The notes beneath the pieces are model-generated. The model had not been told where the DNA came from and did no database searches. It saw only the letters and a program-made list of their open reading frames with translations. A stretch of DNA of 64,000 nt from contig OZ024742.1 of the NCBI GenBank assembly GCA_964016885.1, positions 26,350,001-26,414,000 of the forward strand, in the 5' to 3' direction. The position numbers and the translations under genes are program-made. Positions within the stretch are counted from its first letter, which is position 1. The number at the start of each line of letters is the position of its first letter. Below, piece after piece: positions 1 to 64,000 of the stretch. The DNA is from Eledone cirrhosa (taxonomy: Eukaryota).

Positions 1-950
1 TGGCACATCGAATGTGCTCAGGCGCTCACAGCCCTCTGGCAGGCGGACCCGGCGATCAGTGGAGACTCCACTTCGTCATTCTATAGAGGGTTGATCCGCA
101 GCAAGTGCGACGACGCGCTCGGTGAAACTTTAGACGTAGAGGAAGATGAACTGGCCAGTCTGTTCGGTAGGACCTTCCGCCCGGGACCGATGGACAACTT
201 CCAAAAGTCCCTGGCCTGGCATTGCTACCGAGGAGCTCTAGTAGTTCGAGACAAGCTCTACAGACATGGGCGCCCGGGCAGGGACCCTGCAAAAAAGATC
301 TGTCCGTGGTGCGTGCGAGACGAAGAAACCGTCGCGCACGCATTCATACAGTGCCCGGGCGTCACTGACTTGTGGGGCTATGTAGAACGACTATTGTCGC
401 GGGTGGGACCAATCCGGTTGACCACCGAGTCCATTGTCATGATCAAACCGCCACCCTCCTTCAAAAACGAAGGCGGTTTTCCTTTGTGTGATAGCTATGG
501 CGAAAGAGGTTGTATGGTGGAAAGGTTGAAAGGGCTGAGGTCAGACACCTTTCTCTCCGGCCAACAACTGATTCTTTTTTTCAAATACCACTTTGGAAGG
601 AGAATCAGGATGGAGAGAGAGGTGCTGTACCCCAGCAAGTTTTATGAAAGGTGGGTGAAAGTGGCGAGAATGGCCCGAGTGAATGGGCCTTCTCTCTATA
701 TCAGCCTGTAGGTTGAGGAAAAGGAGGAGGAGAGGAAAGGAGTACAAACTCTTCGTACTCCTGGAGATGAGAGTTGCACATTTTTTCGGGGGTATGTGTT
801 ACCCATATAAACTCTCTCCCCTATTGGGGAAAATCGACTAACTTTTTAAATTGCATTTGTGATAACATTTTACACGTTTTTTATTGTATGTAAACTTCCC
901 CCTTTGTATTTGTCCCCTTCTTTTGTGCCCCTGTGGCTAATAAAGAAACA
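1..950 (+). mobile_element. 3' end of L1/Tx1-clade non-LTR retrotransposon (C-terminal CCHC zinc-finger region, frameshifted, plus 3' UTR)
   Basis: ORF 91-711 closely matches the C-terminus of ORF 933-3551 (CPWCVRDEETVAHAFIQC); AATAAA at ~938, then a (TATC)n tract. Confidence 0.85.
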
Positions 951-962
951 TATCTATCTATA

Positions 963-997
<35 letters not shown>

Positions 998-999
998 AT

Positions 1000-3551
1000 C
1001 TAAGGTTCTAGCTGCGGATAGGAATAGGAAGGAAAGGGAGCTAATAGATAGAGTAGAAGAGGCAATTAGAAGCGGCGACGTGGCCAGAGTGCTAGCGTCG
1101 AGAACGGCTTTGAGCCAGTTTTTCGACGCGAAGCACGAAGGCTGCGTTGTCCGAAGTAAAATACGTGCTCTAGGGAACGAGGGGACCAAAGCTGTTAGCT
1201 GGGCCCGCGTGACAGAGGCCAACAGTGGAACTAAATCCACCATCCGGTCTTTGCGAGACCTGGATGGACGGGCGATTCTTGAGCCTAAGCAGATGTGTGA
1301 GGCCTTTCAAAGGCACTTTGCCCGACTGTTCGGGAGGGGCGGGGAGCCGGTTGGGAACGTGGACTTCGGTCCATACCTCGACGGCCTGCCGCGCCTCTCG
1401 GACAGGGAGGCGAAGTCCTGCGAGGAGCCGATTTCGGCCGCTGAGATAGAGGACGTGCTGAGCCAATGCGGCAAACGCAAATCCCCGGGTCTCGATGGTC
1501 TTCCTTACGAATTATATCTAGCTATGCCGGACTTGTTCCCCGATCTCCTCGAGGCGGTCTACTGCAACTGGCAACAGAATGGGAGAATTCCCTGTACTGT
1601 GACCAAGGGCGTAGTCACGCTAGTGAGGAAGGACGAGAACAAGGGGGACGAAATAAGTAACTTCAGGCCCATAACTCTGCTAAATACAGAGTTACAGATT
1701 TTGGCCAAGGTGCTAGCAAAGAGGTTGGCGCTTGTCGTGGGCAACCTGGTGGGAGATGCGCAGACATGCGCTATCCCGTCCAGGTCCATCCATGACAACC
1801 TCCACCTCATGCGATACATCATAGAGAGGGTTGGGAACGAACCCGGCTTTGGTGGGGCTCTGATCAACTTGGATCAATCTAAGGCGTTCGATAGGGTCGG
1901 CCATGGTTACCTGGATGCGGTGCTAGCGGCGGCAGGCTTCGGACCCGTTTTCAGGGGCTGGATCACTGCTATGCACAGCAGCCGCATCTGCTCTAGGGTC
2001 AAGGTGAACGGCTACCTCTCGGAGCCGTTCAAAATCGCGCGGTCCATCCGACAGGGGTGCCCTCTCTCCTCCCTTCTGTATGTGTTGACTCTCGAGCCAC
2101 TACTGCGGAAGTTGGAGTTGTTGCAGGGCATCCCTTTGGAACCGGGATTGCGGAAAGCGGTGTCGGCCTACGCCGATGACGTGACAGTAATGGTGTCGAC
2201 GGCCTCCGAAATCGAGGCGGTCGGCACCTTACTGGAGGAGTACGAAAAGTTCACAGGGGCTAAGCTGAACCGGGACAAGTCGATCGGTTTGCAACTCGGC
2301 ACGTGGAGGGGCAGACCGATGCCCTCCGATGGCGTCGTCGGACGCTGGACGGAGGGCCCGGTGAAGTTGCTCGGGGTCTGGTTCGGACCGGACCTCCAGG
2401 TGGAGAAAAACTGGGCGGAGGTTACGAACAGGGTGTTTGCACTGACCCAGAAGTGGGCCAGTTGCAAACTATCCCTGAAAGGTCGGGCGGAGGTGGCGAA
2501 CACCTACATAGCGTCCGTCATCTACTACCGCCTGACCGTAGTGCCCTGCCCAAGGGAAACCCTCACCAAGATGGAGCGCGCGCTCTTCCAATTCCTTTGG
2601 AAGAGGCGGGCTCCTATGGTGAGGAGATCCATCTGCTGTCAACACCCTTCGAAAGGAGGGCTGGGGATGCCGTGGCTAATGATGCGTAAACACGCATTAA
2701 GGCTACGGCACCTCTACGTATTCCTCACCGGACAACCGGTGTGGGCCTCGTTTGTGAGGCGAACCTTTCCCAGACTCGTCTCACTCACCGAGCTGCAATC
2801 CTGGGTCAAGCAAAGACCGAGAAAACTGGGCGCCTGGCACACTGAGTGTGCCCAGGCGCTCACCGCCCTCTGGCAGGCGGATCCGGTTATCAGTGGAGAC
2901 TCCACCGCAACATTCTATAGAGGGCTGGTACGCAGCAGGTGCGACGACGCCCTCGGAGAAGCCCTAGACATGGAGGAGGACGAACTGGCCAGCCTGTTCG
3001 GTAGGACATTCAGCCCGGGACCTATGGACAACTTCCAGAAGTCCCTGGCCTGGCAGTGCTACCGAGGGGCTTTACCCGTTCGAGAAAGGCTCTACAGACA
3101 CGGGCGCCCGGGTAGGGACCCCGCCAAAAAGATCTGTCCCAGATGCGTGTGCGACGAGGAAACCGTTGCACACGCATTGGTACACTGCTCGGGCGTAGCC
3201 GATCTGTGGGGCTATGTCGAACAACTGCTGTCAAGGGTGGAACCGATCCGGTTGACCACCGAGTCTATTGTAATGATCAAGCCGCCTCCCCCCTTCAAAG
3301 ATGAAGCAGAGGCGGTGTTTCTGTGCGTAATAGCCATGGCGAAAGAGGTTGTATGGTGGACGCGTCTGAAAGGACTGAGGTCAGGCACCTTTCTCTCTGG
3401 CCAACAACTGGTCCGTTTCTTCCGATATCATTTCGGAAGAAGGATCAGGATGGAGAGAGAGGTGCTGCACCCCAGCCGTTTCTATGAAAGATGGGTGAAA
3501 GTGGCGAGAATGGCCCGTGTGAATGGGCCTTCACTCTACATCAGACTATAG
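1000..3551 (+). CDS. LINE ORF2 reverse transcriptase with C-terminal zinc finger (endonuclease missing; N-terminus of the tracked ORF is microsatellite)
   Basis: Motifs KSPGLDGLP, FRPITLLN, LDQSKAFDRV, QGCPLS, YADD, LLGVW and CPRC...H....C in one open frame. Confidence 0.9.
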
Positions 3552-3812
3552 GTGAGGAAGATGAAAGACCAAGGGAGCACCCCTTCTCTGTGCTCCTGAG
3601 GAGAAGGGTTGCACACTTTTTTCGGGGGTGTGTGCGACCCCCCAAGGCGCCTCCTCTCTATTGAGGATTTTGTTAAAAATTTTATTTTTTGTTATATCTT
3701 ATTTTATTTTTATATTTTGTTATTGCCTCCTCCTTATTGAGGACGCCTTTTTGTGTAAACTCCCCCCTTTGTACTTGTCCCACTTTTGATGCCCTAGTGG
3801 CAAATAAAAGAA
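1000..3812 (+). mobile_element. 5'-truncated L1/Tx1-clade LINE copy
   Basis: GC-rich block between (TATC)n and a TATC/TC/TA microsatellite; 3' UTR with AATAAA at ~3803. Confidence 0.9.
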
Positions 3813-3827
3813 ATATATCTATCTATA

Positions 3828-3913
<86 letters not shown>

Positions 3914-4477
3914 TCGGATGGTGTGTGATCAACGATAGCCACTAATATGACGTTCTATTAACTTTCCTCATCAGATCACCACCACACACATTTTCTGTGA
4001 TTACACTTAATCACTTCTGTATTTCATAGAAAATGAAAGTAATTTATCTGACAAATGTTGTTATATACCTTTAGATCTTGTGTTAAATTCCTGGTTAAGC
4101 TTGACCTTTATTTTCCATCATCACTGACGGAGGACCAAGGGGAGGAATTCGTGAAGTTCAGTTCACAGCAAAAAAAAACGCAACTTTGCTATATTAATTC
4201 AGAGATGGAGTGTACTTGTAAGACGGGGAACTAGTCATACAGCCGTGTGTGTAATGGCGTTTTCTTAATCATGTGCTAGCTATGTGTGGGTATTACTATT
4301 CTTATAGAGCACTATTGTAAGCATTATTTATGAGTTCAGAACTGATGCATGTTTAATAGGCATTCAATGCTTATATCAATTCGTACCACGGTAAACCTGC
4401 ACGAAAGAAAGCAGCGTCCTTTGCCTGATGATCCTGAAATATCCTCTCATTATTTTAAGAACATTCCAGATAGGAGA

Positions 4478-4670
4478 AATAATTGTTTCTACTTTTGGCA
4501 CAAGGCCAGCAATTACTAAGTGCATTACTGGTACTTTATTTTATTGATCCCGTAAGGATGAAAGGCAAAGTTAACCTCGGCGGGATTTGAACTCAGAATG
4601 GCAAGGGTCGTAATTCTATGCGTCAAAGCATGACGTCCGACCCTCTACCGATACTGCCAATCCACCGCCC
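4478..4670 (-). mobile_element. tRNA-derived SINE (octopod OK/OR-like family A)
   Basis: Minus strand has TGGCAG..CGG A box, GAGTTCAAATCCC B box, TTTGCCTTTCATCCTTACGGG core and AAT-rich tail; repeated throughout the window. Confidence 0.8.
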
Positions 4671-4766
4671 AGATAATAGAAATAATATCATGGCATATGC
4701 ATCACGTGTCATTATAGTTTCGAACTACAAACACAGGTACTCATACTCACACATATATGCACACAC

Positions 4767-5000
<234 letters not shown>

Positions 5001-5076
5001 ATATATTTATTTACGTATAGCACGGAGCGTAAGCAAATAAAAACTGTTTGAGTATGTAAGCGTTCTTTGGTTTCTT

Positions 5077-5136
<60 letters not shown>

Positions 5137-5159
5137 CGCTTATTTATATGTATATGCTA

Positions 5160-5290
5160 AGACGTCAGCAGATAGAATGCTTTACGATATTCGTCCAGCC
5201 TCTTTGCGCGTTCTGAGTTCAAATCCTGCCATTGTCGACTTTGCCTTTCATCCCTTAAGGTCGATAAAAAAAAAGTACCACTCGAGAAAT
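5160..5290 (+). mobile_element. Partial SINE, family A variant
   Basis: CTGAGTTCAAATCCTGCC...GTCGACTTTGCCTTTCATCCC...GTCGATAAA..GTACC. Confidence 0.65.
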
Positions 5291-5825
5291 GGGTTCTATT
5301 GTGCCTCTGTGAGCGTATCTTGCATTCTGTATATATGCTTATGTACACGCATATATGCATGTTGTGTTATATATATATATATATAAGTTAAAACAATGAA
5401 ATAAAAATCAAGTCATTAGAGATATACTTCACTGCTTTACGATCTTTTCTAGGTGATGATAATACATCGTAGCTGTACTCCGTTATTGATCTATGTAAGG
5501 TTAGTTACAAAATATCAGATAAAGAGAATATTTACTTATATGCATATCACCAGCTGTTTTCAAAAGCTTATATCATGACTCTGTTTTCCTTTTAATGTTT
5601 TATTGTTTTCCGAGATTTATTTTAACCTACAAAATTTTCAACATATGAATTACATCGAGTTCTTTATGCAGAATAGAGCCCACAACTTACTGTGGATACC
5701 TCTGTGTATATATATATAAATATATATTATAGAACACAACATGCATACATGCGTGTACATAAGCATATATACAGAGATGCAATATACGCACACACACACA
5801 CACACACACACATACACACACACAT

Positions 5826-5864
<39 letters not shown>

Positions 5865-6757
5865 CAGAGTTTATCGGCCAACTTGAATTTAATCAGGAAG
5901 GTGATGTTAGAGAAAGGTTTGGATATATTTTAAACAAGTAATGCACAAGCTTCGGATAACAATTAGGTTAATTTTAAAACAGATTCCATATCTCAATGGA
6001 TACAAATCTTTCCATAGATTAACAAGACGCTAAATCTTGAAGTAGATTTTAAACTATCATATTATGCGGCGACGACATTCCTACGCCATCAATTTGGACA
6101 TTTGTAAACATTTAGTATTAGGCGTTTCAACATGGCTCTTAGGATTATTAAAGATATAATCAGATGAGATTTAAGAGTTTTATATAAATGTAGAATAAAA
6201 GTTGTGAGATTGTAGATTAAGTAGCAGTACATTATTTCAGAGTTTACTTTAGAGCCAAATAGTAGTCTTCCGTTTTGTCAATTTGTCAAAACGATGGAAA
6301 TGCGCGAAGATGTGAAATGATGGTAGTTCATGGTGTATAGAAGCGTGTGATAAGTGCAATGAAGTAGAAGGTTGAATGCTAGTTTCTCTTCTCTAATCAT
6401 TTTCATTTATCACCAACTAACTTTACCACATGTCAGCAAATGATTCAATTACATAACTGACCAGGCAATGGCATGTATATATATATAAGCTATATGGACA
6501 TATAAACCTGTTTATGTATATGTATAGAATTGTTTGTTTATGTCATGTTACTGTTTTTCGATGTGCATTTTTTTTGCTGATAACATATGTGGTTACAAGA
6601 CACAATCTGGGACCACACGCACACAGACACGCGCACATACACACACACACGCACACACATATTCACACACACAAACACACACACAAACACACACACAAAC
6701 ACACAAACACAAACACACACACAAACACACACATATATATATGTATATATATGTATA

Positions 6758-6872
<115 letters not shown>

Positions 6873-6982
6873 GTGTGTGTAAACGATAATCAGAAAGAAG
6901 AATATTAACAAAATAAACGGTACAATACATGGAAGAAATATATTAGTTTAACTTGTGTGTGTATATATATATGAGAAATATA

Positions 6983-7033
<51 letters not shown>

Positions 7034-7533
7034 GAGAAATATATATATATATATATATATATATAAGACAATATCACAACAGAGAATGGACAAGATATTC
7101 TGGGTGATATTTGAATTAAAAGTGATAAATATATAAAATAGTATGTTTAGAAATAATTAACACCAAAACTGTAACCTAATTTAACAAAAAGACACGGTCA
7201 AATGTGCCACAGCATAACTATGCTATGGCACATTTGGCCGTAAATTTGAACAAACTTAGGTTTCTTGCTTCACTACAGGATAGAACTGGTCATTCCGTAT
7301 AGTCAACCGTGATGTAAACTTAGGAAAAGCACTCGACAACTCATCATTAGGCAACTCATCCATCTTCGATTATGTTGAATCTTGTTGGTGGTGCGAGAAC
7401 GGAGTTAATTATTATTGAGTAAAATGACAGGAGGCTGGACTGGTGACATTCCTTAACGGTTTATTATAAACAGTATGGGCTGTTTGTTTACAAACAAACC
7501 GAACATTATAAGAAATGTTCGGCAAACCCATAC

Positions 7534-7585
<52 letters not shown>

Positions 7586-7680
7586 GTATGTATATCTATA
7601 TATATATATTTATATATATATATCAGAAGATCCCGTTAAGGGTGAAAGCAGCAATTCTTTGCTTAAACTTTAATCTGTTA

Positions 7681-7729
<49 letters not shown>

Positions 7730-7826
7730 TCTTGGTATATATATATATATATATATATATACTCTTGGTATATATATATATATATATATATATACTCTTG
7801 GTATATATACTCTTGGTAGATTTATC

Positions 7827-7895
<69 letters not shown>

Positions 7896-8362
7896 GTGTG
7901 TGAGTGTGTATAAACATGTCTTTTATTAGTTATGGATTGTGATGTTGTGAAGTACCACATTCTGTTTGAATGTCCTAAACACAAAAACTCACACAAGAGA
8001 TTGGTTGGATCGATAACCTAATGGTTTTTTTATATATTGTCAAATCTCATCCTGTAACCTACTCAGTGACTGGGTTTTTATTTTGTATCTCTCCTTTGTT
8101 CTGTCCTGCACCATCTTGTTTTTTGTGTGTTGTGTGCTGTAAACATGGAATGGACGTATTTCGTGTCAGACAATCAGTGTTTTACTAGCGGAGCCAGATA
8201 CTCTTAAAATAAATGTTTAACTATGTAACATTAATATAGTTACAAGTTATAATTAGCGTGACTCAGGCTGTGATAACATGCAACATTAATATAGTTACAA
8301 GTTATAATTAGCGTGACACAGCCTGTGATAAGGCAGGTCCTTTGCATTACATCTACTCAGAC

Positions 8363-8620
8363 TGTAAGGGAGGTAATTATGCTGGAAAGCATGGCGTCCG
8401 ACCCTCTACTGAGACTGCCAATTTAAATAATTGTTTCTACTTTTGGCACAAGGCCAGCAATTATCCCAGTGCATTACTGGTACTTTATTTTATCGACCCC
8501 GTAAGGATGAAAAGCAAAGTTAACCTCGGCGGGATTTGAACTCAGATCATAAAGGGAGGTAACTCCATGCTTCAAAGCATGGCGCCCGACTCTCTACCGA
8601 TTCTGCCAATCCACCGCCCT
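8363..8620 (-). mobile_element. SINE family A (partial head plus full copy)
   Basis: Matches 4478-4670. Confidence 0.8.
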
Positions 8621-8639
8621 CAAATTTTAAAATAATGCA

Positions 8640-8716
8640 CGCTTCGAGGAATCGAACTCCCACCCTTACAATCATGAGCCGAACGTACGAACCACTAAGC
8701 CAGGCATCTTCCCACG
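8640..8716 (-). mobile_element. tRNA-like head of second SINE family (B)
   Basis: Minus strand TGGCTTAGTGG...GAGTTCGATTCCTC A/B boxes. Confidence 0.55.
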
Positions 8717-9097
8717 TATGTAGATCATTGTATACATGCACACATTTTTGAATTATCATTCTTTTATTAAATTATTGATTGTCCAAGAGAGATAGTGTTT
8801 GTCAAACAATACTTACAATAATATCACACAATACTATACACATTAGGGTGTTATTAAAAAGAATGTAGAATTCACTAATTAGTTATGTACAATTCATTAA
8901 GTGAATGTCTCTAATGATTGATTAATCCACTGATATTTGAAAATTCTTCAGAGACTTTTGAATCTTAATTGAAAACAAGAGATTTCTCCAGCAGAGTATT
9001 ACACGCTGTATAGAAGAAGTATATTTCTGTATCATATCAATATATACATAAACACACATATACACATAATCACACACACACATACACACACACACAC

Positions 9098-9133
<36 letters not shown>

Positions 9134-9386
9134 TGTTTTATATATTTGTATATGATATCAGATTATATGTATAAATATATATATGCATGAATGAAGTAAT
9201 TCCGTCGGAAAAGTCCAATAAAAAAGAGTGCTCTATGTAGGTTACATAGCTTATTAGTTATGTAATAAAGAACATAAATATATATATATATAAATGGAAA
9301 GAATGAAACGAAATTTCATTTCTCATACTTATACATATATATATATACTATGTTATATTATGCATATTGTATATATATATAAATAC

Positions 9387-9424
<38 letters not shown>

Positions 9425-9479
9425 CTTTGATTGGTTTCGGCCAATATTTGCCCAGGCCATGTCTAACTTAATAGCACCA

Positions 9480-9527
<48 letters not shown>

Positions 9528-9674
9528 TAAGTTATTCCGGGTTGAATCGGTGGTAACCACAGTAAATAAGGTACTCAATACCTAACAGCGTATAAAAGTT
9601 TTAATATAGATGAGATTCTACAGGACTACAACTGTTTCATTCTTTAGAAATCATCAGGATGTATATATATATAT

Positions 9675-10797
9675 GTCCTGGGTATGACATTAAACTACAT
9701 CCAGTGGCAAGGCTCTAGTTCGGGAGTTCAGGAGCTGTGGGGAATGTGGAGTTACCCCTTGGTTGTCATAACTCCCAGGTCTGCTATGGCCCGGAGTAGT
9801 AGTACCTGTTAGGGCCCCATTTATGGGTTAAATAACTACCTTATTCGTGTGGCGCCAGTAAGGTATTATTAGCCATTGAAAAGAAATATGGAGAGTCTAT
9901 CTAACAGCATAGGGTTAGAGCCCCTAATTACACTGTCAAGGAGCAGTCTGGTCATTATGACTCTGTTGGCTTAAAGCCACAGAGAGGGCCAGTGGATGAT
10001 GGATCAGCTGTCTCTGAGACAAATATAAGGAATGCAGTTTGTCCTGCAGAAGATCCATCAAAATGAACACTTTGGATGTTAGGACTATTCGGACGCTGGA
10101 GAAGAGAGAGGAGTGGGACATATGTTCAAGGAGAGTGGTATACAGATACTTGCGATCCAAGAACACAGGATCCTACACGATGAGCCCGTGAGGAATGTGA
10201 TGATTGGGAAGAGGAGACAGCTCATCACCACATCGGCAGTGAGGAACATGACCAACGCTTCAGTGGGAAGAGTGGGTTTTGGTTTCAGCACCAAAACCAG
10301 TCTATTTGTAAGGGAATTAATGCCTGTCTCCCCGCGAGTGTTGAGGGTGACCTTCAATGGAAACCCAAGACTGACAGTCATCTCAGCCTATAGTCCAACC
10401 GAGGGAGACAGTGATGTGAGTGCGGAAGAGTTCCATGAGGAGGTGTGTAGAGCTGCCAACACCACTCAATCACACAACATTCTGCTTGTTTTGGGGGATT
10501 TCAATCTACATCTGAGTAAAGAGGCCAGTGAAGATCCTTGCCGGTACTTCCATAACAACACCAACCGAAATGGAAGACTACTGAGATACACCCTGCTGGA
10601 GGCGAACGTGATAGCGACCAACCTAAGGTTTAGGAAGGATCCGGGGAAGATGTGGTCCTACGTCTCAGATATGCACCTGTTCAAGTCCCAGATTGATTTC
10701 ATTCTGGTGAGGAAAAAGTGGCGGAATAGTGTTCTGAACACAGAACCATACAACTATTTCAGTACACTGGGTAGTGACCACCGGCTTGTTATGAGTG
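9675..10797 (+). mobile_element. 5' part of an RTE-like LINE: 5' UTR and degenerate apurinic endonuclease
   Basis: ORF 10113-10847 has ILAIQEHR, SAYSPT, LGDFN, IDFIL and SDH endonuclease motifs; upstream TLDVRT in another frame. Confidence 0.75.
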
Positions 10798-11330
10798 AAA
10801 AAATCAATGGAATAACAACAACACCCAAACAAACAATAATTACTTAAGAGAAATATAAATAAATAAATAAATAAATGTATATATATACACAAACACATCA
10901 ACAACAAACACATATAAACACATACTAGTAAACTAAGATAAAATACAATAACCAAAACACAGTCACCCAAACGCGAACACACACAAAACACTATGCTCAC
11001 TGGCAAACGCATGCACAGAGAAGACAAAAAATAATAAATATATGAACAGATAAAATAAAGATGGCGTAGATATACATTACAACAGGAGGAACATAATAGT
11101 ACCACTGAGGATGTTGCAGATGTGCAACGAAAGAACTTTGTTAGACTATATATATGTGTTTATATCTATATTATATCTGTATTTTTGACCGTTAGTCAGT
11201 TAATGGTAAACATTGAGGGAGGACCGGATAAATTAAAAGATACAGAAGCGAAAACCAACCAAACAGTGAGTATGTTCTGTTATTATTTCTGGTAATATTA
11301 TTACAACAGTATGACCCCCCCCCCAAGTAT
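10798..11330 (+). mobile_element. Solo PLE terminal-repeat-like segment with hammerhead motif
   Basis: A/C-rich tract and AGATGGCGTAGA motif shared with 31320-31650 and 35650-35990; CTGAGGA-T-GTTGCA/TGCAAC-GAAA-GAAC-TT at ~11101-11142. Confidence 0.5.
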
Positions 11331-11355
11331 AACAATGTATATATATTTATATATA

Positions 11356-11439
<84 letters not shown>

Positions 11440-11449
11440 AAGAGTGAAG

Positions 11450-12330
11450 AATAATATGGTCAACAGTACAAAAAGGGTTTTATTTACAGTTTTAACAATT
11501 GTTTCATTGATTAGGGTGTCTAAAAATTGCTAACCACTTGAAGTTGTCACTCAATTGTAAATACAATGTATGCCTAATCAAATCATCATTGACGCTAACA
11601 TTCGTATATATTTATTACTGATTCCTAAAATACTCCATCTTTTTGAAAAGGGTTACAGAATTTACAATATTTGATAATATCTGTGCTATATAAGGATTAC
11701 TGCATTTGCGAGCCTACATGTTAGACATGTTCTGGACATTTTCCCTACCTTAAATGGACCTGGATTTTAGGAGCCATGTCATTTAGGCTCGAATTTCTTG
11801 CATTGAACCTAACAATCCAGAGTTTTCTTTACATTCTGGTCAGTAGCATAGACTCTGGTAGTAAGTCCCGACTAATTTGTCTTCCTATATTCAGTACGCA
11901 GCGAACACAGTAACATTATACTATAAATAATAAATAATAAATTATATGGATTTCACAATGTTGATATGATATATCTGTTTAATACTACTTTTTATTTGTT
12001 TCCCACACAGCCTTACTTCTACCAATTTCAAGAGAGACCACACAAGAAATATACATTTCCATAATTTTGCATATTGTAAGCCAAAGTATATTGTAAGATT
12101 CATTGTAGTAATTTACTTAGTATTCATTGGGAAAACCTTTAATTTCACGTTTTCAAGATGAAAAAAATGTTGCCATAGATCGGTGCTATATATTGTGATA
12201 TATTCGGAATATTGATTCTAGCTTGTCTTTTGAATACTGAGAAATAGGCATAACATATCATAGCTGGCTTTCTACTGTCTTAGGCATTGCTTATTCATGT
12301 CAGGTCTATGTTTTCTTTTACTTAAGAATA
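11450..12330 (-). pseudogene. Highly degenerate PLE-like relic
   Basis: Scattered Cys-rich and GIY-like remnants on the minus strand between (TA)n tracts; many stops. Confidence 0.25.
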
Positions 12331-12401
12331 TTCATCAAATGTTTTGTGTAATTCAACAATTTATTTCATGTTCAACACACTTACATAGATATAGAACAAG
12401 A

Positions 12402-12469
<68 letters not shown>

Positions 12470-13639
12470 ATGCTTTGTGAGCGTCAGAAACGATATATAT
12501 ATATATGGGGGGGGGGGGTATATGTGAATGTGTGCGTGTGTGTGCATTTACACATATTTCTCTTATTCTGCAAGCGTATTTTACAAAAGAAATTCACCTT
12601 CCATATATTTAACATACGTATGTTGTTAATAATATATAAACTTATCTCAAAATTCTTGGATTTACAGTGAATTCAATAATCTTAGAAAACTCTTTACATA
12701 TTTGGTCATTCATTTAACAATTTCCTCTCTTTATTACATTTGGGCTTGTCTAATCTTTTGTTTGGTCCTTTCTTTTATGTTGCTGTTTTGTTTCTCTTCT
12801 AGCTGTAGATGTTTTATTGTTCAGCTTTGTGTCGTCGTTGTTGAAAGTCTCCTTGCATGTATATCACTTATCCTCGCTATCATTCGTTCTCTAATCTTCT
12901 TTATCTTTCATCTCACCTCTTCTATTCTCCTTCTCGCCCCTCTCACCCTCCGCCACACAATCTTTCATTCCCCAATTAAACGCAATTATTGATGTATACC
13001 ATTTTATTATTTTCCACTCTTTCACTTTCCCTTCTAACTTTCCCTCAGATCTTCTCTTAAACGACACGCTGCTTCCTTCATTAGCAAAATATAGCTTGTT
13101 TGCTATAATTCAAGGGCCAGTTGAATCGAAGCTAGATGTTGTAATACGTGACATCATGATATTATCGACCTTTTCAACGCTTCTGCTGACATTAAGCTTA
13201 CATCAATAAACAGACACTTCAAGCGATTTAAGCTATTTAAAATTAGAAAATTCAAAGAAACTTTACAACTCTTATTCTGTCACGAGATAAGAATTTGAAC
13301 AAGCTTTATTAATGTTCGGTTGTACAATCGTTTTGTTAGCCAAGCTGATATGAATGTGCTAGGTTAGTTTGAGGATTCACTTGTCAGTAGGCAGCTTTAT
13401 GTTTAGATAATTTGTTGGCAAACCTTTATTATCTTAGCAATTTAACAGAAAAATAGTTTGTTTCAAATCGAAGACATTACCGTCAAACTGGTAACGTCAT
13501 ATTATGTAACATGTCTGTATCATTAGCATTTTGTGGATTTCGCTGTGTCTCCATACACTATCGTTACATAAGCACTCTACATCTTAGTCATTCGACGTAA
13601 CCATCAAAATATGCCGTCTTCTCTAACAAATAGTCTAAC

Positions 13640-13915
13640 GTCTGTCCCGAGTCCGAAAGCTCATCACGCGGGTGCTTATCCCGGTTTGTATAGCATGCAG
13701 CGACTGAGAATGTAAGACTCCCTCCTAGAGAGGATGTCAGTCCATCACAGGGTTAAACCCCCAGCTATTGCTGATATTTACTTTCAGCAGAATATACTGG
13801 AATAACTTAAAATGAAGTGTTTTGCTGAAGAAACAAACACACAACCCAGTCCAGGAATCGAACCCGCAACATTATGATCCTAAGCCCAACACCCTTACCA
13901 TATCTGCTGACCGAC
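13640..13915 (-). mobile_element. tRNA-derived SINE family B
   Basis: Minus strand GGTTCGATTCCTGGACTGGGTTGTG...CAGCAAAACACTTCATTT; related to 32378-32640. Confidence 0.6.
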
Positions 13916-14559
13916 ATATTTTGCTGGAGGTCATTGTTGTTTTACTTTGGTTTTTAAGGTTTGTTATATTTGATACTGCAAATATTGAAAGTAGTCATAC
14001 AGAATGATGTCGTTTATTATAATACATTTCTAAACTGAACAAGTAGACTATCAATTGTACCAGATGAACATGGGTTGCAAAATCCATGAAATCACTGGCC
14101 TACCTCCCTCAATCGTATAGAAAGGAGTTAGTAGCTAATTTTTTTTATTGTATATTCATAAAACTTACACATTTACGGGGTAGCTAAAGTAAGTACCAGT
14201 AAGACACTGGGGTGGCTGTAATTTTGCCCTATACCAACATTGTTGGTATTGTACCTAAATCAGAAACCATTATATTTTCATAACATTTTTCCATTATAGA
14301 CGATAATGAAAAGAAGGGAAATCAATCACATACATTTCTTTTAAAGAATGATTATATAGAAACTAGCAAAAGAATTCATAACATTTTCTAAACGTTGCAT
14401 ATTAGGTCAAATATAATGTTGGTATGATGAACGTAATATTAGTAAAATATAAAGAAAGAACAACAAAATATATAACTTACTGTGTTGTTATTGGACTTCT
14501 GCCATTTCCAACGACAAGTGTTCCGGGTTTTCGTACAAAATAATAGCCTGCTCGTGAAA

Positions 14560-14775
14560 TTAAACTCCAAGTCGTTGAGCAATCTACAGGCACGTGTATC
14601 TTTGACACATTAACGAGGTGTGACGAGACAGGCCCTTTAAATCTCAGGTACAATACATGTTTGCGAGCTGCATGGACTAATGGACTAGTGCAGCGTGGAG
14701 TAAAGTGTCTTATTCTTGGAGACAATTCACTACAGTGAATCGAAAAGCCAAAAGCCGAACCACAACGCCACGCGA
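14560..14775 (-). mobile_element. Diverged SINE family B copy
   Basis: GTGGAGTAAAGTGTCTT..GGAGACAA segment similar to 34170-34250 and 13800-13850. Confidence 0.4.
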
Positions 14776-15571
14776 TTCCACCAAACTTACTGTAAGGAAG
14801 ATGTGAATTATTCGTTATATCCTTTGAATTACGTCTAGTGTATTCTACCGAAGAATATATGTATTTCACACCTCAGTAGGACAAACTAACATACCTGCTT
14901 ATTCTTCTTTTATCAATAAGTAAATATTATATGTAATGAAGTCGAAATTGCGACAATGCAGTAAGTAGTACAATGTAAATGTTACCCATGTCTACATTTC
15001 CATATAACAATATTTGTGAATTAATATAATATTGTTTTAAATATCTTGTATATCACAAAACAAAATGCATGCAGGGCTGGGTATGGGGGAGAGGGACTAA
15101 CACAAAACCAAATCAAATCAAAAAGCAAAGAAAGAAATAGGGAAAGAAAACAAAACACAAAGTGTAAATTTATTGAATCAATAGTGTCACTTCTAATCAG
15201 TAGATATGAAATTGCATTTCAGAAGGAATTGAACAGAATCACAAGTATAGATAGCTTCACTATTTTTCCGATGCCACTGATGGAAAACAGTAATTTTACA
15301 AACATTGTAGACTGGCAAGGAATACACAGCTATCAATTAGATAGCTATGGACAACAATAGCATAAACAATTGCTACTAATGAGATAATCAGCCATCATTT
15401 TTGATATATCTAGTATGTAGTAGTTGTAGAAGAAATAATATATCACTGAAATATATAGAAATGTCTGGAATATTTCTTTTGTTATGAATAGCTTGCTAAG
15501 TGTGGGATGAAGCTGCCGTATGTATATATAAATATATAGCGTATGTACATACGTAATACCTCTCTACCCCC

Positions 15572-15675
<104 letters not shown>

Positions 15676-15691
15676 TTACAAAGACATACAC

Positions 15692-15780
<89 letters not shown>

Positions 15781-15878
15781 ACGCACATATATATATATGA
15801 TGGTTGCAACTCGATTTCGAGTAGTGCCATCGCTTGATACTTAAGCATGATTAGCACGGACGTTGATTAGACACTCCC

Positions 15879-15949
15879 TATTTTATCTGATGAGAACGCA
15901 AATATCGTCCCAGGATGATATATATTTTTGAAATGCGCATAATAAAATA
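15879..15949 (+). ncRNA. Type I hammerhead ribozyme motif
   Basis: TATTTTAT-CTGATGA-(stem II ATATCGTCC/GGATGATAT)-GAAA-TGCGCA-TA-ATAAAATA. Confidence 0.65.
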
Positions 15950-16070
15950 CATCGAACTTTTTTAACCATCTTTCAATGTTTTCTTATATATACTCCACTC
16001 CAATAAACTGTTGAGTGCTACTTACCCTATATTTGCTTTGCTCTATTGTGCTACAATAAATCTCACCTCC

Positions 16071-16116
<46 letters not shown>

Positions 16117-16639
16117 GCACTTGTTCCAAGGGAATTGATCATAATCACAGCTGATGACTATTAAAATGAAAATCAAGTAATGTAAATATTTTTAAATACT
16201 GAAAGGTTCATAGAATAACCTAAACATTCTCATAGAATCACAAAATCAGGTTTATTTTTCGACATTGTCCCTGGAAATAAACAATAAACAATAAACAATC
16301 AAAAAGTAGAGCTGAAATTAATGCATGCAAGGTTTCACAGCTCTAGCATCACTCCTTTATAGTCAGCTTATGAACATTTTTTTCTGCCTACTATCGTACT
16401 TTACCTCTTTATGACATATTAACAACATGAGCAATATACCTATTTCTAATATATTACTAACCTGAGACTTATATCACTATCTGTTATATTTCAAAACAAC
16501 CCCCTATTTCTAGTACATTATTAGGCTGAGGTAAATATTTATTTCTGGTATATTATTTAGCTGAGGTATATGTTTATTTATGGTGTATTATGAGCCTGAG
16601 CTATAGATCTGTTTATGGTGTGTTATTATCCTGGCCATC

Positions 16640-17022
16640 GGGAGATTGGCAGTATCGGTAGAGGGTCGGACGCCATGCTTTGCAGCAAAGTTACGTCCCT
16701 TTACAGACTGAGTTCAAATACTGCCGAGGTTAACTTTGCCTTTCATCCTTACGGGGTCGATAAAATAAATTACCAGTAATACACTGGTTAAATGCTGGCC
16801 TTGTGCCTAACGTAGAAACAATTATTATCCTGGGCGGTGAATTGGCAGTAGCGGTAGAGGATCGGACGCCATGCTTTCGAGCATAGTTACGTCCCTTTAC
16901 GGTCTGAGCTCAAATCCTGTCGAGGTTAACTTTGCCTTTCATCCTTACGAGGTCGATAAAATAAGGTACCAGTAAGGCACTGTGTAATTGCTGGCCTTGT
17001 GCCAAAAGTAGAAACAATTATT
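16640..17022 (+). mobile_element. Two tandem SINE family A copies
   Basis: 16640-16828 and 16832-17022 both match the family consensus. Confidence 0.8.
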
Positions 17023-17413
17023 ATCCTGGGCTATATACTATGTGTTGAACATTAAGGCATGGGCTTTACACATTTCAGAGGTTTATAACGGGCTCATTGA
17101 CCGACCGTGAAAACAATTCCTCTGTTAGGTAAACTCTGGTTTATAAGTTACAGGTAGCTTGGGCAACATTGTATGATCTACATAATATATAAGTAGGCAT
17201 TCATAATATGTACAAGTACCAAGGGAATGTAACAGAGCTCTCTGATACAATCTCTCTGTTCCCCACCAATAACTCCCACTAATCGCCATGATTTTCTTCT
17301 GTGATTTCACATTTCTGTTAATGACATGTTGATTAAATGGCTGCGTGGTACTTACATTTATTAAATACACATTAATACCACCTTTTACACCCATACGCTA
17401 TACCTTACATACA

Positions 17414-17467
<54 letters not shown>

Positions 17468-17534
17468 CATGTGTGTGTGTGTGCGCGTGTGTTTGTGTCA
17501 ACGTGTATCTTCCTCTCTCTCTCTATCTCTATCT

Positions 17535-17568
<34 letters not shown>

Positions 17569-17881
17569 GCACATGTTCATAGATGATTAGAATATATGAT
17601 AGATTGTCAGAGTGTTTTATCCTCGTTGTATCTTTCAGGATCATCGGAGCGTGTCTGATAATTATCGTATTTATTTTGACAAAGCTTTTAGAACTTATTT
17701 GAATCTACTTCTCTGCAGGTCAGTAATTCCTGCAACTAATGTATTAAACTCATGGTTTGAACCCCCAAATATACGAACAATAGCACAACTTTCTCTTCAT
17801 TGCAGTTACATTAGCATAAAGGCACATTCCAGCCATGACAAGCTTATCTATTTCTCTTTCCTGCATATGGTACACTGCAAC

Positions 17882-18151
17882 CAGGGCCGGATATAATGGC
17901 AGAAAAGGGGACCACCAACGACGGCCTTAGCAAATTAATTGTGCCCACAACTGGGCTTTTTGATTTTAGAATGGTCAGAATTCTGGAATTTTAATACTTG
18001 TATGTATAACTTATCAATTACAATTAATTGCACCAAGCTAACTATGATATGTAAAATTGGGAGGGGATGATGTGTATTCTAATGTTTTGTGTGTAAAGGG
18101 ACCCCCAAGCCTTAAATGCCCCGGGGCCCCCAAAGTCTAAATCCAACCCTA
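17882..18151. mobile_element. hAT-like MITE
   Basis: Imperfect TIRs CAGGGCCGGATATA / TAAATCCAACCCTA; 8-bp TSD ACTGCAAC (17874-17881) / ACTGCACC (18152-18159). Confidence 0.6.
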
Positions 18152-18399
18152 ACTGCACCACAGACACAAGGGTGTCCATGAATGACTACATTGAGCGGTG
18201 TCCATGAATGAATGGGTGGAGGGATGGCTATAAATGAATGGGGGAGGTGTAACTATCAATAGCTGGGTGGAGGGTTGTTGAATAATAATCTGAAAAATAT
18301 TTTCCAAGTTTTAGAGAGAAGGCGGGACAGTGACAATAGTATCACTTTTCTTGATAATTGATTTCTAATCAATTATCAGATGACTAAGAATGTCATAGG

Positions 18400-18570
18400 A
18401 GGGCACAATCGATTATATCGACCCCAGATTCTTGACCTCTACTTATTTTATCGACCAAGTGGGAGGATAGTATAAACTGACCCCTGTAAGATTTCAACTC
18501 GGAACATAACGAGATGTAATTAAACATGGCAGGCTATTATGTTCGGTGTTATAACGATTCATTCAGCAAC
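18400..18570 (-). mobile_element. Old diverged SINE family A-like copy
   Basis: TACTTATTTTATCGACC...GATTTCAACTCGGAAC similarity. Confidence 0.45.
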
Positions 18571-18859
18571 CACTATTACATTTCCTGACACATAAAACAA
18601 TAATGCCAATAGATGAATCGATAGAGTACCAAACAGATCAACTAGCTCCATGTATAGCATCATGTCTGGTGCTGACGTGTCCAGGAACTAGACGCTTAAC
18701 TCTTCACGACTTCATATCTTATATAACTCAGCTTGCAACAGTACACTAGTGCTTAATTGACTTGTCTGTTGGGATGACTGGATGATGTCGAGTTAAATTA
18801 ACTGTGTTACTTCTAACAAGAAATCAATCTCATTTGGTCAACACATCAGAGGTTTTAGA

Positions 18860-19592
18860 AATACACTGAGCCCTGAGGATGTGTGTCAGCTGGGCATTAG
18901 CTAAGCTTAAATTAGATCCCTAATATTTACGAGAGAGAAAATCTAGCTGATCCTCTAACGGGCATATAGAACAGAATAACGCAGGTTTTCTGGTAAACAT
19001 AAACAGGACGAAACAAAATCCACCGTTTAATTATTCAGGCGACAATTAAACAGATATATTATCTTACCAGTGTGCCGACAAGATGTAACAAAATAGGAAA
19101 TCAATATAATTATTTCTACTTCTGGCACTAGGCCAGCAATTACCCCAGTGTATTACTGGTACTTTATTTATTCGACCCCGTAACGATGAAAGGCAAAGTT
19201 AACCTCGGCTGGATTTGAACTCAGATCATAACGGACCGTAACTATATGCTGTAAAGCATGGCGCCCGACCCTCTACCGATACTGCCAATCCAACCCCCTC
19301 AATCAATATAATAAAGTATATAAAGGTGAAACGACTAGGCTGAAATACAGAGCCCAGAGATTGTTGTGATTCACCTGAGAATTTGCTAAGCTTAAATTCG
19401 ATCCCTGATATTTACGAGAGAGAAAATCAAGCCGACCACCTAACACGAATATACAACAGAATAAAGCGGGTCTTCTGCTAAACAAAAAAACGAGACGAAA
19501 CGAAATTCACGTCTGACTATTCAGGTGGCCATTAAACAGACGCCATATCTAACCCGTGTGCCGATAAGACGTAAGAAAATATGAAATCAATA
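18860..19592. repeat. Diverged direct duplication (~240 bp) separated by a SINE
   Basis: 18860-19106 and 19343-19592 share GCTAAGCTTAAATT.GATCCCT.ATATTTACGAGAGAGAAAATC and downstream blocks. Confidence 0.75.
19108..19298 (-). mobile_element. SINE family A
   Basis: Matches the family consensus. Confidence 0.8.
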
Positions 19593-20166
19593 CTTAACTC
19601 CTAACTAACCTTAACAACGCCCATTTCCTCTATTAAACCTTAGAATTAAACCAGGTACATGAATCTAAAGACATTAAGAGTACTATATTAAAATTAGGTA
19701 GCTTTATTAAACACGATACATGCTACAATTGTGTATGGAGAATTTCTTGTGATTGTAAATGTCTTGACATAATTTACTTGTGATTTATCACATGGCTTCT
19801 AACAATGATAAATATTGTGTGAATAAAAGGTTGGTTGGAATTTGAACATGTCATTTATTTGATATGATTAAAATCAATGATATCACATAATATTAATGAG
19901 AAAACTTTCTAAAGATTTCGGGTAATTATGCTACTGCAATTGTAGCAAGTATTATCATACATACATAAACATATATACACACCAATACACTGGCAAACGC
20001 ATCCAACACGCTTCCTTACACACCAATTCATGCACCTGAACACACACATTCAAACACACACATACACACACACAAACACACAAAAACACACACAAACACA
20101 CACACACACACTCACAGACACAGACACACATACACACACACATACACACACACACACACATATATA

Positions 20167-21467
20167 CAGGGTGGGGCATAATTCCTGTTACAAAATTTTA
20201 ACTCAATTTAAAAATACATTATGTTGCTAATATAACTAATATATTTGTATCAAATCCATGCACTATAACCATATTAACTATTTTTCAGAAAATTACTCCA
20301 TTAACTGTTTGCAATGTCCATAGAATTGAAAAGAAAGTTCATATAGAGAAGCATGAAAAAGGCCTGACTCCACCCAAGATATTTAAACTGGGGAAAATTC
20401 TTAAGATCAATAGAATGTTGATCAAAAGGACAATTAATCTATTTAAGGACACTTCCACACCCAAAGACAGACCTCAATCCGGACACCCTCGCACCTCAAG
20501 AACACCAAAACTTGTTAAAAGTGTGAGGGAAAAAATAAGGCGTAATCCAAGAAGGTCCATGAGAAAAATGGCAGAAGAAGCAGAAACATGGCTGAGAACT
20601 ATACGGAGGATATGTTGAGATGATCTGGGGATGTCACCCTATAAGTTCCAAAAGAGGCAACTTCTTTCTGCAGCCACAATTGAAAATAGGCTCTCGAGAG
20701 GTAAACTGTTATTGGACCGTATCAAGGATGGCACGCTGCAAAACATGACCTTTACAGATGAGAAGTTATTCACTGTGCAGCAGTCTCACAATCATCAAAA
20801 TGATCGAGTACTTGCAAAAAGTCTCAAATCAATGCCTTCAAGTGTAGGAAAAGTGTTCAGAACAGGGAAACCAGCATCAGTGATGTCTTGGGCAGCCATT
20901 TCTGAAAGAGAGAAGTCTCCTCTGATTTTTGTTCCTCAAGGAGTTAAAATTAACAAAGAACTTTGCATAAAGGATATTTTGGAAGGAGCACTGATGCCAT
21001 GGTGCATATCTGTTTATGCCTATGACATTTGGACTCTCCAACAAGATGGAGCGACGAGTCACACTGCTTGCGTAACACAACAGTGGTGTAGAGACCATTG
21101 TCCTGTATGGATCAGTAAGGAACATTGGCCTCCGGCATCACCAGATCTTAACCCTCTCGATTTTTCATTATGGTCAATTCTTGAGAGTGAAGCCTGCTCT
21201 ACTCCTAGCCAAAATATTGAAACTCAAAAATCAAAACTGAATAAAGTATGGGAGAAAATACCCATGGAAACTGTTCGTGCAGCCATCGAAGACTTTCCTA
21301 CAAGTGTTCGAGCAGTAGTGAGAGCTAGAGGAAAGCATTTCGAATAAATTTTTGGGCAGTTGTTTAATAGTATATTACTTACTATTTGTTGAAGTCAGAT
21401 CTTGAAATAAATGTTTTTTTCAAGAACTATTTGCATTTTATTTTGTAACAGTCTTTATGCCCCACCT

Positions 21468-21469
<2 letters not shown>
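20167..21469 (+). mobile_element. Tc1/mariner DNA transposon, DD37D (maT) type, full length with TIRs
   Basis: ~29-bp TIRs CAGGGTGGGGCATAA..CTGTTACAAAA at both ends, TA flanks, transposase inside. Confidence 0.9.
20313..21347 (+). pseudogene. DD37D transposase pseudogene
   Basis: HTH region with SGHPR; FTDEK, QQDGATSH and SPDLNPLD with 37 residues between the 2nd and 3rd D; in-frame TGA at 20616-20618 and a probable 5' frameshift. Confidence 0.85.
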
Positions 21470-21507
<38 letters not shown>

Positions 21508-21509
<2 letters not shown>

Positions 21510-21992
21510 GTGGCTGCAAACTCTGCGAAGAGTATTGCAATCGCAGAAAATGGTGCACTTCTAGGCTACGGCCAGCCACACGAACGAGCAATGCCTGTGC
21601 TTTCAATGTTTTTTAAGTGGGGTAAGGTCCTGCACTCGACCAATCCCACACTCTGAGCATCGAAAACTCTACTCGAAAAGGATAACTGGTCAACATCATT
21701 GGATGCTTCTGAAGCCGCAGGTTTTTTTCAGAGTATCCCTCTCTTAGAAGGGTGTTGTGATAACAACTGGGGGTCTTTCACTCCTAGGTAAAAATAAAGT
21801 ACTATTTGGATGGCCGTTGGCTCTGCCGAGTTCCTCCGCCCTATGCCGAGTCTTCTATTTCATCCCGCATGGTGTTCGATCATCAACCTCCTCACCAAGC
21901 AAGCTTGGTGGGGCTGCAAGTTTAGTCGCCAACGACCCGACCATGATGCAGGTTGGGTTATATCTTACCAGTAGCACTCGAGAGCAACCTGA
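21508..21992 (-). mobile_element. Probable LINE 5' UTR-like fragment
   Basis: Moderately GC-rich block bounded by microsatellites next to RTE fragments; no protein motif seen. Confidence 0.25.
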
Positions 21993-22008
21993 CACACACA
22001 CACACACA

Positions 22009-22050
<42 letters not shown>

Positions 22051-22056
22051 TTTATA

Positions 22057-22089
<33 letters not shown>

Positions 22090-22094
<5 letters not shown>

Positions 22095-22516
22095 AACTCT
22101 GAATGTCGGTGAGCATGTCCAGCTAACGTCAGTCACCTCTGTGTCACTTTTGAGCTGACATTTGGGAGGCTCCCATACAGCTCTGAGTTGTTCATCCTCA
22201 GTGTATACTGATTAATGTTCAAAGCCATCCTCAGCATTCTCGTGTAGCACCCATCGACCATCTGAGTGAGTTTCTTGGTCAGTGTCCAAGTCTCAAACTC
22301 GTAGAGCAGCACAGATTCCACTACAGCAATGAAGAGCGGATTTTCAGGTCTTTACGAAGGTCCGACCTCCACACCGATCTCATGTGGGAGCCCCTACATG
22401 GACACATTGGAAGAGGAAGACCAAGGTTAACGTATGTTGATGCCATAAGGACAGACACTGGTCTGTTGTAGACGCAGGACATGGCAGCGCGCAGGAGAAA
22501 ACTCATCCATGGATCT
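22090..22516. mobile_element. RTE-like LINE 3' fragment with 5' inversion
   Basis: Minus 22090-22375 encodes ESVLLY..ETWTLTK..DGCYTRMLRMALN..LAGHAHRH; plus 22376-22516 encodes LMWEPLHG..RGRPRLTYVD. Confidence 0.75.
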
Positions 22517-22539
22517 CGGGAAGTTTACCCGCCCTAGAT

Positions 22540-22601
<62 letters not shown>

Positions 22602-22619
22602 TCAAGAACTACTGAGGAG

Positions 22620-23100
22620 CAGAGAAACGTGAGAACTTCACTTAATAAGATGTTGCCAAACAGTATCCAATACTCTCTAGTTGTTACCAGGTGTTTTGTC
22701 CAATATAGGCCTGTTAATTTTCTTAATTTAATATTTAAAGTTAAGGATAACAAAAACCATATTGCTGTAGTTAGTATTTTTTCACCCTACCAAATTTGGT
22801 CCTTACGATTCGAACACATGTATGTTTATATTAGTGTTCATCTCTCTTGTTTATTCAATGATATTGCACGGCTCGGAAAAGCTTTTTTCTTAGAGCTATT
22901 TAATTGTAAGAGACGACTCTGCGTTCTTAACTCAATATATATATATATGCATTCTAGCATTCTCTCAGTGGTTTCAGTCACTGGGCCGTGTCCTAGCTTG
23001 GGAAGCAGTATTATAGTTTCGGTTAATATATCGAACGAAGTAGCTGTCATTTATAATAAAATCTGTGACATATTTAATCGAATTGCTTTCATTTACACAC
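22620..23100 (-). pseudogene. Possible degenerate PLE C-terminal relic
   Basis: Weak remnants only (YMCSN..Q.GE-like). Confidence 0.2.
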
Positions 23101-23874
23101 TAACTTATAGGTTATAGACACACATACACACAAACAGGCAAAATCTGCAAAATGGCTGCCGTATTACCCCGGTTTCTTCTTTTTGGGGGGTTTCGAAACG
23201 GCAAGACAATTTTCCTATTATTTCAACTTTGAAACTAATATATTTCTTCAATACAGTTTGTTATTTACTTTGATGTTTTATTTATATGTTCACCCACACA
23301 CACACATACACGTGCACACCCACGTACATACACAAATATATATATGAAGAGAATGAAATATCAAAATATGCAGGTATGCTACAAGGATAGATATGCATTA
23401 TAGATAGTTAAATAGATATATCAACATTCAACATGGAACATGCCTGCAAGAGCAATATGTATATTAATTTCATACTTACATTACCGAAAAGTTTAAATAA
23501 GGAGTGGAACTACTGAATTAAATTACAGAGAGACTCTGTAAAAAGAGACAAAAACAGGTGTTATGTTCCTGTTATATATCAGGTATATAGCATGCTATAC
23601 AACTTTCAGCCAGTGGCAACCCCACAGTGCATATAATTAAATTTGAATGAATATGTATGTATGGATAGATTTATAAACACACGTGCGTGTGTGTGTGTGT
23701 GTGAATTATTATATGTACTGCCATGTTCAGATTTTTTTTTCTTTATTCCATATTTCATATATATTATTGCATACTTTGAATAAATGAACACATACATTAT
23801 ATATTAGTAAAAGTAGAGGATATGCTATGTATCGAGTACTTCTTTTATGTGTGTCCTTTGCGACACCAGAGTAT

Positions 23875-23919
<45 letters not shown>

Positions 23920-23923
<4 letters not shown>

Positions 23924-26080
23924 AATATCTTTAAGTCGTTTGGAAGCCTCGACAATGCAAATGGGTAAATCTCCAGGTAACAAGATCCGGTGGTGGAGAG
24001 AGAGATGTAAGTGGGTGTACGTTGAGATGCGTGGTGTGTATGAGATGTGTAGAAGAATGAAGGAAAGAGTATAAAGGATAAAATTAAAATAACAACACGA
24101 GAGAGAGAGTTACCTTGGGAGAGAATTAATAGTCCCTATATATTTCGGATTCACATCCATCAACTGGGGATTTTTCCGGGGTGGGCGAAAGGTTGACTAT
24201 CGGACAGGTGCGAAACGCGTCTTCCGCTGTTTGTTGTTTTGAATATCTGAGGTATTCGGCAGAGCGCGCGTGCGCGTGAAATGGGGTCTGCCTGTTTGTT
24301 AAATGTTACTGTGTGTGTGTGTGCGTGTGTTGTTGTCTCGCTTGAGTGTGTGTGTGTGTGCGTGTGTTGTTGACCTGTTCCTCTGTATTGGCAGTGTAGT
24401 ATGATCGTATGGTGGAATGCTACTGAGTGTGTGTGCGTGTGTGTGTGTAGTTGTCTCATTTGTGTGTGTGTGTGTGCGTGTGTTGCTTTATCGTTTGTTA
24501 ACTTAAACCAGCCATCTCATTTCGCTTCTCTCTGATCGGTTGTTTATTTGCAGTTGCAGACGTTTGATAAAAAGCGCTTCCTTGATATGTAACGTGCCGA
24601 CGTTTCTTTCAGTCGCTAGAATTGTGACAATGGGCCTTCCGTCTTTGTTTCCGCATTTGTCTATGTGTTTCCGGAAAGACGATTCCCTGGTTTTAGTGTG
24701 TTCCTTGATCCGGATGTGCAAAGGTCGGATTGTGCTACCTATGTAGTATCGTTTGCACCTGTCACATTCTATCTTATACACGACGTATGTGCGTAGGCAA
24801 CAGTTCGCATGGCGTATCGGGCAGTCTCTGAGAGAGCATGCGTCAGTAGATTTCCCGGGTTTCCTGGAGAGGCATCTTCGCAGGGAGGAGCCCGAGTGGG
24901 CCAGGTGGATGTCGAGGCCCTCCCTCCGTATAGCCTTGCGGATAGCGTTGGTGGTATTCTCACCCAGGTGTGGCATTTTAAGGAAGCACTTGCCTTGAGT
25001 GCCTCTCTATCTCTTGCGTCTGGTGTCTCCTATTCTGTCTGTGATCGAGGTAGGGTACCCGTTCGTCTCCAGCACCTCGAGGAATCGTTTGGTATGAGTG
25101 ACACCACTCGCGGGATCGCTGCATCTGTTTTTGATTCGCGCGATCTCGTTCGTGACGTATCCTTTTTTGGCACTGTTAGGGAGGGCGGACTTGTAGTGAA
25201 CGAACAGGTCCCTGCAGGCTGCCTTTCGGTAGAAGTTGCAGTGGATCCTTCCCTGTTCCGTGATGTTGATTCGGAAGTCGTGGAGGGCAAGTGACCCGTC
25301 TTCGTTGGGTGTTCAACACTGAAGTCAATGTTCTCGTCCGTGTTGTTGAACGTCTCATAGATTCTGTTCGCTGTGTCTTGGGAAGATGTGAGGATGAGGA
25401 TATCGTCCACGTACCTTGAGAAAAAGGCTACGGCGTTGGGGTGGCAGGCGTTGAGTTCTTTGCGTTCGAGGTTGTCCATGTAAGAGATCGCTAGCACACC
25501 TGATAGGCTTGATCCCATGGGCAATCCCGAGGTTTGTTGGTATGTTTGGTCAAGGAATCCGAAGTAGGTGTTGTCGACGACGAGGGATAGGAGTTGGTGG
25601 ATGTCAGTGTTGGTGATCCCGAAGCAGTGTAGGTCGGTGGATTGGACGCGTTCCATCAGTATATTGACGGCCGGAAGTGCCGGGACCGAGGTGTAGAGAG
25701 CGACTACATCAAGGCTGAAGGCATATCTGTTATTCCTTCTGGTGTCGGGATCCATTTGATGCAGGCGCTTCAACACCTCCTCGGAGCTGTTAACGTGTCC
25801 CGGCAAGGTGTCTAAGATGGGTTTGAGTATTCTGGCTAGGAGCCATGAAATTTTGTAGAGTGGTCCCTCCACGCTCGATACGATGGGCCTGATCTTCAGG
25901 TCGGGTCCCTGTTTGTGTGTTGTCACGAGTTGGTAGAAGGCGGGTAGTCTGCTGTTCCACGTGAGGAGGTTGTATCTCAGCTTCTTCGGGAGCTTCCGCC
26001 GGTCGCAGATGTTGGTCCAGGCGGCGTTGATGTGCTCTTCTATCTACGCGGGAGTGATTCCCGTCACCTTGGAGTAGATA
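23920..26080 (-). mobile_element. 5'-truncated Penelope-like element 1 (RT plus GIY-YIG), both ends in (TA)n
   Basis: ORF 25030-25926 (RPIVS, SLDVVALYT, GLPMGS, RYVDD), frameshift near 25290, ORF 24503-24976 (VVYKIECDRC..YYIGSTIRPLHIRIKEH). Confidence 0.9.
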
Positions 26081-26200
26081 TTAATATATATATATATATA
26101 TTAATATATATATATATATATATATTAATATATATATATATATATATATTAATATATATATATTAATATATATATATATATATATATTAATATATATATA

Positions 26201-26300
<100 letters not shown>

Positions 26301-26562
26301 TATATATATATGTATATATATATATAGAATTCACAAGAATCAAAGCTATGTTCAAAGCATTTATTCACTTACAGGAGTGAATTCTTGTGAATTCTATATA
26401 ACTGCTCTGTAGAACAACTGATGTTATTACATATTACATTGAACTATTTATCTTACTGGTAATAAGGTAGTAATAAATTACTGACCTTCACTGTTTAGGG
26501 TTTAAAATATACATAACTATAAAAAGTTTTAGTATATACATAACCACAAATAGTATCCTTAA

Positions 26563-27613
26563 TCTATATATATAAAACTGAGGTTGTCTGTCTGTCTACT
26601 AAAACCTTCGGCACACATTTCCTCTTAAACCGTAGGTTCAAATTTCGGTGAAATTGCTACACTTATAGATGAGGGTCCGGCGGAACCATCGGTCAAATAA
26701 ATTTTCAAATAAGTTCTTGTTTTTGATTATGTCATCTATATATATAAAGCTGTGGCTGTCTGTCTGTCTATCGATTTTTGGCACACATCTCCTCTTAGAA
26801 TCTCTGACGGAATTGCACCGAAATTGCTATACTTGTACATTGAGCCCTAGCGAAGACATCGGAAAAAATATTTCAAATTGACCCACCCTATGTGACGAAA
26901 TCGAATCTAATGTATCGATTTTTGAGCGTAAGTGACGAGTTATTTCCCTTTGTTCTATATATATAAAGCTGTGGTTGTCTGTCTGTCTATCGATTTTAGG
27001 CACACATCTCCTCTTAGAATCTCTGACGGAATTGCACCGAAATTGCTATACTTGTACATTGAGCCCTAGCGAAGACATCGGACAAAGAATATTTCAAATT
27101 GACCCACCCTATGTGACGAAATCGAATCTAATGTATCGATTTTTGAGCGTAAGTGACGAGTTATTTCCCTTTGTTCTGTTTACATTGAGCGTCTTACGTT
27201 CTGTTTACATTTTCTGCGTGCAAAAATTAAAAAAATTACGCTGGCTTTCTCAGCGTTTAAAATGACATTAACACAATACACGAACAGTTGTCGAGCCAGC
27301 AAAATTTTGACCTGCAAAATTCATCAGTTCGAACACTAAGCTTCCGTTTTGCTTCATTTCCATTTAAAAGCCTTTTAAAACAATATTTTTACTTGAAAAC
27401 AAGTCTATTTAAAGACTACGTAAAACAAACAAATATTTCGTAAAAAAAAGCAAAAATTATATAAGTTTATTTAAAATATATGTATCTGTAAATTTCGTTA
27501 GGCGTGCAGACAGACAGTCGTGCAGACAGACTTTCAGCCAAAAAAGAAACTTAACATTGTAACTTTAACACAGCTACTGAGCGACCCCGAGCAACGCCGG
27601 GCTTTACTGCTAG
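26563..27613 (+). mobile_element. Non-autonomous Helitron with reiterated 5' ends
   Basis: A|TCTATATATATAAA start with (GTCT)n; 3' hairpin CCCGAGCAACGCCGGG then CTAG|T; internal ~220-bp tandem duplication. Confidence 0.75.
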
Positions 27614-27692
27614 TATTATATAAATATATATATATATATGTAAGTATGTATGTATACGTACATACATATATGTATACAGACATACAGTAGCA

Positions 27693-27736
<44 letters not shown>

Positions 27737-27769
27737 TACATACAGGTACACATATATATATGTACGTAT

Positions 27770-28172
27770 CAGTTTAGCGAACGTTTATTATAACGCTCGC
27801 TTTGTCCGTTTGTAAACAAACAGACAGCCTGATTTATGCCGTACGGTGTTAAGGCAACCACGTCACCTTTTTGTTCAACACTGACACAGGAACGATGTAC
27901 TAGTTTCAAGCTTGTTAGCTATCGTCAGCACCGTATACCCTTCTGCCAGATGGTTGAACGTTGGAAAGTATATACTTTCCTTATGAAAATTAACGGCTGA
28001 GCAGCCTAATTTGCATATCGAGTGAGTTCAGTCGGCCAGGCGCACCGAAAACGATAAGTTAGAATAGAATGAAACGAAATTTCAATTCTCACTCTTAGTA
28101 CGGCACTTACTTAAATGTAAGTAAGTGCCGTACTAAGAGTGAGAATTGAAATTTCGTTTCATTCTATTCCAA
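27770..28172 (-). mobile_element. Retrozyme-like monomer between (TA)n tracts with terminal fold-back
   Basis: Contains an HHR, an octamer module homologous to the 465-bp unit, and a ~50-bp-arm palindrome at 28061-28170. Confidence 0.65.
27892..27934 (-). ncRNA. Type I hammerhead ribozyme
   Basis: ACGGTG-CTGACGA-TAGCT-AACA-AGCTT-GAAA-CTAG-TA-CATCGT. Confidence 0.8.
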
Positions 28173-28174
28173 AT

Positions 28175-28206
<32 letters not shown>

Positions 28207-28211
28207 TATAA

Positions 28212-30185
28212 ACGTTTGAATATGTGTAATAAAGCCAAAACAATGCAGGTATGGACATAGAAAAAAAAATGCAATTGTAAAAGATATTGTTGACAATTCG
28301 TCCTTTACCTTAGATTTATTTAAATGTCCTTTATTTTCGAGATAATATCTCTTCTTTAGAGGGAAATAAAGGTCTCAAACCAGCGTTCTAAATATCTTGC
28401 CAAGCCATGCTGACAGGAAATAGTATAGAGTATCTGTTCTATCTCTAATGTCAAAGAGTTAAAATTAGGTGGATAAAGAGTAGTCTCCCTTTAAAAGGGG
28501 TTTGTTTAGGGTTTTTTTATTTTTATTTTATATACATGCCTGTATAAGTGTGTGGGAGAATGCATGAAGGTGTAAGTATGTGTGTGTGTGTGAGTGTGAG
28601 AAGATAAGTCTATTCGTAAATGTGGTGGATAGGTGTTATCTGGTGTTAGAACTGGTTTTGTGTGTGTATGTGAGAGATAGAATAAGTGGAGGTGTAAGCG
28701 TGTGTGTGTGCGCGTGCGTGTGCGTGTGTGGGGTGTCTAAATATGGGGCTAGAAGCCCTATCAGGTTATAAATTGGGTGTTGATTTCTAGTCTATTATTG
28801 ATTGGTGGTCGTGTTTTATCTATAATTAGTGCTTCCTTAATTCTAAGATTGCCGAGGTTTCTTTCCTTAGTTTCTATCCTAACTGTTATGGTTTTGTCGG
28901 TGTTTTTGCATTTAACTAGGTGTTTCTTAAATGAGGAAGCGTTAGTATTCAGGTGTTCTTTTATTCTTATGTGGAGTGGTCTGGTGGTGCTACCTACGTA
29001 GAAGTTGTTGCATTTGTCACACTCTAGTCTGTATACGACATAAGCTTGGTGGCATAGGTCTGTGTCGTTGATGGAGCAGTTGGCTAGTCTGCAGCAGTTG
29101 TCATGTTTGACAGAGTGTCTCTTGGCCAGCCGTCCGCGCAGAGAAGGACCCGAGTGGGCCAGTTGGATATCCAGTCCCTCTCGTCTGATGGCTCTGCGGA
29201 TGGCTGTTGTTGTTTCTTCACTGAAGTGTGGGAGCTTCAGGAAGCAAGTGTTAGTGCCTCGGGTGTGGTGTCCTCTGTTCTTTCTGGCACGGTTTGTGGT
29301 GGATGTCGTGTATCCGTTCAGTTTGAGTACTTCCAGGAAATGTGTGGTGTGTGTGTCTCGGTCTCTAGCGTCGGTGCATTTATTCCGGATACGTGCCAGT
29401 TCGTTCCATATGTATCCGAACTTGGCACCGAGTGGGAGGGCCGATCTGAAATGTACGAACAGGTCCCTGCTGGCGGCTTTTTTATAGAAGCAGGTGTAGA
29501 TGTTGCCTTCCTCTGTTACCCTGAGTTGGAGGTCCAGTAGGGATAGGGAGCCGCGGTCATCGGGGTGTTCCATGCTGAACTTTATACTGGCGTCCATGCT
29601 GGAGAATGTTGTGTATATTTTATTTGCCTCCTCACGGGATGATGTAAGGATGAGTATGTCATCTACATATCGGGTGAAGAAGGCATGGGAATGGCAGGTG
29701 TTGAGGGCTCGGCATTCTAGCTGGTTCATGTAGATGATGGCCAGCAGGCCCGATAGGCTGGATCCCGTGGGCAATCCTGTTGTCTGTCTGTATGTGTGGT
29801 GGTGGAAGGTGAAGTACGTGTTGTCTACTGTGAAGGTCAAAAGCTGGAGGAGTATGTCCGTCGAGTGGAGGCCGTAGCAGTGGATGTCCTCTGCGACCAC
29901 GCAGTCCGTCAATAAATCGACAGCTGGATGAGCGGGGACTGTAGTGTAGAGGGAGACAACGTCGAGGCTAAAAGCGTATTTATTTAGTTTAAGTTGTTCT
30001 AGCTGGAGTTGGTGTAGTCTACGTATAACTTCGTCGGAGCTACTGACATGCCCCGGATCACAGTGTATAATTCACTGTCACTTAGGTGTTCAAAGGCTAG
30101 GTTATTGTATGTGGCTTGAGAGATGACGCAAAACTCTTTACCTTTGTCGGATGGTAAGTATATAAGTTCCCTATTCCGTAGGTTC

Positions 30186-30190
<5 letters not shown>
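28212..30190 (-). mobile_element. Penelope-like element 2 (RT plus GIY-YIG), internally deleted, both ends in (TA)n
   Basis: PSDKG motif (29999-30190), FSLDVVSLYT, GLPTGS, RYVDD, VVYRLECDKC..FYVGSTTRPLHIRIKEH; the RPI segment seen in element 1 is absent. Confidence 0.9.
28761..29975 (-). CDS. PLE RT/GIY-YIG ORF fragment
   Basis: Open 383-aa tracked ORF plus upstream FSLDVV codons; homologous to element 1. Confidence 0.8.
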   Translation of the reverse strand, partial: AFSLDVVSLYTTVPAHPAVDLLTDCVVAEDIHCYGLHSTDILLQLLTFTVDNTYFTFHHHTYRQTTGLPTGSSLSGLLAIIYMNQLECRALNTCHSHAFFTRYVDDILILTSSREEANKIYTTFSSMDASIKFSMEHPDDRGSLSLLDLQLRVTEEGNIYTCFYKKAASRDLFVHFRSALPLGAKFGYIWNELARIRNKCTDARDRDTHTTHFLEVLKLNGYTTSTTNRARKNRGHHTRGTNTCFLKLPHFSEETTTAIRRAIRREGLDIQLAHSGPSLRGRLAKRHSVKHDNCCRLANCSINDTDLCHQAYVVYRLECDKCNNFYVGSTTRPLHIRIKEHLNTNASSFKKHLVKCKNTDKTITVRIETKERNLGNLRIKEALIIDKTRPPINNRLEINTQFIT

Positions 30191-30230
<40 letters not shown>

Positions 30231-30261
30231 ATGTATGTATGTATATATATATATGTATATA

Positions 30262-30356
<95 letters not shown>

Positions 30357-30373
30357 ATATATATATGTATATA

Positions 30374-30476
<103 letters not shown>

Positions 30477-30532
30477 GTGAGGTTTTTTTTACAAAATGTA
30501 AAATAACCGAAGTGTCCTACACGAGTGAAAGT

Positions 30533-30717
30533 ATAAAGAAAAAGAGATGAAATCGAAAATGCAACTGGAGTCTTATTTTTTTTTTTTTAATTATATATAT
30601 TTCAACTCACCTTTTGAAAAGCAGAAGAACTGCGAAACCGGTAAAGGAACTAAATAAATATATATATTTAAAAAAAAAAATAAGACTCCAGTTGCATTTT
30701 CGATTTGATCTCTTTTT

Positions 30718-30723
<6 letters not shown>
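30533..30723. repeat. Inverted repeat (~65-bp arms) enclosing a hammerhead motif
   Basis: AAAGAGAT.AAATCGAAAATGCAACTGGAGTCTTA and its reverse complement flank the spacer. Confidence 0.8.
30610..30647 (+). ncRNA. Minimal type I hammerhead, U3-A8 core variant
   Basis: CCTT-TTGAAAA-GCAG-AAGAA-CTGC-GAAA-CCGG-TA-AAGG. Confidence 0.65.
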
Positions 30724-30773
<50 letters not shown>

Positions 30774-31012
30774 GAAATGACAGGAGGCTGGATTTGTGTA
30801 AATCCTTGAAAGGTTTATTATACTATGATCATTTGAATGACCGGGTTCCGTATGAATCCGGTGATATCATCAGGTATTCGAAATATAATACGTGAATGTA
30901 ATAGATAAAATCCATGGGGCTGAACATCGGGGACCCGAGTACTCTCTATATTATTACATTGCGATTGACCATACGGAATTGACCACATCTATCCAGTGGT
31001 GAACCTCAAACC

Positions 31013-31137
<125 letters not shown>

Positions 31138-31243
31138 TATCGGGTAAAATGAGAAGGAAGCCTGACAGGTTGTATTCCTTTAGATTTTATTACTGTAAAC
31201 ACTATGCACACTTCAGTAGACAGGTTTCGTGACATCTTTAGCA

Positions 31244-31310
<67 letters not shown>

Positions 31311-31319
31311 ATATATATA

Positions 31320-31651
31320 TGAGCACACAACACACACACAGAAACAAAATGGCGTAGAACAGAACAAAGGAGAGGTACAGAAACAATGAAAGGAATCCCA
31401 ATCACTGAAGAGGTCACAGAGTGTGTGACGAAAGAACTATGACTATATATAAACAACTATCTGGTTGTGGAACCAACCAACCAACCAGAAATTTATAAAT
31501 TTATAAATTTATAAATATATAATAAATTGAAGTGAAAGCAACTGGTGCGTGTGTTTCTTATTGGCATCATGACCCTCCCAAAGTATAACAATATCGGTTT
31601 CAACACACGATTTCAGATAAAGAATCTTGCTAAACAAATTCAGAAACGAAA
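31320..31651 (+). mobile_element. Solo copy of the 3' terminal repeat of PLE 3, with hammerhead motif
   Basis: Highly similar to 35650-35990; TCA-CTGAAGA-G-GTCACA/TGTGAC-GAAA-GAAC-TA-TGA at ~31402-31442. Confidence 0.8.
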
Positions 31652-31655
31652 TATA

Positions 31656-31790
<135 letters not shown>

Positions 31791-31992
31791 TTTGGCAGAG
31801 GGAATTCAATCAATGCTTCCAGTCTTCCGCAGACCCATCATCATGCTATTAAGGGGTGTTAGCTTCCTTAACTTCTGATATAATTGTCACCAAGGGGCTG
31901 CTCACAAATAATGAGTCATTCCGTGAAACGTGTATATTAAGTTATTACGACTTCTTCCTATTTAATTAACTATCTTACTGAGACATGTAGCA

Positions 31993-32180
31993 AATAATTG
32001 TTTCTACTTTTGGCACAAGGCCAGCAATTATTCCAGTGTATTTATGTTACTTTATTTTATCGACCCCGTAAGGATAAAAGGCAAAGTTAACCTCGGCGGG
32101 ATTTCAACTCAAACGATAAAGGGTCGTAACACTTTTCTGCAAAGCATGGCATCCGACCCTCTACCGATACTGCCAATCCA
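31993..32180 (-). mobile_element. SINE family A
   Basis: Matches the family consensus. Confidence 0.8.
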
Positions 32181-32377
32181 AGAAAATAATGTTTACAATA
32201 TTAGGTTGCAACATGGAGGAATGGCTAAGAAGTCGGCTTCGTAACCATTAGTTCCATGTTTCGCACCAGCTCTCTGGCATCTGGGACATATTATGTTTAC
32301 TATAACATCTTACTGAACTATGTATGACCCGTGATTCATCTAGTTACCTTAGCATTACTCTAGATACGATGTACATT

Positions 32378-32640
32378 GGAGGAGCTTGGCTCATTCCTAA
32401 GGGTGTTGGATTTACGATCAAAATGTCGTAGGTTCGATTCCTGGATTGGGTTGTGTATTGTGTTCTTGAGCAAAATACTTCATTTCACGTTGCTCCTGCT
32501 TAGTCAGCTGAAATTAAGTACCAGTCGTAGCTGGAGCTTTAAACCTGCGCTGAACGGGTCAGTACTGGGGTGAGTCTTTTTTTCTCAGTCGGTTAATGCC
32601 ATGGAACCCAGGACAAGCACATACTTGATGAGCCTCCGAA
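32378..32640 (+). mobile_element. tRNA-derived SINE family B
   Basis: TGGCTCA A box, GGTTCGATTCC B box, GTGTTCTTGAGCAAAATACTTCATTTCAC. Confidence 0.65.
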
Positions 32641-33711
32641 ATTGTGACAGACGTTAGAGACTGATAGAAACATAGTTTTTAAGTAAAATCGTGTTGACAG
32701 CAACTGTTTGGAGACTCGCCGTAAGGAGTTTACCTGTATCACACTGAATTTCAATGGGAATTACTTTAAGAATTCACATGTGTGTAGAATGCTCAGTCAC
32801 GTACACATTAATTTAATGAGGAGGTTGTTCAGTTGATGGAGTAACTGGAATACTATTCATCGAAATTGTTGGAAGCCCATCTATTAAAGATATTAAGTAA
32901 TTCTTTTTATCAACTGTTTAGTAGGGCTTAATCCGTAGTTTAACTGGACGATAATAAGTCTCAGTATATTTTACTTAGTGATCAACAATTTGTTGCCATT
33001 GTGTCGTTCAACCCTTATCTATTAAGTGAATGTTTGTAGACGGAAAATGTGTAGAAGCCCGTCGGATGAAGATTATCGTCTGAAAGCTCACTGGCGGTGG
33101 ACATACGCATGTGTACATATTTATTCATATATTGTTTTATCTATGTATTAATATGTGTACCTGTGCATTAATTTACACATGTATAGACTTTTAGGAACCA
33201 GGATATGTATGTGTATGCGCATGTAGTATACACATTTATTTAACGTTGACTATTTACATATTAATGTGTGTGTAAATATATTTCGCATTGGCTCTCGATT
33301 ATATTTGCATATGTAATGTATGTATGTATTTGCCTGATTGTATGCATGCATATATATGTCTGTCTCCATGTATGTAAGAATGTTTGTATGTATGTGTGTA
33401 TGTATACATATATATGTATATATTTATAAGTGCATATGTATGGGTGTATAGATGGTGTTAATTTATGTAGATAATTGTTTATATGCATTATGTATATATT
33501 CAAAAATGTATCTAATCATGTATAAGTACTTAACATACATTTTAACTATATGTATAATGCATATATACAGTTTTCTTCAGTATATTTGCATTATATTATG
33601 TTACGCCTGTGTATATGTTTAAGTGTATAAATACATATCTTTAATATTTTCAAGACACTCATGTTCATTATATCATAACGTTAAGATATATTTTCATCAT
33701 ATTAAGTGTCT

Positions 33712-33900
33712 GCGGTGGATTGGCAGTATCGGTAGAGGGTTGGACGCCATGCTTTGAAGCATAGAGTTACCTCCCTGTATGATCTTAGTTCAAATCCTGC
33801 CGAGGTTAACTTTGCTTTTCATCCTTACGGGGTCGATAAAATCTAGTACCAGTAATGCACTGGGTAATTGCTGGCCTTGTACCAAAAGTAGAAACAATTA
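33712..33900 (+). mobile_element. SINE family A
   Basis: Matches the family consensus. Confidence 0.8.
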
Positions 33901-33980
33901 TATTAAGTGTCTGCAAAGATACGAGTAATATCCTTTAACATTTTGTTTGTAAATATAGCCATACTAATGTATATATATAA

Positions 33981-34068
<88 letters not shown>

Positions 34069-34274
34069 CGACAGGCAATCAACTTTCGTGAAACAGACCG
34101 AGGAAAAAATGTTTCTGTTGGCCTTTCCAATTGCTAATACTAAGTATCTGTCGCAAATACCGGTAGAAGGGGAAACGTGAAATAAAGTGTCTTGCCCACG
34201 GACACAACGCATAGCCCGGTCCGTGAATCGTAAGCACAATCTCACGATTGTATTTATGTGTGTATATATATATA

Positions 34275-35990
34275 TGGTGTTAGTATTGCAGGTGACATAG
34301 CTAACCTATTCATGGTATGGTGGGACAATAGACTTAAAATTAAACTTAAAGAACAATGAGAAGACAGCAACCTCTAAACCCTGATAATGTACTCCCGCTA
34401 CGTTGATGATATAAACATCGTAGTAAAAATACCCCACTAGAGAACAGTCAGGAATTAGAAAAAAACACCATGGAAAGCATCTAGCAAATAGATCACTCCA
34501 TCCACCAGAGTATTAGAGTTACTATAGACTACCCAAGCAAACACCCCAACCATCGATTACCTGTACTAGACACAGAGCTCTGGTTAGATACTATCAATGA
34601 CAAAAAAAAAAGATCCTCCATTCCCATTATGCCAAACCCATGACTTCCAAATATCTGATCCACCGAAAGTCAGCTGTTTCGGACCACACCAAAATCAACA
34701 TACTGATTGCGGATTTGGTAATGGTGATGAGAAACGTGTCCCGCATGTGCAACCCCAAAGAACTAGAGAGACACATACAACACTTCATCCACCGTATGCA
34801 GTTCTCTGGTTACAATCAGAGAGATAAGATCAGAGTATATAAAGGAACCAGAACCAAATGGGAAAAAATGGTAAATAATGATACAAATGGGACCTGCCCC
34901 TTGTATAGGAGCACATTTTGGAATAGCATAGAAAGAACTAGGAATAAGGTTAATAGAATAAACTCATGGTATGATAGCAATAAATACCAGAGTGTAATGT
35001 TCATTAATACAACCCCTAGAGATGAATTAGCTTACAAATTCAGAAGGGCCCTAAATAAACATAAACTCAATATTAAGATAGTAGAAAGACCAGGTATCTC
35101 CATAAAAACACTTATTAGCAATACATAACCTTTTCAAAGACGTCCCTGTATAGATAAGAAATGTATAATCTGTAAATTAAGCCCCCACTTTAACTGTAAA
35201 ACTAGAAATGTAGTACATAGCATAAGATGTACTGAAGGACAATGTAGAGATAAGAATATAGTGTACATAGGTGAGACAGCTCGTAGTATAGGAGAATGGA
35301 TAAATGAACACTGGCGAGAGCTTCAAGATAGTAAATAATCATCTGTACTCTACCAACATGCTAAAATAGAACATAAGGGTAAATTAGAGAACATAGAAAT
35401 AAAAATAGAATCTACACACAGAAAAGACGCATGTTTAGACAAATCACAGAGGCAATAAACATAAATGAACTCCAACCAAAATGAAATAGAAACCATGAAT
35501 GGAATCGCAACATCACAACGTACAATTAAGGACAAAATGAAAACACACACACACATAGAACAAACAAACAACCAGTAACATGTAAATAAACAAATAAATA
35601 AACAAATATAAACACACACAGACACCCGTTTATAACACATGCGCAAACTAAGCACACACCACACACAAAAACAAGATGGCGTATGACAGAACAAAGGAGA
35701 GGCACAAAAACAAAGAAAAGAATCCTCAGTCACTGAAGAGGTGACAGAATCTGTGACGAAAGAACTTTGACAATATATGAACAATCGTCTGGTTGTGGAA
35801 CCAACCAACCAACCAACCGGAAATTTATAAATTCCTGAACTTATAAATTTAATTTATAATATATTTAAGTAAAAGTAACTGGTGCGTGTGTTTCTTATTG
35901 GCAACATGACCCTCCCAAAGTATAACAATATCGGTTTCAACACACGTTTTCAGATAAAAAATCTTGCTAAACAAATTCAGAAACGAAATA
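34275..35990 (+). mobile_element. 5'-truncated degenerate Penelope-like element 3 with 3' terminal repeat, both ends in (TA)n
   Basis: GVSIAGDIANLFM, YSRYVDDIN, LPVLD, HY.KPMTSK, CKTRNVV..I.C...C..VYIGETARS; several stops and frameshifts; HHR motif at ~35729-35771. Confidence 0.85.
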
Positions 35991-36018
35991 TATATATATA
36001 TATATATATACATAATAT

Positions 36019-36092
<74 letters not shown>

Positions 36093-36359
36093 TCATGGCA
36101 CTGATTATGTGGAATCGCGTGTCCACTGTCGTCATTGTAATATGTATTAGCGTTTTTCAATAAAGGATTTTAACATCTGAAACTATTTCGCACTTTCTTA
36201 TTCTAAATATATTCCGTCATTCCTGTGTGGCTACTGTACGTAGAGAGCTCGAATAATTAAATTGCATAAATGTTTATATCTATTTATTATATTGATAGAT
36301 AGATATGTAGGGAAGAAAAAATTATATATATGTTCACTCTGCATTATATTGCGATATAT

Positions 36360-36550
36360 GGATGGATTGGCAGTATCTGTAGAGGGTCGGACGCCATAAT
36401 TTGTAGCAAAGAGTTACAGCCCTTTATGGTCTAATTTCAAATCCCACCGATGTTAACTTTACCTTTTATCCTTACGGGGTCGATAAAATAAAGTACCAGT
36501 AATACAATGGGATAATTGTTGTCCATGTGCCAAAAGTAGAAACAATTATT
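36360..36550 (+). mobile_element. SINE family A
   Basis: Matches the family consensus. Confidence 0.75.
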
Positions 36551-37768
36551 ATTTCGATGTATGCTTACTGTACTGTATTTACCATTCACCTTTTTCCCGT
36601 ATATATAATATATCACTGACCTAGGGCTCAGTAGTTGCTAGGTTTGTGTACATTTCATGGAATCTTTTGAAATTGTCATTTAACATAGTCTCGCACAGCC
36701 TTGAGAATGAAGCTGGACAAAAGAAATTTCCGAGGGTTCCTGTTATTCGGAAAATGGTGCAACCTGCTAAAGAAATTTATGTATGTGTATTATATAAGTA
36801 GGTGTCCCCATAACGAAATATTCAGTAAAAGTCAGCATGACATGGCTTCCAAATAGTTTCTATCTACCAAATTCTACTCACAATGCATAGGTCGTGAAGA
36901 GGTTTATGGTACATGACGTCATATACTACGCCCTAGGATCGAACTCAGGACCTAATTATTAAGAAAGGAGTTAACCAAACGTTGGACAAGGCCTCGTTGT
37001 CTTAGTTTTATTAATATACAACATCTGAACACACTTATTCTACTAGGTACAGGTTCATTGCTTCAGTCACCGTTTGTACTATTTTCCTTTCCCCCTTATT
37101 CATATAAATAACCAGCCCCTCTTCTACAAAATGTAATCAGTATTCATTGTATATATTCCAGTATAGATAACGAGATTCAGGTATAATTAGAATTGTTGTT
37201 GTTTAGGCTAAATACTTCGCACTGAAACTCTGCACTCAGAGAGAAAGAACTCGATACACAAAACTACAAATTAACGTTAGATCATTTTTATCAACATTTT
37301 CGTTGTCCTCAATAAACATGTTGTCAAGCAGTTTGAGGGGGGAAAAATGATGAATAAAAAGAAATGTTTAATTGAAATTCCATATGGCAATTATACTGTA
37401 AAACATGACGGTAAAGAGGAAGTAGAATAAAGACTAAAGAGAGTGTGGAATAAATTATAGTTAACAGAAATCAACAGTGGTAAATATCATCGTTGTGAAT
37501 TTAGAAAACGTTGCATTATGGTATATACGCAAAAATACATACCTACATATATATATATAAACAAAACCACAAGCAAATACACAGATACACATATGCACAT
37601 ATGTAATAACAGACGAACTATTGACATTTTTATAAAAATGTTTTCCCTTTGACGATGTTTGGGATAAATATATCCAAGAAATGATTATAATAAAAATAGA
37701 GTAGACAACATATATATATATATATACATGTACGGGTGAACCTGCAGTAACTCCTAGTTACACCCGCT

Positions 37769-37823
<55 letters not shown>

Positions 37824-37931
37824 TTAGTTAAGCAAAACAATATCACAGATCTCACAAGGAAGACATTATTAAAAGATTGTCAACATATTTTAGTTTGTAA
37901 GTAATGCAGAGAATAATAATAATAATATTAA

Positions 37932-38255
37932 TAATAATTGTTTCTACTTTTGGCACAAGGCCAGCAATTACCCAGTCCATTACTGGTACTTTATTTTATC
38001 GACCCCGTATGGATGAAAGGCAAAGTTAACCTCAGCAGGATTTGAACTCAGATCAGAAAGGGGCGTAACTCTCTGCTACAAAGCATGTTGTCCGACCCTC
38101 TACCGATACTGCCAAACCACTAAATAATTGTTTCTACTTTAGGCACAAGGCCAGCAATTACCCAGTGCATTACTGGTACTTTATTTTATCGACCCCGTAA
38201 GGCTGAAAGGCAAAGTCAACCTCGGCGGGATTTGAACTCAGATCGTAAAGGGACT
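37932..38255 (-). mobile_element. Two tandem SINE family A copies (one partial)
   Basis: 37932-38120 and 38122-38255. Confidence 0.8.
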
Positions 38256-38353
38256 AAATAATGTCCGTTTGGCTTCTAACTAATTCACCAATCTCTCCTC
38301 TCCTATCTCCTCTCCTATCTCCATCTCTCTCTTTAAGATTGGTTACTCTTGAA

Positions 38354-38406
<53 letters not shown>

Positions 38407-38635
38407 CACGCGTATGTGTGTGTGCGTGCCATTGTTTTTGTGTGTATGTATAAGTATTGATCAATGAAAATAAATCAAATTTCGGTAATTAATGAGTTCA
38501 TTGTTCTACAATCGATTCAGAGGGTTGACTATTCGTGGTAGATCGATGTCATCGACTCACGTAGTGCTTACGTCACTACCTGTTTCTTCTCTCGAAATCT
38601 TTGATAATCCCCACAGTCCACCTCGCTAATAATGA

Positions 38636-38727
<92 letters not shown>

Positions 38728-38789
38728 ATGTTTAACCCCGACAGCAGAGCTAAATCCGTTTCGATGGCTATATCTGGGTCCAGAAATAC

Positions 38790-41024
38790 GTACGTACTCA
38801 CGCTCTATGCAAATTAGTCTGCCCACTACTAATATTCATAGAAAAAGCATATAACGATATGTGCTTTTACGATTCTCTAGAAAGGCCGGAGGATAGGTGG
38901 TAAATATTGCTGATGAGATGTAACAACATCGAAACTAGTCCAATATTCCTGTCTGGCTTTCTGGAGAATAGAGGAAAGGTGTTTCCTCGAAAACCAGTAT
39001 GACTCTAAAAACCGGTTTGTCTGTGTGTTTACATACAGAATAGCTGAACACTCACAGTAAAGTGTCCAGTGAAAAACTCGGTACATCTACATATGTACAT
39101 GTGTGTGTATTCATATGCATACTAGTATTTCAGTATACATATGTGGATGTACATTTTTAACTTAATTGTTTAAGCGTCAGTCATACAAAAGTGAGTTACA
39201 AACGAAACGAAATTTAATTTCGTTTCGTTATTTGTTTTTATCCTCTCCGCTGAACCGGTACGTACTCACGCTCTATGCAAATTAGTCTGCCCACTACTAA
39301 TTTTCATAGAAAAAGCATATAACGATATGTGCTTTTACGATTCTCTAGAAAGGCCAGAGGATAGGTAAATATTGCTGATGAGCTGTAACAACATCGAAAC
39401 TAGTCCAATATTCCTGTCTGGCTTTCTGGAGAATAGAGGAAAGGTGTTTCCTCGAAAACCAGTATGACTCTAAAAACCGGTTTGTCTGTGTGTTTACATA
39501 CAGAATAGCTGAACACTCACAGTAAAGTGTCCAGTGAAAAACTCGGTACATCTACATATGTACACGTGTGTGTATTCATATGCATACTAGTATTTCAGTA
39601 TACATATGTGGATGTACATTTTTGACTTAATTGTTTAAGCGTCAGTCATACAAAAGTGAGTTACAAACGAAACGAAATTTAATTTCGTTTCGTTACTTGT
39701 TTTTATCGTCTCCGCTGAACCGGTACGTACTCACGCTCTATGCAAATTAGTCTGCCCACTACTAATTTTCATAGAAAAAGCATATAACGACATGTGCTTT
39801 TACGATTCTCTAGAAAGGCCGGAGGATAGGTAAATATTGCTGATGAGATGTAACAACATCGAAACTAGTCCAATATTCCTGTTTGGCTTTCTGGAGAATA
39901 GAGGAAAGGTGTTTCCTCGAAAACCAGTATGACTCTAAAAACCGGTTTGTCTGTGTGTTTACATACAGAATAGCTGAACACTCACAGTAAAGTGTCCAGT
40001 GAAAAACTCGGTACATCTACATATGTACACGTGTGTGTATTCATATGCATACTAGTATTTCAGTATACATATGTGGATGTACATTTTTAACTTAATTGTT
40101 TAAGCGTCAGTCATACAAAAGTGAGTTACAAACGAAACGAAATTTAATTTCGTTTCGTTATTTGTTTTTATCCTCTCCGCTGAACCGGTTCGTACTCACG
40201 CTCTATGCAAATTAGTCTGCCCACTACTAATTTTCATAGAAAAAGCATATAACGATATGTGCTTTTGCGATTCTCTAGAAAGGCCGGAGGATAGGTAAAT
40301 ATTGCTGATGAGATGTAACAACATCGAAACTAGTCCAATATTCCTGTCTGGCTTTCTGGAGAATAGAGGAAAGGTGTTTCCTCGAAAACCAGTATGACTC
40401 TAAAAACCGGTTTGTCTGTGTGTTTACATACAGAATAGCTGAACACTCACAGTAAAGTGTTCAGTGTAAAACTCGGTACATCTACATATGTACACGTGTG
40501 TGTATTCATATGCATACTAGTATTTCAGTATACATATGTGGATGTACATTTTTAACTTAATTGTTTAAGCGTCAGTCATACAAAAGTGAGTTACAAACGA
40601 AACGAAATTTAATTTCGTTTCGTTATTTGTTTTTATCCTCTCCGCTGAACCGGTACATACTCACGCTCTATGCAAATTAGTCTGCCCACTACTAATTTTC
40701 ATAGAAAAAGCATATAACGATATGTGCTTTTACGATTCTCTAGAAAGGCCAGAGGATAGGTAAATATTGATGATGAGATGTAACAACATCGAAACTAGTC
40801 CAATATTCCTGTCTGGCTTTCTGGAGAATAGAGGAAAGGTGTTTCCTCGAAAACCAGTATGACTCTAAAAACCGGTTTGTCTGTGTGTTTACATACAGAA
40901 TAGCTGAACACTCACAGTAAAGTGTCCAGTGAAAAACTCGGTACATCTACATATGTACACGTGTGTGTATTCATATGCATACTAGTATTTCAGTATACAT
41001 ATGTGGATGTACATTTTTAACTTA

Positions 41025-41028
<4 letters not shown>
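38790..41028 (+). repeat. Tandem array of ~4.8 units of 465 bp, each with a type I hammerhead (retrozyme-like)
   Basis: Unit starts at 38790, 39258, 39723, 40188 and 40653; near-identical units. Confidence 0.92.
38903..38947 (+). ncRNA. Type I hammerhead ribozyme (unit 1; also 39368-39412, 39833-39877, 40298-40342, 40763-40807)
   Basis: AATATTG-CTGATGA-GATGT-AACA-ACATC-GAAA-CTAG-TC-CAATATT, with a long distal stem I extension. Confidence 0.9.
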
Positions 41029-41068
<40 letters not shown>

Positions 41069-41072
<4 letters not shown>

Positions 41073-41191
41073 AACGAGTAGGACCCCGACGGTTGAGCCC
41101 AAGCCGTTTCGACGGCTAATTCTCGACTCTGAGTCCATAATTAGCCGTCGAAACGGCTTGAGCTCAGCCGTCGGGGTCCTACTCGTTCCTA
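41069..41191. repeat. Near-perfect palindrome (~53-bp arms, 17-nt spacer)
   Basis: GGAACGAGTAGGACCCCGACGG..CGTTTCGACGGCTAATT and its reverse complement. Confidence 0.85.
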
Positions 41192-41269
41192 TTACCCACT
41201 CTACTACACTAACTATTGAGTACTTTGGTGCGTTATGGTCCACCTAGTTCTTTACCACATTTCCTTCGT

Positions 41270-41301
<32 letters not shown>

Positions 41302-41477
41302 TACATATATATATATATATTTATATATATTAGAAAAGGAAAGTAAGGTTCTATACAACACAGTGGATATAGAGAGAATGTGTGAAGTTAGAAATAGCAC
41401 GGAAAATATATTTTAGGGTGTGTTTGTCTTTGAAGATGAATCGAGCGTCTAAATAGCTCGCTTCAGGCTATGCTAAA

Positions 41478-41656
41478 TACTTGTTTCTACTTTTGGCACA
41501 AGGCCAGAAATTAGCCAGTGCATTACTGGTACTTTATTTTATAGACCCCGTAAGGATGAAAGGCAAAGTTAACCTCGGCGGGATTTGAACTCAGTCCGTA
41601 AAGGGACGTAACTGTGCTGCAAAGCATGGCGTCCGACCCTCTACCGATACTGCCAG
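41478..41656 (-). mobile_element. SINE family A
   Basis: Matches the family consensus. Confidence 0.8.
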
Positions 41657-42086
41657 AAATAATACTTACCTAATATGCCAGGTACTCGAATGACATTCAG
41701 GACCTGATGATTACAAAACCAAGTTTTAACCATTCGCTCATTCTATTAAACAGTCTTATATTCTAACAGGGACAATAATGGATATATTAGTGTATCAACT
41801 TGGCATTTTGGTCATTCAAATACAATTACGTATAAAGTGTGTAAACGACAAATAGTTAGGCTTATTGTAAACGACAAAGAGTTAGGCTTATTGTCTGCAT
41901 TGTAAACTGTAGAAGAATAAATTAATGTGCTGTTGTATGACTCATGTATGTTTCTCGTTCCAGAATTATTTCAATGCTTTTTATAAAGTACCATTGAAAT
42001 GTCATCGTTTTGCTTCTCACTAATCACCGTGATCCGCTATCAATTATAAGGGATATATTATTAGTGTAGATTTTTTTTTATAATCG

Positions 42087-42192
<106 letters not shown>

Positions 42193-42894
42193 GCATATAT
42201 ATATATATATATATATTTTTATGTATATGTATATGCTTTCAGTAAACCGTAAAGATATTTTAGCGATAACGTTTCAGTTATTGATTTGTTTGATCAACAA
42301 AAAATGCAAACATACATACACACCGAGCCACACTTACATACAGAGCCACACTCACATACACACACAAAAAGACCCACATACACACGCAACTACAAACAAA
42401 ATAATTATGACAAAAGAAAATTCAAACAAGATAATACAAAAATTAACTAAACCGTAAACATAAACTAAAAAAAAATACAGACAAAAGTAAAAAGACAAAA
42501 GTACCCCCACCACCCTTCTGCAAACAAAAACATAATACATAAAAATATAAATAAAAAAATAAACGTCAAACAAGATGAAGAATTTCAAATGGAACAATTG
42601 TTGCCTCAAACCTTGCAGCAACAGACACAAAGTATGGTGCCAATATTTCCAGTTGGTTGCTTCACATTTTACAACTGAATGAATGCTAAGGGGATATAGC
42701 CAATAGTATCATAGAATAGATTCAGTGAGAAACCAACCGTTTCCTGTTAGGCTTGTCCTATCTCTTATATCTTTCTTATTACTGGGGCTTTGCTTGGTTT
42801 TTTGCTTTTTGCTTTTCTTGTAGTTTTGTTGTTCATTATTGCTATCTTGCTTAATATCATGCTATTAATAGCAATATTATTGTTATTATTCATG

Positions 42895-42936
42895 TAGTAG
42901 GAGTAATAGTAGTGGTGGTACTAGTATTAATAATAA

Positions 42937-42980
<44 letters not shown>

Positions 42981-43113
42981 TTGGTGGTGGTAATAGTATT
43001 AATAGTAATAGTAGTAATAGTAGTAGTATTAGAGGTAATAATAGTAGTGGTGGTGGTAGTAGTAGTAATAGTAATAATAGTACTAGTACTAGTAGTAGTA
43101 GTGGTGGTGGTTT

Positions 43114-43167
<54 letters not shown>

Positions 43168-43529
43168 CAGTAGTAGTAATTGTAGTGGTAGTGGTTTTAG
43201 CAGTAGTAGTAATAGTAGAAGCAGTGGTACTACTACTACTAGAAGTAGTAAGAGTATTAGTAGTAATATTAGAAATAGTAGTGAGAGTAAAGCTGTAGTA
43301 TATATAGTTATAGTAGTATTAGTTGTAGTAGTGGTGAGGGTGGCTGTGGTTGTGGTACTAGTAGTTGTGGTGTTAGTGGTGGTAGTTGTAATAGTGGTGG
43401 ATGTGGTTTTAGTAATATTAGTAGTAGTAGTAGTGATGATTGTGGTGTTAGTAGTGGTGGTGGTGGTGGTGGTAATATTGTTGTTGGTGGTGGTTGTGGT
43501 AGTAGTAGTGGTGGTGGTGTTGGCTGTGA

Positions 43530-43600
<71 letters not shown>

Positions 43601-43666
43601 CTAGTAGTAGTAGTAGTAGTAGTAGTTATGGTGGTAATAGTGTTGATGGTGGTGGTGGTGGTTGTG

Positions 43667-43702
<36 letters not shown>

Positions 43703-43730
43703 CTGGCTGTGGTAGTAGTAGTAGTAGTTT
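42895..43730. repeat. Degenerate (TAG/TGG)n trinucleotide tract
   Basis: Direct reading. Confidence 0.9.
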
Positions 43731-44729
43731 ACTAAACTGAATCCAAACGAATTTCGCAGGAATTGCTTAAACTTTGAAGAAAAAAATGAAACCAAAAATT
43801 ATATCGAAACTCGGCGTATACACACGCCCCCATGCATATGCATACACATACAACGCAGACATACACACATATACATCAATATATATATAAATATATATAC
43901 ATATATAAATGTATATACATACGCACACATATATATATGTAAATATATAAGTACCTATGTGTGCATGTATGTATGTATGATTTTATGCACGTGTGTATAT
44001 AGTTGCATGAGTGCGCGTGGGTGTGAATCTGTACGCATGCGTTTTTACGTTCATGTATTTTACTAAAACATGTCTGTATTATCTGATTGCCATCTCAGTT
44101 CACTACATTAAACATCATCACCAGCGTAAACGACGTCGGGGTTGTTGACGTCAGCTTCCTCCTCAACATCATCACCATCACCGTCACCAACATCATCATC
44201 ATCATCATCATCGTCGTCACCATCATCATCATCATCATTATCATTATGTTCTTCTCCATCGTGAAAATCTTCATCTTATGATCATGATCATGATCGCCAT
44301 CACCAATGCCATCAACTTTATTGCTCGTAAACGGTCGCTGCATAAATAACATTATTTGACATGCATGCTCGTTTGAGAAATCGGCCTCTAGATATTTGGA
44401 AAAACAATTTTAATTTGCCAGAAAGAGATATGTTTTGATATAGAATAGTATGCGAGAAATAGCGAGAAATAACGAGAAATAGCGAGAAAGACGAACAGTG
44501 GGATCAGAGCATTGTGTTTTGAACTGTTTACTATGAGCAAGTACCAAGCAAAATGTTAAACCGTAATTGCGATTAAAAAATATATGGCATGATTCCACTC
44601 TACATAGGTCAGTGCATTACAAACGTCATCGGGCTCAACGTACCAAACATAAATACTATATATATATATATATATATAATATATCCGATATCTGCATTGC
44701 TTTATTGTACTACAATAAAACTGACCTCC

Positions 44730-44819
<90 letters not shown>

Positions 44820-44836
44820 GGGGTATATGTTTTTGC

Positions 44837-44883
<47 letters not shown>

Positions 44884-45037
44884 AATAAATGCTCTGAAAT
44901 AGCGATATATATATGAATATAGACATAGAATATTCGAAAATATTCTGTATGTTTATAATAAACATTTTGAAGACCTAATCGCTATAGAATAGAATACGTC
45001 ACGTATTACAATTAGATTCTCGATAAAAGCAAGGGAA

Positions 45038-45080
45038 GTAATCTACGCGTTTCATTCTTGTTAGAATTCATCAGGACTAC
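45038..45080 (-). ncRNA. Type I hammerhead ribozyme (also 45348-45390, 45658-45700, 45968-46010)
   Basis: Minus strand GTAGTC-CTGATGA-ATTCT-AACA-AGAAT-GAAA-CGCG-TA-GATTAC. Confidence 0.88.
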
Positions 45081-46585
45081 ATATCCAGTGCTTTTATCGA
45101 GAATGACACAGCTAGAGACTTATAGAATACTTAGCTGTGTACAGGAACTGGTTTGAAAGAGCGGTTGCCGGTCCGGCAGAAATTAGAAATAGGAATAAAT
45201 GCTCTGAAATAGCGATATATATATGAATATAGACATAGAATATTCGAAAATATTCTGTATGTTTATAATAAACATTTTGAAGACCTAATCGCTATAGAAT
45301 AGAATACGTCACGTATTACAATTAGATTCTCGATAAAAGCAAGGGAAGTAATCTACGCGTTTCATTCTTGTTAGAATTCATCAGGACTACATATCCAGTG
45401 CTTTTATCGAGAATGACACAGCTAGAGACTTATAGAATACTTAGCTGTGTACAGGAACTGGTTTGAAAGAGCGGTTGCCGGTCCGGCAGAAATTAGAAAT
45501 AGGAATAAATGCTCTGAAATAGCGATATATATATGAATATAGACATAGAATATTCGAAAATATTCTGTATGTTTATAATAAACATTTTGAAGACCTAATC
45601 GCTATAGAATAGAATACGTCACGTATTACAATTAGATTCTCGATAAAAGCAAGGGAAGTAATCTACGCGTTTCATTCTTGTTAGAATTCATCAGGACTAC
45701 ATATCCAGTGCTTTTATCGAGAATGACACAGCTAGAGACTTATAGAATACTTAGCTGTGTACAGGAACTGGTTTGAAAGAGCGGTTGCCGGTCCGGCAGA
45801 AATTAGAAATAGGAATAAATGCTCTGAAATAGCGATATATATATGAATATAGACATAGAATATTCGAAAATATTCTGTATGTTTATAATAAACATTTTGA
45901 AGACCTAATCGCTATAGAATAGAATACGTCACGTATTACAATTAGATTCTCGATAAAAGCAAGGGAAGTAATCTACGCGTTTCATTCTTGTTAGAATTCA
46001 TCAGGACTACATATCCAGTGCTTTTATCGAGAATGACACAGCTAGAGACTTATAGAATACTTAGCTGTGTACAGGAACTGGTTTGAAAGAGCGGTTGCCG
46101 GTCCGGCAGAAATTAGAAATAGGAATAAATGCTCTGAAATAGCGATATATATATGAATATAGACATAGAATATTCGAAAATATTCTGTATGTTTATAATA
46201 AACATTTTGAAGACCTAATCGCTATAGAATAGAATACGTCACGTATTACAATTAGATTCTCGATAAAAGCAAGGGAAGTAATCTACGCGTTTCATTCAGA
46301 ATGAAACGCGTAGATTACTTCCCTTGCTTTTATCGAGAATCTAATTGTAATACGTGACGTATTCTATTCTATAGCGATTAGGTCTTCAAAATGTTTATTA
46401 TAAACATACAGAATATTTTCGAATATTCTATGTCTATATTCATATATATATCGCTATTTCAGAGCATTTATTCCTATTTCTAATTTCTGCCGGACCGGCA
46501 ACCGCTCTTTCAAACCAGTTCCTGTACACAGCTAAGTATTCTATAAGTCTCTAGCTGTGTCATTCTCGATAAAAGCACTGGATAT

Positions 46586-46628
46586 GTAGTCCTGATGAAT
46601 TCTAACAAGAATGAAACGCGTAGATTAC
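46586..46628 (+). ncRNA. Type I hammerhead ribozyme in the inverted arm
   Basis: Same motif on the plus strand; distal helix ATTCTCGATAAAAGC/GCTTTTATCGAGAAT. Confidence 0.88.
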
Positions 46629-46748
46629 TTCCCTTGCTTTTATCGAGAATCTAATTGTAATACGTGACGTATTCTATTCTATAGCGATTAGGTCTTCAAA
46701 ATGTTTATTATAAACATACAGAATATTTTCGAATATTCTATGTCTATA

Positions 46749-46785
<37 letters not shown>

Positions 46786-46793
<8 letters not shown>

Positions 46794-47069
46794 TTCAAAA
46801 TATTAACAGAAATAGAATTTCTTGTGATCAAGTATATTTTATTATACATATTTCAGCGGTACTGAGCTAACTTCAACAGTACGTCCTCATCAGATACAAT
46901 AAGATGATGCATGACATACCCTGACATAGTAGATGGTTAAGATCCAGTCATGGTATTTTATTTGATGAGGACGTACTGTTGAAGTTAGCTCAGTACCGCT
47001 GAAATATGTATAATAAAATATACTTGATCACAAGAAGTTCTATTTTTGTTAATATTTTGAATTAATATT
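46786..47069. repeat. Inverted repeat (~115-bp arms), each arm carrying a hammerhead motif
   Basis: Minus 46835-46901 (CTGATGA core) and plus 46954-47020 (TTGATGA core): TATTTTAT-core-..GTACTG/CAGTAC..-GAAA-TATGTA-TA-ATAAAATA. Confidence 0.75.
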
Positions 47070-47089
47070 ATATATATATATATATAGTT

Positions 47090-47480
47090 GCAAAGTGATT
47101 ACCACTGAGCTCTTTCTTAAGCAGGTAGAGAGTAAACCTAAACTTATGTCCGGACTATAAGGAGGGTGAACGAGTTGAAGAAAGCCACATTTTTCAATGC
47201 ATTCTTGTGCAAGTTTTGCTGTGTGAATAGGGGCATTGTCGATTAGAAGCCAAAGTGGCACATTAGACGTCTTCCGCTTTTTCTCCTTATATTCAGTAAC
47301 CAGTTTACTAAAATAAGAAGCATTGCAGACCATGCCTTTATCCAGAAAATCAGTGCTAATAATTCCCTTCCTAGTCCAGAAAATTGAAAACATGAACTCA
47401 CGTCTATGGCTGGTTCCGCTTCTCATTTTGATAGGAGGTTTTTCACCATATTTTCTCCACTCAGCTGAGGTTCTTTTACG
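47090..47480 (-). pseudogene. Mariner transposase fragment
   Basis: MFSIFWTRKGII, IDNAPIHTA and HPPYSPD motifs. Confidence 0.75.
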
Positions 47481-47614
47481 TATATAAACCCGTAGAGCAA
47501 ATATCTATTGTATATACAGATTAAAGTTTAAGAAAATAATTGCTGCTTTCGCCCTATTTCGGGATATTTTAGAATATATATATATATAGAGAGAGATAGA
47601 TAGAGAGGGGGGGA

Positions 47615-47698
<84 letters not shown>

Positions 47699-47857
47699 CT
47701 AACAGAAATGCCGACGTAGTCAATGCTTAAATGCAGCTATAAATGGATGACAATTGCTCATAATCTGAAGCACCCGCAAACTACTTTATTTACAGCGTTG
47801 ATTAACAGTCATTGTGTTTGCAAGTAGCATTTCAAATATAAAATTAATTTCTTTATT

Positions 47858-48040
47858 TATAATTGTTCCTATTTTAGGCACAAGGCTAGCAATTAACCAG
47901 TACATTACTGGTACTTTATTTTATCGACCCTGTAAAGATGAAAGGCAAAGTTAACCTCGGGCGGATTTGAACTCAGATCGTAAAGGGACGTAACTATGCT
48001 GGAAAGCATGTCCAACTCTACCGATACTGCCAATTCACCG
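47858..48040 (-). mobile_element. SINE family A
   Basis: Matches the family consensus. Confidence 0.75.
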
Positions 48041-48389
48041 CATTTCAAATATAAGATTGAAAGATGAGATTCACAGGAAAGGTTAATTTAAATAGTATTG
48101 CAATTGAATGTTTAAATATGTCGTCAGTGATAGGATATTGGAGCATGTCAGGTTATGGTAAATCTTGTTATATATATTAAGTGTAAAGTTCACAAACATG
48201 GGACGAGAAAATGAATACAAGTATATAAATGTGAAAATGAAGGAGGCGAGAAACATTATTGGGTTGGTAATTGATTGATGTAGAGAGTAAACCTAAACTT
48301 ATTGACAACAGATATTAAAACTATGTGGAGGTGTCAATGATGTAGTAGTTACCGTACACTTTGCCATGGCATTATTTATGGCTTTCATA

Positions 48390-48568
48390 GGTGGTGGATT
48401 GGCAGTATCGGTAGAGGCTCGGACGCCATGCTTTCACGCATAGAGTTACGGCCCTTGCCATTCTGAGTTCAAATCCCGCCGAGGTTAACTTTGCCTTTCC
48501 TCCCTACGGGATCGATAAAATAAAGTACCAGTAATGCACTGGCCTTGTTCCAATAGTAGAAACAATTA
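48390..48568 (+). mobile_element. SINE family A with direct-repeat flanks
   Basis: Consensus match; ATTATTTATGGCTTTCAT on both sides (TSD-like). Confidence 0.8.
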
Positions 48569-48682
48569 TTTATGGCTTTCATCATTCTGCGGTTGTTAAA
48601 ATGCGTAGAAGCAACACCTGGTTGACATAATTAACTGTTCCTTCTTTACCAAATCTTAGCCTCACGTATATAAAAAATATTA

Positions 48683-48906
48683 ATTAATAATGGTTTCTCA
48701 TATCAGCCCAAGGCCTGCAAATTTTTAGGGGGGGGGGTCGAATAAATCGACGCCAATGCGTGACTGGTACTTTATTTTATCGACCCCGTAAGGATGAAAG
48801 GCAAAGTTAACGCCGGCGGGATTTGAACTCAGATCATAAAGGTCCGTAACACTATGCTGCAAAGAATGGTGTCTGACTCTCTACCGTTACCGCCAATCCA
48901 CCGCCC
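48683..48906 (-). mobile_element. SINE family A (long-tail variant)
   Basis: Consensus match with extra CCCCCC/GTCGA segment. Confidence 0.75.
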
Positions 48907-50135
48907 TAAAATATTCGTTAATATTAATCGTAATTTCAATTTAATACAAAAATGTTATTCCAAATAGATATCTATCGAATATAAAATACGAAATTTTAAA
49001 ACTATATTATCTCGTTGAATTTAATAACTGGAAGATGGAATTTAACGCGGGTAGAAGATTCTGGCTGCTGAAATTCACATTACAACCTAAATTACTTGTT
49101 ATCATAACTTGAACTCAAATAAATCTTTACCAAACCAACGCCATCCCCGAACTCAAGCGAATACATTACATAAACCTAAAAATCAACAGCTCCTACCAGA
49201 CAAACACTATTCGAGACAAAAACTAAAATCATACCCTGCAAAAGCATACCAACACATTCTCAGCATAACGAACCGATCTAAACCAATATTGATACAGGGG
49301 CGACAGACGTCATCAGGATGCAGGTGGTGTATTACGTAGTTTCCCTCACAATAATCTATTTATGGTTATATTTAGTTTCTGTCTTCTCTATCTATGCATT
49401 GTTCTGTATTAAGAATTGTCTTTCCTTTGTTGATATAAACTATATATCAACCAAACAGATATATTACTATTTAGTCAACGACATATATTTTCTCTACATG
49501 TTAATAATTTAGACGTTGAATATTTCATTCTTCTCCTGAATATATTCAGTCATTGAATATTCCGTAGAGATACATCAAACGTATTTCATTAGATTTTGTA
49601 GATTAGTCTAGCGATATTCCATATTATTCCAGATTCAAGCCATAATATATTATTAACATCTTCTTCCATATTTTCTTTAACCATCTTTAATTTTCTTTCT
49701 TTCGTTGCCTCTTTGTTAATCTTTCTATTTGTCTATATATCTGTATGTCGGTTGATCACTCTCTCTCTCGCTCTCTCTCTCCCTCTCTCTCTCTCCCTCT
49801 TTGGTTAATCTTTCTATTTGTCTATATGTCTGTATGTCTGCTGATATCTCTCTCTCTCTCCCCTCTTTCTTAATCTTTCTATTTGTCTATATGTCTGTAT
49901 GTCTGGTGAGCTCTCTCTCTCTCTATCTCTCTCTCTCCATCCCCCTATCTCTCTATCACTCTATTTGTCTCTCTCATCCCTCTCTCTCTCTCTGTCTCTC
50001 TTAATTTCTTTCTCATTATTTCCTTCCTCGTCTCTCGCCACCAACGTGTCTCTCTCGGTCGCATTGTCGTTTTCATTTATTCTCCCCGTGTCTGTGTCAT
50101 CCACTCTTCGTGCGCATGTCTCTCACTCCCTCCCT

Positions 50136-50213
<78 letters not shown>

Positions 50214-50422
50214 ATGTCTCTCTCGCTCTTTCTCTCTCAGTCTTTCTCTCTCTCTTTCTCTCTCTATTTCTACTTTGCATTGCTTTACACTTAGTTCCCA
50301 TTACGGTTTTACTCGCTCTCTCTATCTCCAGTTTCTCTGCCTGTCATGACTTCTATGCCTCTAACTTTCCCTTTCTCTCTCTCTCTCTCTATCACCACTC
50401 TCTCTTTTTCTATCACCACTGC

Positions 50423-50456
<34 letters not shown>

Positions 50457-50781
50457 TCCTCTATCTCTAACTTCCTCTGTGACCTTTCCTCACTAACAGT
50501 GTTCGTAATTTAAAAGACTGCCCCAAAGCGACAACATCTGAAATATCTTATATAGTAAAAAAAGAGCAACATTAGAACAGCTAACTGCTCATCTCGGCTT
50601 TCTCATCACTCATCAAAATACCAATTCATCAGGTCAGCCAGATATTTACATATATTTACATACGCATTGTTCATACACCACATATATAGAATCAACCGTG
50701 TGTGTATGTATATGTGTTATAATCAAATATATATATCACTAAATACATACATATACCTGCACACACACATACATATAAATG

Positions 50782-50852
<71 letters not shown>

Positions 50853-50872
50853 CAGGTACAGATATATATACA

Positions 50873-50948
<76 letters not shown>

Positions 50949-51318
50949 TATATATATATATATTTATGTATAACACATATATACATAATAGATATATGTA
51001 TATATGTATATATGTGTGTGCAGGTATATGTATATAGTGCGATATGTATTTGATTTTATTTGATATCGTTTAATGATCAATATTATAGATCATTACACAT
51101 GACACACCAATCATTCTCCAGCTAGTTCTTTGACTTATCACATATAATAATATCCATGTACATTCTAGAGACCTATGCGAATATTTACAATATCGTTTAT
51201 TATTTCGTTCGGAATTGATGTATCAAAGGATAGTGATTATCTTTCGTTGTTTCATTTATTTCATTTTGAGATGCATAAATAAATAAATAATCATTTGCAC
51301 ATTAGGATATATATATTC

Positions 51319-51370
<52 letters not shown>

Positions 51371-52145
51371 CTATATACACATAGACATATATATTTCTAT
51401 GTACCTACATCCATATAATCTGGTAGACACAACTATATATACTTAAATGAACGTCGACGCGGCTCTCATCATGGTAGAATGCTTAAGAAGTTCGCTACGT
51501 GACTTTTAGATCTCTGGTTCGATCACACAGCATTCCGTTTTGTGCAGGTGTCATTTACCTTAGTCTCTGGTTGACCCATGTCTTGGCTTATACCTGCAAT
51601 TCAAAGGGTGAAACTCGTTTTACACTGTGCCAACCAGAATCTACCACACACTCATATACATATACATGATTATTTCATGTACATGTTTTTCCATTGACCT
51701 AATTGAAACATTAATCGTCGAATCCGACCAACGCCCATTCCATTTAAAATCACGCATTATCACGCATCTGTAAATGTCTGTATGTATGTGTGTGGTGGTT
51801 TGTGTGTGTGTAACACAATATTGAACAAGTGATGTGAGGGCTAGTGCAAGAAGGCATACTATATTTTGAAGAGCTGTACAGTTTCTTTGAAGAGCTGTAT
51901 AGTTACTACAGAATATTGTAAGGATTAACGGCTGATTTCATGCAAAAAGTAAAGGTTAAGTGTTATTTCACTTGCTTGAAGGAGGTTTCTTCTCAGAAGA
52001 CCTCATGCTGTCCTGCTCTCTTGACAGTGTCTTACCTTCAATAATGGGTTTACCATGTATCTACTTCCTGAAGTGGAACATTTAGCCGACACAATATGAC
52101 TGATTCATAGTTTGCGAGCGAGGAACCATGATTAACGTACACTCT

Positions 52146-52236
<91 letters not shown>

Positions 52237-52259
52237 GGATAGTGGGGAGAGAAATACAA

Positions 52260-52970
52260 GCGGGGAGCGATTTAATGAAGGTAATAAGAAAAACAAGGAA
52301 GAAATATTCGGATTAATATTGTTGATTCATTACAAAATTAAGGAGTTTTGACAGGAATTATCTGCTGGACTAGTTGTTGGTCTGAAAGAGCGTATTTCGA
52401 GGAAGAAATATAAATATGTCTTTTACAATTAAGATATTTATTTCAGGATAGAAATCTATCAGGATATTTGCTGTTGGGTCTGTCATATATCCTGAATCTA
52501 TTAATGTAGGCCTTAGGTGTTTCGAGGGATCTCCGGATTATAGATTTTATTCTTGAGTTTTTAAGACCTATTTATGGTTTGCTAAACCATTGAGGTTTTT
52601 GTATGTTTATCAAATGAAACGTGATATTACTACCCTTTCCAAAATTCCTTCGACTAATCCAACCTAATACTTTCTGTCCCATCATTTTCAAAGAGCTTTA
52701 CAAATTGGATCTAGCCACGTACACGGCTAACTCTATGTTGCATGCTTCATCTAATTGACAGTCTTCCTTCTTCCTACATGAACAATCTGAATATTTAGCG
52801 TTAGCTGTTATAAAATGTTTCATATTTGAAGGTTTATTGAGTAGAGGCTCTTAATAAAACTGTTCCTGTTCAATATATCAGATTTGTTTGTAAAATGCTT
52901 CTCTATCAGAGCCTGGAATCTCCTGCTTAACTTAAACCTGTTAATCTTCTGTCCATTTCTTCTTGGATTC
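52260..52970 (-). pseudogene. Degenerate PLE C-terminal/GIY-YIG relic
   Basis: Minus strand CSCRKKEDCQLDEACNIELAVYVA..KY*VGLVEG-like remnants. Confidence 0.45.
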
Positions 52971-54082
52971 ACAAGTTAGATGTATTATAGTATATATTGT
53001 CTTTATTGTAGTATATATTGTGGTCCCATTATAATATACGACAGCAGCACCAATATGTCCAGGTACACACACACATTACACATCGTGATCGCAGCCCTTT
53101 TCCATTAGTCTATAGCTGTACATATATGAGATATTCTTGGCTGTGATATATATGTACTTTTCACTGCAGGAATGATACAGTAAAATATTCAGTAGTTGTG
53201 ATGGTTTTGTGTTGGCAAGATAACACTAGCTGTTAATTACGATTAATAAAAGTGAAGTTAGCGAAACGAATATCGTAAGACTGTGAAGTACAAAGCTGAC
53301 AAGATTTTATATATTGCTGATTATGAGTTTTGATCAAACAAAGTATTTTCCATTTAATGTTGTAACTAATGCTTCTCTACTTCAATTTCCAGATACATAG
53401 TTTGAAATCGATATGTCTGATGTTAAATTCATTTAAATGAATAAGCTGTTAATCCAATATATAATTTCAAACTTGAAGTAGATAATTGCAGCATGACGAT
53501 AAACCAGTTCCTTAGATTTTCTATCGTTTTCTAATGGAAAATCGTCAATTTTGACACAGCTGTAAGCTGGAATGATACAAATAATTTAATTTGAATTGAG
53601 TTCTGTGTGAAGATCTATACGATGGTATAAGTTATTTCAATGCAAAGTTATTTTCGTTAAGAGGGAAAAGTTTAATTGAAGATCGTTAGGATAATCGTCA
53701 CCTAAATAATATATTAAGTCATATAGGTCCTATATTTTTACAGATAGTGACAAAAATTATGAGGTAATACAGCTCCACCGTCTCTTATGTATCTATATTG
53801 TAACCAAATCATAGAATCTTTTATTAGCCCGACAATTCATCTTATATTTTTTCTATCTTTTTACCTCTTCTCACCGTCACATCAGATTTCATTACTATTT
53901 ATCACAGCCAGTAATAACAGCACTTTTAGCAATAAACTATGGTTTTAATTTCTTTACTTATTGGTATCTGTCATGTATTGTATTATTAATTTCTCTCCTA
54001 TATTATCCTGTATATATTCCGGATGTATATTGATATACCTTTAATCTCAAACCCGATGTCATTGAATATCACCTGTGTTATT

Positions 54083-54134
54083 AATACTACTACAGCTGCT
54101 GCTACTACTACGACTGCTGCTGCTGCTACTGCTG

Positions 54135-54175
<41 letters not shown>

Positions 54176-54249
54176 GCTAATGCTACTACTACTACTACCA
54201 ATGCTACTACTATTACTGCTCTTGCTGCTGCTGCTGATGATGATGATGA

Positions 54250-54325
<76 letters not shown>

Positions 54326-54328
54326 GCA
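54083..54328. repeat. (TAC/TGC/TGA)n trinucleotide tract
   Basis: Direct reading. Confidence 0.9.
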
Positions 54329-54349
54329 TGAATAATAATAATGTAGCTC

Positions 54350-54940
54350 TGTCATATTTTTTCTGGCTCTGACAGTTGGCTGGTGAGCAGTAAACTGCAC
54401 TGATAAAGGGTAATTACCCAGAAACATTAATGTATGCAATTCTGTTTTACATGCCAACACAAGAGCAAGAATGAGGGGCTCATTCTACTGACATGGCTTA
54501 AAAGAGGCTTGTTTGCATAATTGCAAACGAATCGAATGTTATTATTAATATTCGAAAAACTCAGATTACATATATTGTATACAGTCATGTAGAGCGATAC
54601 TTATTTGTTAGTTATTTGAATATGGCAAAGCCGGCCATTCATCGCTCGTATAAATGAAACTGACTGGCCAGTCTGCTGATATGTGAATCTGACTGATCAG
54701 TCGCTGTATATTTCAGAAAATAACATGTTTTCACTAGCTCTGACAGTGGGCAGGTGAGCAGTAAACTACACTGATGAAGGATAATCATCCAGAAACATTA
54801 GTGTCTGCAGTTCGGTGTTCATGCCAACACAAGAGCAACAAGGAGGTACTCATTCTACTGACATGGCTTAAAGAGACTGTTTTCATAATTCCAAACGAAA
54901 CGAATATTATTATTAATATCCGAAAAATTCAGATTACATT
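54350..54940 (+). repeat. Diverged 371-bp-period dimer, each copy with a hammerhead motif
   Basis: HHRs at 54393-54441 (CTGATAA; GGGT/ACCC) and 54764-54812 (CTGATGA; GGAT/ATCC). Confidence 0.75.
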
Positions 54941-55021
<81 letters not shown>

Positions 55022-55551
55022 TAACTTCAAAATGAAATCATCTACTTCGTATAAATATTTCAATATAGAACCAATATGGTTGTTCAACTTGAAAATAAGC
55101 TAGCTATCCTCATTCACATATCCGCAGAAAAACAACTACAGAAAGAGTTTTTTTTACACCTTTCATAAAAATTAACAATAATATTTTTAATATAACAGGC
55201 TTACATAATTTGTCTGGCTCTCCGAAAATGTAATCATCAGACTGCGCTTGTGTGCAAACGGAATAGTTTTTAATTATATAGAATATATAACGTTTGCACA
55301 TAATTACTCTTTTCTCTCCCTGGTTACAGTCATTGGACTGTGGACCATGCTGAGAAACCGGTTTTGACAGGTTTAGCTGATTGTAATGTCGTAGTTAATT
55401 AATTTGAAGCCTGTAACTTGTTTTAAGGATTATATATATGTAGCACTGCTGTTACGAGGCATAAGAACACAATATATGTAGGGGAGGTGGCGTATTGAAA
55501 TGAATTTAAATTCAACACTGCTTTCATGTGTATGTATATATATATTCATAC

Positions 55552-55663
<112 letters not shown>

Positions 55664-55700
55664 GTGTGTATGTGTTTGTGTATTTCTATATATATGCATA

Positions 55701-55749
<49 letters not shown>

Positions 55750-55849
55750 GCATATATATATACACATATATAATCATACGTGTGAATACAGTGACGGGAT
55801 GTTCTCTACATCTTTGAGTGTGTATTTAATAAATATACAAAGACATTCA

Positions 55850-55885
<36 letters not shown>

Positions 55886-57363
55886 TATACATACATATAT
55901 TGAGTGTGCAAACATATGTATGTATACGTGTATCTATGTATATATGTATAAGTATGTGCGCATATGTATGCGTATGAATATATTTATGAACATATTTAAA
56001 ATAACATATATATATGTACATGAATATATAGACATACCTATCTTAAATTTTCAATTTTTGTGTTGTCAGATTTCCGAAAATAAATGATGTACAGAACATG
56101 TTTTGAAAAACCAAAGAATATCTAAAATAAAATAAGAAAGGAAGAAACAAATAATATGAAATACAGAAAATATAATAAATACTATATAAATATATAAATA
56201 AATATTTCATCAAAATTCTTCCTTGGGTCTTAAACTGAACACCTTGTCCACTCATAGTGTAGTTCATATTTTCAAATATATTACCATAAGGATTAATAAT
56301 TTCTTCACATAAACACACATCTATCCTGTCACAGGATATTCAATACATTCTGATGAGATATTTCGTTATTTTTATATATGTATTGTCTGTAGTTGTAATG
56401 TGTATATTTCAATTTCTCAAACTGACATCTGCCTTTAGCTTAAGCAAATTGTTGTTGAGAGGAGAAAACTTTTATATCTTTCGCAAACTGTTTACACTTT
56501 CTTTGTATTTGTCATGTTAATAAGTTGGTGTCTTTCGTTATGATAAACATAAACTCCCTTTGCATAAGTTGTTCGCGAAAAGAAATGCCTAAGGTTTTTC
56601 CTTCCATTTAAAAGTATTTGCAAAATTCTTCAATCTGTAGTCAGTCAATGTCTCGGTGTAATATGAAGAATAAAAATGTTTACCCTTGAGGTATATTGAG
56701 TGAATAATTTAAGAATATCTCAAACATATTGTTAGATAACTTGATGATTTCTATCTTGGAAGCTTGTCAACGCTTTCAAAAGAAACCATTCTAGATTCCC
56801 TTGTAAAGCACAGCAAGTTTTCTTCTGCGGCAAGTTTTCATATATATCGATTTGCTGATATCACTTACTGGTTTCTTCCCTCATAGAATATTTGATTGGG
56901 AGTTGAGATTTCGCTACAAACATTTTCGAAAATCTTGATTGGACAGTCACAATATATGTCGCTTCTTTTTCTTATATTTTTCTTCCATTTTACTTTATAT
57001 ACACACACAAACACACACACAAAATACACCCATACACACAATTATATATATATATATATATATATTCTTTTCTCTATTATATCTTTGATGGAAGTAAATT
57101 AACTATATGATCAGTATTCAGGAGATGGCTATTTCAAATATTAAAGGTATAATCAATTCGATAGTATTCAGACTGTGTCACCTTAACATATTGATAGAAA
57201 AAATAGTTTCTCAGTAAATTTGTGGAAAACATTAATACATTTGAATAACCAGAATGCATCTAAATACATAGGAGATACGCCTAGATCCATGCACGCATTC
57301 ATACGCAATCACACAAACACGCACACAGACATAGACACGTAGATGTATAGACACATTTATGTA

Positions 57364-57415
<52 letters not shown>

Positions 57416-57452
57416 TATGAATATATATATATATATACATTTATATATATAT

Positions 57453-57520
<68 letters not shown>

Positions 57521-57711
57521 ATATATATACACATATATATATAATAAAATACAAATGTATGCATTAAATGTTTACATCCATCATCATATACATAACTAGA
57601 GTTGTGCACACATGTAAATATAGTCAAAACGCCACATGAAAACCTCATATATATGCATGTGGATCTGTATATATATGTATATATATATACATTTATATAT
57701 ATATGTTTATA

Positions 57712-57807
<96 letters not shown>

Positions 57808-57839
57808 TATATGTATATATATATATATATATATGTATG

Positions 57840-57876
<37 letters not shown>

Positions 57877-57928
57877 GTGCATACACACATAGCATATAAA
57901 ATATAGAATATATAAATATGTTAAACAA

Positions 57929-58014
<86 letters not shown>

Positions 58015-58020
58015 ACACAC

Positions 58021-58077
<57 letters not shown>

Positions 58078-58207
58078 TACATAGATATATGCATACATAC
58101 ATATATATATATACATGTGTTTAACATTTTTATACATTATATACTCTATATTCTATATTCTATATTCTATGTGTGTATGTGTGTATATATATATATATAT
58201 ATTTACA

Positions 58208-58267
<60 letters not shown>

Positions 58268-58919
58268 AACATACATATACATATATACGCACATATATAT
58301 ATATATTGATAGAAATTGTTCGTATCTATATAGAAGATGATTTAGGTAGAGTAAAAAGAAATAATGCTGATGTTTGTACGGGAGGCTAATTACTTGGAAT
58401 TTTCCAATTATTGAAGTGTCAGAAAGTTATACAACATATTCTGTTATCTCTGATGGAATTTTACAGAATTGTAATAGCTCTATTGAAACAGACTACTGTT
58501 ATATTTTCTCATTTAAACAGTGCTGATACTGACTGGGGATAAATCTGATGTTATACTCTATGGTTATACAAACGTTGCTGATATATACATATTTACTAAC
58601 ATCTCCATATACAGGCATTAGTAATATATAATATATAAGCTGGTCATACATACTAGATACACTAGTAGTATTATATTATTTTCTTTTGTATATATACCTT
58701 ATTTTACTTCTTATTCGCACATTCTTTTTGTCTCTCTTTTTATCAGCTGGAGTCTTAGAAGTATCTCTACTCCAGCCTGTGTAGTCATATCTGGTGGCAC
58801 ACCTGAATAGTGGAGTCTCCATCCTCCATCCAAATCTACGTTGTCGGAGCCACGGACCTTTGTTGAGGGAACTCCGACCATATCTAGCCGTGAGCATATA
58901 GCCTCACCTATTAGTTCTT

Positions 58920-59095
58920 TCTACTTAGCCGTACGGGTTGTGATGCTCCAGGTTCCAATTGTTAAGATTTGCTCCTTTCCGGACCCTCTGTGTGTCGATA
59001 AAATAACGTACCTGTCACACAGTGAGATCGATATAATCGACTTACCCTCCCCCAAAAAGATTGCTGGCCTTGTGCCTAAATTAGAAACCATTATA
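58920..59095 (+). mobile_element. Diverged SINE family A-like copy
   Basis: GTCGATAAAATAA.GTACC...ATCGACTTACCCTCCCC...GCTGGCCTTGTGCCTAAATTAGAAAC. Confidence 0.55.
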
Positions 59096-59764
59096 GTTAT
59101 GCACAGAAACATGCGTGAACGCAGGTTATTAATGTTCAATTCCAGGTGACCACATCAGAACATAGGAGGAAATTGAAAACAAATATCAAAATATATTGAG
59201 TGAAGATCGATTTTGGCTGATAATGATCAATGCTCTTTAACAATAAAATAATATCAGAAACAGAAATTTAATTGAGTGCATTTTTAATAACATTACATTC
59301 GATATATATATATGAGTTCATCCGGCAATTATTGATATAGCCCGAGTGGAAAGGCCTTCTCGGTAATATAGGGAGGACAAAAGGGAGAAGGCACTTGCGT
59401 TTTGTGATACTCAGAGATATCTATAATAATATATGCTCCGACTTGAATTACTTACATTCACCTTTGAATAAGGTAATTTTCTCCCGAAATATTAAGAACT
59501 AATTAGACCCTGCCTGGCTATATAGCAACACCATTGGCCTCGGTAAATTTAAAACTCACTGTCCTATTTAAATTGCACAGCTTCGAAAACCACAGTTTTA
59601 TACATGATTAAATAAATAATAAATAGAAAATAAATAATAAAAATGAGGATATCATATTCTACGTCATGAGGTATCTTTATTTATTTATTTGTTGCTTCTT
59701 TGTTGCCTTGTTGTTTTGTTGGAGAGTTTTTTTTTTTTTACATTTCTACTCTTGATGTATTTGC

Positions 59765-60386
59765 TAACATCATCACCATAATCGTCACTGTTAAGACCAT
59801 AATCATTGTCATCGTCACCAGCACCACTATTACCCCCTCCTCCTCCTCCTCCTCATCATCATCATCATCCTCATCATCATCACCATCATGAATACCATCA
59901 GCACCACCAACATCGCCATTATCACCATCACAACCATCATCAACACCATCATCAACACCATCAACATCGTCATCACTATCGTCACCATCATAGACACCGT
60001 CATCAACACCAGCACCAACGTCACCACTATCGTCTCCACCACCAACATTGTCACCAACACCGCAATCAACATCAACATGAACACCATCATGAACACCACC
60101 ACCACCACCTTCATCTTTATCGTCACCACCACCATCATCATCACCATCACCATAGTTATAACGCTAGTTCTCATATATATTGTGTACATATTTTTATAGT
60201 AATTACATCTGTTGTTGATATTCTTGATATTGATAATGTTTTCATTATTGTTATTGTTGTTGTTGTTACTGTTGTATTTATTAATGTTGCTGTTGTTGTT
60301 GTTGTTGCTGTTGTGGATGTTGTTGTTGTTGTTGTTGTTGTTGTGGTGGTGGTGGTGGTGGTGGTGGTTGTTGTTGTTGTTGTTAT
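59765..60386. repeat. (CAT/CAC)n followed by (GTT/GGT)n low-complexity tracts
   Basis: Direct reading. Confidence 0.85.
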
Positions 60387-60574
60387 TCAAATATATTTAT
60401 TTCAGTTCACTCTTTGATATTTCTCAAATCTATATTAAAGAGACATATATGAAACATCGAGAGAGATAGAGGGAGAGAGATAGAGAGAGAGATAGAGAGA
60501 GTGAATAGTGAGAGAGAAAAGTACACACACACTCATATACATAAATGATATATATGTATATATATATATGTATT

Positions 60575-60606
<32 letters not shown>

Positions 60607-60629
60607 CACTCACGCACACACACCCACAC

Positions 60630-60677
<48 letters not shown>

Positions 60678-60852
60678 GAAGACTGAGACATAGAGGGAAG
60701 ATGAATAAAGAGAGAAAAAGAGAAGGTGAGATGGAGAGAGAGAGAGGGAAAATTTTGATCGTTGAAAGTATTCCGTTAATTTTGGTCTGTGTAGTTTTCA
60801 TATTTCTTTTCATCCTCGTATATAGATATATATATATGTGTGTGTGTATATA

Positions 60853-60986
<134 letters not shown>

Positions 60987-61233
60987 CATATGTGTGTGTG
61001 TATGTACGTACATATGCATGTGTGTGTGCGTGTCTCTGACTGTATGCATTTATGTATATGTTCGAATACGTCCTTTTGACTGTGTATGTATCAGCATATA
61101 TGCGTAGGTGTATTCGGTGTGAGGCTATATTGCCAGGAATTTTTTCTTCATTATTCATTAAAATTTTCTAAATTTAAATACATTTGAGACGAGTTTATTC
61201 TGGAAAGATATATTTCCTCAAAAAAGACAAATT

Positions 61234-61335
<102 letters not shown>

Positions 61336-61539
61336 TATGTGTGTGTGTCTGTGTGTATATACAAACACACACACACACACATATATGTGTGTGTGTCTGT
61401 GTGTATATACAAACACACACACACACACATATATGTGTGTGTGTGTGTGTGTATACAAACACATATATATCATTTTTAAAGATGAATACATATATAAATA
61501 TTCAAATATTCATATATATATACTGTATATGTATGTGTG

Positions 61540-61624
<85 letters not shown>

Positions 61625-62067
61625 ATGTATATATGACTATATGTCTGTGCGCGTGTGTGTGTGCGTGTCTGTGTGTGTGTGTGTGAGTATACTCCGGGTG
61701 TATAATTTCAAATTTCTCGCCAGTAAAGGACATTTCTCTGAGTCAGAAACATATGTATGCAAGTATGTATGTATGTGTGTATGTATGTATGTATGTATGC
61801 ATGTGTGTATGTATGTATGTATGTGTATGTGTATGTGCGAGTATGTTTGTGTGTATCATTGTATGTTACTATTTATGTATGTATGTACGTATGTTTGTAT
61901 GTATGAATGCTTTTATGTACATTTGTATATATGTATGAATAAATTCATGTATGTATACATCTTTAATCATCTTCATATGTAAGTATGCGTGAGTATGTGT
62001 CGTTTTTTTTGTGTATTGGATATATACGTGTGTTTTTTGTTTATGTGGAAACATACGAATGTGTGTG

Positions 62068-62158
<91 letters not shown>

Positions 62159-62844
62159 AGATATGTGTATATATCTAGATATAGGTATACGAATATATAT
62201 GTGTGTGTGTGTATATATGGTGGTATGCAAGTTTGGGGGTCGTTTTTAAGGTGAAGTTCAAATGATAATATATAGAAATTGAAGATGCATTGACGAAAGA
62301 CGTGTAAACATAAATTGGTTTACAAATTAGTAAGATGAAAGGAATTATTTCCCGATGTTATTTCTTGTAGAAATGGCTGTCAATATATAGACGAAATCAC
62401 TTAACACTGTCATAGTCAACCTTCAACCAAGCAACTAATCAAGCAGCTAGCCACACAACCAACAAACCAACCAATCAACTGGCGTTATTGCACCCCTCAC
62501 AACTTATCTACTCCAGAATACTTACCTATATAGCTTTCTACTTCTATCTATATACTAACACACATACTGAGTTACACGCCAACATATACACACACTCTCT
62601 CTCTCTCTCTCTCTCTCTATCTCTTTCTATCTATCTCTATCTCTATCTCTTTCAATATATCTATCTATCTCGATATCTCTCTCACTCTCTCTTTCTCCTG
62701 CCCCCTCCCACCACACGGATGTATCTATGTATGTATATATATGCGTGTATGTGTGTATGTGTGCATGTAAATATGTTTATATATAAACAGACACACACAC
62801 GCGCGCCCAAACACACACATACGCACACACACAAACACATGCAC

Positions 62845-62877
<33 letters not shown>

Positions 62878-63839
62878 GATAGAGAGAGAGAGACAGAGAG
62901 AGACAGAGAGAGATAAATAGAGAGATAGATAGTGGGGGAGACATTTATTGATAGATAAATAGATAGATTGATATGTAAATAGATAGATAGATAGATTTGT
63001 TGGTAGATAAATAGATAAATTATATTGATAGGTAGATAGGTAAGTAGGTAGGTTGGTAGATAAATAGACTGATTGATTTATTAATAGGGAAATATACAGA
63101 CAGATAGATAGATGCATAAATAGATAAATAAATAGATACCTAAATAGATAAATAAATAGAATGATTGATTTATTAATTGGGAAATAGAAAGATAGATAGA
63201 TAGATTGATAGATAGATGCATAAATAGAGAGATGTGAAGATAGGTAGATTGATAGATAGACACTTACTTTTGCCGGCACTTAAAATATCCTTTGTTCTAA
63301 TTCACATGATAATGTGAAACCACTCCTGCAGACTGTCGATTCTACATCATTCCTCAGCACGTTTATGTCCTCGGTAACCCTACTCCAGGCAACATTGCTG
63401 ACAATTGATTAATCTGAGGTCCTTCCGTGTCACTTCGCATATTCATTCTTAGAAAATTTGCCAAGGTTGCCTTTTGAATGATGTCCAAATATTTCAGTGA
63501 AAAATAACATACTTTGTTAAATCAACCAATTAATCATAACTGAGTAAAATTTATCATTAATGAACATATTCTTTTGACTGAGAAATCAAGAAAAGGATTA
63601 CTAGAGACATGTGTGAGGAATGACTCTTACCTTTAATAAATATGGTTGTAACTGCAATGTCATAGTATAGAATGGAATGGTCCTGTAATTCCTGAGAGAG
63701 TCGTGGAGCGCCGTAGTGTCATAGAGCGTATCTTTGGCATTTTACCCCTGACGCAGCAAACTCTCTTCAATTCTTAACATAGCAGATTTCTCTTGAAGAA
63801 TATAGAGTGATAAGAGGAAGTAAGAAAGGGAGATAGAAG

Positions 63840-63995
63840 GAGGATCGACCTCAGTATTATACTGGTACTATTTATATCGACCACCAAATGAAGAAAGGTA
63901 AAGTTAACCTCTGTGTTGATTTGAACACAAAGTGCAGAGAGTCGGAACGAATACCGCAAAGCATTCCGTCCAACGTTCTAACGACTCTGCCAATT
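63840..63995 (-). mobile_element. Diverged SINE family A-like copy
   Basis: ACTGGTACT.TTTATATCGAC...AAAGG.AAAGTTAACCTC..GATTTGAAC. Confidence 0.6.
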
Positions 63996-64000
63996 AACAG

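Follow-up and report, generated by a model that had tools for sequence, protein, structure and literature searches.

Two-armed arrays of a 310-bp hammerhead repeat in Eledone cirrhosa suggest priming of reverse transcription from both ends of a (TA)n target

Insertions of a 310-bp hammerhead ribozyme repeat in the genome of Eledone cirrhosa obey a strict rule at their outer ends. In all 69 complete inverted insertions that we mapped, the strand complementary to the ribozyme strand (the cDNA strand) points inward from both flanks, and again in 69/69 one outer end lies at a unit position termed A and the other at a second position termed B. The insertions are young and near-identical. The fixed A and B ends, the independent lengths of the two arms and the unmirrored errors argue for priming from both target ends. 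We consider it probable that the arrays arise when a Penelope-type enzyme, primed at both target ends, reverse-transcribes one RNA circle in rolling fashion; the circle, the ribozyme cleavage and the Penelope partner are parts of this mechanism that we infer.

Results

The window analysed comprises 64,000 nt of Eledone cirrhosa DNA (assembly GCA_964016885.1, contig OZ024742.1, positions 26,350,001-26,414,000 of the forward strand), and positions given without a locus or contig label refer to it (Table 1). The unit of the studied array is tandem, non-coding and of 34% GC. The B arm consists of four full 310-bp units, free of mismatches, and a further 177 nt, i.e., 4.57 units where about 4.6 identical ones had been read by the initial annotation, and the A arm, as described there, amounts to 1.50 inverted units (464 nt, 100% complementary to the B arm). 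Its outer end is the unit's own TA run (46752-46761), which merges with the flanking (TA)n in the manner first reported. A motif scan recovered the minus-strand hammerhead sequence as first described and placed cores on both strands, as had been claimed, with four minus cores at 45074, 45384, 45694 and 46004 and one plus core at 46592; the distal helix, given as 15 bp, measures 16 bp. The orientation does flip in stem II at 46298. The fold-back is nevertheless inexact, for the junction reads TTCATTC/AGAATG, with TTGTT (loop II plus one stem base) missing and without microhomology. A 'tail' is found at the B outer end only, and the B-arm cDNA would read the plus strand inward from the left (TA)n. 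The unit type differs by at least 2 bases from those of all 75 other loci with a full unit.

Table 1. Features of the studied array in window coordinates.
Feature	Positions	Strand	Remarks
Left (TA)n target microsatellite	44733..44880	.	sequence
B arm	44879..46297 (start 44879/44881)	-	4.57 identical 310-bp units; ribozyme strand minus
'Tail' at B end	44879..44914	-	~35 nt, site B (unit phase 309-1) to site A (phase 34)
Type I hammerhead copies 1-4	45038..45080, 45348-45390, 45658-45700, 45968-46010	-	motif scan; weak HH9 match
~155-nt module, one copy, spanning sites B and A	45142..45297	-	common to sister retrozyme
Inner junction, blunt, phases 177/178	46297..46298	.	in stem II, loop II absent
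A arm	46298..46761	+	1.50 inverted units, identical to B arm
Plus-strand hammerhead (46586-46628) with 16-bp distal helix	46562..46650	+	predicted cut at 46622/46623
Right (TA)n target microsatellite	46752..46790	.	sequence

Each unit carries one hammerhead, built of a 6-bp helix I extended by the 16-bp distal helix, a 5-bp helix II whose first pair is A-U rather than G-C, and a minimal helix III whose loop is palindromic. For the extended stem I the folding energy is -32.1 kcal/mol (z -7.0), a value equalled by 0/200 shuffles, and the 48-nt core alone reaches a z of -1.0. At the gathering score, Rfam returned no match; below threshold it gave Hammerhead_HH9 (23 bits vs 52, E 0.049). From the known hammerhead consensus we take the cut site to be phase 163/164. 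Sites A and B are both distant from this predicted cut, and no pile-up of inner arm ends was seen there (2/130 vs 3.4 expected). The layout matches the type I arrangement given for canonical animal hammerheads in PMC4209133.

Genome-wide, the 26-nt core occurs in 8,652 copies at no more than 1 mismatch (control count 0), which at about 9 cores per locus, a figure from the first 11 loci, corresponds by rough estimate to a thousand or so insertions. The window and 82 fetched loci, mostly from contig C1, provided 87 insertion rows; 5 were incomplete, cut at the fetched edge or by N gaps, and were left out. The 82 complete rows comprise the 69 inverted insertions and 13 one-armed rows, the latter including two halves of L102, one sister fragment and L088 with its second arm of about 10 nt. 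Of the 69, 34 had been fetched because of their A+B pairing and the other 35 without that selection. Among 12 consecutive, unselected loci, 10 are inverted. At L041:1420-6148 the insertion is doubly inverted, with one junction occurring twice, and 273 bp of unrelated GC-rich sequence separate an A arm from a B arm at L102:1899-2171.

The modal A end is phase 34 (38/64), at the unit's internal TA run, and the modal B end is phase 309 (39/63), giving an A-B spacing of about 35 nt. When inward pairs within 20 kb were drawn from two independent end lists covering the first 134 Mb of contig C1, all 40 (40/40) were A+B, with 0 A+A and 0 B+B; 26 of 39 unpaired ends were fetched. Almost every complete locus is flanked by (TA)n on either side; L047 is one exception. 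At 45/61 loci whose unit carries a G in the TA run, the match of the A end begins at phase 34 and no longer includes that G, as expected if a (TA)n primer had replaced it. The loci L044, L089 and L098 have a single arm that begins at A and ends at B or close to it, which would fit an A strand that met the second priming site.

Either arm can be the longer one (A in 30 and B in 32 of 62 loci), and the lengths of the two are uncorrelated (rho 0.17, p 0.19). In 34 loci both arms exceed 2 units, and the maximum arm lengths are 10 and 27 units. Because a copy cannot outgrow its template, an arm length that is free of the end type excludes fold-back from a fixed priming site.

The two arms of a locus mostly share their unit type, as judged from the 42 loci that could be compared (26 of 68 were left out for want of a full anchored unit in both arms): the same unit variant occupies both arms in 36/42, compared with 11.5% of 1,722 cross-locus pairs. 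The 84 arms hold 26 unit types, each uniform inside its own locus, and 383/434 units equal their own locus type; in 11 loci the type is private to the locus within the sample. Divergence within a locus is about 0.0005 per base. Substitutions within loci, read in the cDNA sense, are asymmetric, with A>G 17 vs T>C 3 (p 0.006, 47 loci) and, after 24 G>A changes at phase 33 had been set aside as primer overwrite, C>T 11 vs G>A 2, although the numbers are low and include a few repeats within L061. Such transitions are typical wobble errors of reverse transcriptases. The A>G changes fall on A arms (7) and B arms (10), on long and short arms alike, and mirrored substitutions number 1/51. In the 27-unit arm of L061, repeated variants suggest some later local duplication.

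The inner junctions, of which 68 are simple and 65 of these were resolved, look like products of end-joining: microhomology of at least 2 nt is found at 31/51 vs 18% by chance, and 14/65 carry inserts of 1-23 nt. Hairpin-guided joints occur at L042, with a 16-nt match, and at C2:218691922. Junctions that miss a perfect palindrome by no more than 5 nt number 5/65 (2.3 expected, p 0.08), which places the studied locus in a small class and makes it atypical. A check suggested at the outset was whether inversion points cluster in stem II. Across copies, the inner ends proved to be scattered, the outcome named beforehand as contrary to self-priming there, and mildly non-uniform (p 0.03); stem II holds 4/130 of them vs 5.9 expected, two of those 4 being the studied locus itself. 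Near-palindromic junctions counted genome-wide give the lowest number for stem II, with 8 compared with 19, 10 and 13 at three control sites, where the need for exact 11-mer anchors undercounts variant subfamilies at all four sites. Self-priming on stem II would keep the loop, and genome-wide 1/8 of the stem II junctions is such a loop-retaining product. As the loop is missing here, stem II self-priming is unsupported at the studied locus, and the position of its junction in stem II is probably coincidental. The first interpretation is supported in part, namely in rolling reverse transcription on what we infer to be a unit-length circle, and unsupported with regard to self-priming on stem II.

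A sister repeat, about 314 bp long and distinct in its hammerhead, is represented by 2,713 candidates (examples L147-L176, e.g., L157:1131-1707). It matches the 310-bp unit at 79% over 97 nt in the region around A and B, and we regard a module of about 155 nt around B and A as a candidate enzyme-recognition region. Among 30 fetched loci of this repeat, selected for the B end, the second end is A-like in 14/14 inverted loci (11 exactly), and we count these homologous outer ends in favour of two-ended priming.

The 310-bp repeat cannot accommodate an ORF with reverse transcriptase (RT) plus GIY-YIG. GIY-YIG elements are abundant in the genome (10,595 candidates), and RT plus GIY-YIG was confirmed in one ORF. 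In one GIY-YIG family the 3' end comes in a short and a long form that lie about 38 nt apart, and the inverted locus L138 shows both, one per side; an inverted copy of another family, L139, has equal ends. An autonomous partner with the shared module was not found by blastn and profile searches in 74 of the 10,595 candidate loci. Several candidates were rejected as partners: L114 and L200 match strongly and are sister retrozyme copies, and L118 is weak (E 0.007) and in the wrong orientation. At L100:325-3780 a B arm and an N gap are followed by a Penelope-like RT plus GIY-YIG region oriented as the second arm would be, and the gap spoils the link.

Other repeats lie close to the studied array. 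A foldback at 46769-47086, with 139-nt arms and a CTGATGA core, uses the same (TA)n run as the studied A end; both its outer ends are at one position, without a tail, and relatives occur in L130, L137 and L144. A small foldback stands beside (TA)n at 41071-41170, and similar sequence is present at 38724-38790 and adjoining L052 and L195. At 38790-41029 lies an unrelated retrozyme-like array of 4.8 units, each 465 bp long, whose type I hammerhead is on the plus strand and matches HH9 below threshold (31-36 bits). This 465-bp repeat has 2,643 exact cores genome-wide; among the arrays listed, it shows inversions of the same polarity, and one arm has 31 cores. Two-copy tandems of 219 bp (26735-27177) and 196 bp (16645-17031) gave no hammerhead core in a window-wide scan.

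The 310-bp unit is also present, at 56-84% of sampled words, in the 20 runs X1-X20, which bear 17 coded organism labels; none of the listed runs is on record as RNA. X3 and X11 each contain one clean 340-nt circular contig, of a kind that collapsed tandem DNA can yield. Horizontal transfer across the 17 labels was not accepted, as contamination, mixed samples or collapsed tandems may also account for the unit there.

Discussion

Earlier work has described retrozymes, inverted pLTRs, the tail and the two start sites. We class the 310-bp family as a non-LTR retrozyme, given its tandem low-GC units, one type I hammerhead per unit and a dispersed multi-copy family. Its insertions also display features of Penelope-type integration, namely an inverted 5'-truncated copy, a one-sided tail of 30-40 bp and a microsatellite or AT-rich target, and the kinship with Penelope inverted ends that was first suggested is supported. 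The Penelope tail described in PMC11167929, of 30-40 bp, has the same size as the A-B spacing.

In the mechanism that we favour, a Penelope-type reverse transcriptase/endonuclease would cut a (TA)n microsatellite, and both ends of the target DNA would prime on one, probably circular, RNA, one at A and the other at B. Two polymerases would then roll round the circle independently, for 0.2-27 turns, before the two cDNAs are end-joined into a large palindrome that bears the Penelope 'tail' on one side. At the studied locus, both cDNA strands may have stopped in stem II by chance and been joined bluntly. PMC11167929 lends this scheme a biochemical basis: there, both strands are cut and extended by a purified Penelope-type protein for which a dimer is predicted, and reverse transcription starts at two adjacent internal sites that bound a tail of 30-40 bp. 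The same paper describes the start site as alike on both strands, which counts against this scheme. We further count the negative partner search in 74 loci, the near-palindromic, microhomology-free junction of the studied locus and the hairpin-guided joints against the two-ended model, and the equal ends (no tail) of L139 and of the neighbouring foldback against a general tail rule.

Two-ended priming might alternatively have used, as its template, a linear multimeric transcript from a donor array of homogeneous units, or two RNA molecules from one dominant donor locus. Such priming would account equally well for the polarity, the A/B ends and the microhomology. The main substrate reported in PMC11167929 is uncleaved RNA, so a circle is not required in vitro, and this, together with the lack of a strand difference there, keeps a linear or two-RNA route open. 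However, the 11 private variants fixed in both arms and the 26 locus-uniform types would each time require a bottleneck to a single unit, and the ribozyme cut shows no excess of inner ends. We therefore hold this alternative to be possible but unlikely.

That one rolling cDNA folds back at a hairpin, here stem II, and serves as its own template, with the far end joined at a TA run, was attractive in view of the studied junction, and self-priming of this kind has been proposed for palindromic Penelope junctions in PMC3846280. It would likewise yield identical arms, and the genome contains a single stem II junction that retains the loop and a single hairpin junction of 16 nt. Against it stand the missing loop II at the studied junction, the position of stem II as the poorest of the four sites in near-palindromic junctions, the occurrence of the longer arm at either end type and errors that have the same sense in both arms and are almost never mirrored. 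Family-wide, this model is largely refuted, and we judge it improbable as an account of the insertions; for the studied junction taken alone, hairpin annealing followed by the loss of 5 nt is conceivable, if doubtful.

It is very improbable that DNA recombination or repair inverted or expanded ordinary satellite arrays once they had been inserted. Variants that recur in the 27-unit arm of L061 would suit such a history, whereas the universal polarity, the fixed A/B ends, the strand-biased transitions and the very low within-locus divergence do not follow from it. A palindrome made by fold-back chimeric reads or mis-assembly, for which perfect arm identity and a 1-nt spacer would be typical, is scarcely credible, as the inverted arm ends at site A in accordance with the family rule and continues into different flanking DNA, and most family junctions are offset by tens of bases.

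The family resembles several known systems. Like the metazoan non-LTR retrozymes of PMC7229834 and bioRxiv 10.64898/2026.07.22.740005, for which copying from circular RNA has been proposed, it consists of non-coding tandems of about 300 bp with low GC and one type I hammerhead per unit, and it is found together with Penelope-like elements. Unlike the direct tandems described in bioRxiv 10.64898/2026.07.22.740005, its insertions are mostly two-armed palindromes with fixed unequal ends in (TA)n; the word 'inverted' is absent from PMC7229834. They share with the Penelope insertions of PMC8557442, PMC3846280 and PMC11167929 the inverted 5'-truncated copy, the usually one-sided tail, the microsatellite or AT-rich targets and the two adjacent internal RT start sites, and our junction statistics favour two-ended priming over the self-priming set out in PMC3846280. 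They differ from Penelope insertions in that both arms are multi-turn tandem arrays and the unit has no room for an RT plus GIY-YIG ORF, and from Penelope reports in that the one-A-one-B rule has been counted here per insertion.

A further relative is L1 twin priming, the source of 5' inversions, in which both target ends prime on one RNA with the same polarity and microhomology at the inner junction. There the RNA is linear, the internal site at which the second primer anneals varies, and the two parts barely overlap. The arrays of Eledone cirrhosa resemble it in using both target ends as primers, in their single polarity and in the microhomology at the inner junction; they differ in that the start sites are fixed, adjacent and internal and that both arms repeat the whole unit. 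In the open literature we found no report of two-armed retrozyme arrays, the one-A-one-B rule or shared-template evidence.

The formation of tandem and inverted Penelope structures is described in PMC8557442 as an unsolved step, and the integration route of retrozymes in PMC7229834 as hypothetical. The roughly one thousand young insertions estimated here record start sites, template identity, processivity and joining event by event. They support in vivo what was observed in vitro, namely two start sites; they add the one-of-each rule and speak against self-priming. The two-armed mechanism, if true, would explain how Penelope elements form their inverted ends, and a 310-nt RNA offers a compact substrate for tests of the mechanism. 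The palindromes themselves may serve as sources of double-stranded RNA or as fragile sites.

We speculate, with the balance of probability standing even, that Penelope-type retrotransposition is twin-primed by design: an enzyme dimer would grip one RNA in two registers separated by about 35 nt and extend the two cut target strands simultaneously, and a ribozyme-made circle would turn this into a double rolling circle that lays down kilobase palindromes in (TA)n. If so, one mechanism would underlie the inverted pLTR, the one-sided tail and the retrozyme arrays, and the module of about 155 nt would be a portable mobilisation signal across retrozymes with different hammerheads.
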